Sequence record: PQ615101
Direction: 5' to 3' (one strand)
Length of the DNA stretch: 64,000 nucleotides
Source of the DNA: Shigella phage SP21535
Shown: positions 1 through 64,000 of the stretch, one piece after another
How positions within the stretch are numbered: position 1 is the stretch's first letter
How the letters are laid out: every line of letters starts with the position of its first letter
Program-made: the position numbers and the translations under genes
Notes under the pieces: model-generated
Database searches by the model: none
Seen by the model: only the letters and a program-made list of their open reading frames with translations
What the model was told of the DNA's origin: nothing

Positions 1-212
1 TCTAAACGGGGAACCTCTCTAGTAGACAATCCCGTGCTAAATGTTCTTTTGAACTAAATGCCTAACGACTATCCCTTTGGGGAGTAGGGTCAAGTGACTC
101 GAAACGATAGACATCTTGCTTCATCAAGATGGAGATATAGTCTGATCTGTATGGTGACATGCAGCTGGATATAATTCCGGGATAAGATTAACGACCTTAT
201 CTGAACATAATG
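1..212 (+). other. Group I intron, 3' portion (td intron); 5' end lies outside the window; no endonuclease ORF in the visible part
   Basis: Shares core blocks with the nrdB intron in this window (tagggtcaagYgactcgaaa, gatatagtctgRtctg, gaacataaYg at the 3' end). Ends in G at 212, immediately before in-frame thymidylate synthase C-terminal coding sequence. Confidence 0.75.
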
Positions 213-524
213 CTTCCATTCAACATTGCCTCGTACGCTGCCTTGACGCATATTGTGGCTAAGATGTGTAATCTTATCCCAGGAGATTTGATATTTTCTG
301 GTGGTAATACTCATATCTATATGAATCACGTAGAACAATGTAAAGAAATTTTGCGTCGTGAGCCTAAAGAACTGTGTGAACTTAAAATTGATTGGCCTAT
401 AGAGTTTGGAAATTGTGACACCGAAACACAGCTTTACTGGTTAACTGAATACATGAAACCGAAAGATTTTATCCTTGAAAATTATGAATCGCATCCAGCA
501 ATTAAAGGGAAAATGGCAATATGA
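213..524 (+). CDS. td: Thymidylate synthase, exon 2 (C-terminal part); exon 1 is outside the window
   Basis: Translation [54 protein letters not shown]... matches the thymidylate synthase C-terminus. The ATG at 210 in the ORF track is formed by the last intron bases. Confidence 0.85.
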
Positions 525-784
525 TTTTACGATTTAAAGATACTTCTGGTGTCGTTCTTTTTACACTTCCTAATCCAAGCGAGTTAGAAGTTCCAGGACC
601 AAATCAGCCTATTATCATTTATGGCAAAAAATATTATACTCATAAAATGACTCGCGAGTATTTTGATAATAAAATTTCCACAGTTAAAATTTCTTCTGAT
701 TGTTACTATGATATTACTGTTTTAACGGAAAAACAATATGACGAATTATCACCGCGCGGGCCGTCTATGCCAGGTAGTGAATAA
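521..784 (+). CDS. Hypothetical protein (87 aa)
   Basis: ORF whose start overlaps the td stop (ATGA); typical compact phage early-gene packing. Confidence 0.5.
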
Positions 785-798
785 ATACAAATCCGACT

Positions 799-1065
799 TT
801 GATGTTAATATTCACCGTGGTACATTTTGGGGGAAATTACGTCGGTAAAGATGCTGGCAGCCTCCCGGCTGCCATTGAATTATTCAAAAAAGATTTTATA
901 CGTCGAATTAAATCCGGAGAAATAACTAAAGCACATTTAGAGCCTTTACGTGGAATGAGGCTAGGATGCACATGTAAACCAAAGCCGTGTCATGGTGATA
1001 TAATAGCTCATATAGTTAACCGATTGTTTAAAGACGATTTTCAAGTTGAGGACTTATGCAATTAA
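799..1065 (+). CDS. Hypothetical protein (88 aa), Cys/His-containing
   Basis: ORF ending in overlap with the nrdA start. Confidence 0.45.
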   Translation: MMLIFTVVHFGGNYVGKDAGSLPAAIELFKKDFIRRIKSGEITKAHLEPLRGMRLGCTCKPKPCHGDIIAHIVNRLFKDDFQVEDLCN

Positions 1066-3320
1066 TTAATGTTATCAAAAGTAGTGGTGTTTCTCAAAGC
1101 TTTGACCCGCAAAAAATTATTAAAGTTTTATCTTGGGCAGCTGAAGGAACATCTGTAGATCCTTATGAATTATATGAAAATATTAAATCATATCTCCGTG
1201 ATGGAATGACAACTGATGACATTCAGACTATTGTCATTAAGGCTGCTGCGAATTCTATTTCGGTTGAAGAGCCTGATTATCAATACGTAGCTGCACGCTG
1301 TTTAATGTTCGCTCTTCGTAAGCATGTTTATGGGCAGTATGAACCACGTTCATTTATTGACCATATTTCTTACTGCGTAAATGAAGGTAAATATGACCCT
1401 GAATTATTGTCAAAATATTCAGCAGAAGAAATTACATTTTTAGAATCAAAAATTAAGCACGAACGGGATATGGAATTTACTTATTCCGGGGCGATGCAAT
1501 TAAAAGAAAAATATCTAGTTAAAGATAAAACCACTGGTCAAATTTATGAAACTCCACAGTTTGCATTTATGACTATTGGAATGGCATTGCATCAAGATGA
1601 ACCTGTTGATAGATTAAAACACGTTATCCGTTTTTATGAAGCAGTATCTACTCGACAGATTTCATTACCAACTCCTATTATGGCTGGTTGCCGTACTCCA
1701 ACTCGGCAGTTTAGTTCATGCGTTGTTATTGAGGCAGGTGATTCGCTGAAGTCTATCAATAAGGCTTCTGCTTCAATTGTTGAATATATCTCCAAACGCG
1801 CTGGAATTGGTATTAACGTTGGTATGATTCGTGCCGAAGGTTCTAAGATTGGCATGGGTGAAGTACGCCATACTGGTGTTATTCCTTTTTGGAAACATTT
1901 TCAGACTGCAGTTAAATCATGCTCACAGGGTGGAATTCGTGGCGGCGCTGCTACTGCTTATTATCCTATTTGGCATTTGGAAGTTGAAAATCTTCTCGTT
2001 TTGAAAAATAACAAAGGCGTAGAAGAAAACCGCATTCGTCATATGGATTATGGCGTTCAACTGAATGATTTGATGATGGAACGATTCGGAAAGAACGACT
2101 ACATTACCTTGTTCAGTCCACATGAAATGGGTGGCGAGCTTTATTATTCTTATTTTAAAGACCAAGACCGTTTCCGTGAATTATATGAAGCCGCAGAAAA
2201 AGACCCTAATATTCGTAAAAAGCGTATTAAAGCCCGTGAACTGTTTGAATTGCTCATGACTGAACGCTCAGGAACAGCAAGGATTTATGTACAGTTCATT
2301 GATAATACGAATAACTATACTCCGTTTATTCGTGAAAAGGCACCTATTCGTCAGAGTAACTTGTGTTGTGAAATTGCTATTCCAACAAATGATGTGAATA
2401 GTCCTGATGCTGAAATTGGATTGTGTACCCTTAGCGCATTTGTGTTGGATAACTTCGATTGGCAAGACCAAGATAAAATTAATGAATTGGCAGAAGTTCA
2501 AGTTCGTGCTCTTGATAATCTGTTGGATTACCAAGGATATCCAGTTCCTGAAGCAGAAAAAGCTAAAAAGCGTCGAAATCTTGGTGTAGGTGTTACTAAC
2601 TATGCAGCTTGGCTGGCAAGTAACTTTGCTTCTTATGAAGATGCTAACGATTTAACACATGAACTATTTGAGAGATTGCAGTATGGACTCATTAAAGCAT
2701 CCATTAAGCTCGCCAAAGAAAAAGGACCTTGCGAATATTATTCAGACACTCGTTGGTCTCGAGGCGAATTACCTATCGACTGGTACAATAAAAAGATTGA
2801 CCAAATCGCAGCTCCAAAATACGTTTGTGACTGGTCGTCGCTGCGGGAAGACCTTAAGCTCTTTGGCATCCGTAATAGCACATTATCAGCACTTATGCCA
2901 TGTGAGTCATCTTCCCAAGTTTCCAACAGTACAAACGGTATCGAGCCTCCACGTGGACCAGTATCTGTTAAAGAATCAAAAGAGGGTTCCTTTAATCAAG
3001 TCGTGCCCAATATTGAACATAACATAGACCTATATGATTATACATGGAAATTAGCTAAGAAAGGTAATAAACCTTATCTTACGCAGGTAGCTATTATGCT
3101 GAAATGGGTATGTCAATCAGCTTCAGCGAATACATATTATGACCCGCAGATTTTTCCAAAAGGAAAGGTTCCAATGTCTGTAATGATTGATGACATGCTA
3201 TACGGATGGTATTATGGCATTAAAAACTTTTATTATCATAATACCCGCGATGGTTCTGGTACTGATGATTATGAAATAGAAACTCCTAAAGCAGATGATT
3301 GTTCATCCTGTAAATTATGA
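1056..3320 (+). CDS. nrdA: Ribonucleoside-diphosphate reductase alpha subunit
   Basis: 754 aa; N-terminal ATP-cone region, active-site Cys/Glu-containing core and C-terminal CxxC tail (DDCSSCKL) typical of class Ia NrdA. Confidence 0.95.
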   Translation: MQLINVIKSSGVSQSFDPQKIIKVLSWAAEGTSVDPYELYENIKSYLRDGMTTDDIQTIVIKAAANSISVEEPDYQYVAARCLMFALRKHVYGQYEPRSFIDHISYCVNEGKYDPELLSKYSAEEITFLESKIKHERDMEFTYSGAMQLKEKYLVKDKTTGQIYETPQFAFMTIGMALHQDEPVDRLKHVIRFYEAVSTRQISLPTPIMAGCRTPTRQFSSCVVIEAGDSLKSINKASASIVEYISKRAGIGINVGMIRAEGSKIGMGEVRHTGVIPFWKHFQTAVKSCSQGGIRGGAATAYYPIWHLEVENLLVLKNNKGVEENRIRHMDYGVQLNDLMMERFGKNDYITLFSPHEMGGELYYSYFKDQDRFRELYEAAEKDPNIRKKRIKARELFELLMTERSGTARIYVQFIDNTNNYTPFIREKAPIRQSNLCCEIAIPTNDVNSPDAEIGLCTLSAFVLDNFDWQDQDKINELAEVQVRALDNLLDYQGYPVPEAEKAKKRRNLGVGVTNYAAWLASNFASYEDANDLTHELFERLQYGLIKASIKLAKEKGPCEYYSDTRWSRGELPIDWYNKKIDQIAAPKYVCDWSSLREDLKLFGIRNSTLSALMPCESSSQVSNSTNGIEPPRGPVSVKESKEGSFNQVVPNIEHNIDLYDYTWKLAKKGNKPYLTQVAIMLKWVCQSASANTYYDPQIFPKGKVPMSVMIDDMLYGWYYGIKNFYYHNTRDGSGTDDYEIETPKADDCSSCKL

Positions 3321-4929
3321 TATAATTACCACAAGGATGTGGTTAACTAAGAATAACGCTATGTTTGATAATATATACAAAAACGGAAAGTTTCTTCCAT
3401 TTGGAGAAGAAAAACTTAAATCTAGACTAACAGAAGAAGATAAAGCTCTTCTAACTGATGGAATAGATTTTAAGCTCAATGTGTTCCAAATTATGGAAGG
3501 CATTGACATTAACGATCTAAAATGTGCAGTTTGTGGAAATTTCATTTCTCTGAAAACAGCAAAGAAACGTGTATTTCCAGCAACATGTAGTAAATCCTGC
3601 GCAGGGATATTTTTCGCGGATAAGAGAATTCAAAGCCGTGATACAAATTTTGGCGGAAAAGAAAAATATAAAAAATATTTGTCTGAACTTCAACACAAAA
3701 ATTCTTTAGAAAAATATGGAACAACTCATCAAAAAATTTCAAGAAATAAAAATAGAAAAACTTTAATTGAACGATATGGGGTAACGCATAATTCACAATT
3801 AGAAAGTGTGAAAGAAGCGAGAAAAGTTATAGAAAACGGTAAATCAGTTGATATTCTGCATTCTAGAAAATCTCGCGAAAAATCTAAGAAGACTAAATTA
3901 AATTGGACTGAAGAATATAAGGCATCGTTATATTCATCTATAGGAAAATCTATTAAAAATAACGGTCATATTAATCATGATATACTAGATAAAATCAATT
4001 ACAAAATTTCTATAGAAGAACTACAACAATTAGCAAATTGTTCTCGGATGACGGCTTATAGAGCTCTTTCATCCAAAGGACTAATTGACGTTCATTATAC
4101 TCAAAGTTCTATAGAGCAATTCATTTTAGATCTAGGATTTGATTGCGTAGAAACTAGAAAAATTATTCCTCCGTATGAATTAGATATTTACATTCCTGAG
4201 AAAAAATTGGCTATAGAATACGATGGAATTTATTGGCATTCTAGCGGGTCAAAGGAAACAGATAAAATTAAAGAAACTTATCATTTGATGAAGACAGAGA
4301 TGTGTGAAGCACAAGGAATTCAATTACTTCACATCTTCGAAAATGAATGGATTGATGATACAAAAAGAGAGATCTGGAAATCCATTATAAAGCATAAATT
4401 AGGATTATCAGAAAGAATACCAGCCCGAAAATGCAAAGCGCGTTTTGTTAATAAGGATGAGGCAAAAGAATTTATTAATAAGAATCATCTTCAAGGATTT
4501 TGCTCGGGAGCTCATACGTATAAAGGACTTTATTACAATAATGAGTTAGTTCAAATTATTTCTATCGGTAAATCTAGATATAGCACAGGTGATGAACTTT
4601 TAAGGATGTGTTCAAAATTGGGGGTTTGTGTTGTAGGAGGAGCCTCAAAATTATTAAAAGGAATTAATTGTCTATCTTATGGCAATCGAAGATGGTGCAG
4701 TACATTATCAAATGTTTATGACTCTGTCATGGAATTTAGTCATATCTCTGAGCCATGTTATTGGTACGTCGATAAAGGAGAGGTATTTCACCGCTCAAGC
4801 TATATGAAACATAAGCTTAAAAACAAGCTTAAAAATTATGATGATACAATAACTGAAGTAGAAAATTGTTATGCAAATGGTCTTAGAAGAATCTGGGACT
4901 GTGGAAATTTAGTTTACAGGACAAAATAA
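3295..4929 (+). CDS. Large endonuclease-like protein (Hef-like candidate) between nrdA and nrdB; start uncertain (alternative ATG at 3337)
   Basis: 530-544 aa ORF with Cys-rich N-terminal segment (CAVCGNF...ATCSKSC), repeated KYG-T-TH / RYG-V-TH modules, and a C-terminal segment YELDIYIPEKKLAIEYDGIYWHS resembling a PD-(D/E)xK / Vsr-like nuclease motif. It occupies the nrdA-nrdB slot where T-even phages carry mobile endonuclease genes. Confidence 0.6.
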   Translation: MIVHPVNYDIITTRMWLTKNNAMFDNIYKNGKFLPFGEEKLKSRLTEEDKALLTDGIDFKLNVFQIMEGIDINDLKCAVCGNFISLKTAKKRVFPATCSKSCAGIFFADKRIQSRDTNFGGKEKYKKYLSELQHKNSLEKYGTTHQKISRNKNRKTLIERYGVTHNSQLESVKEARKVIENGKSVDILHSRKSREKSKKTKLNWTEEYKASLYSSIGKSIKNNGHINHDILDKINYKISIEELQQLANCSRMTAYRALSSKGLIDVHYTQSSIEQFILDLGFDCVETRKIIPPYELDIYIPEKKLAIEYDGIYWHSSGSKETDKIKETYHLMKTEMCEAQGIQLLHIFENEWIDDTKREIWKSIIKHKLGLSERIPARKCKARFVNKDEAKEFINKNHLQGFCSGAHTYKGLYYNNELVQIISIGKSRYSTGDELLRMCSKLGVCVVGGASKLLKGINCLSYGNRRWCSTLSNVYDSVMEFSHISEPCYWYVDKGEVFHRSSYMKHKLKNKLKNYDDTITEVENCYANGLRRIWDCGNLVYRTK

Positions 4930-5604
4930 TGAGTACAGTTTTTAATACTAAACAGGTTGATGTTTTAAAAGAACCTATGTTTTTTGGTTCAGGTCTTGGA
5001 ATTGCGCGTTATGATATTCAACGACATAGGGTATTTGAAGAACTTATTGAACGTCAGCTCTCGTTTTTCTGGCGTCCTGAAGAAGTAAACTTGATGATGG
5101 ATGCTACTCAATTTAATAAGCTTCCTCAGTATCAACAAAATATTTTTACTAATAATCTGAAGTATCAATCATTACTTGATAGTATTCAAGGTCGTGCGCC
5201 GTCTGCTGTACTTATGCCATTGCTTTCAGACCCAAGCCTTGATACATGGGTTGCTACATGGACTTTTAGTGAAACTATTCACAGTCGTTCATATACTCAT
5301 ATCATGCGAAATCTTTATACTGATCCGTCAAAGGTATTTGATGAGATTGTATTAGATGAAGCTATCATGAAACGTGCTGAATCCATTGGACGTTATTATG
5401 ATGACGTTCTGATTAAAACCCGTGAATGGGAAAATGCTAAAGAATTTGTAGAACTAGCTAAAGAATCTCCTGATGCCGACTTTCGTTTAAACCGGGCTAT
5501 TAAGCAAGAAGCCGAAGCTAAACGTGCTTTAATGAAATCTCTTTACCTCTGTTTGCACGTTATTAATGCCTTAGAAGCTATTCGTTTTTATGTATCTTTT
5601 GCGT
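4929..5604 (+). CDS. nrdB: Ribonucleotide reductase beta subunit, exon 1
   Basis: Translation ends ...ALEAIRFYVSFA, the conserved NrdB helix; the frame is interrupted by the intron after gcgT at 5604. Confidence 0.85.
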
Positions 5605-5904
5605 AAAATGCGCCTTTAAACGGTAACGTTTATCGAAAACTCCTTTAATTGCTGGAAAGTCCTTTATAGGAAAACTAGCAGCCAAGGTTTTGCTTGCACC
5701 TTTAATTAGTATAATATGATTATACTTTTAAGAGGATGCACAATTGCAAAGCAAGGTTCAACGACTAGTCTTCGGACGTAGGGTCAAGCGACTCGAAATG
5801 GGGAGAATCCCTCTGGGATTGTGATATAGTCTGGTCTGCATAGTAATATGTAGCAGTTCATAAGAGAACGGGTTGAGAATTAGCGAGCTCAATCGAACAT
5901 AACG
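5605..5904 (+). other. Group I intron in nrdB, ORF-less (about 300 nt)
   Basis: Joining 5604 to 5905 restores the conserved NrdB sequence (VSFA-C-TFNFHKNMEIMEGNAK). The intron ends in G, shares core motifs with the td intron, and has no ORF of 60 aa or more. Confidence 0.8.
5688..5716 (+). promoter_or_regulatory. Middle-promoter-like element inside the nrdB intron (MotA-box-like ttTGCTTgcA, then TATAAT)
   Basis: Motif match only. It is followed by ATG and a 21-codon mini-ORF, possibly a remnant of a lost intron ORF. Confidence 0.25.
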
Positions 5905-6407
5905 GTACCTTTAACTTCCATAAGAACATGGAAATCATGGAAGGTAATGCCAAAATTATGAAGTTCATTGCACGTGATGAGCAACTTCATCTTAAAGGCA
6001 CTCAATATATTATTCGTCAACTTCAATCCGGTACTGATGGCGATGAATGGGTTAAAATTGCTCAAGAGTGTGAACAAGAAGCAGTTGATATTTTCATGGA
6101 AGTTAATCGCCAAGAAAAAGATTGGGCAGTTCATTTATTTAAAGATGGCGATGTTCCTGGATTAAATACAAATAGCATGTGGAGCTTTATTGATTACTTA
6201 ACTGTATCTCGTATGAAACAGTGTGGTCTTCCATGCCCAATTACCGATGCTCCGATTAAACATCCATATCCTTGGATTCGTGAATATCTTAATTCTGATA
6301 ATGTTCAATCCGCGCCACAAGAAGTAGAACTGTCATCTTACCTTGTTGCACAGATTGATAATGATGTTGATGATAAAGTTATGATGAGTTTTAAAAAATA
6401 CTTTTAA
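5905..6407 (+). CDS. nrdB: Ribonucleotide reductase beta subunit, exon 2
   Basis: In-frame continuation MEGNAKIMKFIARDEQLHLKGTQYIIRQL..., the radical/diiron-site C-terminal half of NrdB. Confidence 0.85.
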
Positions 6408-6412
6408 GGAGT

Positions 6413-6434
6413 GGGCCGCAAGGCCCATTTTATT
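6413..6434 (+). promoter_or_regulatory. GC hairpin (gggccgcaaggccc) plus T-rich tract immediately upstream of the denA ATG; attenuator or translational regulatory structure
   Basis: Perfect 5-bp GC stem directly between the nrdB stop and the denA start. Confidence 0.3.
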
Positions 6435-8022
<1,588 letters not shown>

Positions 8023-8025
8023 GCT

Positions 8026-8083
8026 GTTTACAAGTCCCTCGTGTTGTGTTACAGTAGTCTTACTGACATAACATGAGGACTTT
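8026..8083 (+). promoter_or_regulatory. Early promoter cassette, copy A (GTTTAC -35, TACAGT -10, GAGGA Shine-Dalgarno)
   Basis: About 54-nt block nearly identical (2 mismatches) to 20179-20236; each sits directly upstream of a gene start. Confidence 0.5.
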
Positions 8084-8086
8084 ATG

Positions 8087-8590
8087 ATGGATTTACAGCT
8101 TATTACTACTGAAATGGTCGTTGAAGCATATGGTGATACTACAGATGGGATTTCTGTATTTAAAGGAAATCGTCGAGTTGGATATATCACCGATCTTAAG
8201 AAAGATTTAGCTAAGCAAGTCAAGCGGAAAACGACCATTAAAGAATATCGAAATCGTCGTCTTGAGCAAGCCCGTGATATGCTTCCTGATGCAGTTGAGG
8301 AGATGAAAGTCTTTTTAGAAAATCAGCTTGCGAAATATGATTGTGATGTGTTCATTAATCAGACTCAACCTAATGTTCATATCAATAACTGTAAATGCTA
8401 TATCATCGTTAATCCTTTGACGGGAAAACATCGTCTTGGAATCAGTAATCCAAATCGTAGCGCATCGGATATGGCAGAAGATGTTGAGGCATGCTTTAAA
8501 ATTTCTAAATCTCCGGCTGAACATCACATTTTAATTAACGGTCTTTCTCAAGACGATATTGTAGAGGTTATTAAAACTTTATGCATGTAA
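8087..8590 (+). CDS. alc: Alc, inhibitor of host transcription
   Basis: MDLQLITTEMVVEAYGDTTDGISVFKGNRRVGYITDLKKDLAKQVKRK... about 167 aa, matches T4 Alc as recalled. Confidence 0.85.
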   Translation: MDLQLITTEMVVEAYGDTTDGISVFKGNRRVGYITDLKKDLAKQVKRKTTIKEYRNRRLEQARDMLPDAVEEMKVFLENQLAKYDCDVFINQTQPNVHINNCKCYIIVNPLTGKHRLGISNPNRSASDMAEDVEACFKISKSPAEHHILINGLSQDDIVEVIKTLCM

Positions 8591-8934
8591 GTAATTTTAC
8601 AGCTGGATTGCTATTACTTGTAATAGCATTTGGCGGAACATCTATTATTTTAAAAAATAAGGTAGAAAGATTAGAAACATCGGTTACTGAAATTACAAAA
8701 ACGGCCAATGAAAACGCTTTAGCATTAGATAATTTGCGAATTCAGTATAATTATATTGATGCGATGAATAATAAAAATCGTGAGGCAATTGCTGCTATTG
8801 AGCGTGAAAATGAAAAACTGCGCAAAGATGCAAAGAAGGCGGATGTGGTGGCTCATAAGCCAGGATTGGTTGAAAAACAAATCAACAACTCCTTCAACAA
8901 GTTCGCAGAAGACATCCAGGACCTTTCTAAATGA
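8581..8934 (+). CDS. pseT.3: Inner-membrane spanin component (i-spanin)
   Basis: N-terminal transmembrane segment (FTAGLLLLVIAFGGTSIIL) followed by a charged coiled-coil-like region; overlaps the next gene. Confidence 0.7.
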   Translation: MHVSNFTAGLLLLVIAFGGTSIILKNKVERLETSVTEITKTANENALALDNLRIQYNYIDAMNNKNREAIAAIERENEKLRKDAKKADVVAHKPGLVEKQINNSFNKFAEDIQDLSK

Positions 8935-9230
8935 TTAAACTATCAGCAGTAATATTATCTATTGGTCTTCTAGTTGGTTGTTCGACAAAGCCTCTAGAAG
9001 TAAAGAAAGAAACAGTTCATCCTAATTGGCCTGTACAAATAAAGTCATATGATGAAGCTAAACTATCTTGGCAAGTTAAAGTTATTGATGGTAAAGCTTG
9101 GGTCGGTATGCCATTTGAAGATTCCCAGGAATTTCGTATTTGGCTTAATGATGTAAAACGATATGTACATGATCAGAAAACTATGATATGTTATTATCGT
9201 CAAGAGCTAAAAGAGGATAAATGCAAATGA
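8931..9230 (+). CDS. pseT.2: Outer-membrane lipoprotein spanin component (o-spanin)
   Basis: Signal peptide with lipobox LLVGC-S; gene start overlaps the i-spanin stop. Confidence 0.7.
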   Translation: MIKLSAVILSIGLLVGCSTKPLEVKKETVHPNWPVQIKSYDEAKLSWQVKVIDGKAWVGMPFEDSQEFRIWLNDVKRYVHDQKTMICYYRQELKEDKCK

Positions 9231-9453
9231 TTTCATGGCATCAATTTGAACATCTCAAAGGATTGATTTATGAATCCGAGATGGCTGCAATGATTTATGG
9301 ACGCCAGATTCAGCGGTTAGAATCTTTACCTCCAACTAATGATGTTTTATTAGCTCAATCACGTGCTAATCTCAAAAATGAATATCAAAATAAGTGGGGC
9401 AAAGCATCTAAAGACCTGCATGATTATATTCAATCACTGGTTGAGAAAAATAA

Positions 9454-9457
<4 letters not shown>
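9221..9457 (+). CDS. Hypothetical protein (78 aa)
   Basis: ORF overlapping both neighbours in an operon-like arrangement. Confidence 0.55.
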
Positions 9458-10658
<1,201 letters not shown>

Positions 10659-10722
10659 TGGCTTGGCACCATGAAACTTGGACTATTATTAATTGGCTCG
10701 AAGAAAATTATGTGAGGTAAAT

Positions 10723-10998
10723 ATGTTTCCGACTTACTCTAAAATCGTAGAAGTAGTGTTTAGCCAAATTATCGCTAATAATATGTTTGAAAAACTTGAT
10801 AACGCAGCTGAGCTTCGAATCCACGCTCAAGTGACTCATGTATTGAACACTTTGCTTCCAGATCAGGTGGATTCTGTTGCCATTACGCTGTATCCAGGTT
10901 CCGCGCATATCATTGTTGTATTCGGTCTTGATGCTGAGCTAGTCATCAAAGGCGACATTCGCTTTGAATCTCAAACTGCGGAATTCAAAGCGATTTAA
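10723..10998 (+). CDS. Hypothetical protein (about 91 aa; ORF track starts at 10693)
   Basis: ORF in the pseT-cd interval. Confidence 0.5.
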   Translation: MFPTYSKIVEVVFSQIIANNMFEKLDNAAELRIHAQVTHVLNTLLPDQVDSVAITLYPGSAHIIVVFGLDAELVIKGDIRFESQTAEFKAI

Positions 10999-11000
10999 TA

Positions 11001-11039
11001 GTTTACTTTACGGTAGAGTTGTGATATTATAGCTCTACC
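11001..11039 (+). promoter_or_regulatory. Early promoter (GTTTAC -35, TATTAT -10) embedded in a stem-loop (ggtagag / ctctacc)
   Basis: Sigma70-like hexamers with 18-bp spacing; inverted repeat flanking the -10 element. Confidence 0.4.
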
Positions 11040-11060
11040 AAAACAAACGAGGAAATTGAA

Positions 11061-11588
11061 ATGAGCGAATGGTTTGAAGAAGATAAGGTTTATCGCTTTA
11101 AAACTGGGTATAAAGATATTTTTAATGAAACTTGCGGGGCTAATAAACGAATTGCCCAGTTTATTGGGGAAAATTCATTTAAAGTAAAAATTGACCCTGC
11201 AAAGAATGTTATTAGCATTAAACGCGAAATTGATGACTGCTGGTATAAAGCTGTTGATGTAATGGGCGAATCTTATAAAGTTAGCCCGTTATTTTCAATT
11301 GCTTATATGTCAGAATATTCTTTTTTCGAAGAAGTTCAAAAAGATGATTCTGTCAGTAAATTTGAAATTAAAACTGATAAAGAAATTAAGTGGAAAGTAG
11401 TAGGTATTACTGGTTGTATGTTTTATATCTATGCTCAAACTGATACGAAGGAAGAAGCTAAAAAGAAAGCTCTAGAATATCTTGAAGAGTATGAAGAAGG
11501 CCCGGTAATGATTACTCAAGATGCTGAATTAGTTTCTGTCAAATTAGTTAAAAACGTTGAAAGTAAGGAGCTGGGATCAACATGCTAA
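11061..11588 (+). CDS. Hypothetical protein (175 aa)
   Basis: ORF with RBS (gaggaaattgaaATG). Confidence 0.6.
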   Translation: MSEWFEEDKVYRFKTGYKDIFNETCGANKRIAQFIGENSFKVKIDPAKNVISIKREIDDCWYKAVDVMGESYKVSPLFSIAYMSEYSFFEEVQKDDSVSKFEIKTDKEIKWKVVGITGCMFYIYAQTDTKEEAKKKALEYLEEYEEGPVMITQDAELVSVKLVKNVESKELGSTC

Positions 11589-11818
11589 GTGAAAAACCAA
11601 TTACTGTTAAAGAATTCCAAGAAAAAGTTAAACTATTTGCACAGGAATTAGTAAATAAGGTTTCTGAACGATTTCCTGAAACATCGGTTCGTGTTATTAC
11701 CGAAACTCCTCGTTCAGTATTAGTAATTGTGAATCCAGGTGATGGCGATCAAATAACGCATCTTAAACTGGATTTTGATGGATTAGTTGAAGCACAAAGG
11801 GTGTATGGCGTACTATGA
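11582..11818 (+). CDS. Hypothetical protein (78 aa)
   Basis: Overlapping ORF in an operon. Confidence 0.55.
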   Translation: MLSEKPITVKEFQEKVKLFAQELVNKVSERFPETSVRVITETPRSVLVIVNPGDGDQITHLKLDFDGLVEAQRVYGVL

Positions 11819-12153
11819 TGAATTTAACTGATATAATTGATAATTGTCTTGAAAATGATACTGGTGATCATAGAGCGCTTGACTCTGAAACAGCAAAGTT
11901 CATTAGAATAACTTTAATGAATGATACTCTGGTGAATAGTATTCATCCTTCTGTGTATGATGCTATTATTGTGACGAAGTATCCAGTTGAGCTTCACAAA
12001 AAGATGACTGGCGCAGTTTTTATTGATAAGAAAAACCGCTTTAAAGATGGGCAGAATATAATTAGTTCTGTTATTAAAAGTATAACTAAACTTCGTCACG
12101 AAATTTATCGTGTTGAAACTGCTAAATCTGCTTATCTGGTGATTATGAAATGA
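11815..12153 (+). CDS. Hypothetical protein (112 aa)
   Basis: Overlapping ORF in an operon. Confidence 0.55.
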   Translation: MMNLTDIIDNCLENDTGDHRALDSETAKFIRITLMNDTLVNSIHPSVYDAIIVTKYPVELHKKMTGAVFIDKKNRFKDGQNIISSVIKSITKLRHEIYRVETAKSAYLVIMK

Positions 12154-12731
12154 AAGCGAGTACAGTACTTCAAATTGCATATTTAGTATCACAAGAATCA
12201 AAATGTTGCTCCTGGAAGGTAGGAGCAGTAATTGAAAAGAATGGACGTATTATTTCTACTGGATATAATGGTTCTCCGGCAGGTGGTGTGAACTGTTGTG
12301 ATTATGCTGCTGAGCAAGGTTGGTTGCTGAATAAACCTAAACATACTATCATTCAAGGTCATAAGCCTGAATGTGTATCGTTTGGTTCAACTGATCGTTT
12401 TGTCTTGGCGAAAGAACATCGTAGCGCTCACTCTGAATGGTCGTCTAAAAATGAAATTCATGCTGAACTAAATGCGATTTTGTTTGCTGCACGAAACGGT
12501 TCTTCAATTGAAGGTGCTACTATGTATGTAACACTTTCTCCTTGCCCAGATTGCGCAAAAGCGATAGCTCAATCTGGTATTAAAAAGCTGGTTTATTGCG
12601 AAACATACGATAAGAATAAACCTGGCTGGGATGATATTCTGCGAAATGCAGGTATTGAAGTGTTTAATGTTCCTAAGAAAAACTTGAATAAGTTAAACTG
12701 GGAAAATATCAACGAATTCTGTGGTGAATAA
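12150..12731 (+). CDS. cd: dCMP deaminase
   Basis: 193 aa; cytidine/deoxycytidylate deaminase zinc motifs (HAELNAI...PCPDC). Confidence 0.95.
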   Translation: MKASTVLQIAYLVSQESKCCSWKVGAVIEKNGRIISTGYNGSPAGGVNCCDYAAEQGWLLNKPKHTIIQGHKPECVSFGSTDRFVLAKEHRSAHSEWSSKNEIHAELNAILFAARNGSSIEGATMYVTLSPCPDCAKAIAQSGIKKLVYCETYDKNKPGWDDILRNAGIEVFNVPKKNLNKLNWENINEFCGE

Positions 12732-12967
12732 TGAAATTTCGTTTGGTACAGCCCACAGCAATTAGTTCTTATTCTAACGAGAACATTTCATTTGCTGTAG
12801 AGTATAAGAAGTATTTTTTCTCTAAATGGAAACAGTATTATAAGTCAGAATGGGTTTGTATTGATAGGCCGTATAGTTGGAAATCTGATTTAGAAAAATG
12901 CCAAAAATTGCTTTCCACTCTTAAAGAACGTGGAACAACTCATATTAAAACTGTAATAGGTAAATAA
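12731..12967 (+). CDS. Hypothetical protein (78 aa)
   Basis: ORF; ATGA overlap with the cd stop. Confidence 0.55.
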   Translation: MKFRLVQPTAISSYSNENISFAVEYKKYFFSKWKQYYKSEWVCIDRPYSWKSDLEKCQKLLSTLKERGTTHIKTVIGK

Positions 12968-13276
12968 ATGAAACTGACGACTGAACAAAAAGTAGCAATT
13001 CGTGAAATTTTGAAAACTAAATTGTCCATGGGTATTTCAAATGTAGTTTTTGAAAAGTCTGATGGTACTATTCGTACTATGAAAGGTACTCGTGATGCAG
13101 ACTTTATGCCAACCATGCAAACCGGTAAATTGACTGAATCTGCTCGGAAAGAATCTACTGATATGATTCCAGTATTTGATGTTGAGCTTGGTGCATGGCG
13201 AGGTTTTTCTATTGACAAATTGATTTCCGTTAATGGCATGAAAGTTGAGCATTTGCTTCAATTTATTGGTAAATAA
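12968..13276 (+). CDS. Hypothetical protein (102 aa)
   Basis: ORF directly following the preceding stop. Confidence 0.6.
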   Translation: MKLTTEQKVAIREILKTKLSMGISNVVFEKSDGTIRTMKGTRDADFMPTMQTGKLTESARKESTDMIPVFDVELGAWRGFSIDKLISVNGMKVEHLLQFIGK

Positions 13277-13302
13277 ATGCTTTAAGAATTATTTGTTATT
13301 AT
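13275..13302 (+). promoter_or_regulatory. Middle-promoter-like element (MotA-box-like aaTGCTTtA, then TATTAT) upstream of gene 31
   Basis: Motif match and spacing only. Confidence 0.35.
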
Positions 13303-13332
13303 TAATTCATCTGTTAACAAAAAGGAAAAACG

Positions 13333-13668
13333 ATGTCTGAAGTACAACAGCTACCAATTCGTGCTGTCGGTGAATATGTTATTTTAGTTTCTGAACCTGC
13401 ACAAGCCGGTGATGAAGAAGTTACAGAATCAGGACTTATTATCGGTAAACGTGTTCAAGGTGAAGTTCCTGAATTGTGTGTAGTTCACTCTGTTGGTCCT
13501 GATGTTCCTGAAGGTTTTTGTGAAGTTGGTGATTTGACTTCTCTCCCAGTTGGTCAAATTCGAAATGTTCCTCATCCTTTTGTAGCTCTGGGTCTTAAGC
13601 AGCCAAAAGAAATTAAACAAAAATTTGTTACCTGTCACTATAAAGCTATTCCGTGTCTTTATAAGTGA
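13333..13668 (+). CDS. 31: Co-chaperonin for GroEL (GroES-like) required for major capsid protein folding
   Basis: 111 aa, [61 protein letters not shown]... Confidence 0.95.
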
Positions 13669-13815
13669 TATAAATAATAATATGAATTGGGTGTCGGAAT
13701 AATAAGTTAACCGAACAATTCTATGTGGTAGTCTACAACTGAGAGATCTGTCGAAAGAAGATGAAATTCAGAAGAACGTGACTACCGAGTTTTAATCTCT
13801 AACGAGAATTTTTAA

Positions 13816-14064
13816 ATGATTAAACAATTACAACACGCTCTTGAACTGCAACGAAACGCATGGAATAATGGTCACGAAAACTATGGCGCATCTATTGATG
13901 TTGAAGCCGAAGCTCTTGAAATCCTGCGTTATTTCAAACATCTGAATCCTGCTCAAACTGCACTAGCTGCTGAGCTTCAGGAAAAAGATGAACTTAAATA
14001 TGCTAAGCCTTTGGCTTCTGCTGCGCGAAAAGCAGTTCGTCACTTTGTGGTAACACTGAAGTAA
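13816..14064 (+). CDS. rIII: rIII lysis-inhibition accessory protein
   Basis: 82 aa, MIKQLQHALELQRNAWNNGHENYGASIDVEAEALEILRYF... Confidence 0.9.
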   Translation: MIKQLQHALELQRNAWNNGHENYGASIDVEAEALEILRYFKHLNPAQTALAAELQEKDELKYAKPLASAARKAVRHFVVTLK

Positions 14065-14462
14065 TTTATTGGAGATTCACTGCCTTAGTGTGAGCTAAAA
14101 TCGAGGAGCCGTCGAACTGTCTGATTAATGATTTGCGAATCATTATAGTTTTAAGACCCCGGCAGTTTTACGGTGTACCTCTTGAATGTTATTCTTATAG
14201 CGGCAAGTGCATGCTACCCCGAGGTGATGGCCAATCGGGAGTACGCCTCAAGGCCTATATATCCATCAGCATATATCTTATCCTCGAGAAATCGAACCCG
14301 GAACCTTTAAGCTAACGGTGTGCAACAGATAAGAGCTATAAGGTATGATGACGGGTTTATGGTTATCCTGGTCGTTAAATATTCAAAAACCTATATTCCC
14401 CGTGAGGGCTTGCGCAGGCAATGCCAATAAGTCCTGCATTTTCATTTAAAAGAGAATTTATA

Positions 14463-14639
14463 ATGGCAAAACAAGCTAAAGCAAAGAAAGCAGTTGAAAA
14501 GAAAGTTGGTGATTCTAAACGCGCTGGTTACAAGCGTGTGTCGAACTCTCGTATCAATCAAACTGTTGAGAAGATCATGCGCCGAGCACGTGCGGTTCTT
14601 CGAGATGATGCTTCTCGTTTTGGTAAGCAGAAAGCATAA
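14463..14639 (+). CDS. Small lysine/arginine-rich protein (58 aa)
   Basis: MAKQAKAKKAVEKKVGDSKRAGYKRVSNSRINQTVEKIMRRARAVLRDDASRFGKQKA; preceded by an AT-rich RBS region and followed by a strong terminator. Confidence 0.5.
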   Translation: MAKQAKAKKAVEKKVGDSKRAGYKRVSNSRINQTVEKIMRRARAVLRDDASRFGKQKA

Positions 14640-14644
14640 GTTGA

Positions 14645-14675
14645 GGACTCCTTCGGGAGTCCTTTTTTATTTTCC
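14645..14675 (+). terminator. Rho-independent terminator (ggactccttcgggagtcc plus T-run)
   Basis: Perfect 7-bp stem with tetraloop followed by TTTTTTATTTT. Confidence 0.7.
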
Positions 14676-14692
14676 AAAGATTGCACAAAGTT

Positions 14693-14722
14693 GTTTACAG
14701 TATGGTTCCTTTGTGATAGTAT
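14693..14722 (+). promoter_or_regulatory. Early promoter-like element (GTTTACA -35, TAGTAT -10)
   Basis: Sigma70-like hexamers about 18 bp apart, directly downstream of the terminator. Confidence 0.4.
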
Positions 14723-14900
14723 TATCTTACACAAATGCATATTTTGAAGCAGCGATCCAAAACAAGGGCTTTCGTGATGCATTACAAGCCTCGAAAGGAA
14801 AAGTTTTGAAGCACAGCATGGCTAGTGGTCTAACAAAAGATGATACAATACTAACCGAAGCTGAATTTATTGATGTGTTAAACCTATTAAGAGACGCTCT

Positions 14901-15764
14901 ATGAAGCCTACTATTTTAACTGATATTGATGGAGTATGTTTAAGCTGGCAATCAGGCCTTCCTTATTTTGCTCAGAAATATAATCTTCCGTTGGAACATA
15001 TTTTAAAAATGATCCAAGATGAAAAATTTATTTCTCCTGGTAAACTTTTTAATTGTGATGAAGAACTTGGCGTCAAGTTAATTGAAAAATATAATCGTTC
15101 AGATTTTATTCGTTACTTGTCTCCATATAAAGATGCTCTGTGTGTAATTAACAAATTAAAAGAAGATTATAATTTTGTAGCTGTTACAGCATTGGGTGAT
15201 TCTATTGACGCTCTGTTGAATCGTCAATTTAATTTGAATGCTCTTTTTCCTGGTGCCTTCTCAGAAGTAATGATGTGCGGTCATGATTCTTCAAAAGAAG
15301 AGTTATTCAAAAAGGCAAAAGAGAAATATAACGTAATTTGTTATATTGACGATCTCGCTCACCACTGCGACCACGCGAGTGAAATATTAAATGTTCCTGT
15401 TTATTGGATGGCTCGAGGAGAACGTGACAATATTCCAAAAACTGCTCAGCGAGTTTATACATGGAATGATGTAGAAAATAAGCTTTTTTCACCAAAGGAA
15501 AATAAAGAAAGTTTTGATAGTGAAAAAGATATAAAAGATGTAATTGAGAAGATGGTTAAAAACGATTCTTTTCGTTGGAACACTACCTGGAGAACTCCTG
15601 GATTTAATCCGTATAATCCATATTATACACATCCATATAATCCATATTATACACACCCGTATCATATGAATCCATTCCATACGTGGAGTTATACCAAGCC
15701 TGGCGATGCAGGGTATTTTAATAAATTTACTAGTGGTGATAATATTTTCCAAGGAGCATTCTAA
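14901..15764 (+). CDS. HAD-superfamily phosphatase-like protein with a Pro/Tyr-rich repeat tail (T4 30.2-like)
   Basis: N-terminal ILTDIDGV (DxDG(V/T) HAD motif I) and a C-terminal NPYNPYYTHPYNPYYTHPYHMNPFH tail. Confidence 0.75.
   Translation: MKPTILTDIDGVCLSWQSGLPYFAQKYNLPLEHILKMIQDEKFISPGKLFNCDEELGVKLIEKYNRSDFIRYLSPYKDALCVINKLKEDYNFVAVTALGDSIDALLNRQFNLNALFPGAFSEVMMCGHDSSKEELFKKAKEKYNVICYIDDLAHHCDHASEILNVPVYWMARGERDNIPKTAQRVYTWNDVENKLFSPKENKESFDSEKDIKDVIEKMVKNDSFRWNTTWRTPGFNPYNPYYTHPYNPYYTHPYHMNPFHTWSYTKPGDAGYFNKFTSGDNIFQGAF
15612..15659 (+). repeat. 24-nt tandem duplication (2 copies) inside the HAD-like gene, encoding NPYYTHPY twice
   Basis: ataatccatattatacaca occurs twice with a 24-nt offset. 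Confidence 0.6.
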
Positions 15765-16033
15765 TGTTTGTTGTTCACACTATTTATGAAAATGAAGGTA
15801 ATACTACACGTGATTACGGTCACGTAAATCAATTTTTTAGATGCAATCCAGAATTCCGAGCTCAAAAAGACGAACGAATTTTTAAAAAATGTGTAGAGCA
15901 AGGTTTCATTTACGTCAAGCACTGGATGCAAGGAAATAAAGTTAGAACTACATATCATAGGTCTTTGCCTGAGCTTAATGATGAATTGATTTATAATAGA
16001 GCTGTAAACCAAACCTTGAAGGATGAGCAATGA
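15764..16033 (+). CDS. Hypothetical protein (89 aa), upstream of DNA ligase
   Basis: ORF overlapping both the preceding stop and the ligase start. Confidence 0.6.
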   Translation: MFVVHTIYENEGNTTRDYGHVNQFFRCNPEFRAQKDERIFKKCVEQGFIYVKHWMQGNKVRTTYHRSLPELNDELIYNRAVNQTLKDEQ

Positions 16034-17493
16034 TTCTTAAAATTCTGAATGAAATAGCATCTATTGGTTCAACTAAGCAGAAACAAGCAATTCTTGAAAA
16101 GAATAAAGATAATGAATTGCTTAAACGAGTATATCGTCTGACTTATTCTCGTGGGTTACAGTATTATATCAAGAAATGGCCTAAACCTAGTATTGCTACC
16201 CAGAGTTTTGGAATGCTGACCATTACCGATATGCTTGACTTCATTGAATTCACGTTAGCTACTCGGAAATTGACTGGAAACGCGGCAATTGAGGAATTAG
16301 TAGGTTATATCACCGATGGTAAAAAGGATGATGTTGAAGTTTTGCGTCGAGTGATGATGCGAGACCTTGAATGCGGTGCTTCAGTATCTATTGCAAACAA
16401 AGTTTGGCCAGGTTTAATTCCTGAACAGCCTCAAATGCTGGCAAGTTCTTATGATGAAAAAGGCATTAGTAAGAATATCAAATTTCCAGCCTTTGCACAG
16501 TTAAAAGCAGATGGAGCTCGGTGTTTTGCTGAAGTCCGAGGTGATGAATTAGATGATGTTCGTCTTTTATCACGAGCTGGTAATGAATATCTAGGATTAG
16601 ATCTTCTTAAGGAAGAGTTAATCAAAATGACTGCTGAAGCCCGCCAGATTCATCCAGAAGGTGTGTTAATTGATGGCGAATTGGTATACCATGAGCAAGT
16701 TAAAAAGGAACCAGAAGGCCTAGATTTTCTTTTTGATGCTTATCCTGAAATTAGCAAAGCTAAAGAATTCGCCGAAGTAGCGGAATCTCGTACTGCTTCT
16801 AATGGAATCGCCAATAAATCCTTAAAAGGAACCATTTCCGAAAAAGAAGCCAAATGCATGAAGTTTCAAGTCTGGGATTATGTTCCGTTGGTAGAAATAT
16901 ACGGTCTTCCTGCATTTCGTTTAAAATATGATGTACGTTTTTCTAAACTAGAACAAATGACGTCAGGATATGATAAAGTAATTTTAATTGAAAACCAAGT
17001 AGTAAATAACCTAGATGAAGCTAAGGTAATTTATAAAAAATATATTGACCAAGGTCTTGAAGGTATTATTCTCAAAAATACCGATGGATTGTGGGAAAAT
17101 GCTCGTTCAAAAAATCTCTATAAATTTAAAGAAGTAATTGATGTTGATTTAAAAATTGTAGGAATTTATCCTCACCGTAAAGACCCTACTAAAGCGGGTG
17201 GATTTATTCTTGAATCAGAGTGTGGAAAAATTAAAGTAAATGCTGGTTCAGGCTTAAAAGATAAAGCCGGTGTAAAATCACATGAACTTGACCGTACTCG
17301 CATTATGGAAAACCAAAATTATTATATTGGAAAAATTCTAGAGTGCGAATGCAATGGTTGGTTAAAATCTGATGGTCGCACTGATTACGTTAAATTATTT
17401 CTTCCAATTGCGATTCGTTTACGTGAAGATAAAACTAAAGCTAATACATTCGAGGATGTATTTGGTGATTTTCATGAGGTAACTGGTTTATGA
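16030..17493 (+). CDS. 30: ATP-dependent DNA ligase
   Basis: 487 aa; adenylation motif KADGAR (AQLKADGARCF) and OB-fold C-terminal region. Confidence 0.95.
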   Translation: MILKILNEIASIGSTKQKQAILEKNKDNELLKRVYRLTYSRGLQYYIKKWPKPSIATQSFGMLTITDMLDFIEFTLATRKLTGNAAIEELVGYITDGKKDDVEVLRRVMMRDLECGASVSIANKVWPGLIPEQPQMLASSYDEKGISKNIKFPAFAQLKADGARCFAEVRGDELDDVRLLSRAGNEYLGLDLLKEELIKMTAEARQIHPEGVLIDGELVYHEQVKKEPEGLDFLFDAYPEISKAKEFAEVAESRTASNGIANKSLKGTISEKEAKCMKFQVWDYVPLVEIYGLPAFRLKYDVRFSKLEQMTSGYDKVILIENQVVNNLDEAKVIYKKYIDQGLEGIILKNTDGLWENARSKNLYKFKEVIDVDLKIVGIYPHRKDPTKAGGFILESECGKIKVNAGSGLKDKAGVKSHELDRTRIMENQNYYIGKILECECNGWLKSDGRTDYVKLFLPIAIRLREDKTKANTFEDVFGDFHEVTGL

Positions 17494-17678
17494 AAGCTTA
17501 CTTAGAAACAATTGTCGTTGCTCAAAAAGAAGGTGGAGATGTTTCTACTTCGGTATCACAAGTCATTCTCGAATTTGTAGATGCATATGCTTATAATAAA
17601 TTTACAGAAACATTTGATGCCTACGAAAAAGGTCCAAAGTTTGAAATATATCGTACTCTCTTACCACTAGATTATTAA
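17490..17678 (+). CDS. Hypothetical protein (62 aa)
   Basis: ORF overlapping the ligase stop; followed by a terminator. Confidence 0.5.
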   Translation: MKAYLETIVVAQKEGGDVSTSVSQVILEFVDAYAYNKFTETFDAYEKGPKFEIYRTLLPLDY

Positions 17679-17699
17679 AGGCCTTCGGGCCTTTAATTT
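17677..17699 (+). terminator. Rho-independent terminator (aggccttcgggcct plus T-tract)
   Basis: GC stem with ttcg loop followed by TTTAATTTT. Confidence 0.65.
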
Positions 17700-17707
17700 T
17701 ATAAATA
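17700..17707 (+). promoter_or_regulatory. T4-type late promoter (TATAAATA) upstream of alt
   Basis: Exact TATAAATA about 24 nt upstream of the alt ATG. Confidence 0.55.
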
Positions 17708-17730
17708 GAATAAACACTAGAGAGGATATG

Positions 17731-19818
17731 ATGGAACTCATTACAGAATTATTTGACGAAGATACTACTCTTCCGATTACAAACTTAAATCCAAAGAAGA
17801 AAATACCACAAATTTTTTCAGTTCATGTTGATGATGCAATTGAACAACCAGGCTTTCGTTTATGTACCTATACATCTGGAGGTGATACTAATCGCGATTT
17901 AAAAATGGGCGATAAAATGATGCATATTGTTCCTTTTACATTAACTGCTAAAGGTTCAATTGCTAAATTAAAAGGTCTCGGTCCAAGTCCAATTAATTAC
18001 ATCAATTCAGTTTTTACTGTTGCAATGCAGACGATGCGTCAGTATAAAATTGATGCCTGTATGCTTCGTATTCTTAAGTCTAAAACTGCTGGTCAAGCTC
18101 GACAAATTCAAGTTATTGCTGATAGACTTATCCGTAGTCGTTCAGGTGGCAGATACGTCCTTCTTAAGGAACTCTGGGATTACGATAAAAAGTACGCATA
18201 TATTCTTATACATCGCAAAAATGTATCACTAGAAGACATTCCAGGAGTTCCGGAAATTAGTACCGAGCTTTTTACTAAAGTCGAATCGAAGGTCGGCGAT
18301 GTTTATATCAATAAAGATACTGGAGCTCAAGTAACTAAAAATGAAGCAATTGCAGCATCTATTGCGCAAGAAAATGATAAACGTTCTGACCAAGCTGTAA
18401 TCGTTAAAGTTAAAATTTCCCGTAGAGCAATTGCGCAAAGTCAATCATTAGAATCTTCTAGATTTGAAAGCGAATTATTCCAGAAGTATGAATCTACCGC
18501 AGCCAATTTTAATAAGCCTGCTACTGCTCCTTTAATTCCAGAAGCAGAAGAAATGAAGCTTGGAATTAATTCATTAGCTTCTAAAACTAAGGCAGCAAAA
18601 ATCATTGCCGAAGGAACCGCAGATGAACTTCACTATGACTATAAATTCTTTTCAAAAAGTGAGGTTAATGAAGTTTCTGAAAAAATTAAAGATGTAATTC
18701 TTAATGCGATTAAAAATGAACCAACTACTTCAATAAAATGTTTAGAGAAATACGCAGCAGCTGTTAATCAATTCTTTGAAGAATATAAAGATAATTGGCT
18801 TGATAAACATAATAAAACTCGTAAAGGACAGCCAGATGAAGTCTGGGAAGAAATAACTAAAAATTCCTGGAACGCAGCAAAAACTAAATTCCTCAAACGA
18901 ATGATTTATAACTTTTCTGGAATTGGTGCAGGTCCAATGATTGATATTACCATTGCCCGTGATGGTTCTAAATACACTCCATCGCAAAAGCGCGGCATTA
19001 GAGAGTATTGTGGATCAGGATATACTGACATCAATAATCTTCTTTTAGGCCGCTACAATCCAGAACGATATGATGTAATGAGTGAAAAAGAAATTGAATC
19101 TGCGATAAATAATTTAGATTCAGCTTTTGAAAATGGTGACCGTATACCAGAAGGCATTACAGTTTATCGTGCTCAAAGTATGACTGCTCCTATATATGAA
19201 GCACTAGTTAAAAATAAAGTGTTCTATTTCAGAAATTTTGTATCTACTTCTTTAACTCCTATCATTTTTGGACGTTTTGGAATTACACATGCTGGTATCG
19301 GTCTTTTAGAACCAGAAGCTCGCAATGAATTAACAGTTGATAAAAATGAAGAAGGAATAACTATTAATCCAAACGAAATAAGAGCGTATAAAGAAAATCC
19401 TGAATACGTTAAAGTTCAAATAGGATGGGCTATTGATGGAGCTCATAAAGTTAATGTTGTATATCCAGGAAGTCTCGGAATAGCAACAGAAGCTGAAGTT
19501 ATTCTACCGCGCGGATTGATGGTCAAAGTTAATAAAATAACTGATGCTTCTAATAATGACGGAACAACATCTAATAATACAAAACTCATTCAAGCTGAAG
19601 TTATGACTACAGAAGAACTCACCGAATCGGTAATTTATGACGGTGACCGTTTAATGGAAACTGGTGAATTGGTTACAATGACAGGTGATATAGAAGATAG
19701 AGTTGACTTTGCATCATTTGTTTCATCAAATGTTAAACAGAAAGCAGAATCATCTCTCGGAATTATTGCGTCTTGCATAGATATTGCAAACATGCCTTAC
19801 AAGTTCGTTCAAGGATAA
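17731..19818 (+). CDS. alt: Alt, head-packaged ADP-ribosyltransferase
   Basis: About 695 aa; N-terminus MELITELFDEDTTLPITNLNPKKKIPQIFSV..., C-terminal region with R / S-T-S / E ADP-ribosyltransferase motifs (YRAQ...FVSTSL...EVILPRG). Confidence 0.9.
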   Translation: MELITELFDEDTTLPITNLNPKKKIPQIFSVHVDDAIEQPGFRLCTYTSGGDTNRDLKMGDKMMHIVPFTLTAKGSIAKLKGLGPSPINYINSVFTVAMQTMRQYKIDACMLRILKSKTAGQARQIQVIADRLIRSRSGGRYVLLKELWDYDKKYAYILIHRKNVSLEDIPGVPEISTELFTKVESKVGDVYINKDTGAQVTKNEAIAASIAQENDKRSDQAVIVKVKISRRAIAQSQSLESSRFESELFQKYESTAANFNKPATAPLIPEAEEMKLGINSLASKTKAAKIIAEGTADELHYDYKFFSKSEVNEVSEKIKDVILNAIKNEPTTSIKCLEKYAAAVNQFFEEYKDNWLDKHNKTRKGQPDEVWEEITKNSWNAAKTKFLKRMIYNFSGIGAGPMIDITIARDGSKYTPSQKRGIREYCGSGYTDINNLLLGRYNPERYDVMSEKEIESAINNLDSAFENGDRIPEGITVYRAQSMTAPIYEALVKNKVFYFRNFVSTSLTPIIFGRFGITHAGIGLLEPEARNELTVDKNEEGITINPNEIRAYKENPEYVKVQIGWAIDGAHKVNVVYPGSLGIATEAEVILPRGLMVKVNKITDASNNDGTTSNNTKLIQAEVMTTEELTESVIYDGDRLMETGELVTMTGDIEDRVDFASFVSSNVKQKAESSLGIIASCIDIANMPYKFVQG

Positions 19819-19821
19819 ATC

Positions 19822-20207
19822 ATGGAACTTATTACATAATTATTTGACGGCGCTTCGGCGCCGGTTGTTAACTTAAATCCTAAGCATAAAATACCACAAA
19901 TTTTTGCTATTCAAGCCGGCGAAGAAAGCGTGCTTCTTGGATTTAGATTTTGTACATACACCTCTGGCGGTGATACAGATAAAACGTTAAACCAGGCGAC
20001 AAAATGATGCATATCGTAATGATAGGTGTTAATGAGAAACTATCATTAGTTAAGCTTAAAAACTTGGGTGGAAATCCAATTGGCGTCATTAATGCTGTTT
20101 TTGATACTGCTCTTCAAACAATGAAACAGTATAAAATCGACGCATGCCTATTACGCGTACTAAAAAGTTCAAGATGTAGTTTACAAGTCCCTCGTGTTGT
20201 GTTATAA
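19822..20207 (+). pseudogene. alt-like N-terminal paralog fragment, disrupted (stop at codon 6 and a frameshift)
   Basis: DNA and protein similarity to the first 130 or so codons of alt (MELIT*...VNLNPKHKIPQIFA...FCTYTSGGDT...KMMHIV...LQTMKQYKIDACLLRVLKS) with an in-frame TAA and a 1-nt frame change; truncated at promoter cassette copy B. Confidence 0.7.
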
Positions 20208-20236
20208 TAGTCTTACTGACATAACATGAGGAACAC
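20179..20236 (+). promoter_or_regulatory. Early promoter cassette, copy B (GTTTAC -35, TATAAT -10, GAGGA Shine-Dalgarno)
   Basis: Near-identical to 8026-8083; directly upstream of the ATG at 20240. Confidence 0.5.
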
Positions 20237-20239
20237 AAA

Positions 20240-20530
20240 ATGAAATCTTCTTTACGCTTTTTAGGTCAAGAACTTGTAGTTGAAGGCGTTATTCCTGCTG
20301 ATAATGCTTTTAATGAAGCAGTTTATGATGAATTTATCAAAATTTTTGGAACAGATAAAAAGTTCGGAATTTTTCCTTCTGAAAATTTTTCAAAGCCAGA
20401 GCAGACTGAAAGTATTTTCCAAGGTGTAGTAACAGGTAAATTTGAGTCAGAAGCTCCAGTAAAAATTGAAGTTTATATTGAAGACAGTTTAGTTGCTTCA
20501 GTTGCTGCTTTTATTTCATTCCGTAAATAA
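20240..20530 (+). CDS. Hypothetical protein (96 aa)
   Basis: ORF with strong SD from the promoter cassette; followed by a bidirectional terminator. Confidence 0.6.
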   Translation: MKSSLRFLGQELVVEGVIPADNAFNEAVYDEFIKIFGTDKKFGIFPSENFSKPEQTESIFQGVVTGKFESEAPVKIEVYIEDSLVASVAAFISFRK

Positions 20531-20536
20531 AAATAT

Positions 20537-20557
20537 GGGGACCGAAAGGTCCCCGTT
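20537..20557. terminator. Bidirectional terminator hairpin (ggggaccgaaaggtcccc) between convergent genes
   Basis: Perfect 7-bp GC stem flanked by T/A-rich tracts on both strands. Confidence 0.6.
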
Positions 20558-20558
20558 G

Positions 20559-21524
20559 TTATATTGCTCCTAATATTTTACTCTGCGAATTGACAATCCC
20601 TGTCATAGTATTAATGTTTGAAATGCTTCCTGCAGTTCCACCTAATCTACTGAGTCGTGAAAGCGAATTAGATAGTCCAGTAACACCTCCACTATTTCCG
20701 AGAACGCTTTGAATACCATTTATAGCAGCAGATTCAAGCCATTCAAGCGCAGCTTGCCTATCAACTGCTCCAGCCTGCATCACTCTATACGCAAAAGTAA
20801 CATCAAATGTAGTTATTTGGTTATCTCCATCATATGATAACTCAGGAGCGCTCACTGATATTGGAATGCATCCAGTGAACATCACCGCAGTATGAGGCAA
20901 TCCATTACGAGAATGAAGATTAACCTGAATATCTGCCTCGACATCTTGTGGCAAAGCACGCAATCCAGTTACTGGGTCTTGAACGGAGTTAACCCAGTCT
21001 TGCATTGCACGATAGTTACAAGCTTCTGAATCCATTCTAAATGAAATAACCAAAGGGTCTAATTCTCTCCCAGTTATACGAATATTAGGAGAATTATAGT
21101 TCCAGTCAGTTTCATAGGATAATCTGTTCTCTGGCATTTTTACGGAATATATCATCAATCCAGATGAGTTATATGCCATGTTAAAGAAGTCAATTAAATA
21201 TGTACCAACTGTAAATGAGCCTAATAAACTTTGAACTGTACGTTGACTCATGGCACCAATAAGATATTTACTAACCCCTGATTTTCTTATCAGTTTTTGT
21301 GTGCCAGCAGTAATTAGCGTGGTAATTCCCTGATTAATATCGCCTTGAGTCAATCCTAACCAATCTGAATTTAGACCCAAGTTATTATAAGAAAAGTTGC
21401 TAATTGAACTTATCAACGAAGAGCTTTTAGTTGATGGAGTTGTCGCAAAAACGCAGCTAAACATATTATTACGTTGGAAATCTGCGTTTATTGCTTGATT
21501 ATTAAATTCCTCTAAAGAATACAT
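20559..21524 (-). CDS. 54: Baseplate tail-tube initiator
   Basis: 321 aa; position and length match T4 gp54 adjacent to gp48. Confidence 0.85.
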   Translation of the reverse strand: MYSLEEFNNQAINADFQRNNMFSCVFATTPSTKSSSLISSISNFSYNNLGLNSDWLGLTQGDINQGITTLITAGTQKLIRKSGVSKYLIGAMSQRTVQSLLGSFTVGTYLIDFFNMAYNSSGLMIYSVKMPENRLSYETDWNYNSPNIRITGRELDPLVISFRMDSEACNYRAMQDWVNSVQDPVTGLRALPQDVEADIQVNLHSRNGLPHTAVMFTGCIPISVSAPELSYDGDNQITTFDVTFAYRVMQAGAVDRQAALEWLESAAINGIQSVLGNSGGVTGLSNSLSRLSRLGGTAGSISNINTMTGIVNSQSKILGAI

Positions 21525-22618
21525 TAAAAAGTCCCCGCATATAAAGAAGCACGGTTTAACGTGATAATTTCTCTCATAGTAATCTCAAGAGTAAATGTAC
21601 TAGAGAGGTTTGGAGCAATAGCTAATCCATTAAAGTTACCGTTAGGCGTTTTATCAAATCTAATGCTCTGTATTTGACATGGGCCAAATATTTCCGTTTT
21701 TCCATCAAACTTAGATGTTGCACCAAAGTTTTTCACCATCCAAACTGTCGGGTTTGAAACTACTAGAACGTTCGTTAAACTTGCTGTCATTTTCTCAAAT
21801 AGTGTTTTATTTTTAGCTGCGTCTTCCGGAGATAAAGGTTCAATTAACGTAGAACGATACCAATCATCTAAATACCCCTTTATTTCAGCAGCATATTGAG
21901 ATTTACCTGTTTCACCATAAGAAAAATAGTTAAAATATTGATAGATATTAATAATAGCCATTAAATCTTCTGTTGAACGTGGAGTCAAATCCCATGTAAA
22001 CACTTTAGTTCTATTTTCAGCACCACCATACATACTTCTGGCTGTCGTATAAATCTGTTCATTATTATCAGCCATTATACCTTGTGTTATACTTTCCAGT
22101 GCCCCAAATACTGCGGTTGAAGCAACATTACTTAGCACACCAGTAGCAGTACCTCCGCCTCTACTGATAAGGCTTTCTTGAACATCATTAAATCTATGTG
22201 ATGATGTGTCAACATCAGATTTAGATCTCGGTAAAAGAATGTTTGCGACAGGAGCTTTACTTATTGTTCCTGAATTATTATTTGATATTAATCCATTTGA
22301 TAGTTTTGATACTGTACTACTAATAGTGTTTCTAGCTGTACTTAAAATACTCGAAGATGAAGAAGAGTAGTTAGATCTCATCGATCTAAGACTTCCAGAA
22401 TCCCTAGATGACATATTGTATGCAGTAAATAATAATCCATTCTTATATAGATCTGTTACCTGGAAGTCCCCTGTAGTGTCATTACCACTAGCACGCCCAG
22501 TTGGAAACTGGGCAGTGTATGTTTTAGTTACTACTTCTGATTTAGTGCTCTGTCCGGCTGAAATTTTCTCACCGGACTTTTTAATTAAATCAGTAGTTAT
22601 TTCTTTAACAATTGCCAT
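21524..22618 (-). CDS. 48: Baseplate tail-tube cap / junction protein
   Basis: 364 aa, synteny with 54 and 29. Confidence 0.85.
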   Translation of the reverse strand: MAIVKEITTDLIKKSGEKISAGQSTKSEVVTKTYTAQFPTGRASGNDTTGDFQVTDLYKNGLLFTAYNMSSRDSGSLRSMRSNYSSSSSSILSTARNTISSTVSKLSNGLISNNNSGTISKAPVANILLPRSKSDVDTSSHRFNDVQESLISRGGGTATGVLSNVASTAVFGALESITQGIMADNNEQIYTTARSMYGGAENRTKVFTWDLTPRSTEDLMAIINIYQYFNYFSYGETGKSQYAAEIKGYLDDWYRSTLIEPLSPEDAAKNKTLFEKMTASLTNVLVVSNPTVWMVKNFGATSKFDGKTEIFGPCQIQSIRFDKTPNGNFNGLAIAPNLSSTFTLEITMREIITLNRASLYAGTF

Positions 22619-22626
22619 ATTATTCC

Positions 22627-24399
22627 TTAATTAACTCCAGTCGCATCAAATACACCAGGAGCAGTTGTGCTTGTGACAGGTGTCATATTATGAACGACAG
22701 TATTTTTCTTAATAACATTATTAGTATTATTGATTGAAGGAGATGCTTGTTGAACAGGAGCTTGCTGTGCTTTGTTCTTTTCTATTACCTGGACTTGTTT
22801 TGCTTCTGGCGATTTAGCAGAAGTTTCAGGTTTGGCATTAGGCTGATTTTTCTTGAGCTCTTGATAAGTAGCATCAATTTTAGAAAATCTAGCAGCAAGT
22901 TCTTTTTTAACTGCCGGTGAATTATTTAAATCCGGGTCATCCATCCGTTTTTTAAGGTCTTCATAGGCAGCTTCAACTGATTTAACTGTTGAATCTTTAC
23001 TCATATCAGCTGAATTAGCATATTCATCAAAACGATTCATAGCAGCACGAGCTTCATTAGCTTTCATTAAAGCAATTTTAGCTTCCTCCGGAGAAAGTTG
23101 CTTTAATTTTTCTTCTTCATCTGCTCTCTCTTCATCAGTCGTTAGTGCTTCTTTATTATCAACGCCACGAATCCAGTTAGATGCACGAGTTTTCCAGTTC
23201 GCAATTTTGTCTAGTCCTTTTGCTATTGGACCAAGTTCTCCATTCATTCTTTTATATTGATAGTTTGCAACTTTTTCTTGGTCTTCTTTGTTAAGAGAAG
23301 CATTTGTAGTATTTTGGAAATTTTCTAGTGCTCTTCCTTCTACTTCGTCAGCAGTATCCTTCATACCAGGAATGACTCGAAGAATTGCCGCAGATAATTT
23401 AGCCATTCCAAGCTGAATAAGCTCTCCTAAATTAAAAAGAACCTTTCCAAGCCCTTCTACAATAGCTACTGTCAATCCGCCCCAATCTCCAGCTTCCCAC
23501 AACTTCTTAATTTTATCAATAGAACCAAAGATGCTCTGTAATAAAGGACCCCATGTTCCAGTTTCACTAGAGAATTTAGTAAAATCTGTACTAAACAAAT
23601 CCCAAGCCTGCGAAAATTTATCTGACCAATATTTAAAGTGAACCATCAGCAGATCTATTCCAACAACAACAGCCAATATCATTGCAGTCATTTTAGCAGC
23701 TTCAATAGCAGCACTGACGGTATACTTAAATAACATGCTTGATATTTTATCAGTAATTGAAATGGATTTCTTAAATCCAAAATCAACAGTCTTTGTTAAT
23801 TTATCTAAAGCTTGAGATAATTTTAAGTTAAATGCGTCTTTTTTCTGTTTTTCTTCTGGCGATTCTTGTTTAGGTTCAACTGGCTGAGGGGTAGGGAAAA
23901 AATCAGCATCAGGATCATTATTAACTGCTTCAGGAGCCGGTAATAAAGGACCCACAGATTCAGCTGTATCGTCCTCAACAACTTTAACAGGAATAGCGCT
24001 TTCAACCGTAGCTAAACTAGTTCCTGTTTGTTGAATTCCGGCTGTCTGAATTTTTTGCTCTAGTAAACTTGTTAATTTATCTAATTTGCTCCCGAGTGAT
24101 TCACCGATTTCTTTATTAATATTATTGCCAATTTCGACAGTTTCAGCAATTAACTCAGAACCAGCAGTAGTATCACTCACTGCGCTTTCTACATTGTCAA
24201 TTGCTCCAACTATTTCATTCGATTTTTCTTCAACAGTTTGAGCAATTAATTCAGAAGCAGCTTGAGCATCATCCAATTTCGTAGATATATCGTTAAGTCC
24301 AGATAAAGTGTTAGAAGCGGCTTTAGCCGCTTCCTGTGTTGGTTTATTATCTGAAATAACTTTTCTACGCATCGTTTGCATTTCTTGTGGCTTTTTCAT
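22627..24399 (-). CDS. 29: Tail length tape-measure / baseplate hub protein
   Basis: 590 aa, extended alpha-helical, low-complexity Ala/Lys/Glu-rich N-terminal half. Confidence 0.85.
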   Translation of the reverse strand: MKKPQEMQTMRRKVISDNKPTQEAAKAASNTLSGLNDISTKLDDAQAASELIAQTVEEKSNEIVGAIDNVESAVSDTTAGSELIAETVEIGNNINKEIGESLGSKLDKLTSLLEQKIQTAGIQQTGTSLATVESAIPVKVVEDDTAESVGPLLPAPEAVNNDPDADFFPTPQPVEPKQESPEEKQKKDAFNLKLSQALDKLTKTVDFGFKKSISITDKISSMLFKYTVSAAIEAAKMTAMILAVVVGIDLLMVHFKYWSDKFSQAWDLFSTDFTKFSSETGTWGPLLQSIFGSIDKIKKLWEAGDWGGLTVAIVEGLGKVLFNLGELIQLGMAKLSAAILRVIPGMKDTADEVEGRALENFQNTTNASLNKEDQEKVANYQYKRMNGELGPIAKGLDKIANWKTRASNWIRGVDNKEALTTDEERADEEEKLKQLSPEEAKIALMKANEARAAMNRFDEYANSADMSKDSTVKSVEAAYEDLKKRMDDPDLNNSPAVKKELAARFSKIDATYQELKKNQPNAKPETSAKSPEAKQVQVIEKNKAQQAPVQQASPSINNTNNVIKKNTVVHNMTPVTSTTAPGVFDATGVN

Positions 24400-24929
24400 T
24401 CAAATAATCCAATAATATTGCCAATTCCAGTTATTGGACCATTAGGGCCAGGAATTGCTAAAGTTGTAAAAATATCATTTGCCCATTTTAAAACGAATGC
24501 TGGCATCTCAAGAAAATTAATTTCTTTAACTTCATCATTGACCTTAAGCAAGCACTTGGATAACATATCGCTCACCGTTAAAAATTGTTCAAATTTTCCA
24601 GGAGGTCTAAAATAAAATGTATTTCCTTGGTATTGAAATTCCAATCTTTGGCATACATAAACATCATTAATGTCATAAGTATAACCATCTATTTCTTTAC
24701 GAGATTTAATCTTTCCATTAAATTCCAATAAATGAATAGAAACGAAATCAACTTCTGCCGGTGATAAATTTGGACAAATAGAATCGATCAAAAGTTTTAA
24801 ATTTTCATCGGGTCCTTTAACATCTTTTAAAATGTTATAATGTTTAAGACCCATTTTAGGAATAGAAACTTCTTTATTGCTTATTGGAAGAACTACTTTC
24901 TTCAGTGGTAGTATCAGATTTAAATTCAT
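24396..24929 (-). CDS. 28: Baseplate hub distal subunit
   Basis: 177 aa; overlaps the gene 27 3' end by 56 nt. Confidence 0.8.
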
Positions 24930-26049
24930 TTTTAACCTTAACTGGGTCTATTGTTTCCAGTTTCGTTGCATTAGTGAACATATATAGATGAGTTACTGAA
25001 TTATTATTGGATAATTCGTGGATAACTTCATCAACGTAAAATTCTGTTTTAAATTGGTTTTTACTATCATTAAAAATAATTTTAACGCCAGGTGTCAAGT
25101 TAAAATTACCGACAGTAGAACATTTAGCATAGCCATCGTATTGTGCCATAGTTTGAAGACGAATAGCTTCTTCATATCCATTCCTATAAGTCATTTCAGA
25201 ATAAGCACCTGACCTTGACACTACAATAGAGTTTTCTCCTTTTCCTGTAGTAATCATTGGCAATGAAGAATCCAAAAATGAATGTGCATAGATAGTAGCA
25301 TTTTTCATTGGATCACGTTTGTGAGGATTCGATTTAGTCAACCAAACGAAATCATATGCTAATGGATATTTTAATTCTTGGATGAATTGACCTATTAAAG
25401 ATGGCTCACCGACAATCATTGGATATGGTTCTTGATTTATCATCATATCATAGTCCATCATGTTAACTCCCATGATGTCTTGCCATACAAATACAAATTT
25501 GTCACTTCCTACAGCTAGAGCAACTTCTCTGACATATGACAAATAGTTTTCAAATGTACTAGTCCATGGAATATCAGGAACATAAGCATTTATAGCATTT
25601 ATCGCTGGAGTCAATAGCGTACGGTCTTGATAAATGACGCCAAGCATTTCCTTTATAGATTCACCTGCATCAGGGAAAAACGGTCTGCCAAATTTAAGAT
25701 TTTCTATAGAATGAATAGTTCCCAATTCAATAGCAATGATGTTATCACCCTTTGAATCTACTGACACGGAAAAATGCTTACATCCATAAATTCGTGTTTT
25801 AACATTATTAATATCATTTGCATTAGCTACAGAAATCTGAATTATTTCATTTCCATCCATTTTTGTATGGATGTTTTTAGAATCATAAAACTGCAGCATT
25901 CCTTCATTTCGGCCATAAAGAGAATCCCGCATAGTTAATGTGGTAATAGTAGCAGCTAATTCAACAAATCTATTATTACTCCAAGCGTCGTAGCTATCAA
26001 ATAATTTAACGCTGAGATTTGGATATCCGGGGCGTTGCAACATACTCAT
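24874..26049 (-). CDS. 27: Baseplate hub subunit
   Basis: 391 aa, synteny with 28 and 51. Confidence 0.85.
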
Positions 26050-26798
26050 TATTGTTTATCCTTCTCAATCAGTTTTAATACGAATCCGCGCTCAGCAGGA
26101 ATCATTTTCATTATTGAATTTAAGCTATAATTACTTTTTACGAGTGTGTGATTAATTTGATAAAAAGTAAATATCTCATCTGGGTTAACTAATAGCTTAA
26201 ACACATCTACTATATCAGTGTATTTTTTAATGTACTTATTACAGCATGACATATGTAGAGTTAAATTAATAGGATTCATTGCATCGAGAATTTTTTCTAA
26301 TGTTTCTATCTCGATGGCGTCAACGAGTTCTATTTGACTGGACTCGCTAATTTCCTTCCAATCATACCATGTTTCATCTACTTGAACAGAATGAATATTT
26401 TCAGTAATCATCTTTGCTTTATTTTCATAAAACTCAGAAGGAAACTTTAATTTAATTTTAACATTAGCTACATCAAAAACAGGTTCCTTTAATTCTTTTT
26501 GATATATTTCAAATGGAACTGTCTTTTCTTTTTTACATTTTGGACATACGAATGTGACTGGTACTTTTGTTTTACCTATCGACCCTACAAATACCTGCAA
26601 AAATATAAATGGTTGCCAAGTCTTCGGATAGTCTCCAAAATAATCATCAATTAAATCAGTAATTATTTCTTTTTGTTCTTGTGGTGACCGATGTTCTATA
26701 TCGTTTCGAACTAACAAAAAATCTCGATAATCTTCTACCGTAAATGGTTTAAAACGATGAACACCATCTGGTAATTTACAACGAATAATGTTTGCCAT
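26049..26798 (-). CDS. 51: Baseplate hub assembly catalyst
   Basis: 249 aa, Cys-pair motifs (CPKCKKEK), synteny. Confidence 0.85.
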
Positions 26799-26815
26799 AG
26801 ATGCTCCTTTTATTC

Positions 26816-26827
26816 TATTTATAAATA
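26816..26827. promoter_or_regulatory. Overlapping divergent late promoters (TATTTATAAATA) for gene 51 (minus) and gene 26 (plus)
   Basis: TATAAATA present on both strands, overlapping, in the 51/26 divergent intergenic region. Confidence 0.55.
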
Positions 26828-26848
26828 TGATAAATAAAGGAGCTAAAT

Positions 26849-27475
26849 ATGTATGAATACAAATTTGATGTGAGAGTTGGTTCTAAAATAATCAATTGTC
26901 GCGCATTTACTCTTAAAGAATATCTAGAACTTATTACTGCTAAAAAGAACGGTTCAGTAGAAGAGATCGTTAAAAAGCTAATCAAAGACTGTACAAATGC
27001 AAAAGATTTAAACCGCCAAGAATCAGAACTACTGCTGATTCATTTATGGGCGCATTCTCTTGGAGAAGTTAATCACGAAAACTCCTGGAAGTGCACCTGT
27101 GGAACTGAAATACCAACCCATATAAATCTATTACATACACAAATAGATGCACCAGAAGACCTCTGGTATACACTGGGTGACATTAAAATTAAGTTCCATT
27201 ACCCTAAAATTTTTGATGATAAAAATATAGCCCACATGATAGTATCATGCATAGAAACGATTCATGCTAACGGGGAAAGCATTCCAGTTGAAGACTTAAA
27301 TGAAAAGGAACTAGAAGATTTATATTCTATCATCACAGAGTCAGATATTGTAGCTATAAAAGATATGCTTTTAAAACCTACCGTTTATTTGGCTGTTCCA
27401 ATTAAGTGTCCAGAGTGTGGAAAAACCCATGCTCACGTAATAAGAGGCCTCAAAGAGTTCTTTGAGTTACTATAA
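26849..27475 (+). CDS. 26: Baseplate hub subunit
   Basis: 208 aa, CxxC pairs, synteny. Confidence 0.85.
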
Positions 27476-27873
27476 TGGCAAATATTAATAAGCTTTATTC
27501 TGATATTGACCCGGAAATGAAAATGGATTGGAACAAAGATGTTTCCAGATCACTTGGATTAAGGTCAATTAAAAACAGTCTTTTGGGAATTATTACAACA
27601 AGAAAAGGTTCAAGACCGTTTGACCCAGAATTTGGATGCGATTTATCTGATCAGCTTTTTGAGAATATGACTCCTCTTACTGCTGATACAGTTGAGCGTA
27701 ACATCGAAAGCGCAGTAAGAAACTACGAGCCACGTATTGATAAATTAGCAGTTAATGTAATACCAGTTTATGATGATTATACTCTGATAGTAGAAATACG
27801 CTTTTCGGTCATCGATAACCCTGATGATATTGAGCAGATAAAACTGCAACTGGCTTCCAGTAATAGAGTATAA
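27475..27873 (+). CDS. 25: Baseplate wedge subunit (gpW / lysozyme-like fold family)
   Basis: 132 aa, [40 protein letters not shown]... Confidence 0.9.
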   Translation: MANINKLYSDIDPEMKMDWNKDVSRSLGLRSIKNSLLGIITTRKGSRPFDPEFGCDLSDQLFENMTPLTADTVERNIESAVRNYEPRIDKLAVNVIPVYDDYTLIVEIRFSVIDNPDDIEQIKLQLASSNRV

Positions 27874-27899
27874 TGCTTCACGTATAAACGTGGTATAAT
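27872..27899 (+). promoter_or_regulatory. Middle promoter (MotA-box aaTGCTTcA, then TATAAT) upstream of uvsY
   Basis: MotA-box-like sequence 13 bp upstream of a -10 hexamer. Confidence 0.5.
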
Positions 27900-27939
27900 G
27901 AATCTAAGTCCATCCAATAACAATTGAATAGAGAACAAT

Positions 27940-28353
27940 ATGAGATTAGAAGATCTTCAAGAAGAATTGAAGAAAGATGTGTTTATAGATTCGACTAAAT
28001 TACAGTATGAAGCAGCTAATAATGTGATGTTATATAGTAAATGGCTTAATAAGCATTCAAGTATTAAAAAGGAAATGCTTAGAATTGACGCACAGAAAAA
28101 AGTTGCTCTTAAAGCTAAATTAGACTACTACTCGGGACGAGGAGATGGTGATGAATTTAGTATGGATCGTTACGAGAAATCAGAAATGAAGACAGTTCTA
28201 TCAGCTGATAAGGATGTTTTAAAGGTTGATACCTCGTTACAGTATTGGGGAATTTTATTAGATTTCTGTAGCGGAGCTCTTGATGCTATCAAATCACGTG
28301 GATTTGCTATTAAGCATATTCAAGACATGCGGGCATTTGAGGCTGGAAAATAA
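27940..28353 (+). CDS. uvsY: Recombination mediator protein UvsY
   Basis: 137 aa, MRLEDLQEELKKDVFIDSTKLQYEAANNVMLYSKWLNKH... Confidence 0.95.
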   Translation: MRLEDLQEELKKDVFIDSTKLQYEAANNVMLYSKWLNKHSSIKKEMLRIDAQKKVALKAKLDYYSGRGDGDEFSMDRYEKSEMKTVLSADKDVLKVDTSLQYWGILLDFCSGALDAIKSRGFAIKHIQDMRAFEAGK

Positions 28354-28577
28354 TGAGATATAGCATTGATGATGCTTTTAATTATGAAGAAGAATTCGAA
28401 ACGGAAATTCAATTCTTAATGAAAAAGTATAATCTCAAGCGTCAGGATATTCGTATCCTGGCCGACCACCCATGCGGTGAAGATGTACTTTATATTAAAG
28501 GAAAATTTGCCGGATATCTTGATGAATATTTTTATTCTAAAGATATGGGCATTGATATGCATATGAGAGTTGTATAA
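28353..28577 (+). CDS. Hypothetical protein (74 aa), T4 uvsY.-1-like
   Basis: ORF with ATGA overlap with the uvsY stop. Confidence 0.65.
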   Translation: MRYSIDDAFNYEEEFETEIQFLMKKYNLKRQDIRILADHPCGEDVLYIKGKFAGYLDEYFYSKDMGIDMHMRVV

Positions 28578-28580
28578 ATA
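28573..28580 (+). promoter_or_regulatory. Late promoter (TATAAATA)
   Basis: Exact TATAAATA about 26 nt upstream of the ATG at 28606. Confidence 0.5.
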
Positions 28581-28605
28581 GATATATAATTCAGAGGAGA
28601 CAATC

Positions 28606-28773
28606 ATGTCAGATAAGATTTGTGTTGTCTGTAAAACTCCAATCGATTCTGCATTGGTTGTTGAAACAGACAAAGGTCCTGTACATCCTGGGCCTTGCTA
28701 TAATTACATTAAAGAACTACCAGTTTCAGAAAGTTCGGAAGAACAATTAAATGAAACACAACTTTTGCTATAG
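28606..28773 (+). CDS. Small Cys-containing protein (55 aa), T4 uvsY.-2-like; below the ORF-track length cutoff
   Basis: SD GAGGAGA 6 nt upstream of ATG; MSDKICVVCKTPIDSALVVETDKGPVHPGPCYNY... (CxxC...C). Confidence 0.55.
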   Translation: MSDKICVVCKTPIDSALVVETDKGPVHPGPCYNYIKELPVSESSEEQLNETQLLL

Positions 28774-28796
28774 TGTGACCTTTAGTCTATAGTTTT

Positions 28797-28830
28797 GGCC
28801 CTTCCTTTTTGGTTGGGCCTTTTTTAATTT
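28797..28830 (+). terminator. Terminator hairpin (ggccc...gggcc) plus T-run after the uvsY operon
   Basis: 5-bp GC stem followed by TTTTTTAATTT. Confidence 0.5.
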
Positions 28831-29071
28831 AAAAGCTTTCTTCTACTTCATCGTCTGAATCTTCTAATTCAGCTCTTTTTCCTGCCAAAGCATCTCTTAC
28901 AGAGATGTCATCAGTATCTTTTAATTCAGTTTCTTTGACTCTTTTCTTGTAATAAGCTTCAAGTTCTTCTAAACCTTCTAATGTTTGACAAGAGGCAATT
29001 TTACCCATAAATTCATCAATAGAAGCTTCATAAAGAAATTGTTTAAATCCTAGTAACATCTTTTTCTCCAA
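28829..29071 (-). CDS. uvsW.1: UvsW.1 small acidic protein
   Basis: 80 aa, immediately downstream of uvsW. Confidence 0.8.
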   Translation of the reverse strand: MEKKMLLGFKQFLYEASIDEFMGKIASCQTLEGLEELEAYYKKRVKETELKDTDDISVRDALAGKRAELEDSDDEVEESF

Positions 29072-29084
29072 AGGGCCGAAGCCC

Positions 29085-30596
29085 TTATAAATTAACTGTT
29101 TTCATTACGTAATTAAATTTTTCATCTGCGTAGCGCTGAATACGATCAATGCCGTGTTTTAAAAGATAGTTCAAATGAACATATTTCTTTTTCGTATTAG
29201 CAGATTTTGGTCTAACGCCCGCGTCATCTATGAGGTCCCAGACTGTTGCGATTGTTTTAGAACCATGCTTACGTAATACGCGACCTATTGTTTGCAATAC
29301 AATAATTTTAGATTTAACACCGTGTGCTAAAACAACGTGATGCAGATTTTTAACTGAAATACCAGTAGAAAATACACCATAACTAGCTACTATAATTATT
29401 CCTTTACCGTTTTCAGCTAAGGTTTTCATTACGTTGCGTGTTTCGGTATCAACTTCCCCTGATACGTAATAAACTTTATCGTATTCATTTTTAATTAAAT
29501 CGAAAATAGCTTTACCGTGTGATACGTGTTTAAACATGACAAAAGCGTTTTCATCTTTTTGCGCAAGCTTAATAGCTAATTTAGCGATCCATTTATTTCT
29601 TTTACTGAGCCCAGTAATAATTTTTATTTCTTCTTGGTAAGTTTTTCCCTTTAATTTAGTAGTGAACTCATCGGGATAGCGAAGAAAAATACTATTAATT
29701 TTTAGCTCAGTTACTTGTCCATCTTCCATTAATTTAGAAGTCGTTACTGGCTTAAATATTTCACCAAACATTCCAACATACTGCATGATATTGGCTTTGC
29801 CATCACGTAATGAACCAGATAGACCAAATTTGAACATGCAGTTATTTAAACCTGATATGATAGATGAAATACTTTTTCCTGTAGCAAGATGGCACTCATC
29901 ATTCATCATCATTCCAAACTGTGAGAACCATTCTTTTGGTTGTTTTACTACAGTTTGCCATGTACCAACAACGACTGGCGCATCATTTTTATATTTATCA
30001 TCTTTTGATGCTCCGCCACCGATTTTCTTTATCATTGCATGACTGAATAAACGATAGTCAACGAAGTCATCAGCCATCTGAGTTGTCAGAGCAGTTGTTG
30101 GAACAATGATAAGAATTTTACCTTCATAATTTTCCAAATAATATCGCGCAAGCAAAGCTTGAATTAAAGATTTACCAGCAGATGTTGGAAGATTAAGAAT
30201 TCTACGACGATTAACTAATCCTTCGAACACTGCATCTTTTTGATACCAGTGTGGTTCAATTCTTTTATTTCCTGAATAGATTTCTAATTTAGAAAGCCAT
30301 TCATCAAAATCTTTTCTTGATAATTCTTCTTTTTCATTAATTTGTGGGTCAATCCAGGCTTTATAGCCAAAGTTATCACAGAACTTTTTAATTTGCCCGA
30401 CTAAGCCGAATGGAAGAAGACGATTATAATCTAAAAGACGGATTCGTCCATCCCAGTTGCCATATCTGAAGCGAGGATTAAAACGATACCCATCAGCTTC
30501 AAAGCTAAAGAAATCACGGAGTTCATGAAATGTACTTTCTTCACAATCAATTCTCACGTGACTAAAATCATAAAAATGTACTTTAATGTCAGTCAT
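29085..30596 (-). CDS. uvsW: UvsW SF2 DNA/RNA helicase
   Basis: 503 aa; Walker A (NLPTSAGKS), DECH box, helicase C-terminal motifs. Confidence 0.95.
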   Translation of the reverse strand: MTDIKVHFYDFSHVRIDCEESTFHELRDFFSFEADGYRFNPRFRYGNWDGRIRLLDYNRLLPFGLVGQIKKFCDNFGYKAWIDPQINEKEELSRKDFDEWLSKLEIYSGNKRIEPHWYQKDAVFEGLVNRRRILNLPTSAGKSLIQALLARYYLENYEGKILIIVPTTALTTQMADDFVDYRLFSHAMIKKIGGGASKDDKYKNDAPVVVGTWQTVVKQPKEWFSQFGMMMNDECHLATGKSISSIISGLNNCMFKFGLSGSLRDGKANIMQYVGMFGEIFKPVTTSKLMEDGQVTELKINSIFLRYPDEFTTKLKGKTYQEEIKIITGLSKRNKWIAKLAIKLAQKDENAFVMFKHVSHGKAIFDLIKNEYDKVYYVSGEVDTETRNVMKTLAENGKGIIIVASYGVFSTGISVKNLHHVVLAHGVKSKIIVLQTIGRVLRKHGSKTIATVWDLIDDAGVRPKSANTKKKYVHLNYLLKHGIDRIQRYADEKFNYVMKTVNL

Positions 30597-30625
30597 GTCT
30601 AAATACCATGTAATAAATATATCTA

Positions 30626-30633
30626 TATTTATA
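30626..30633 (-). promoter_or_regulatory. Late promoter (TATAAATA on minus strand) upstream of uvsW
   Basis: Plus-strand TATTTATA about 30 nt upstream of the uvsW start. Confidence 0.45.
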
Positions 30634-30646
30634 CTGAGGAAATATT

Positions 30647-31327
30647 ATGATAGATAAAGATTATATTGCAGAGCTGAAGACTCTTGATGATAATAAAGAA
30701 GCTAAAGCTAAATTAGCTGAATATGCTGAACAGTTTGGTATAAAGGTCAAAAAGAATAAATCTTTTGATAATATCGTTATTGATATTGAAGAAGCCCTCC
30801 AGAAGCTCGCTAGTGAACCTATGCCAGAGACTGATGGGTTATCTATTAAAGACTTAATTGATGCTGCTGATGCTGCAGAGGGATTAAAATATGACGATGA
30901 AGAGGTCAATCCAGAAGCAGCACTTCTGATTGATTCTCCGGTTAAATCTGACATTAAAATTGAAGTGGTAGAAACGGATAAAATTCCTGAAAATACTGAC
31001 GTTTTGATTGAAGATACTCCTTTTGTTGAAGAAAAATTCGAACAGGCTGTAGCTGAGATTATTGAATCTGAAAAACCGTCTGTATTTACTCTTCCGGAAA
31101 ACTTTAGTCCGAATCTTCAGCTGATTGGGAAAAATCCAGGATTTTGTACTGTTCCTTGGTGGATTTACCAGTGGATTGCTGAAACTCCGGATTGGAAATC
31201 TCACCCAACTAGTTTTGAACACGCGTCGGCACACCAAACTTTATTTAGCTTAATTTACTACATTAATCGTGACGGATCAGTTCTAATTCGTGAAACACGC
31301 AACTCTTCTTTCGTAACATTAAAATAA
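30647..31327 (+). CDS. inh: Inh, inhibitor of prohead protease (head-associated)
   Basis: 226 aa, MIDKDYIAELKTLDDNKEAKAKLAEYAEQFGIKVKK... Confidence 0.9.
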   Translation: MIDKDYIAELKTLDDNKEAKAKLAEYAEQFGIKVKKNKSFDNIVIDIEEALQKLASEPMPETDGLSIKDLIDAADAAEGLKYDDEEVNPEAALLIDSPVKSDIKIEVVETDKIPENTDVLIEDTPFVEEKFEQAVAEIIESEKPSVFTLPENFSPNLQLIGKNPGFCTVPWWIYQWIAETPDWKSHPTSFEHASAHQTLFSLIYYINRDGSVLIRETRNSSFVTLK

Positions 31328-31336
31328 GGATAACTT

Positions 31337-32467
31337 ATGGCTTTTACAGTTGATATAACTCCTAAAACACCTACTGGAGTTATAGATCAGACTCAGCAGT
31401 TTACTGCTACACCCAGTGGTGAAACTGGAGGTGGAACTATTACCTATGCTTGGAGCGTAGATAATGCTCCCCAAGAAGGATCAGCAGCAACTTTTGATTA
31501 TGTATTAAAAGGACCTGCTGGTCAAAAGACTATTAAGGTAGTTGCAACAAATACTATTCCTGATTCTGAAGCTGAAACAGCTGAAATTAGTACAACTATC
31601 ACAGTTCAAAATAAAACACAGACAACTACATTAGCCGTAACTCCTGCTAGTCCTACTGCTGGAGTAATCGGAACAGCCGTTGAATTTACTGCTGCCTTAG
31701 CTTCTCAACCTGATGGAGCATCTGCTACGTATCAGTGGTATGTAGATGATTCACAAGTTGGTGGAGAAACTAACTCTACATTTAGCTATACTCCAACTAC
31801 AAGTGGAGTTAAAAAAATCAAGTGTGTAGCTCAAGTAACTGCGACAGATTATGATGCACTGAGCGTTACTTCTAATGAAGTATCATTAACGGTTAATAAG
31901 AAGACAATGAATCCACAGGTTACATTGACTCCTCCTTCTATTAACGTTCAGAAAGATGCTTCGGCTACATTTACCGCTAATGTTACTGATGCTCCAGAAG
32001 AAGCGCAAATTGCGTATTCATGGAAGAAAGATTCTTCTCCTGTAGAAGAGTCAACTAATGTATATACAGTTGATACTTCATCTGTTGGAAGTCAAACTAT
32101 TGAAGTTACTGCAACTGTTACTGCTGCTGATTATGATAGCAAAACTATTACAGCAACAGGTCAAGTTCAGGTAACTGATAAAGTTGCTCCAGAACCAGAA
32201 GGTGAATTACCTTATGTTCATCCTCTTCCACATCGTACTTCAGCTTATATCTGGTGCGGTTGGTGGGTTATGGATGAAATCCAAAAAATGACTGAAGAAG
32301 GTAAAGATTGGAAAACTGAAGATCCAGACAGTAAATACTATCTGCATCGTTACACTCTCCAGAAGATGATGAAAGACTATCCAGAAGTTGATGTTCAAGA
32401 ATCGCGCAATGGATACATCATTCATAAAACTGCTTTAGAAACTGGTATCATCTATACCTATCCATAA
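31337..32467 (+). CDS. hoc: Hoc, highly immunogenic outer capsid protein (Ig-like domains)
   Basis: 376 aa; repeated Ig-like modules and conserved capsid-binding C-terminus (...YIWCGWWVMDEIQKMTEEGKDWK...). Confidence 0.95.
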   Translation: MAFTVDITPKTPTGVIDQTQQFTATPSGETGGGTITYAWSVDNAPQEGSAATFDYVLKGPAGQKTIKVVATNTIPDSEAETAEISTTITVQNKTQTTTLAVTPASPTAGVIGTAVEFTAALASQPDGASATYQWYVDDSQVGGETNSTFSYTPTTSGVKKIKCVAQVTATDYDALSVTSNEVSLTVNKKTMNPQVTLTPPSINVQKDASATFTANVTDAPEEAQIAYSWKKDSSPVEESTNVYTVDTSSVGSQTIEVTATVTAADYDSKTITATGQVQVTDKVAPEPEGELPYVHPLPHRTSAYIWCGWWVMDEIQKMTEEGKDWKTEDPDSKYYLHRYTLQKMMKDYPEVDVQESRNGYIIHKTALETGIIYTYP

Positions 32468-32472
32468 TCTTA

Positions 32473-32499
32473 GGGGCTTCGGCCCCTTTCTTCATTTTG
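32473..32499 (+). terminator. Rho-independent terminator (ggggcttcggcccc plus T-run)
   Basis: Perfect GC stem with ttcg loop followed by TTTCTTCATTTT. Confidence 0.7.
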
Positions 32500-32555
32500 A
32501 AAGCACACAAAACACAATCAGAAAATGATGTATATAATGGCACCAACTCGATAAC

Positions 32556-32771
32556 ATGAGATTGATTATGAGAACTGAGGTTGTGGTGTTTACTCTTCAT
32601 GAGTCTGGAAAGTCATTCATTGAAATTGCTCGTGAATTGAACTTACAGGCGAAAGAAGTGGCTGTATTGTGGGCTCGAGCTATGACTGCTAAGAATAAAT
32701 TTGAAACTCGAGAAAAAGTTGTCTATAGAAAAAGGCATATTAATAAAAAGGTGAAAAATGGAACAGTATGA
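32556..32771 (+). CDS. Hypothetical protein (71 aa; alternative start at 32568)
   Basis: ORF upstream of rnlB, in an operon arrangement. Confidence 0.5.
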   Translation: MRLIMRTEVVVFTLHESGKSFIEIARELNLQAKEVAVLWARAMTAKNKFETREKVVYRKRHINKKVKNGTV

Positions 32772-33036
32772 TCTTTATGAAAATGAATCTTTTGCTAATC
32801 AATTACGCGAAAAAGCACTTAAAAGTAAACAGTTTAAACTAGAGTGTTTTATTAAAGATTTTTCGGAACTTGCTAATAAAGCAGCTGAACAAGGTAAAAC
32901 ATATTTTAGTTATTATTGTACCGCTCGCGATAAATTGATTACTGAAGAAATTGGTGATTGGCTGAGAAAAGAAGGATTTAGCTTTAAAGTCAATAGTGAT
33001 CAGCGTGATGGTAATTGGTTAGAAATTACATTTTGA
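32758..33036 (+). CDS. Hypothetical protein (92 aa)
   Basis: ORF with SD (aaaggtgaaaaATG). Confidence 0.6.
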   Translation: MEQYDLYENESFANQLREKALKSKQFKLECFIKDFSELANKAAEQGKTYFSYYCTARDKLITEEIGDWLRKEGFSFKVNSDQRDGNWLEITF

Positions 33037-33045
33037 GGATTAATT

Positions 33046-34050
33046 ATGTTTAAAAAGTATAGCAGTCTTGAAAATCATTACAATTCTAAATTCATTGAAA
33101 AACTTTACAGTTTAGGATTGACTGACGGCGAATGGGTAGCTCGTGAAAAGATTCATGGCACAAATTTCTCACTGATTATTGAACGCGATAAAGCAACTTG
33201 TGCTAAACGTACTAGACCGATTCTTCCTGCTGAAGATTTCTTTGGGTATGAAATTATTTTAAAGAATTACGCTGATTCCATTAAAGCAGTGCAAGATATT
33301 ATGGAAACTTCAGCAGTTGTATCTTATCAAGTTTTTGGCGAATTCGCTGGACCTGGCATTCAGAAGAATGTCGATTATGGCGATAAAGATTTTTATGTAT
33401 TTGACATTATTGTTACTACGGAAAGTGGTGATGTGACTTATGTCGATGATTATATGATGGAATCATTCTGTAATACATTTAAATTTAAAATGGCTCCACT
33501 TTTAGGTCGCGGTAAATTTGAAGAACTTATTAAATTGCCAAATGATTTAGATTCTGTCGTCCAGGATTATAATTTTACAGTAGACCATGCTGGATTAGTT
33601 GATGCAAATAAATGTGTTTGGAATGCCGAAGCAAAAGGCGAAGTATTTACCGCTGAAGGATATGTATTGAAACCTTGTTATCCTTCTTGGCTGCCTAATG
33701 GCAATCGTGTCGCTATTAAATGCAAGAACTCTAAATTTAGCGAAAAGAAAAAGTCTGATAAGCCTATTAAAGCTAAAGTTGAGTTGTCAGAAGCTGATAA
33801 TAAATTGCTGGGAATTTTAGCTTGTTACGTTACACTGAACCGAGTAAATAACGTTATTTCTAAAATTGGCGAAATTAGTCCGAAGGATTTTGGAAAGGTG
33901 ATGGGACTAACTGTTCAAGATATTTTGGAAGAAACTTCTCGTGAAGGTATTACTATAACTCAAGCGGATAATCCTTCTTTGATTAAAAAGGAATTAGTTA
34001 AAATGGTACAAGATGTACTTCGTCCGGCTTGGATTGAATTGGTAAGTTAA
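33046..34050 (+). CDS. rnlB: RNA ligase 2
   Basis: 334 aa; nucleotidyltransferase motif I EKIHGTNF. Confidence 0.95.
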
Positions 34051-34057
34051 ATAAAAA

Positions 34058-34081
34058 GGGACCTTTTGGTCCCTTTGTTTT
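34058..34081. terminator. Bidirectional terminator (gggaccttttggtccc) between rnlB and gene 24
   Basis: Perfect stem-loop with T-tracts on both strands. Confidence 0.65.
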
Positions 34082-35363
34082 ATTCATCAACGATAATTTT
34101 TGGTAATTTAACACCTAATAAAACAGACAAATCTGAACGACCCGCCATTTTATCCATGTCTCCACCATCAATTATTCTTGCTTCTTTTTCATCTTTTGCT
34201 ACAGTGTAAGGATTTGCAGATAAAGCATATCTAACCAATAAACCGATAGATGGTTGTAAGCTTTCTGGATCAACTACAACTTTAAATGCACCTACATGTT
34301 CAGGGTCATCTAAGTCAAGACCTTCTGTATACGGAGCATAGAAAATTGATCCAACAATTTCTTTTTCGCCAATATTTTCTACTACACCAACGATTACATA
34401 ATCTAATGGGCTGTTAGTATCGCAATAAAGCGGTAAACCATTAGCTAAGAACCCGTAGGCATTTTGTGAAAGATATTTATCATCTTCTGGTTTATGTTTT
34501 AACCAACCTGATGCAGCAAGAATCGCAGCAGCACGAGCTGAAGCAACACAGAACGTTGCAGTATAAGTTGATTCTTTTTGGATATGCGAAACCATTTCAC
34601 ATACCATTCGGTATAATGAACGACCAGCTTCAGGTGCAGATGCATAACTCAAATCAATGAATCCAGTATCAGTAATTCCTGTAACTTTATAGCGTTTTGA
34701 CACTGTAATCAAAGACTGTAGAATATCTTTATTGATTTCATCCGCCATTTCAGTTGCAAGCAAATCTTCCAAGAAATTAGGAGCATCGAATCCATTTGCT
34801 TCTAAATCTTGTGCTAATTCAACTGTAATGCCAGTTTTAAGTTTACGAGATTTAACTGCGGTTTGCCATTTATTAATCTGGAATCTAGCATCAGCAATTT
34901 CGCTATCAGAGCTTTCAAATTTGCTCGTTGACGCTGCGTCAGAAAATAGACGAACCTTTAAAAGAACAATTGCAATCTGAAGAGCTAGTTCTAAATCGCT
35001 TTCTTCAATGGTAGCAAATGGTGTATCTTCTAATACTTTATAAACGATATTATTATATTTGAATAAATCGCCTTTATTGAGAGTTAATTTAGACTCTTCT
35101 GTTAATTCTGTGATTTGTTCTCGGTCTACATACCCAGCTTCGCCAGCGTAAGTAGCACCAGTTTTAAACGTAAATTCGTTGTCTGGGTTAAGGTATTTGA
35201 TACCATAAAAAGCAGCAACAGGTTGATTAGTTCTTTGCGTTGCTACAATGTCAGAATATATTAATTTAGTGGTAGCGCGAGTCAAAGCAACGAGATTTGG
35301 GCGACCGATTGAGTTGCTATTCGTTGTGGTTGATTCGCGCAGAAGTTCGTTGATTTTAGCCAT
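34080..35363 (-). CDS. 24: Head vertex protein
   Basis: 427 aa, paralog-like similarity to the major capsid protein fold; synteny with 23. Confidence 0.9.
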   Translation of the reverse strand: MAKINELLRESTTTNSNSIGRPNLVALTRATTKLIYSDIVATQRTNQPVAAFYGIKYLNPDNEFTFKTGATYAGEAGYVDREQITELTEESKLTLNKGDLFKYNNIVYKVLEDTPFATIEESDLELALQIAIVLLKVRLFSDAASTSKFESSDSEIADARFQINKWQTAVKSRKLKTGITVELAQDLEANGFDAPNFLEDLLATEMADEINKDILQSLITVSKRYKVTGITDTGFIDLSYASAPEAGRSLYRMVCEMVSHIQKESTYTATFCVASARAAAILAASGWLKHKPEDDKYLSQNAYGFLANGLPLYCDTNSPLDYVIVGVVENIGEKEIVGSIFYAPYTEGLDLDDPEHVGAFKVVVDPESLQPSIGLLVRYALSANPYTVAKDEKEARIIDGGDMDKMAGRSDLSVLLGVKLPKIIVDE

Positions 35364-35391
35364 TGCGCTTTCCTTTCAGTTTATATGATTT

Positions 35392-35399
35392 ATTTATAC
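35392..35399 (-). promoter_or_regulatory. Late promoter (TATAAATA, minus strand) upstream of gene 24
   Basis: Plus-strand TATTTATA about 30 nt upstream of the gene 24 start. Confidence 0.5.
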
Positions 35400-35400
35400 C

Positions 35401-35431
35401 ATAAAAACAACTAAAGGGACCCGAAGGTCCC
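35401..35431 (-). terminator. Terminator after gene 23 (gggacccgaaggtccc plus T-rich tract on minus strand)
   Basis: Perfect hairpin; minus strand downstream reads TTTAGTTGTTTTTAT. Confidence 0.6.
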
Positions 35432-35446
35432 TTAAATCGTCAAAGA

Positions 35447-37012
35447 TTAGATACCTTTAACATATACACGTCTAAAGTAAGCGTTTTTACCAAGGCTATT
35501 CAGAATAGAAGGCATACCGCTCTGGATGCGAGAAGCCGGAGCCTGAGCAGCGGATTCTGCAAATGGGTTGATACCGATACCGTAACGAGTTTTGAATCCC
35601 ATTACCGGTTGGAAGTTCTTCGGATCGGAACCACGCAGCGGAGTCAGAGCTACATATGGAGCATAGTAAATACCAGCATCCATTTCGTTCGGACCTTTAT
35701 AACCTACAGTGAAATAATCCTGTTTAGCATACTGGTCGATATATACACGGTATTTACCACCCAGAACACCAGCAAATACTGACTTGGTAGTATCAGTGTT
35801 AAAGCCGGTAGCCAGACCCTGTGCAGCATAAGAAATGCCGGTATCAACTGAAGCCAGAACGTTAACTACGTTACGGGAAGCGATAATGAAGTTACCTTCG
35901 CCGCGACCAGTCTGACGAGCAATTTCAACTGCTTCTTTGTCAATCTGGAACAACAGAGCTTTAAAGGATTCACCCGCCCAGCGAGCACCACGAATATCAA
36001 TCGGATCCTGGAAGTCAAATACACCAGCTTTAGAACCTGGAGTCAGGGTCATACCAGATTTACCAACCTGAGCTGAGTAGTTAATCCAATCAACAACTTC
36101 ACGGTTGATTTCCAGCATGATTTCTGTAGCCAGAATACCAGACAGTTCAGCATCAGCATCCATACCGTGAACAGCGCGGAGGTCTTGTGCTAATTCGATA
36201 GAGTAAGCAGCTTTCAGCTGGCGAGATTTAGCTTCGATAACTTGTTTATCGATACGGAAGCCCATTTCATTCCATGGGTTATCGGTAGAACCGTTGAAAC
36301 TTTCCTGAAGTTCAGCGATAGAAGTAGCCATACCTTCAGCGATTTCTACCAGTGCACCAGCTTCCATTTGTTTCTTAATTTCAGCATCTAATTTAGCTGC
36401 ATCAGTTGCGCTTGAACTAATTGTTACTACAGCGGAAGCTTGCAGATACACAGTACCAGTGTCCTGGAAGAAGTGAGTATAGATATCACCTACAACGGTT
36501 TGTGTGCTAGCAGCCAGAGCTGTGAATTTCTTAGCAGCACCCTGACCAGAGAACATTGCATCTGGACCATACATTGGGTGGAATGCTTCTTTAGCACCGG
36601 AAGCGATTGGGTCTTTACCGTATACTGCGCGCATTGCGAATACCTGGCCAGTCGGGCTGTTCATCGGCTGAACACCGCAAATATCGAAAGCAATCAGGTT
36701 AGGAATAGCACGACGTACCATACCCATAACAGCTGGGCCAATCTGAGTTACTGCGCCAGAAGTCTGACCTGCAGCGATGTTGGTAGCATTGTAACCGTGG
36801 TCACCACCGATTTCAGCTTCTGTTAAGAAAGAACCGAATGCCTGAGCAATTTTTTCGTCTTTATATTCCGGAGCTGTCTGGAAATCTTTTTCCTGGTTTT
36901 CAAAGATTTTAGCGATAATCGCTTGTTTGCTATTAGCAATTTCCGGTAAACCTTCACCTTCCAGTAATGGCTTCCATTTGTTCAAAAGTTCAGCTTTAGT
37001 TTTGATAGTCAT
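35447..37012 (-). CDS. 23: Major capsid protein
   Basis: 521 aa, MTIKTKAELLNKWKPLLEGEGLPEIANSKQAIIAKIFENQEKDFQ... Confidence 0.95.
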   Translation of the reverse strand: MTIKTKAELLNKWKPLLEGEGLPEIANSKQAIIAKIFENQEKDFQTAPEYKDEKIAQAFGSFLTEAEIGGDHGYNATNIAAGQTSGAVTQIGPAVMGMVRRAIPNLIAFDICGVQPMNSPTGQVFAMRAVYGKDPIASGAKEAFHPMYGPDAMFSGQGAAKKFTALAASTQTVVGDIYTHFFQDTGTVYLQASAVVTISSSATDAAKLDAEIKKQMEAGALVEIAEGMATSIAELQESFNGSTDNPWNEMGFRIDKQVIEAKSRQLKAAYSIELAQDLRAVHGMDADAELSGILATEIMLEINREVVDWINYSAQVGKSGMTLTPGSKAGVFDFQDPIDIRGARWAGESFKALLFQIDKEAVEIARQTGRGEGNFIIASRNVVNVLASVDTGISYAAQGLATGFNTDTTKSVFAGVLGGKYRVYIDQYAKQDYFTVGYKGPNEMDAGIYYAPYVALTPLRGSDPKNFQPVMGFKTRYGIGINPFAESAAQAPASRIQSGMPSILNSLGKNAYFRRVYVKGI

Positions 37013-37030
37013 TTGTGTTAACCTTTAAAA

Positions 37031-37840
37031 TTAGAAACGAGATGCGACTTTCGCATATACACTTACAATATCTTCTGCACCCTGTGCAGCTTTATCTTCT
37101 ACAGCTTCAGTGACGAAATTCAGTCCGGCTGCTTCAGTATCAGGAGTATTTATACTCTCAGTAATAGTGCTTTCATCTTTATTAGATTTCTTCACCATTT
37201 CTACGATTGCACTCAATTTACTTGAGAATTCATCTGAATAATCCATACCTTCGACCAGAGCAGAGACTTTTTCTTTTTGAGACTCAGTCAGATCTTTAGT
37301 ACTTTCGCTCAATGCCACTTCACGCTGCACATAATTGATATATGCGTCACGCTTATTGAGTTCTTCGAACAGACGAGCTGATTCTTCTTTATGTTCTTGC
37401 AGCTCTTCTTCCATTTCAGCTACAATATCAACTGATTCTTCTGGAACAACAACGTTGTGTTCAACAAAGAGCTCTTTTAATCCACCAAGCATGGATTCAA
37501 ACAGTTCGGCTTTGATGCCTTTATCAACTGCTAATTTATTTTCAGCGAGCCATTCTTTTGCAAGATGGTCAATGAATTTAGAAGCTTGCTCAGCGATTTT
37601 CTTCTCAGCTTTTTCTTCGGCTTCTTCTTTATTTTTTTCTACTTCTTCTTCTGCTTTTTCAGCAATTTTAGCGATATGAGATTCAGCTAATTTAACGGCG
37701 TGCTGCTTGACGGTAGCTTCGAATACAGTGCCGAAAGTTTCTTTTGCTTCCGGAGAAATATTAACTGATTCGAAAATACTATCAAGAGCAACGGAAGCAT
37801 CAATTTTTTGCGCTTCAGCAATCAGTTGTTCTTTAAGCAT
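37031..37840 (-). CDS. 22: Prohead core scaffold protein
   Basis: 269 aa, highly charged helical scaffold. Confidence 0.9.
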   Translation of the reverse strand: MLKEQLIAEAQKIDASVALDSIFESVNISPEAKETFGTVFEATVKQHAVKLAESHIAKIAEKAEEEVEKNKEEAEEKAEKKIAEQASKFIDHLAKEWLAENKLAVDKGIKAELFESMLGGLKELFVEHNVVVPEESVDIVAEMEEELQEHKEESARLFEELNKRDAYINYVQREVALSESTKDLTESQKEKVSALVEGMDYSDEFSSKLSAIVEMVKKSNKDESTITESINTPDTEAAGLNFVTEAVEDKAAQGAEDIVSVYAKVASRF

Positions 37841-37867
37841 TTTGTAGTCCTGTTGTTTAGATAATAA

Positions 37868-37875
37868 TATTTATA
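37868..37875 (-). promoter_or_regulatory. Late promoter (TATAAATA, minus strand) upstream of gene 22
   Basis: Plus-strand TATTTATA about 30 nt upstream of the gene 22 start. Confidence 0.5.
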
Positions 37876-38509
37876 ACGCTTTTTTCATGGCCTCTGCGAG
37901 AGCCATATAGGCGTCATCGGCACTTGTATCGGCTTCCGCCGTCTGTGATTCGGTAATTTCCTTAGGAGTTACCCATGCATCTGGAGCACTTGGACCCCAT
38001 ACCGCATCAACACCTACAGTTAATTTGAATCCTTCGTTTACGATACGATAACCTTTATTTGTGTCAGTCAATGAACCTAATCCACGAGAAGAAACTCCTG
38101 GAATCCATCCGGCACGAATATTAGCTGCTAATTTATCTCCAGGACCATGGTCACCTTCAATAACACGAGCTCGTCCGTATACGTCATTTCCTTTCCACCA
38201 CATATCTTCTATAATGATAGCGGCTTGCATCGGGTCAACATTAGCGCGTGGAGGATGATTTAATTCTCCGAGAGCTTGTTTAGTTAAAACTTGCTCATTA
38301 ATATAGTCTTTTACCGCTTTTTCTAATATACGTTTTGGATAAAGACGTTTATTTCTATTGACAACTTCCGCTTGCATGAATATTCCTTCGATGTATAAAC
38401 CCGGTTTTAAACCTAAGTCTTTTCCATCGTGGGATTCAAGCATTGGCACACCATCAATAATTTCGCCAGGTTGACCCCAAGTTTCAATTAGTAATTGGGG
38501 TTCATTCAT
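37871..38509 (-). CDS. 21: Prohead core protease
   Basis: 212 aa, [42 protein letters not shown]... Confidence 0.9.
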   Translation of the reverse strand: MNEPQLLIETWGQPGEIIDGVPMLESHDGKDLGLKPGLYIEGIFMQAEVVNRNKRLYPKRILEKAVKDYINEQVLTKQALGELNHPPRANVDPMQAAIIIEDMWWKGNDVYGRARVIEGDHGPGDKLAANIRAGWIPGVSSRGLGSLTDTNKGYRIVNEGFKLTVGVDAVWGPSAPDAWVTPKEITESQTAEADTSADDAYMALAEAMKKAL

Positions 38510-38934
38510 TAGCTTAATCCTAATGCTTTACGGCGTTTAAGAGCTTTTTTACGCTTACGCTGAGCACGAGATTGACCTGCTGGATTGGCAATCTTCGTTT
38601 TGGTAGCTTTGCGAGCAATTTGTCTACGTTTTGCTTTAGACAGCCCAGTGGTTTGAAATGCATTACGTTCGCGTGTTTTGCGGTCTTTAGTACGTGTAAT
38701 TTCACCACGAGCTGAAACATGCTTAACAATGAATTCATTTAACGGCATATTTTCATTAATAGAAGCTAATGCAACTGCTAAATCAGTTTCATCATCAAGC
38801 ATATTCTCGACAATTGTATTTATATCGTCTTTATTTAAAGCAGAAGACAATTCGTCAAAGCGACCCTGTGCTTCAGGAATAAGTGCTTCGACATTCTCGA
38901 GAACTAATTCATGAGTTTCAGGGATCAGAAGCAT
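38509..38934 (-). CDS. 68: Prohead core protein
   Basis: 141 aa, basic C-terminus; synteny between 67 and 21. Confidence 0.8.
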
Positions 38935-39181
38935 TATTCATCATCCTCGTCTTCGTCATCTTCGTCAGAGTCTTTGTCTTTTTTGTCGTCTTTATCATCA
39001 CTATCTTCGTCTTCGTCATCATCCTCGTCTTCAGGTTCTTCACCTTCGATTAAGAAATTACGAGCGATAGCGATTTTTTCTTCTTTAATTAAATCAATCG
39101 TTCTTGCAGCCATGGCTTCAGCAAATAATTTACGAGCGGCTACGAGGTCGTTTGATTTAATAGCTTCAATTAAACCTTCCA

Positions 39182-39182
<1 letters not shown>
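38934..39182 (-). CDS. 67: Prohead core protein, extremely acidic C-terminus
   Basis: 82 aa ending in a D/E-rich tract ([35 protein letters not shown]). Confidence 0.8.
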
Positions 39183-40777
<1,595 letters not shown>

Positions 40778-40786
40778 TTATAGTTA

Positions 40787-40794
40787 TATTTATA
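40787..40794 (-). promoter_or_regulatory. Late promoter (TATAAATA, minus strand) upstream of gene 20
   Basis: Plus-strand TATTTATA about 30 nt upstream of the gene 20 start. Confidence 0.5.
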
Positions 40795-40841
40795 ATGGAC
40801 TTCTCTGCTTTAAGCAGGATGGGGATTTCTCCCCATTCATT

Positions 40842-41333
40842 TTATTCCCAATAATCGAGAGCAAGAGTTACTTCAAATGTTTGGATTTCATTGTTTGAAT
40901 CCCAATCTAATTGAAGTTCACCCACGTTAGTAGGCCACAAGCCTTTAATTTCGATTTCTTTTGTTACTGTTTTAGCGTCACGAGCATATTGACGAACGAT
41001 AGCGCTCTTTTTATACTCTGCAGGTTTTCCACCAGTAATTTCGTTTCCTTGCCCCGCAGCAATGCTTTGCCAATCAACGAACTTCTGACGAGCATCATGA
41101 GCTTCATCGTTCATTACTGTAACAGTCCAGTCATCGAATGTACGATCGCCTGCTACATTAATTTTACGGTTCATAAATCCGACTGGAATTTTTTCTACAA
41201 TACCAGCTGGTAAAGCAGTGGCTTTACACTGAAACGTAAAATTTTGTCCAAGATAAGAAATTTCTACTTGGAATAAGTTAGGTCGAGCAAAATCACCAGA
41301 TTCAAACGCTCGTGTTACATCATCTACAAACAT
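40842..41333 (-). CDS. 19: Tail tube protein
   Basis: 163 aa; synteny downstream of the tail sheath gene. Confidence 0.9.
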   Translation of the reverse strand: MFVDDVTRAFESGDFARPNLFQVEISYLGQNFTFQCKATALPAGIVEKIPVGFMNRKINVAGDRTFDDWTVTVMNDEAHDARQKFVDWQSIAAGQGNEITGGKPAEYKKSAIVRQYARDAKTVTKEIEIKGLWPTNVGELQLDWDSNNEIQTFEVTLALDYWE

Positions 41334-41347
41334 ATTAGCCTCTGTAG

Positions 41348-41355
41348 TATTTATA
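41348..41355 (-). promoter_or_regulatory. Late promoter (TATAAATA, minus strand) upstream of gene 19
   Basis: Plus-strand TATTTATA; a second copy lies at 41407-41414. Confidence 0.5.
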
Positions 41356-41415
41356 TCCCTATGTTTAACCTAGGGCATATAGAATTAAAGAATTAAGGAT
41401 ATAGTGTATTTATAT

Positions 41416-41433
41416 GGCCTGCCGAAACAGGCC
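41416..41433 (-). terminator. Hairpin (ggcctg ccgaaa caggcc) after gene 18; partial terminator or RNA-processing site
   Basis: 6-bp GC stem immediately after the gene 18 stop and before the gene 19 late promoters. Confidence 0.4.
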
Positions 41434-41449
41434 TTTAGAATGCACCGTA

Positions 41450-43429
41450 TTAACCTGCAAGACCAGTTAACTCGTCGAAATCTGCACCAGTAGCAGTTGC
41501 GACGAAATTAAGTTGGATATAATTTATACTTCTAGCCGGTTGGATGTAGAATGTTGCAACAAACTCATTTCTATCAATTACTGACGGAGTGTTATTTGTT
41601 GTATCGCAAACTACACGATATTCATAAATTCCACCGAGAGCTTTAATTCCCTGTAAGTATTGGGCAGTTTCTGTGCGGAACGATGAACGGGTAAACGCGT
41701 TGTTTAATTCGAACAAACGATATTTTGAACTACGTCCGATATTCGTTTTCAACATATTAAACAGACGACGAACGTTAATACGATCAAATGGAGAAGGAAC
41801 AGAAGTAGCTGTTTTATCACCATACAATACGTAACCATCACCACCTGTACCGGTTACCGGGTTGATAGCTTCTTGGTATAAACGGTCGCGCTGAGCCTGG
41901 CGAGTTTCAATAGCAAGTTTAATAACATTAAGAATCTGGCCACGATTATAACCAGCCGGAGACATCCAAGTCTGAGAAACGTTATCTGTTCTCGCGCATA
42001 AACCAGCAATATCAGCTGCTAATGGAACCCAACGATTCACATCATTATATTTGTCATACTGATACTTGTAGTTACCATCAATTGCTGCGTAGGTTGAACT
42101 GATATTAAAGTTATTATCAGTATATGAACCTGTCGCAGTTCTCCAATTGACTAAGTTATCGACAGCACGAGTTACAGGAATTCCAACTACAGTTTCGCGC
42201 GGCGGTGAGCACAATACTAAGCAATCTTGGCGAGCATCACCAATTGAAACGACGTGTTTTTGGACAGTAGATGCTGTTTCTAAAGATTCGCCGGCGCAAG
42301 AACCCGCAATAAACAACTGAACATCAACAGATTCGCGGTCAGCAAAGAAGTCCCAAGCTTCCATCAAATCTCCTGCTGTTACTTCAGCATTTGATGATAA
42401 TCCGCCAGACAAAGTTAAAATTCCAGAGAAACCTTCTGGCCAGTTTTGTGCAGTTGCGAAAATATATTCTGAACCACCTTTTGCGAAAAAGTCATCGATA
42501 TAGATGTTACTATCGTAAATATCTTTTTCACCACGCTTAGTTGAAAGAACAACGCTTTGAACAATAGCATCATTGCGACGAACTATAATAGCGTACTGTG
42601 AATCAGTTTGTGGTCCATATCCAAACACAGCTTTAGCAGTAGATGCACGAGTACCACCGCCTGGATAAATTGGCAGTAATGCAGAAGCCCCTTTTGCGTA
42701 GTCAGCTTTAGATACGATTTCAATTTCAATTTTATCGCCTAATTCGCCTGGATAAAGAGCTACTACTCCTGGAATTCCATATTTTTCGAGATTTGCTTGA
42801 AAGCCAACCTCTGTCATAGCAGCTTCAGCATTTTCAATTTCAGCTAATAAAATACCAGAATCAGTAATAATTTTTCCAAGAGTTATTACTGCAGCTAAAC
42901 CAGAGGAAGATGAAGAAATTTCCACGGTCCAGTTAGAACCTAATTCTGGATATTCACCGACTTCTTTAGCTTTAGCGATAATTTTTGCAGTAGGAATATT
43001 AATTTTCTTAATTTTTCCATCTGTGTCTACTTCAGTAATTTTACCTTCAGTTTCAATAGCATCTGAAACATATTTGACCGTGATTTTATCTCCAACCGCG
43101 TAGTTACTACCTGGGGTAGAAATAGTGTATTCAATATTACCGGCAATTGGAGATGAGTTTTTAGCGGTATCTCTATCGACAGCACGCACAACTCGCAAAT
43201 CATTTCCGTATTGCAAGAAATTCATTGCAGACATAAAATAGTCAGCAGTTTCAGCTGTAGGTTGACCAAAAGTATTAACTAAATCTACTTCATTTGTAAC
43301 CTGTTTAATCTGAAAAGCAGGACCCCACTGGAATTTACCGGCCAAAGCTGCTGTACCAGTAGAGTTATTAACCACGGTGCTTTGAACCGTGGTTTCTTTG
43401 AGCTCAATGCCCGGAGATAATAAAGTCAT
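41450..43429 (-). CDS. 18: Tail sheath protein
   Basis: 659 aa, MTLLSPGIELKETTVQSTVVNNSTGTAALAGKFQWGP... Confidence 0.95.
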   Translation of the reverse strand: MTLLSPGIELKETTVQSTVVNNSTGTAALAGKFQWGPAFQIKQVTNEVDLVNTFGQPTAETADYFMSAMNFLQYGNDLRVVRAVDRDTAKNSSPIAGNIEYTISTPGSNYAVGDKITVKYVSDAIETEGKITEVDTDGKIKKINIPTAKIIAKAKEVGEYPELGSNWTVEISSSSSGLAAVITLGKIITDSGILLAEIENAEAAMTEVGFQANLEKYGIPGVVALYPGELGDKIEIEIVSKADYAKGASALLPIYPGGGTRASTAKAVFGYGPQTDSQYAIIVRRNDAIVQSVVLSTKRGEKDIYDSNIYIDDFFAKGGSEYIFATAQNWPEGFSGILTLSGGLSSNAEVTAGDLMEAWDFFADRESVDVQLFIAGSCAGESLETASTVQKHVVSIGDARQDCLVLCSPPRETVVGIPVTRAVDNLVNWRTATGSYTDNNFNISSTYAAIDGNYKYQYDKYNDVNRWVPLAADIAGLCARTDNVSQTWMSPAGYNRGQILNVIKLAIETRQAQRDRLYQEAINPVTGTGGDGYVLYGDKTATSVPSPFDRINVRRLFNMLKTNIGRSSKYRLFELNNAFTRSSFRTETAQYLQGIKALGGIYEYRVVCDTTNNTPSVIDRNEFVATFYIQPARSINYIQLNFVATATGADFDELTGLAG

Positions 43430-43457
43430 TTTTAATCCTCTTTAATATGCTTTAATA

Positions 43458-47618
<4,161 letters not shown>

Positions 47619-47659
47619 GATTTCTCCTAATCTGGGCTTTAATTAGTTTATAATATTTA

Positions 47660-49361
<1,702 letters not shown>

Positions 49362-49374
49362 TTAAAAATCCTTT

Positions 49375-49390
49375 GGGGCCTTGCGGCCCC
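49375..49390 (-). terminator. Hairpin (ggggccttgcggcccc) between wac and gene 13
   Basis: Perfect 6-bp GC stem immediately after the wac stop. Confidence 0.4.
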
Positions 49391-49393
49391 ATG

Positions 49394-50857
49394 TTATGCT
49401 GGTGATAAAAAGGTAGAAAGTAATACCCATTCGCCGTCTTTACGAACGTAAGCTTGGCCATCTTTTGGAGCTTCAGGAATATAACCTGCTTCTTGGAGAG
49501 CTTGAACATCACCTTGCAGAGAAGATATACTACCTTTAGCGGTATTCACTTCTTGTGTAACTGATGCAATGTTGGTTTCGTTAGCTTTTATTGAATTGGT
49601 TAATCCGCGTTCTTCGACAGTTGAACCATTTGGGTTAGTTCCATTTACTAAAGTATTTAACGCTACAACTTGCCCTTTAATTCCTGTGCTGTTATTACCA
49701 ATCTCTACTTGTAGGTTTTGAACATCATTATTCAAGCCTGAAACAGAAGTTTCAATTGTAGAAACTTGGTTTAAAAGAGACCCAGGAGGAGAAGGTTGTC
49801 CACCGCTAGAATCAGTTCCAACAATTTGGTTTAACCATGAAACATTCGCTCTTAAACCAGATGAAGTGTTTTCACCGACGATTCCATTCAGAGATTCGAT
49901 TGAAGTTGTATTATCTTTAATTTGACCTTTAATACTCGAAGGAATATCATCTGAACCAATGGAAGTTTCAATAACTGTTAAACGCTGTTTAATACCTCCA
50001 CTTTGATTTAGCTCTAAATTAATAGATGCAATATTATCAGTGTTTGTATTAACACTCGTGATAATCGAATTATTTCCTGGATATCCTATTGAGGTCTTAA
50101 TAGCACTAATGTCAGATTCAAATGTTGTCTGTTTAGTGTCAATTTCATTTAAACGACTATAAACGTTTTGTGAAAATGATGGTGGTTTCGGTCCAAGCTC
50201 TTCACGAAGATTACCAACTTCAATAGTCAAAGAACCTACATCAGATTCAATAAATTTTGTTTCTAATTCGCTTAAACGTATTCCCTGTGAAGTAATGGCA
50301 TCAGTATTATTAATAATGCGATGCTTCATTCCACTACTAGGATTTCCTACAACAGGAAGACCATTAATATCTTGACCTGCGTATTGTCCAAGTTCACGCT
50401 TTATCCACAGTAAATCATTTCTGATCGTTCTGTATACAGAGTTGGCCTCGGAGTTAAATGGACCAATATCAGCAAGAATACTGTCAACCGTACTATTAGT
50501 TCCATTTAATATTTCTGTGTGTTCACTGGTTAGCGTTTTGAGGTCAGAAATATCCTTTTTATTGATACCTATTTGGGCCAAAGCTTCAATATCACCAGAT
50601 ACATCTAAGATGCCCTGAATTGTTTTAATATCACTATTTGTGGTTTCTAAAGATGTTTTAAGTATTCCAATGTTTTTATCAAGAACTTCAACATTTCTTA
50701 GTACAGAAACTGTAGGTCTATTCATTGAACCTTCGCTTCCATACTGCGTGTCAGCTCCTAATATTTCTTCGCCGTTTTTAATCCAGGAAATGCGGCTCTG
50801 GCCCTCTGCAGGAGGGCCGTCAACGAATGGTAAGTCATTCAGTACAATATCTGTCAT
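49394..50857 (-). CDS. wac: Fibritin (whiskers) with C-terminal foldon
   Basis: 487 aa, coiled-coil repeats; C-terminal [27 protein letters not shown] foldon. Confidence 0.95.
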
Positions 50858-52437
50858 TCTTTTACCTTAATTATGTAGTTTAAAGAAATGTTCCATGGAC
50901 GTGTTTCATTTCCAATTAATTCAGGACGATTTAATGTATATTTGGAATTACGCTGCGATTCTGGGTCAATTTCATATCCGTCATTGGTGAAGTATGAACG
51001 GTTATCCCAGTCAAGTCCTTTACGTGTACCAACAAAATTTGATCTACGGGTATTACCGAATGCCCCAGAATCATCATGCTCACCAAATCCACCAGCATGT
51101 TTATGATAAGACATCTGCTGTTTTTGTACTTCACCAACATATCCACCGGTACAACCTACACCTAATCTAGGCTTACCAAATTGGTCATTACCATTAACGT
51201 TTGGATTTGTTAAGTGAGAGCCACGACCAGAGCCACGAACAAAAAGACCACGCATATCAGGTAATCCAGGATTTGATGAGCTTCCGCCGTATCTTGTTCC
51301 AATTCTAGAAGCATATAATGGACAATCTGACGCTGAAACAGTTCCACCATGGCAAAAACGCCAAGCATCACTAGGAAGACTATCAGCGGCCCACATCATA
51401 ATAGCTCCGACAGGAATAGTTCTATCAATTTCATTTTGTGTTACGACACGCTTACCTTGAATATAACCACCGGTCATGTTAACTGTTCCGGTAATATTTG
51501 CTCCGCCTGAAGCTATTGTAAGTGTGTTATTAATGCGGAGTGTTCCATTAATAGTTTGACCGCCTCTTTGGTGGATAACGTCAGCATTCCAAGCTAGTGC
51601 TGATGAAGCATCTCCTCCACTCTGTGAACCGGCCGTTGTTGTTAATCTAACTACGCCTCTCATTGACGTTGTAGAACCACGACCATTAAGAGTTGCGCCA
51701 GTAACTGCGACTGAAGCATTATTCGAGTTAACTTCTGACTGTGTTCCTAATTTAATTACACCTTTATACTCTTCAGTAGCAGTAGAATTCATAAACGTAT
51801 AAGGAGAAATTGCATAGCCTTCTCTTAAAGTTCCTTGACGAACTTGCGCTACTGTTGCTAATTGAACAACGCCTTGGGCCGATTCGGTAGCTGTAGTTTC
51901 AGAAGGAGCAATTTGCGCAATTAATTTAATAGCTAACTGTTGAGTTTTTAATGGAGTCATTGCAGTAGTATCATCTGCACCAGCTAATGCTTGTGGTAGA
52001 GATGAAATTTTAATAACACCATTCGAGGATTCAGTTGAAACACGAGTTTCAAACGCATTATTAAGGGCGACAGTAAATTTAGCTGGAGTTATAGAAGATT
52101 CATTATTAACTCCGGCAATGGCTTCATCATTGGTTGAATATCTTGTTAATCCGTAAACAGTTTCAGTTGCGTTTGGATAAGATAATCTTGTTGCCAACGT
52201 TGCTGGTGTAACTGCTTTGGTATTATTAGTTCCATCTATAACTTCCTGTTCAGTGGCAAGAAATAAAATTCCCTTTGTTGTTGACGATGCATCAGGAACT
52301 CCATTTACGCCAGCAGGAGAAATGGCTGCTATAGCAGCCTGAACATCAGTAATCTCTGGTGGAAAATTCGTATCGGTAGGATCAAATTTTACATAACGAG
52401 ATTCATTAGAAACGTGTTGATATGTATTATTACTCAT
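50854..52437 (-). CDS. 12: Short tail fiber protein
   Basis: 527 aa, beta-helical repeats, synteny. Confidence 0.9.
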
Positions 52438-53093
52438 GCTGTTCTCTCAAAATGATAAAATACTGTAGGAGTCTGCTGATTATCTAAAGTTACCGTTTGT
52501 GCGCCCAATAAATTCCATGTACCATAGCCAGGTTTAGACTCAGAAATAATTTCCTGCGAAATAGTTATTCCATATGTAGAATATGTGCTTAATACATGTT
52601 TTTGATTATCTAAATAAGTAACTTCTAATTTACTACCATCTGTTGGATGGTCTTTATATGAGTTGATAGCAGTAAATGACGCAATAGCTTCTTGAAGGGC
52701 AACACGAACTTTTGCAACAAACTCAATAGCCGTCATTCCAGTTGTTGCTGAAACTGGAAGACCAAATACTAATACCGTAACAGGAGAACCCGGAGGAAGA
52801 GAATCGTCTGTTACAGTTCCAGAAAATGCCCAATAATCAGTTTGAGAAACACCCTCAGGAGAAACACCAGTTTTATTAGTAATAATTGTACCAACGTCTT
52901 TTATAGAAAAATTATGAACGTCATTAATAGCTGATTCTACGTTTGGTTCATAAAATCCTTTCGCTAATTGAGAAATTGTCACTGACCCAACTGATTGACG
53001 ATTCATTACATCTATATTACCAGCTTTAGGTCTAAAACCAAGAAAATCGGCTAAGCGGGAAATAACTCCCGCTTTATTATTAAGTAAACTCAT
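52434..53093 (-). CDS. 11: Baseplate wedge / short-tail-fiber connector
   Basis: About 219 aa from [20 protein letters not shown]...; the ORF track extends to 53111. Confidence 0.85.
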
Positions 53094-54901
53094 TATGCAA
53101 TCCTTATCCAACGATAAACTGTAATATATGGTTGAATGTTAGTTATTGATGTTGGCGGAGTGTGAGTAGAGTTAGTAGATGCTTTAGCTTCACGGTATTT
53201 AGTGTAAATTGGACCGGATTCATCTGGATCGTATTGACACCCACCAACAATGACTGATCCATTTTCATCAACTATTAGAACTTCTTCATCTGTTTCAGTT
53301 GCAGGAAGATTAGCATTTTCCAATGTAACCGAAGTAGAACCACCTGTTCCACCTGCAGTATGCGAAGGACTTCCACCAGAATCTAAATCGTTGTTATTTA
53401 GAGCGAAATTCGGATCCGAAATATCTTCATTCCATCCAACTAAAACTTTTCCTTGCCCAAATAATTTCCATGAGCCGAATCCCATATATGTAACAGGGTT
53501 GTTTGGATTAACAGCGTTTTCATATATAGTTCCAATAGGATAAATCGTATCAAAGATATTTGAAACAGCATTAAATTCGCGTTGATAAGATTGAACTGCT
53601 TCTACATTTGGCCAACCAATTTTATCGAAGTCTGTTAAATTTACATCACCAGAAATATCTACTCCCGGCCCTTGCGATACATAGAGATTATCAGTTTCAT
53701 CAATAATCTCATCTTTTGTCAATAATGTACCCAAATCATTATTAAACCAGGTGATATTGATAATGTCACCATGCTCAAATACTCTATCGAAATGTAAAAT
53801 TTCCGGTATGCCGTTTTCATCAGTTTCAATTGAATAATCGGTATGAGATTGTTCCCAAGTTCCACCTAAAACAGAGCATTCTACTTCATCGTCTGAATCG
53901 GCACCAACACAATGAAATAATGGCATTCCAACTGTGCCAGCCAATTCCTGCAAAATCCCGTTAAAACGAACCTCAAGAGAGTTAGGATTAATAGGTTCTC
54001 CTGGAATTAATCCAAAAGCAGAAAATGGAATTGATTTCATTGTTGATAAATCAGTAACGTAAATGCTTCCTTCTAAAGAAGTTTTTGACGTTAATTTTGA
54101 ATCTAACAATCTGATTTGACGTCTTGTATATGAACTTCTCCACTGCGATACACCATCCATAAATGTTTCAATTTGAACAGTGTCACCAATATTACAAGGC
54201 TGTCTTAATCGAATATTAAATCCATCAAGAGGAACTAGTTCTCCTTCATTTTCGCCCGGAGAGCCAAAATCACTGTTTTCGCTAAACACATCGCCGTAAT
54301 ACAATTCGTTACCACGATGTTTTACTCTGATGTTATTTACATTATAACTGGTTCCACGAAAAACATCTAAAAAGTCTGTTTGTCCTTGGACTTCGACTAA
54401 AAATTCTTTACGAGCTACATTACTAATGTCTGAACTGGTAATTTTGTCAATTTGTTTATTTTTGACATATTCCCAACGTCCTGGGGCACAATACACTAGT
54501 TCTAAATCGCTGAATTGAACATTAATTTCAACTGGTACTGCAGACCCTTTAATCGTATCACCGGAAGCAGCTACTAAAGTAACTGGGTTGACGTTCCATG
54601 TAGCAAATACGTCTCTAGCTCTAATTACCTTGTTGTAATCATTAACTGTTCCTTTTGGAAGATTTATAGTCACTCTTCCAGAAGAGGTATTAATAGCGTA
54701 TGATTTTCCCCATTCAGCTTTTAGTGTTTGCCCAGATGAAGCATCATAAGTTTTCCAGGCACCAGCTGAATATGGAACGTCTCCATCACCGAGCTCGTAA
54801 TAAAGCTCATCAAAGTTTTCATTTATTTTTATACCACCTTTACGCAGGTAGTCACCGGTACCATCATCTACAACATTACCGATATTAATATTTTGTTTCA
54901 T
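53093..54901 (-). CDS. 10: Baseplate wedge subunit and tail pin
   Basis: 602 aa, synteny. Confidence 0.9.
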
Positions 54902-55767
54902 TATTGAGCCACCCCGATTTTCTGCGTAGCGATAACTTTAACTGCTGCTCTCATACCGACAGTTGAAGAACTTATAGTCGCCGTTACATAATTTTCTTTA
55001 ATACTAAATGCAATATTAGCGATTTCGTCTTCTTCGGTTTCATTCCCAACTCGCATGACAGCATATTCAGAAGAAATGACCTCTGAATTAACAGTATCCA
55101 CAAGAATATTTATTTCTGCTGTTTTAATTTTTCTTCCATCTACCGATTGGCACGTAACTAGCAATTTAGCCATATTGTATTCAGTGCGATGAAATAATGG
55201 AATGTCAACTGATCCAGATGTAGAAATATTCCATGTACCTTCAGCTGGTGATTCCTTTTGACCAAACATACTTTCAATAGAATAATTCCACACCGATGTG
55301 GAATTATCAGATGAAATACAGCGTAAAGTTACTTTACTATATGGGCTAGTTACTACTAAATTACCAGAAACACCTTTAATTGAATCAATCGCTTGAATCG
55401 TTAAAGGATTAGTAACTGATATAGATCCATTTGAGTTAATAAATTCAACGCAGTCACCAAGTTCGCCTCTTTCAATGATAACTTTAACACCTACAGTAGA
55501 GGTATCAATATCATGCCTAGTGCCAACTTTTACTGGAGTTGCGTACTCTGCAATAGAGTGTTTTTGATAATATCCAGTAGCATGGATAATTTGGCCATCT
55601 GCTCCAGTTCCATTTGCTACTGCCATTTTACGTTGATCGCCAAACGCATTATAAATTGCATTAAAATCACTATTAATTTTATTACCACCGTCGAATAAGA
55701 TATCACCAGTAGAAGCGTTACCAATTTCGCCGGTATCAATCAATTTCTTTGGTTCTTGAATGAACAT
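54901..55767 (-). CDS. 9: Baseplate wedge, long-tail-fiber socket
   Basis: 288 aa, synteny. Confidence 0.9.
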   Translation of the reverse strand: MFIQEPKKLIDTGEIGNASTGDILFDGGNKINSDFNAIYNAFGDQRKMAVANGTGADGQIIHATGYYQKHSIAEYATPVKVGTRHDIDTSTVGVKVIIERGELGDCVEFINSNGSISVTNPLTIQAIDSIKGVSGNLVVTSPYSKVTLRCISSDNSTSVWNYSIESMFGQKESPAEGTWNISTSGSVDIPLFHRTEYNMAKLLVTCQSVDGRKIKTAEINILVDTVNSEVISSEYAVMRVGNETEEDEIANIAFSIKENYVTATISSSTVGMRAAVKVIATQKIGVAQ

Positions 55768-55794
55768 AGCGGTTTCCTTATGAGTTTATAGTAT

Positions 55795-55802
55795 TTATAA
55801 AG
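55795..55802 (-). promoter_or_regulatory. Late promoter (TATAAATA, minus strand) upstream of gene 9
   Basis: Plus-strand TATTTATA about 28 nt upstream of the gene 9 start. Confidence 0.5.
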
Positions 55803-55810
55803 AAAAAGGG

Positions 55811-55828
55811 AGCCCATGGGCTCCCTTA
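55811..55828 (-). terminator. Terminator after gene 8 (gggagcccatgggctccc plus T-run on minus strand)
   Basis: Perfect palindromic hairpin; minus-strand downstream tract TTTTTCTTT. Confidence 0.6.
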
Positions 55829-55830
55829 AG

Positions 55831-56835
55831 TTAAAATGTAAACAGAATATTGATTTCTTCTGTTTGATCCATTGCCATAATAATAGGTGGCCTATTTTCC
55901 ATATAAATCATTTCGCCCGAATGCCTCATTAAATCTTCCGGATCATAATAATCCTTTTCAGCTTTAACGTTTGGGTCATTTGGATGAGCTTTAGCTTCAA
56001 GAGGATTCGTGATTATTGATATTTGTCTAAATCCTTTATTTCCCGGCAATGCAGCTTCCGGAAAATAAACTGAATCTAAATATGCTTTAAAACGGATAGT
56101 ATTTGCCTTAACACGGTAAATTAATCCAAAATCATCTTGTTGCCAAGTGAGGTTATCTTCATACCCCCATCTAGTCGGGTCTTCTTTTAATTCTTCCGGC
56201 CAAGGAACCACGATATATTCATTCGTGCATCTATTTATAGATACATCAGGTGGAATCTCAAAAAGATATTCCCAAACATATCCGTCGCCGGGTTCGATTG
56301 TTCCTTCCGCGTCTCCTCGACCTTCAGGAGGAGTCATTGACCTAACAGAAGGAGTCCATTTTCCACCTAACTTAAGGCATTCATCCTTATTAGTTAAAGA
56401 CTCAATTGAACACATTCCTGTGTCAGGAACATCTAAACAACGATATACTAACCAGCCTGCGCCTGATTCAGTAGCATTGTAAGGAGCTGAGTTACACACT
56501 ACAATATCGTTAATTCTAAATGTGTATGGATCTGGATATCTAGTATCTCCCCAATCTCGACGAGGAATAACTGCATCAAGCATAGATGGAAGAACCTTTA
56601 CAGTTCCCATCATATGCGTCCACATGTCAGTTACGCCTAATACAGAATCAGTAGGATAAGGTGGAGCAAAGCCCACCTCATTTTCATTTGATGACCACGG
56701 TTCTGATCTTCCAAATGTGATAAAGATAGTGTTTTTATCCGGACCACTTCCAATTGAATTATAAAAATTCAACATTTTTTCTGTTCTAAATTTTGAAGTA
56801 ACTATCGCACGATAGATAACACTTGAATCATTCAT
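55831..56835 (-). CDS. 8: Baseplate wedge subunit
   Basis: 334 aa, synteny. Confidence 0.9.
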   Translation of the reverse strand: MNDSSVIYRAIVTSKFRTEKMLNFYNSIGSGPDKNTIFITFGRSEPWSSNENEVGFAPPYPTDSVLGVTDMWTHMMGTVKVLPSMLDAVIPRRDWGDTRYPDPYTFRINDIVVCNSAPYNATESGAGWLVYRCLDVPDTGMCSIESLTNKDECLKLGGKWTPSVRSMTPPEGRGDAEGTIEPGDGYVWEYLFEIPPDVSINRCTNEYIVVPWPEELKEDPTRWGYEDNLTWQQDDFGLIYRVKANTIRFKAYLDSVYFPEAALPGNKGFRQISIITNPLEAKAHPNDPNVKAEKDYYDPEDLMRHSGEMIYMENRPPIIMAMDQTEEINILFTF

Positions 56836-59800
56836 CTATTTTAACCTGTGTTGGATTTTCAGGGTCTCTTGGATTTCCTATATTATCTTTTAGACGTTTA
56901 TTAACTAAATCCCTAAATTGTGCAAATGTTGTTCCAGATGCATCGAATAAAGGACTCATTAATTTACGTCGTTCAGACGGCAATTGACCTTGAAATATTG
57001 AATTATTATTTTCAGCATTATAGTCATCAGGAAGAGGATATTTTACACCAGCCATTGGGCCAGGTTCATAAATTGCTTCGCCTGTTACTGAATCATGCTC
57101 AATTTCGCCAGTTGGAGTCAATTTAGCTACTCTATCAGCATATTCAGTAGGCAATCCAGAATCCCATTTATAGTTTTTGTATTTATTAATTATAGTCTCT
57201 GTATGTTTAAGAGTTAAACCAACATTAATAAACATCGTTAAAAGAGTAATTGCTATAAATCCAAATCCTACTGGATGAACAAAACGAATAACGTCAGATT
57301 TCCAGCGGGAAGAAGGTAAATTGGATTTAATTTTCATTACATAATATGATCTACTTCTATTAATATAGTCTATGTTATTTTGAAGCAAATCCTTTCCTTT
57401 AACCCCGCGAATAATTTCGCCTTCGAAACTAGGGAGTCTTTCTGCTTTAACTTCTTGACCGGCAATTAATCTTCCCAAAAGATTATGAATAGTTACGGTC
57501 CATTGCAATTTACCATTAGAATAGCTTCTTTCTATATAAGTAACATTACATCTTCCTGTAGCTGTATAAATCGTTTGTCCTACTAAGTCTTCGGTCAAAG
57601 AATCAGATTGAACGATTATATCATATTCAGTACCAGCCCCAGATTCAATTTCAATTTCAACTTCTTCATTATAAAGAACTTTAAAAAGAAATTTGTATGA
57701 TGCTTCAATTCCTTTAGTGGAATAAAAATCATAGCTACGTGATTCAAAAAATCTTGCAACAGCATCGCGTTTGTCAGCATTTAAATAAATGTTTCTTTTA
57801 TATATCTCTGACCACAAATATTCCCACGCATGCTCTTCTCGCGGATATTGGTTACGAATTAAATTTCGTAAATTATTATACTGAGTTCCATATCCATCAG
57901 AAAGATACTGAATATATGCTTCGCAGAATGCCTCAAAATTAGAATCCTGTAGCAAATAAGAATCAGGCATCATTGTGCCAATCAATGGTCTTAAATCAGG
58001 ATCAGCTAATCCATGCTCTTCTTCCGGGGACCAAGGAGTTTCACGCTCTTGGTTTTGTAAAAATGCTTTTAAAAATATTCCAGTTGGCTTCCAAATTATT
58101 TCAACCGTGTCTCTCACTCGATAGTTAAAATCATAGTAAGAAATTATTTCACCAGAAGACTTATAAAAAAGCATCCCAGACGCATATTTTTTAAATCCCG
58201 TGAATTTAACATTTGGCATTACTATCGTGCAATCACCATCATCCCAATATTCATGAACTAATCTATCTGGCGATGTTTCCGGAATATTTTCTATAACTTT
58301 AGTGTATTTTAAATCAGCATAAACTACTACAGCTCTATCAGAGTTGTTTATCCAACAGCGTGTGTTAGATTTTTTAGACCAGTTAAAGAATGGTTCTGCA
58401 TAGTATTTCATCGGCTGAGGCGTAAAAGTTTCCCAATCAGATTTTTCGTCTGCTATAAATGCCATCATATGATAATGCTTATCAGCTAGCCATTCACGAG
58501 GAAATTCATATTTAACAGCACCGATTAACTGATATTTCGTTGCAGTTTCAGGGTCATTAACAATGTTATCACTTAAAAATTTAAAATTACTCGAAGACAG
58601 AGAAACTAATTTACCATCAGTTGACATATTCGCATACCCTGGTTGAATGCGTCTTCTTTCTTCTTCAGTGTTGCCAAAAACTCTTTTCCACGTTTTTGTG
58701 TCGTGATTTAAAACATATATTCCTTTATCAGCAGAATCAATTATTTTTGATGTTCTAGGATTAGCATTTAATGTTTCAACTTCACCAATAATAAGAGCAA
58801 AAACTTTATCACCGATAGAATCCATTTTATAGCATACTGCTTTAGGATTTCCGGTTATAGTCATTGTATCAGGCTCAAAAAGCCTTTCCGAATATGTTGG
58901 AGATAATGGATCAGAATCTATAGGTGCATTACTCGTTTTTATGTATCTAACTTTATCTCTGGCGACAACGTAAATGTAATCATCGGTGCAAGTAATAGCT
59001 TCTGCAATGCGATATACATTCGCTGGCAAAGTTGCGTAAGTGGCAAAAATTTCTACATCAAATCCTAAATGTAATTGGTCGCCAAGTTTAGCGAATGTTA
59101 TATCTTGAGAACTAAATCTGACATCATCAGCTGACCATCTAACATCAGTAGATTTGCGGCCATAGAAAATCTTGTCGTATCCTAGAACGTATGTTGTGTT
59201 CGCAGATTGGTAATATACTGTCTTAGATAAAGGATATCCTACGCGGTCATTGAAGAGCTTTACAGCTTTCCAGGTTTGTCCTTTATCATTGGATACTTTA
59301 ACTACAGGTTGATAACGCTCAAAAAGATATAGAATCCCTTCTGATTCCATCAAATAAACTCGGTTAATATCCTTACATACTTGCTGAATAGAACCCTGTA
59401 TTTCATGGTACTCATTTTCACCAATAATAAAATTACTTATTGATGAAACATCAACATATGATGGGCTGAACTGAAATGATTCATTCATCAATGCAGCCAT
59501 TATAGTGTCATTATTAAAATTGACATAATCAGAATTATTAAGAGTAAATTTTTCCTGAATGAATTTATTAGCTAATTGCATTTCAATCATGTTTTGAAAT
59601 GTATAAGCGTTTGTAGCAAAAGTTTCAAACTCTTCGGTATAAATCCAATCAGACTGCTCAAAATCCTGCGCAGCTGTAGCTACTCTAATAATGTACGATG
59701 TCAATGGATTAGCATTATCAAAAAAGAAGCTGTTATTTGCAGTATATCCTAAGTTAATCCATCTGTATTGATTACTCGGGAGATTTTCCCCCGAGTTTGT

Positions 59801-59926
59801 TTTTGTCTCAGCGATTTCTACAAAATAGTAGAAATTAGCACCAACGTCATCCCAGCGTACTTGCACCTGATTTGCGGATAACTTGGAAATTCTGAGACTA
59901 GTGACTGAAGGTGCTTTTACTGTCAT
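56828..59926 (-). CDS. 7: Baseplate wedge initiator
   Basis: 1032 aa, synteny. Confidence 0.9.
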   Translation of the reverse strand: MTVKAPSVTSLRISKLSANQVQVRWDDVGANFYYFVEIAETKTNSGENLPSNQYRWINLGYTANNSFFFDNANPLTSYIIRVATAAQDFEQSDWIYTEEFETFATNAYTFQNMIEMQLANKFIQEKFTLNNSDYVNFNNDTIMAALMNESFQFSPSYVDVSSISNFIIGENEYHEIQGSIQQVCKDINRVYLMESEGILYLFERYQPVVKVSNDKGQTWKAVKLFNDRVGYPLSKTVYYQSANTTYVLGYDKIFYGRKSTDVRWSADDVRFSSQDITFAKLGDQLHLGFDVEIFATYATLPANVYRIAEAITCTDDYIYVVARDKVRYIKTSNAPIDSDPLSPTYSERLFEPDTMTITGNPKAVCYKMDSIGDKVFALIIGEVETLNANPRTSKIIDSADKGIYVLNHDTKTWKRVFGNTEEERRRIQPGYANMSTDGKLVSLSSSNFKFLSDNIVNDPETATKYQLIGAVKYEFPREWLADKHYHMMAFIADEKSDWETFTPQPMKYYAEPFFNWSKKSNTRCWINNSDRAVVVYADLKYTKVIENIPETSPDRLVHEYWDDGDCTIVMPNVKFTGFKKYASGMLFYKSSGEIISYYDFNYRVRDTVEIIWKPTGIFLKAFLQNQERETPWSPEEEHGLADPDLRPLIGTMMPDSYLLQDSNFEAFCEAYIQYLSDGYGTQYNNLRNLIRNQYPREEHAWEYLWSEIYKRNIYLNADKRDAVARFFESRSYDFYSTKGIEASYKFLFKVLYNEEVEIEIESGAGTEYDIIVQSDSLTEDLVGQTIYTATGRCNVTYIERSYSNGKLQWTVTIHNLLGRLIAGQEVKAERLPSFEGEIIRGVKGKDLLQNNIDYINRSRSYYVMKIKSNLPSSRWKSDVIRFVHPVGFGFIAITLLTMFINVGLTLKHTETIINKYKNYKWDSGLPTEYADRVAKLTPTGEIEHDSVTGEAIYEPGPMAGVKYPLPDDYNAENNNSIFQGQLPSERRKLMSPLFDASGTTFAQFRDLVNKRLKDNIGNPRDPENPTQVKIDE

Positions 59927-61905
59927 TGTGATATAGGCTCCAAATCGATAGTTAAGTATTGTGGACGTAAGTCATTTTCAAATACAATCAGTGAACCATC
60001 GCGAGTAAAGATAACATCATCGGTTGGGTCAGAATATAATTCAATAGTCTGAACCTCAAATTTATCGGATGTTAAATTAATTTTAGCGATATTCCAATAA
60101 ATCATGTCAGCTGGATAATTTATTTCACCGATAACATAATATTTGTCACGTCCATCAGAATTTGCTAATTTGTTAAAATCGTTGCCTGTATACGGCTGAA
60201 TGTTTTCATTTTCTGTAACATCACCCGAAGCAAATGGACCAATAATAACTTTACCGATTCCTTTAGAATCTCGGTCTGTTGATACTATGCGAACGTCATA
60301 TAATACATCTTCTTCTAAACCAGTATCAGGATTTACAACCTTTCGTCCGGAATTAAATGAAAACGTATTAGATTCCATAGAACGATCTTTTATTTGATTA
60401 TTGTATTTAATACCTGCTTCAGGCGTTTTATAGAAGTTTTGTACTTCACGAACAATTTGAATTGTCGCTGATGAACCAATGATAGAATGATCTGCATCAT
60501 CTACATATGTCAACATCTTAGATTTAGCGAAAGATGAGTTAAAAATTTCTACGTCTTCGGTATAATAACGATCAATTTTATCAATTATTTGACCTTCAAG
60601 CCACTGTTCGGATTCTTGCAGCTTATTTAAAGCATATGTGACTTTTAAATTAGTCTTAATAAAAAGATAATTAGGAGAAATAATTGATGGCGTAATAGGA
60701 GCTAAATTATAGTCTTTGAGATAATTTTTAATATCTTCGCGCTGTACAGTAGTTAAATATAGTCCCGATTTAGGTTTAGCAGCAATAAATGCATAACCAG
60801 GTTTAGTAGAATCAGTGAAAGTCTGAACTGCCTGAATAATAGAACCAAATCTCTCTGAAACGAATGTATCATAGTCAGTCGCAGTTACGCAGCGTTGCTG
60901 GGTTTCACGTTTAATAGTACCCAATTCGCGAATACGTTCAATATCTTCTGGATCACCGCCGCCATCTGCTCCAACAAAATCTGGGTCATCGTTTGGGTTT
61001 TCATTAATATTGATGACAGTTATATTTGTTAATGTATCCGCGTATGAAAATCCGACTGCACCATTCGCATCTGCACCGTTAGTGCTGATGTACTCAATGA
61101 CAATCGTAGAGTTCTGAGTAGGTTTAAGACCTCCAATATAATTAGCGGTCAATGCTCCTTCTGCCGCGTTAACAGAAATCTCACCTTCACCAAAATAAAA
61201 TTCAGTATTTCCATCAATAGTTTCACGCATATAGTAAATCGTTGATGTTGAACCAGCATGAACCATTGACTTTCTCGTCCAGTTAATCCATTCCGCTCCA
61301 TCAACATATAATTTAACCTGGTTTCTATCAATATTTTTATCATAAATGATAATAGGTGTTAATTTATCATAAATGATTTCAGTTCTTACTATACGTCCCT
61401 GAGCTAATTTTAAACGCGGAAAATATTGGTTATTTTTATCGCGAATAGCAATAACATCTTCGGTAGATACAAAGTTATAAGGATTAACTGAAGTATCTTT
61501 TGCATATGCTAAAAAGCGAGTACCACGAGGAATAGTAATGTAATTTCTATTCAATGCGTCGGTACATGTTAACATAATTTCGGTCTGCGCAGCGGATTTT
61601 GAAGTAGGTAAATATCCGTTATCTTGTGCAGCTTGAACAACTGAACTTCGTAAGTTAGCAGTACGCATAAAGCTTTCATACACGGCAGCATTACCAAATT
61701 GTTGAATGTACAATGTATTATAAGCCAAAAGGTCACACAGAACGTTTAATCTTGAGCCTTCAAAATCATAATCCAAAAATTCATTTTGGCCATTAAGCCA
61801 TTCAATGAGGTTTTGTTTTATTTCAGCAAACGTACCCCCGACGAATATCTCGGGAATAGCATTTGCTGTTCTTGTTAATTGATAATTTACAGGGGTATTT
61901 GCCAT
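59923..61905 (-). CDS. 6: Baseplate wedge subunit
   Basis: 660 aa, synteny. Confidence 0.9.
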   Translation of the reverse strand: MANTPVNYQLTRTANAIPEIFVGGTFAEIKQNLIEWLNGQNEFLDYDFEGSRLNVLCDLLAYNTLYIQQFGNAAVYESFMRTANLRSSVVQAAQDNGYLPTSKSAAQTEIMLTCTDALNRNYITIPRGTRFLAYAKDTSVNPYNFVSTEDVIAIRDKNNQYFPRLKLAQGRIVRTEIIYDKLTPIIIYDKNIDRNQVKLYVDGAEWINWTRKSMVHAGSTSTIYYMRETIDGNTEFYFGEGEISVNAAEGALTANYIGGLKPTQNSTIVIEYISTNGADANGAVGFSYADTLTNITVININENPNDDPDFVGADGGGDPEDIERIRELGTIKRETQQRCVTATDYDTFVSERFGSIIQAVQTFTDSTKPGYAFIAAKPKSGLYLTTVQREDIKNYLKDYNLAPITPSIISPNYLFIKTNLKVTYALNKLQESEQWLEGQIIDKIDRYYTEDVEIFNSSFAKSKMLTYVDDADHSIIGSSATIQIVREVQNFYKTPEAGIKYNNQIKDRSMESNTFSFNSGRKVVNPDTGLEEDVLYDVRIVSTDRDSKGIGKVIIGPFASGDVTENENIQPYTGNDFNKLANSDGRDKYYVIGEINYPADMIYWNIAKINLTSDKFEVQTIELYSDPTDDVIFTRDGSLIVFENDLRPQYLTIDLEPISQ

Positions 61906-61913
61906 TTTAAATC

Positions 61914-62207
61914 CTATTTAATGAATACTTTAGATGATGCCTGAGCCACAGTATCACCGCATGATATTGGATCAGCCATTTGAACAGCTTTCTTTCCAGT
62001 GACATATACCTTAGAAGTTCTGGGTTGTGTCACTCCGCCATGTGTTTCATATGGCTTTTTAATTTCTGTATGTTCTGTAATTGGATCACCTGCTACGAGA
62101 ACAGCAATTCCTCCAGTGAATACTTTACTTTGTGTAGCATTCACAACTGTTGGAGGCCACGCTTCATGGCCAGCAGTAACACACTTATCATAACTTAATC
62201 CTGACAT
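61914..62207 (-). CDS. 5.4: PAAR-repeat spike-tip protein
   Basis: 97 aa, [46 protein letters not shown]... PAAR-like fold. Confidence 0.85.
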
Positions 62208-62785
62208 TTATAATACCCCGCTTTAACTCGCCCCTTTAAGGTACTATAATTTATATTAAGAGCTTTAGCTGCGATTTTAATACTTTTATATAAAACGCCG
62301 TTGATAATAATAGATTTAGCATTAGGGGCTATTTTGCCATACATTGGGTTATTGGCGCCGCACATCTTCGGAGTTTTACCTCTAGGCCCTCTAGGCCCTC
62401 TTTTTCTAGACGATTTAATGCTAATTTTCAATCTAGTTTCACGCGAATGAGATTTACCGTAAAATCCATTTTTAACACCCGCTGTGCTATGTTTTGGGAA
62501 GCCACCGATACCACCTAGTTTCATATTATAAGTTTTCTCAGATTTAACAAATTCCTCTGTGACTATTTCTGCCTCTGCGTCATACATAGCTTTTTCAGAT
62601 TCAAAGAATTTTATAATATGCTTATAAAAATTATCTATGCCATATTTTTTAATGGCATTTTTAATGGCAACGCCAGAACCCATATACCCATCATCCAAAT
62701 TTGAAGTTTTATGGACACCTACATAAATTTTTCCCGTTGTTTTATTAGTTATTGAATACAAATAAAAATATTTATGGCCTCTCAT
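62195..62785 (-). CDS. GIY-YIG homing endonuclease (Seg-like)
   Basis: 196 aa; GIY-YIG core ([20 protein letters not shown] ... YNMKLGG), NUMOD3-like segment ([16 protein letters not shown]) and C-terminal HTH-like region ([16 protein letters not shown]). Confidence 0.8.
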
Positions 62786-63308
62786 ACACGTAGCTTCTCA
62801 ATTTATTAGCCCAACGACTCCAATTTCCAACTATAGTTTTAGTATAATTTTTAACGAGAGTTTTTCTTACTGGAGCAGGAGGATCTGTTGGTTCAGTAGT
62901 ATCAGAAGATGACCTAGAATTACTGCCAGAACCCCCAGATTCACTTTGTTCTTGGTAGTCATATATTAATGTTACTTCATAAGTGAATGTTTTCTGGAGG
63001 TTTTGAGGAGCTTTCCATAAATATAACTGAGTATTAGAATCAGTTGGAAGGTCTTCCCATGAAGCAGCAGTTTTAAATTCATTATCTAAACGATATTTCA
63101 ATGCGTCATTTCCAAATCCAAATACAGATTCATACGTTCCATATAAACGATTTTCTTCTACTAAAACCCCAGGAGTTTCTTCGTAACTAGTTATATTTAT
63201 AGATACTAACGTTTCACCTGTTTCTAATTGAGCGGTAAAGGTGACGTCGATAGAAGAACCTTCCATGGATTCTCCTAAATCAGCGCTCATTGGAAGTATA
63301 TTAGCCAA
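62772..63308 (-). CDS. Hypothetical protein (178 aa) with a Ser/Gly-rich linker
   Basis: ORF overlapping both neighbours. Confidence 0.6.
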   Translation of the reverse strand: MANILPMSADLGESMEGSSIDVTFTAQLETGETLVSINITSYEETPGVLVEENRLYGTYESVFGFGNDALKYRLDNEFKTAASWEDLPTDSNTQLYLWKAPQNLQKTFTYEVTLIYDYQEQSESGGSGSNSRSSSDTTEPTDPPAPVRKTLVKNYTKTIVGNWSRWANKLRSYVYERP

Positions 63309-64000
63309 TTGTTGAATTCTCTAATGATGTAAATTTATAATCACATTTTTTCAAAGCTTTTAAAATTGCGTTATAACTTACATCCGGGAGGTCATGTTCA
63401 ATTGCTTTTTCTCTAAACCATTTGTATTTCTGTGGATGTGGTTTTCCCAAAACCTCCCAAAGTTTTTTGACTTTTTCTATACTAATCCAAGGTTCAACTG
63501 ATCTTAGTTTTTTATTTCTAGCATCTAATCTCGATTTTCTTATCAAAGGATCATTCCATGATTGTTTCGTTCCTTCTATTTTTCCTGGATGATTGATTAA
63601 TTTATTTCTGTATTCATCGGATTTCCATAAAGATTTAACGGTATTAGAAATACGAATTTTTAATGTTGGGTCATTTTCAAAAGCAGTTTTCATCGCATTA
63701 CTCATTTTCTTTCGATATTCTGGTGATGCGCATCTTTCTTTGTTTATTTTAGATATTTTCTCTGAAAATTCTTTAGTTGACGTTGATTTAGCTAATGCCT
63801 TCAATTGAGCTTTCCTATATTCAGGATTAGACCACATTCTCTTCAAATCTTCGGATGAAAAACCATCACCGCCGGATTTTATATTGGTACATAGAATGTC
63901 AGATGATTTATATTTCGAAATCCAATACCTTTCTCTTAAATTAAGAATTTCATAAGTAGAAACAAATTCAATTATTTCAAAATCTATTTTATAACCAGGT
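63301..64000 (-). CDS. Endonuclease-associated repeat protein, C-terminal part (5' end outside window)
   Basis: Frame stays open to the window edge. It carries four spaced repeats of W-x-x-P-E-Y-R-x-K-(M/L) (WSNPEYRKAQL, CASPEYRKKMS, WKSDEYRNKLI, WNDPLIRKSRL), as seen in DNA-binding modules of phage homing endonucleases. Confidence 0.5.
   Translation of the reverse strand, partial: PGYKIDFEIIEFVSTYEILNLRERYWISKYKSSDILCTNIKSGGDGFSSEDLKRMWSNPEYRKAQLKALAKSTSTKEFSEKISKINKERCASPEYRKKMSNAMKTAFENDPTLKIRISNTVKSLWKSDEYRNKLINHPGKIEGTKQSWNDPLIRKSRLDARNKKLRSVEPWISIEKVKKLWEVLGKPHPQKYKWFREKAIEHDLPDVSYNAILKALKKCDYKFTSLENSTIG

Follow-up and report, generated by a model that had tools for sequence, protein, structure and literature searches.

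The interval 19822–20179 of Shigella phage SP21535 (sequence record PQ615101) is very probably the non-functional relic of an old, strongly diverged tandem second gene of the Alt ADP-ribosyltransferase family, lost by a 1,699-bp deletion and then left to neutral decay; the window, as the term is used here, is the whole stretch of 64,000 nucleotides that was analysed. The relic appears to have kept no residual function. It is already known from phage T4 as alt.-1/alt.-2 and is thus the rediscovery of a documented feature, since a note in the T4 RefSeq record (NC_000866), quoted here in part, calls it an 'old duplication of the first part of gene alt', and Nolan et al. 2006 list "T4 ORFs alt.-1 alt.-2" among paralogous duplications of adjacent genes (PMC1524935). 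Its value as a discovery is small for the same reason, the relic having been annotated in T4 and mentioned in the literature; what the analysis adds is a correction to the usual description, in which the relic becomes the remains of a complete diverged second ADP-ribosyltransferase gene and not a duplicated alt start.

The window is a segment of a Tequatrovirus (T4-like) genome. The gene order is DNA ligase (16030–17493), alt.1 (17490–17678), alt, the remnant region (19822–20207) and alt.-3, followed by the convergent genes 54, 48 and 29, and the relic therefore lies where alt.-1 and alt.-2 lie in T4, between alt and alt.-3 and upstream of convergent gene 54. The nearest GenBank sequences over the remnant region are those of BYEP01, FJ1 and Lutter, with 98–99% identity. 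The two intact neighbours are as follows.

17731–19818, + strand: alt, the intact gene of the virion-packaged ADP-ribosyltransferase, 695 aa from MELITELF (open reading frame; Pfam PF03496, ADPrib_exo_Tox, E=2e-37)
20240–20530, + strand: alt.-3, 96 aa, DUF5498, an intact neighbour outside the pseudogene that fixes the synteny (open reading frame; Pfam PF17602, E=1.4e-64; T4 annotation)

An additional in-frame ATG for alt is present at 17728. The Alt protein of the window is 98% identical to that of T2 and only 72% identical to that of T4, so that the neighbouring alt allele is T2-like and not T4-like; with a T2-like alt followed by a T4-type relic, the locus is a recombinant mosaic. The differences between the window and T4 Alt proteins cluster at residues ~250–620, and among close relatives Alt is hypervariable in its central and catalytic part.

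Within the remnant region, the following features were delimited.

19822–20179, + strand: whole remnant of the second alt paralog (T4 alt.-1 plus alt.-2), made up of 347 nt of the 5' part, the deletion junction, and the last 11 nt with the ancestral TAG (base-by-base alignment to the intact T2 paralog)
19837–19839, + strand: premature TAA at codon 6, where T4 and every intact paralog have GAA (stop seen in 10 of the 17 remnants sampled and in none of the 11 intact genes)
19849–19862, + strand: C(UUCG)G tetraloop hairpin GGCGC-TTCG-GCGCC, inherited paralog coding sequence for G-A-S-A-P (1 in the window against 0 expected; −12.8 kcal/mol)
19981–19984, + strand: frameshift site, −1 nt, an A4 run against A5 in intact paralogs (13 of 17 sampled remnants; absent in SG1, fPS-90, PTE-Eco15 and SYGD1)
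20004–20207, + strand: alt.-2-equivalent open reading frame, 67 aa, in the ancestral frame past the frameshift, reading through the junction into the promoter (open reading frame list)
20160–20168, + strand: deletion junction, the single remaining copy of the 9-bp repeat CTAAAAAGT (alignment to the T2 paralog; shared by remnants)
20169–20179, + strand: 3'-terminal 11 nt of the lost paralog, ending in its original TAG at 20177–20179 (alignment to the T2 paralog 3' end)
20180–20208, + strand: predicted early-type promoter of alt.-3, TTTACA-17 nt-TATAAT with an extended TG (11/12 consensus match; same element in T2; annotated promoter in Lutter)

At the DNA level, similarity to alt covers the first ~390 nt of that gene, and a global alignment of 19822–20239 to the alt 5' end matched at 258 of 392 aligned positions (66%). 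Frame 0 of the remnant reads MELIT, a stop, then LFDGASAPVVNLNPKHKIPQIF...TYTSGGDTDKTLNQATK and a further stop, and Alt homology is then taken up by a different frame as GDKMMHIVMIGVNEK...QYKIDACLLRVLKS. Once the stop was masked and the two frames were stitched, BLASTP against the window Alt aligned residues 1–117 at 60% identity (E=3e-46), and the possibility that the similarity to alt was not significant, which had been named as the way to refute the original prediction, is thereby decisively set aside. That prediction had also put the diverged copy of the Alt N-terminus at about 130 codons; the homology holds and the length comes down to ~115 codons (19822–20168), beyond which the interval contains the 11-nt 3' tail of the lost gene and the promoter. 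The predicted TAA at codon 6 is present. The 1-nt frameshift expected before KMMHIV was likewise located, as the shortening of an A5 run (intact in T2 and RB51) to A4 about 20 nt upstream of the KMMHIV codons. Against the T2 paralog, the window shows ~95% identity, with ~17 scattered substitutions and three disabling lesions, namely the TAA, the missing nucleotide and a 1,699-bp gap; the remnant has no uninterrupted reading frame, as it is broken by the nonsense codon, the frameshift and the out-of-frame internal deletion, and the catalytic ART domain (R / S-T-S / E-x-E) is missing from it, codons ~116–681 having been deleted.

The undamaged form of the gene is found at the same position in relatives. 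In T2 and RB51, an intact gene of 2,058 nt (685 aa) starts 3 nt past the alt stop and is followed by alt.-3; it goes under the names "Alt-like RNA polymerase ADP-ribosyltransferase" or "alt.-2", and of the 497 phage records matched with the T2/RB51-type gene as the query, 402 cover at least 80% of it. An intact second alt gene, whose presence in related phages had been proposed as a check, thus occurs in T2, RB51 and about 400 other Tequatrovirus records. The T2 protein matches Pfam PF03496 (E about 7e-20 to 8e-20), is homologous to Alt over its whole length and keeps the LYR(G), FVSTS and EAEVILPRG motifs; its identity to Alt is 44% overall, 63–74% over the first ~250 residues and 16–44% past them. 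All 11 intact paralogs sampled are open and keep R/STS/ExE (pairwise medians: dN/dS 0.043, dS 0.19), and in the 402 records the divergent C-terminal part of 435 residues shows at least 95% conservation. About 80% of Tequatrovirus phages keep the second Alt-like gene under strong purifying selection. Judging from this conservation, the gene is probably functional in most relatives, and its product is presumably delivered in the virion; a literature search on Alt and T-even paralogs found no functional study of the intact paralog. Since the paralog is strongly diverged from Alt and yet conserved among relatives, it arose long ago, whether by duplication or as an acquired, diverged member of the family. 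The C-terminal 435 residues have ~52% identity to a relative in QL01 and dhabil and only 31–38% to any other Alt. QL01 (KT176190) and dhabil (MN850621), in which this protein is 51–52% identical to the C-terminal part of the paralog and which have up to three Alt-like places per genome, are alone among the relatives in standing between the Tequatrovirus paralog and ordinary Alt, and would be useful for dating the duplication. In phages such as F26, SG1, JEP6 and others with two annotated ADP-ribosyltransferases, the second annotation turned out to be an alt.-2-type fragment ORF and not an intact gene; MLP2 simply has two intact genes.

Three known systems can be set beside the relic. The full-length gene of T2, RB51, RB27 and KIT03 (named 'alt.-2' in RB51 and RB27) is its orthologous undamaged form, with the first 345 nt ~95% identical and the same start context, hairpin, 3' end and downstream promoter; it differs in encoding 685 aa with PF03496, whereas the window lacks codons ~116–681 and has two further disabling lesions. 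T4 alt.-1/alt.-2 (NC_000866: T4p199, T4p198) occupies the same locus, with the same 1,699-bp junction and the same A-run frameshift, and the T4 and RB55 records are 97.4% identical to the window remnant over 418 nt. At codon 6, T4 has GAA and the window TAA, and there is therefore no alt.-1 ORF in the window. T4 Alt (gpAlt), the packaged mono-ADP-ribosyltransferase that is injected with the DNA, is homologous in its residues 1–117 to the N-terminal ~115 codons of the relic; Alt and the ancestral paralog have the whole architecture in common, while the relic is without the catalytic domain.

The junction itself is well defined. In T2, the 9-bp direct repeat CTAAAAAGT stands on both flanks of the segment absent from the window, upstream as CGCGTA-CTAAAAAGT-AAAAC and downstream as GAATGT-CTAAAAAGT-TCAAAATGTAG, and among simulated random junctions in the region a microhomology of at least 9 bp occurred with P about 1.1e-4. 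The junction sequence CTAAAAAGTTCAA is identical in T4 and in the window. When up to 3 mismatches were allowed, each of the 17 remnants sampled had the junction motif, with an identical reading across the junction in the alignment; a 140-nt junction-spanning query was at least 80% covered in exactly 90 records, and a 901-nt query gave 90 as well. vB_Eco_EL and fPS-90, considered as carriers of different deletions, both have the ordinary T4-type junction. In the proposed course of events, a single deletion in the lineage of T4 and the window would have removed codons ~116–681, including the whole catalytic domain. Because 9-bp direct repeats lie at the junction, replication slippage or illegitimate recombination between the two copies of CTAAAAAGT is the probable mechanism of the 1,699-bp loss. 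The deletion would have joined ~115 codons of the N-terminal part, out of frame, to the final 11 nt of the gene, and the relic would afterwards have gathered more lesions under neutrality; in the window these are the codon-6 nonsense change from GAA to TAA and a −1 slip in the A5 run.

The other way to account for the relic is the one suggested by the T4 RefSeq wording, which in the part quoted speaks of a duplication of the first part of alt: only the start of alt would have been copied, and a complete second gene would never have been present in the lineage. Within the window itself N-terminal alt homology alone is visible, which is in keeping with this reading, but it does not fit the wider comparison. 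At the nucleotide level, the relic is 95–97% identical to the 5' end of the full-length paralog, against 66% for alt; past the 9-bp microhomology junction, it keeps the final 11 nt and the stop of the full-length paralog; the full-length form is the majority state, with 402 records against 90; and the full-length paralog is homologous to Alt throughout and has a relative of 52% identity in QL01 and dhabil. That only the start of alt was duplicated is thus extremely improbable. The claim that an internal-head ADP-ribosyltransferase gene underwent tandem duplication and decay is borne out by the intact paralog at the same position and by the neutral character of the changes private to remnants.

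The distribution of the lesions was followed in 17 remnant loci, taken from phage records and IMG/VR contigs, and in 11 intact loci; a scan of IMG/VR with the remnant start sequence gave 4 contigs (2 remnant, 2 intact), and the population sample was hence drawn from GenBank phage records. The remnants fall into the following classes.

TAA and frameshift: the window, F26, Lutter, BYEP01, ACG-C40, CE1, HY03
TAA only: SG1, fPS-90, PTE-Eco15
Frameshift only: T4, EL, SP1, LH2 and two IMG/VR contigs
Neither TAA nor frameshift: SYGD1

Private extra lesions were also found, namely a 7-nt duplication in HY03, an additional −1 nt in CE1 and a change of ATG to GTG in LH2, and five different disabling alleles are present among the 17 remnants. 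Since the junction is common to all sampled remnants, the secondary lesions are mosaic, and SYGD1 shows the deletion only, the deletion appears to have come first and the point lesions later. The mosaic of TAA and frameshift may have arisen either by recombination shuffling or by independent recurrence. In SYGD1 (Escherichia phage, MW883059, positions 325–711), the deletion-only form has a single 128-aa ORF with an Alt-like N-terminus, which could be expressed and, as far as its sequence goes, might compete with Alt for packaging; this ORF is knocked out by the TAA or the frameshift in 16 of the 17 sampled remnants.

Selection was assessed over the shared 345 nt by comparing alleles private to remnants with alleles private to intact genes. 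The 18 remnant-private changes in 17 sequences, counted as alleles and not as events placed on a tree, comprise 13 nonsynonymous or nonsense and 5 synonymous ones, spread over the codon positions as 6:5:7, which does not depart from the neutral expectation of 78% (p=0.57). The intact-private changes comprise 4 nonsynonymous and 18 synonymous ones (p=4e-9 against neutrality), with 3 of the 4 coming from one hairpin-loop inversion in CT01. The two classes differ in a Fisher test (p=0.001). In this small sample, the substitutions of the remnants fit neutral evolution, as those of a pseudogene do.

The region downstream of the relic is occupied by the predicted promoter of alt.-3, whose sequence matches the T4 early (sigma-70 type) consensus of a GTTTAC-like −35 element, a 17-nt spacer and TATAAT; the −10 box is TATAAT in the window and TATAGT in T4. 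This element starts directly past the ancestral TAG of the lost gene, and in T2 the same promoter lies downstream of the intact paralog. The promoter cassette at which the copy was said to be truncated does exist (20180–20208), but the truncation point is elsewhere: the loss is the internal 1,699-bp deletion with its junction at 20160–20168, and because the last 11 nt and the TAG are kept and are followed by the promoter as in T2, the gene is not truncated at the promoter. On this comparison, the putative promoter is native to the intergenic region, having been inherited and not produced by the decay.

The hairpin, GGCGCTTCGGCGCC, lies 30 nt after the alt stop, where the remnant departs most from the alt sequence; the corresponding codons of alt form a weak hairpin of −3.8 kcal/mol. 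A perfect hairpin is indeed present at 19849–19862, as the original prediction had it, but it did not replace other sequence during the decay: every intact paralog sampled carries it as coding sequence (G-A-S-A-P), and it is therefore not a feature of decay, which rules out its interpretation as a decay scar. A rho-independent terminator was also considered and rejected, since there is no T-run, the stem being followed by GGTTGTTAAC, and the terminator scan made no call at this site; the scan does find a bidirectional terminator at 20535–20556. In CT01 (Shigella phage, OK018184), at codons 11–12 of the intact paralog, the loop is inverted from TTCG to CGAA (Ser to Glu) with the palindromic stem unchanged; this is a signature of quasi-palindrome template switching and suggests that the hairpin forms in DNA in vivo. 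C(UUCG)G hairpins have been reported as typical of T4 mRNA (PMC4371310), and the window contains 4 copies of the motif SSCTTCGGSS where 0.17 would be expected, the C(UUCG)G hairpin cores being at 17681–17690, 19851–19860, 29074–29083 (− strand) and 32475–32484. The first of these cores belongs to a strong terminator-like hairpin (17669–17692; −13.5 kcal/mol, z=−3.7) between alt.1 and the alt late promoter TATAAATA.

Two further readings would give what is left of the gene a function. It could be proposed that the 5' piece was kept because the C(UUCG)G hairpin acts at the RNA level as a 3'-end stabiliser or attenuator of the late alt transcript. The great stability of the hairpin (−12.8 kcal/mol), the over-representation of its motif in the window and its standing as a known T4 mRNA feature are in keeping with such a role, as is the constancy of the stem, which is the same in all 28 sampled sequences and is kept in CT01 under the inverted loop; against this, zero changes in 10 stem bases are expected with a chance of ~59% under neutrality (18 changes over 345 nt), which makes the constancy of the stem uninformative, the fold stands out little from shuffled sequence (z-score −2.2; 10 of 200 shuffles were as stable), the hairpin has no T-run and is uncalled by the terminator scan, and it is older than the deletion, having existed as coding sequence. 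An Rfam scan of 17600–20650 gave no credible family, its sole match being IRES_APC inside alt.-3 at E=0.84, which is attributable to chance. Retention of the 5' piece as an RNA element is accordingly quite unlikely.

The alternative that the relic was exapted to give new small genes with a function, alt.-2 (20004–20207) and in T4 also alt.-1, for instance as an N-terminal Alt-like fragment that interacts with the head-packaging or scaffold machinery, is less likely still and must be called very unlikely. The 67-aa ORF is uninterrupted in the window and in the majority of sampled remnants, the T4 annotators treated alt.-1 and alt.-2 as ORFs, an extract of the T4 annotation speaks of a stop codon and a new element introduced into the duplicate, and the deletion-only form of SYGD1 would encode a 128-aa N-terminal Alt-like fragment. 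However, the ORF is broken by the 7-nt duplication in HY03 and by the 1-nt deletion in CE1; the alt.-1 frame is shut by the codon-6 TAA in 10 of 17 remnants; a Pfam search of the alt.-2 ORF gave no match; and no good Shine-Dalgarno sequence precedes the ATGATG at 20004, where the upstream sequence is CCAGGCGACAAA, while alt.-3 has GAGGAA. Private changes number 3 nonsynonymous to 1 synonymous in the alt.-2 ORF and 13:5 over the whole relic, and these ratios, together with the frame-breaking indels in two phages, argue that alt.-2 is not a maintained gene, the counts being small. The alt.-2 ORF is thus most likely non-functional, in line with the preferred interpretation of the interval as a decayed relic of a complete second gene.

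The second gene has also been lost by other routes. In sutha (Escherichia phage, PV245934, ~5000–5130), a 1,951-bp deletion between 8-bp repeats AAGTTCGT spans from 9 nt before the alt stop to paralog position ~1,930, by which the alt C-terminus is altered and almost the whole paralog is gone, leaving a 117-nt tail ORF. PST (Yersinia phage, KF208315, 5001–7061) has a single alt gene of 2,061 nt, an in-frame chimera that is alt-type from codon 1 to ~100 and paralog-type in the rest, made by a 2,094-bp in-frame unequal crossover inside the shared 9-bp CAAACAATG; among ~499 records, the chimera was found in PST only. Because the three junctions are distinct, the tandem pair has been resolved at least three times (T4-type, sutha and PST), each time at an 8–9-bp repeat. 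Deletions between short direct repeats are familiar in T4 from the classical rII deletion spectrum. The three losses at the alt locus resemble the rII deletions in the 8–9-bp direct repeats at all of their junctions and differ from them in being natural alleles fixed in wild phage lineages and not laboratory mutants, with a mechanism that is deduced from the junctions only. It is conceivable, though unlikely, that the losses are selected escapes, the second enzyme or its N-terminal fragment being harmful or defence-triggering in some hosts, and that the rapid secondary knock-outs of the fragment reflect selection against a dominant-negative packaging decoy.

The T4 annotation wording understates the event, as T4-type phages lost a complete conserved second ADP-ribosyltransferase. 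T4 is without the second enzyme, which matters when the biology of Alt is extrapolated from T4 to other T-even phages, and T4 and the window phage can serve as natural nulls for the second conserved Alt-like ADP-ribosyltransferase. The locus also offers a clean natural case, in a lytic phage, of gene loss that recurs through microhomology and of a pseudogene decaying neutrally.

Some minor observations concern the genes on either side. Gene 54 has 966 nt in the window, T2 and Lutter and 963 nt in T4; in F26, SG1, BYEP01 and HY03, compared at window positions 20531–20559, it is annotated with 924 nt and the spacer between alt.-3 and gene 54 is longer; either the C-terminal end of gp54 varies or the annotations differ. 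The alt.1 product (17490–17678) matches Pfam PF24647, 'Phage blade protein', with E=2e-29. Together, alt.1 and alt.-3 encode conserved small proteins on either side of the alt pair.

Follow-up and report, generated by a model that had tools for sequence, protein, structure and literature searches.

The gene 5-5.4 region and its segC insertion

By megablast, the end of the DNA analyzed here (64,000 nucleotides in all, hereafter the window) was assigned to Tequatrovirus, with 99.0% identity to phage CJY920 and 98.3% to phage LH2. The final 7 kb of the window is the T-even baseplate cluster, which is encoded on the minus strand and comprises gp7, gp6, gp5.4, segC, gp5.1, and an ORF running off the window edge that we call seg288. 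The genes are as follows:

56828-59926, minus: gp7, T-even baseplate cluster
59923-61905, minus: gp6, T-even baseplate cluster
61914-62207, minus: gene 5.4, PAAR spike-tip protein of 97 aa (Pfam PAAR_motif, E 9e-10; labelled 5.4 in relatives)
62195-62785, minus: segC, complete ORF of 196 aa (Pfam, phrog_314, and identity to T4 SegC)
62772-63308, minus: gene 5.1 (phrog_1168, E 2e-73; gp5.1 in the annotation of RB18, T6, and vB_SsoM_113)
63301-64000, minus: seg288 (T6ncORF142 type), 3' 699 nt, that is, the last 232 codons and the stop; open at the window edge

The product of gene 5.1 has 178 aa if translated from a TTG (63308) or 164 aa from an ATG (63266), and annotators use either start. It contains SESGGSGSNSRSSS and, as the first-pass annotation said, a Ser/Gly-rich linker; its gene lies between the two endonuclease genes. 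An Rfam search of the endonuclease region gave no match, and short plus-strand ORFs within 61980-63808 were rejected, being without support and overlapping the minus-strand genes.

The first endonuclease gene, initially described as a complete GIY-YIG Seg-type endonuclease, is exactly that: an intact ORF whose product is 95.4% identical to T4 SegC over its full length and 100% identical to the SegC proteins of LH2 and CJY920. With phrog_314 ("homing endonuclease") the protein has an E value of 2e-54. In Pfam, its scores for NUMOD3 (32.4 bits) and SegE_GIY-YIG (27.0 bits) exceed the cut-offs, and those for the I-TevI_DNA-bd and GIY-YIG models fall slightly short. Its features are:

62206-62769, minus: 564-nt segC insertion, missing from the segC-less alleles of RB18 and T6 (six-genome alignment)
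62219-62344, minus: C-terminal I-TevI-like DNA-binding region of SegC
62420-62482, minus: NUMOD3 of SegC
about 62498-62767, minus: GIY-YIG core of SegC

The gene starts inside the last 14 nt of 5.1 and stops inside the first 13 nt of 5.4. T6-type records align to the query as two pieces separated by a gap of exactly 62206-62769, the insertion is bounded by a direct repeat, ATAAAT (62206-62211 and 62770-62775), and the empty site reads CCATAAAT up to the junction and GTCAGG beyond it.

T4 SegC is an active, mobile, free-standing GIY-YIG enzyme, encoded between 5.1 and 5.3, for which upstream promoters are needed (PMC2988022); it is reported to cleave the endonuclease-less allele site-specifically and to leave a 2-nt 3' overhang (PMC2988022, Table 1). 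The ORF at 62195-62785 is the SegC orthologue at the T4 locus, the 5.1/5.4 junction, inserted at the identical point and built alike from a GIY-YIG domain, NUMOD3, and a C-terminal helix-turn-helix. The N-termini differ, being MRGHKY in the window and MPMQDHKY in T4. Beside segC, the end of 5.1 has the empty-allele sequence in the window (...SYVYERP and stop), whereas T4 has about nine substitutions in the last 25 nt (...KYAYARP and stop). Because this end keeps the empty-allele sequence here, segC and 5.1 overlap by 14 nt rather than by the 20 nt reported for T4 (PMC2988022).

A further interrupted gene was noticed elsewhere in the window. Gene 17 (large terminase), which is uninterrupted in a relative, is fractured by an atypically split intein. 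After IYIDE, its N-terminal part (45420-46313) adds 41 residues, the first of them Cys, and then stops; next comes a 206-aa ORF encoding a TnsA-like nuclease domain (44834-45454; Pfam E 8e-10); and in the C-terminal part (43461-44846) 107 extra residues ending in ...SHN precede CAFIPNF. The consensus atypically split intein CatC (PDB 6DSL_B) matches this extension at E 8e-12. The split layout is common to 17 records, where it is annotated merely as two terminase genes and an endonuclease. One metagenomic gp17-like terminase broken at the same unusual point was reported in 2009 (PMC2677866).

The partial ORF at the window edge

Within the window, seg288 opens with PGYKIDFEIIEFVSTYEILNLRERYWISKYKSSDILCTNIKSGGDG, the C-terminal half of a GIY-YIG core. 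Two features bear on its origin and catalytic domain:

63310-64000, minus: in-window part of the seg288 cassette (junction alignments)
63862-63999, minus: C-terminal half of the GIY-YIG core, including ERYWISKY (Glu) and CTNIKSGGDG (Asn)

For the upstream junction and the 56 codons outside the window, the sequence was taken from relatives that are 97-99% identical over a 2.1-kb stretch. The LH2 copy of the ORF encodes 288 aa and starts MKKSNTVQFRYIYKTTVTNPKGLVRVYIGKH; the missing 56 codons in the window are expected to begin MKKSNTVQFRYIYK. The first-pass annotation had placed the catalytic N-terminus beyond the window, and this holds for the first 56 residues, with GIY and YIG, but not for the C-terminal half of the core, with Glu and Asn, which is encoded inside it.

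The first-pass annotation had also proposed searching beyond position 64000 for HNH or GIY-YIG motifs, and had conceded that the ORF might turn out to belong to a non-nuclease structural gene. Its position beside gene 5 is the one point in favor of taking it for the end of a structural gene, such as gene 5, or for an HNH-type enzyme. In LH2, CJY920, and T6, however, gene 5 stops upstream of a separate seg288 ATG with its own ribosome-binding site (18 nt before the ATG in LH2 and CJY920), the N-terminus of seg288 in the relatives bears GIY-YIG motifs, and Pfam searches returned no HNH match. The relatives refute both forms of this reading, to which we attach practically no weight. Judged from its sequence, seg288 is a GIY-YIG nuclease gene, neither HNH nor structural.

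Assignment to this family came from profiles and conserved positions. Pfam searches with the partial ORF and with the full 288-aa protein found no nuclease domain, just a weak match to GerD, while phrog_314 was matched at E 1e-25. A word-indexed search of 5.8 billion proteins gave 13 homologues (clusters), of which eight match SegE_GIY-YIG and four GIY-YIG in Pfam. Invariant across all 13 are YIY (residues 11-13), YIG (27-29), Y43-x-G45-S46-G47, Glu79, and Asn95. Glu79 and Asn95, both encoded inside the window, align with Glu75 and Asn90 of I-TevI, and the family profile matches the I-TevI catalytic domain (1LN0) over residues 5-93 with E 2.3e-6. The spacing from GIY to YIG is 13 residues, compared with about 10-11 in the superfamily, because of a 4-residue insertion in the T6-type clade. 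An AF2 model of modest quality (pLDDT 63.6; about 63-83 in the N-terminal domain) has a beta-beta-alpha-beta-alpha domain, in keeping with the three-stranded sheet and flanking helices of the GIY-YIG fold, followed by helices only; a Foldseek search of the model against the PDB found nothing significant.

Some of these observations could be read as decay, with seg288 a degenerate or domesticated endonuclease that binds DNA through its repeats, does not cut, and persists by vertical descent or as a regulator. The Pfam GIY-YIG models stay below significance, the GIY and YIG motifs are separated by an insertion, relatives are very few in the word-indexed search, and the alignment offers no equivalent of I-TevI Arg27, there being no invariant Arg between YIG and Glu. 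Against this, about 30 phage records have the ORF intact at 98-100% identity, and homologues that share only about 30% identity show no variation at the GIY, YIG, Glu, and Asn positions. Arg27 is also absent from SegC, and since this experimentally active enzyme carries the same Y-x-G-S-G in place of the Arg motif, the absence seems to be characteristic of the Seg subgroup, not a sign of decay. A footprint of transfer between genera, described below for phage ZQ3, argues for past mobility as well. We therefore regard loss of activity as unlikely and infer that the seg288 product cleaves DNA.

Origin of seg288 as a local duplication of segC was rejected, because identity between the two proteins reaches only 28% and does not extend past the catalytic core. 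Among the papers searched, we found none naming or characterizing the T6-type seg288 enzyme.

The repeat array of seg288

Downstream of the nuclease domain, seg288 encodes the following repeats:

63487-63834, minus: array (residues about 103-230) of 6-7 helical repeats, each of about 17 residues, presumed DNA-binding
63808-63834, minus: WSNPEYRKA, degenerate repeat copy
63706-63732, minus: CASPEYRKK, degenerate repeat copy
63601-63627, minus: WKSDEYRNK, degenerate repeat copy
63532-63558, minus: WNDPLIRKS, degenerate repeat copy

The first-pass annotation had counted four W-x-x-P-E-Y-R-x-K repeats. Four degenerate copies are indeed present, a number reached in none of 20,000 residue shuffles, but none of the four fits the strict pattern; the unit consensus in seg288 is P-E-Y-R-x-K-x-S-x-x-x-K-x-x-W-x-x. 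In the AF2 model each repeat unit forms one helix starting at the Pro.

A search with the repeat region alone (63304-63861, minus) against 1.84 billion representative proteins gave 517 matches at E 0.001 or better; most of the 150 matches listed have two to seven matched places per protein. The consensus of the best 88 of the 517 is ...S-x-x-x-K-x-x-W-x-x-P-E-Y-R-x-K... with a 17-residue period, so the strict motif originally proposed is that of the wider repeat family. Pfam domains in these best 88 proteins include GIY-YIG (20), LEM-3-type GIY-YIG (2), HNH (6), HNH_3 (4), MTES_1575 (5), DUF559 (4), Vsr (2), TnsA-like (1), and endonuclease I (1), together with Mom (4), MucR (3), and NUMOD3 (5); the Pfam model that picks up the repeat itself is GerD, in 49 of the 88. 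The repeat is thus fused in other proteins to GIY-YIG, HNH, and PD-(D/E)xK nuclease domains, which bears out the earlier description of such repeats as typical of endonuclease DNA-binding modules. Because fusion to unrelated nuclease folds is expected of such modules, the repeat is likely a nuclease-associated DNA-binding domain, and the array in seg288 presumably binds DNA.

In its pattern the repeat resembles NUMOD3 (S-x-E-x-R-x-K-I-S). Both stand in tandem after nuclease domains and have in common the pattern [S/P]-E-x-[RK]-x-K-[ILM]-S-x-x-x-K, and in two homologues, P0008 and P0011, the NUMOD3 units fall in register with the repeat when aligned. What sets the repeats apart is their P-E-Y-R signature together with a conserved Trp. 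The NUMOD3 model scores 12.2 bits on them (E 0.18), below its cut-off of 20.4; identity with NUMOD3 was rejected on this ground, leaving a likeness in pattern and position only.

The repeat module merits formal definition as a family. A wider reading takes it for a widespread, uncurated nuclease-associated DNA-binding module, exchanged among GIY-YIG, HNH, and PD-(D/E)xK enzymes as well as Mom, MucR, and sigma-70 proteins and caught in Pfam by the GerD model alone, and holds in addition that the gene pair around 5.1 hitch-hikes, driving one 5.1 allele through T-even populations. As a whole this proposal is conceivable, and we advance it tentatively.

Distribution, transfer, and proposed homing

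Gene order in T4 and relatives identifies the second ORF as an insertion between gene 5 and gene 5.1. Four arrangements were found:

T4 type: gp5, 5.1, segC, 5.4 (T4 and others)
T6 type: gp5, seg288, 5.1, 5.4 (T6 and others)
Both: gp5, seg288, 5.1, segC, 5.4 (among deposited genomes, only CJY920, LH2, T4_ev151, and Manna)
Neither: gp5, 5.1, 5.4 (about 85% of an evenly sampled ranking)

T4 has segC alone here, as the first-pass annotation stated, and its suggestion that the second gene is an additional mobile insertion is borne out: seg288 is absent from T4 and RB18, present in T6, delimited by sharp junctions, and found at the same site in a Mosigvirus. Among about 494 close records, a base that includes RefSeq/GenBank duplicates, seg288 occurs in about 30 and segC in about 35 at 90% or higher protein identity. 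Carriers of seg288 also include ACG-C40, PYPS2T, and vB_SsoM_113. Occupancy of both sites is rare but present in public genomes.

The seg288 cassette, of about 901 nt, lies at the gene 5/5.1 junction and is absent from T4- and RB18-type genomes. In the six-genome alignment both this insertion and that of segC have sharp junctions at gene boundaries, identical in all carriers. At the end of gene 5 the seg288 cassette takes the place of 13 nt, changing GGATCGAGGATTGACATTGGCTAA (GSRIDIG and stop) to GGTAGCCGTATAGACGTAGGTTTATAA (GSRIDVGL and stop), and the last 9 nt of the seg288 ORF (63301-63309, ATTGGCTAA) are the original gene 5 end. Upstream of the seg288 ATG, the cassette of the relatives has a GAGGTGA ribosome-binding site and TATAAATA, which fits the T4 late-promoter consensus.

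An 86%-identical gene is present at exactly the same site in the Mosigvirus vB_EcoM-ZQ3. No other carrier was found among the phage records that resemble ZQ3 in this region, which number about 120 at 95% or higher identity. In ZQ3 the Mosigvirus-type flank gives way about 10 nt to the left of the cassette and resumes about 18 nt to its right. Between these points the bases next to the cassette belong to the Tequatrovirus, or donor, type, and the Mosigvirus intergenic spacer is 11 nt short. Between the genera, nucleotide identity is 82% for seg288, compared with 70.7% for the gene 5 part and 69.3% for the 5.1 part. Donor-type flanks and a gene more conserved than its surroundings argue for site-specific lateral transfer of seg288, and the short donor tracts suggest that the enzyme would cut near its insertion point. 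ZQ3 provides a clean footprint of transfer between genera with very short donor flanks. Beside the classical segC site, the gene 5/5.1 junction probably serves as another homing site.

Could the two genes instead have traveled together? At a spacing of 0.5 kb, cutting by either enzyme would carry along the other gene and the 5.1 allele, and seg288, 5.1, and segC might then form a composite island moving as one unit by co-conversion. The window, LH2, and CJY920 do share 5.1 polymorphisms unseen in T4, T6, and RB18 (for example, TTTAGATAATGAA rather than TTTAGGCGATGAA), their SegC proteins are identical, and free-standing T4 endonucleases are known to co-convert hundreds of bases (PMC2988022). 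But for each gene there are about 26-31 records that lack the other, and their co-occurrence is at chance level (4 joint occurrences observed, 2.1 expected; Fisher p 0.15, not significant), recent common ancestry of a few genomes explains the shared 5.1 allele equally well, and the transfer to Mosigvirus took just 10-18 nt of flank. Movement as a unit thus appears improbable. Our preferred reading, which we hold with considerable confidence, is of a Tequatrovirus baseplate cluster in which two free-standing GIY-YIG homing endonuclease genes, inserted independently, flank gene 5.1.

We infer the same mechanism for both enzymes, the experimental proof being that for T4 SegC only. On co-infection with a relative lacking the gene, the enzyme would bind the empty site through its C-terminal DNA-binding region: NUMOD3 and an I-TevI-like helix-turn-helix in SegC, an array of 17-residue helical repeats in the second enzyme. 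The GIY-YIG domain would then cut both strands in or near that site, and for seg288 the cut in the empty gene 5/5.1 allele would be expected near ...ATTGATGGATCGAGGATTGACATTGGCTAA. Phage recombination would repair the break from the carrier genome, copying in the gene and some of its flank. The carrier itself would be protected, its site being split by the insertion, and the seg288 cassette may add to this by recoding the last seven codons of gene 5; these codons offer a testable target for characterizing the T6-type enzyme. The doubly occupied arrangement would be a rare recombinant.

Endonuclease genes around 5.1 are an ordinary feature of T4-like phages. The present locus has little importance beyond annotation, in that the identity of the edge ORF is fixed as a GIY-YIG Seg-like gene. 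The "seg-like" ORF of T6, T6ncORF142, is the same gene as seg288, 98-100% identical and at the same gene 5/5.1 site, although T6 carries it without segC; seg288 is uncharacterized, yet already annotated in T6. Cutting near the insertion point by the seg288 product would contrast with SegF and SegG. I-TevI is encoded within an intron (the T4 td intron) and binds DNA via a zinc finger, a minor-groove helix, and a helix-turn-helix, whereas seg288 is free-standing and its presumed DNA-binding region is the repeat array.

A split large-terminase gene

Gene 17, encoding the large terminase (43461-46313, minus strand), is broken at its Walker B motif (IYIDE|C), and the interrupting sequence is, on sequence grounds, an atypically split intein, its two parts lying on either side of a free-standing nuclease ORF:

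45423-45545, minus strand: intein N-part, 41 aa
44834-45454, minus strand: TnsA-like/endonuclease-I-like nuclease ORF, free-standing, between the gene 17 halves
44526-44846, minus strand: intein C-part, 107 aa

The C-part matches CatC, a consensus atypical split intein (6DSL_B; E = 8e-12). This layout is common to 17 phage records, in which the annotation reads only "terminase large subunit" (twice) and "endonuclease"; the same kind of arrangement has been described in a single metagenomic terminase case (Dassa 2009; PMC2677866).

Group I introns and the nrdA-nrdB interval

Two group I introns (Rfam RF00028) were identified in the window, both on the plus strand, the first of them presumably belonging to td. 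The second divides nrdB into 4929-5606 and 5928-6407, and upstream of nrdB, following nrdA (1056-3320), lies an ORF of 544 aa.

1-164, plus strand: 3' part of a group I intron, truncated by the window start
3295-4929, plus strand: 544-aa ORF between nrdA and nrdB
5588-5853, plus strand: ORF-less group I intron in nrdB

The only Pfam match to the 544-aa ORF is a sub-threshold one of 22 bits to MTES_1575, a restriction-endonuclease-like family, and the W-x-x-P-E-Y-R repeat was absent from it. In T4, mobE is located in the nrdA-nrdB region (Table 1 of PMC2988022). The ORF may be another free-standing nuclease gene.

Surroundings of seg288 and the helical repeat

In T6 (record L006), two genes of oriE, repEA and repEB, are annotated inside gene 5 (4694-4828 and 5795-5932), at a distance of roughly 0.5-1.7 kb from the cassette that carries seg288, the second, Seg-like GIY-YIG endonuclease gene; a homing endonuclease gene therefore adjoins a replication origin. 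A short motif recurs in this neighborhood:

63194-63201, minus strand: TATAAATA inside gene 5.1, fitting the T4 late-promoter consensus

In relatives a second copy immediately precedes the start of seg288 and overlaps the new stop of gene 5 (about 6286-6293 in L001), and across the whole window the motif occurs 14 times on the minus strand and four times on the plus strand.

The Pfam model for the GerD central core (PF17898) matches 49 of the 88 nuclease-associated repeat proteins (best E = 4e-23). Either GerD has the same helical repeat, or the model picks up an unrelated, uncurated nuclease-associated module.

The gene 5.1-segC boundary compared with T4

In the window and in the close relatives LH2 and CJY920, gene 5.1 ends as it does in empty alleles (...SYVYERP, then stop) right up to the segC insertion. 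T4, in contrast, has approximately nine substitutions in the final 25 nt of gene 5.1 beside segC, and its gene 5.1 ends ...KYAYARP, then stop (compare 62770-62800 of the window). The SegC N-terminus consequently differs as well, being MRGHKY in these three phages and MPMQDHKY in T4, and the divergent gene 5.1 end may be relevant to self-protection of the SegC target.
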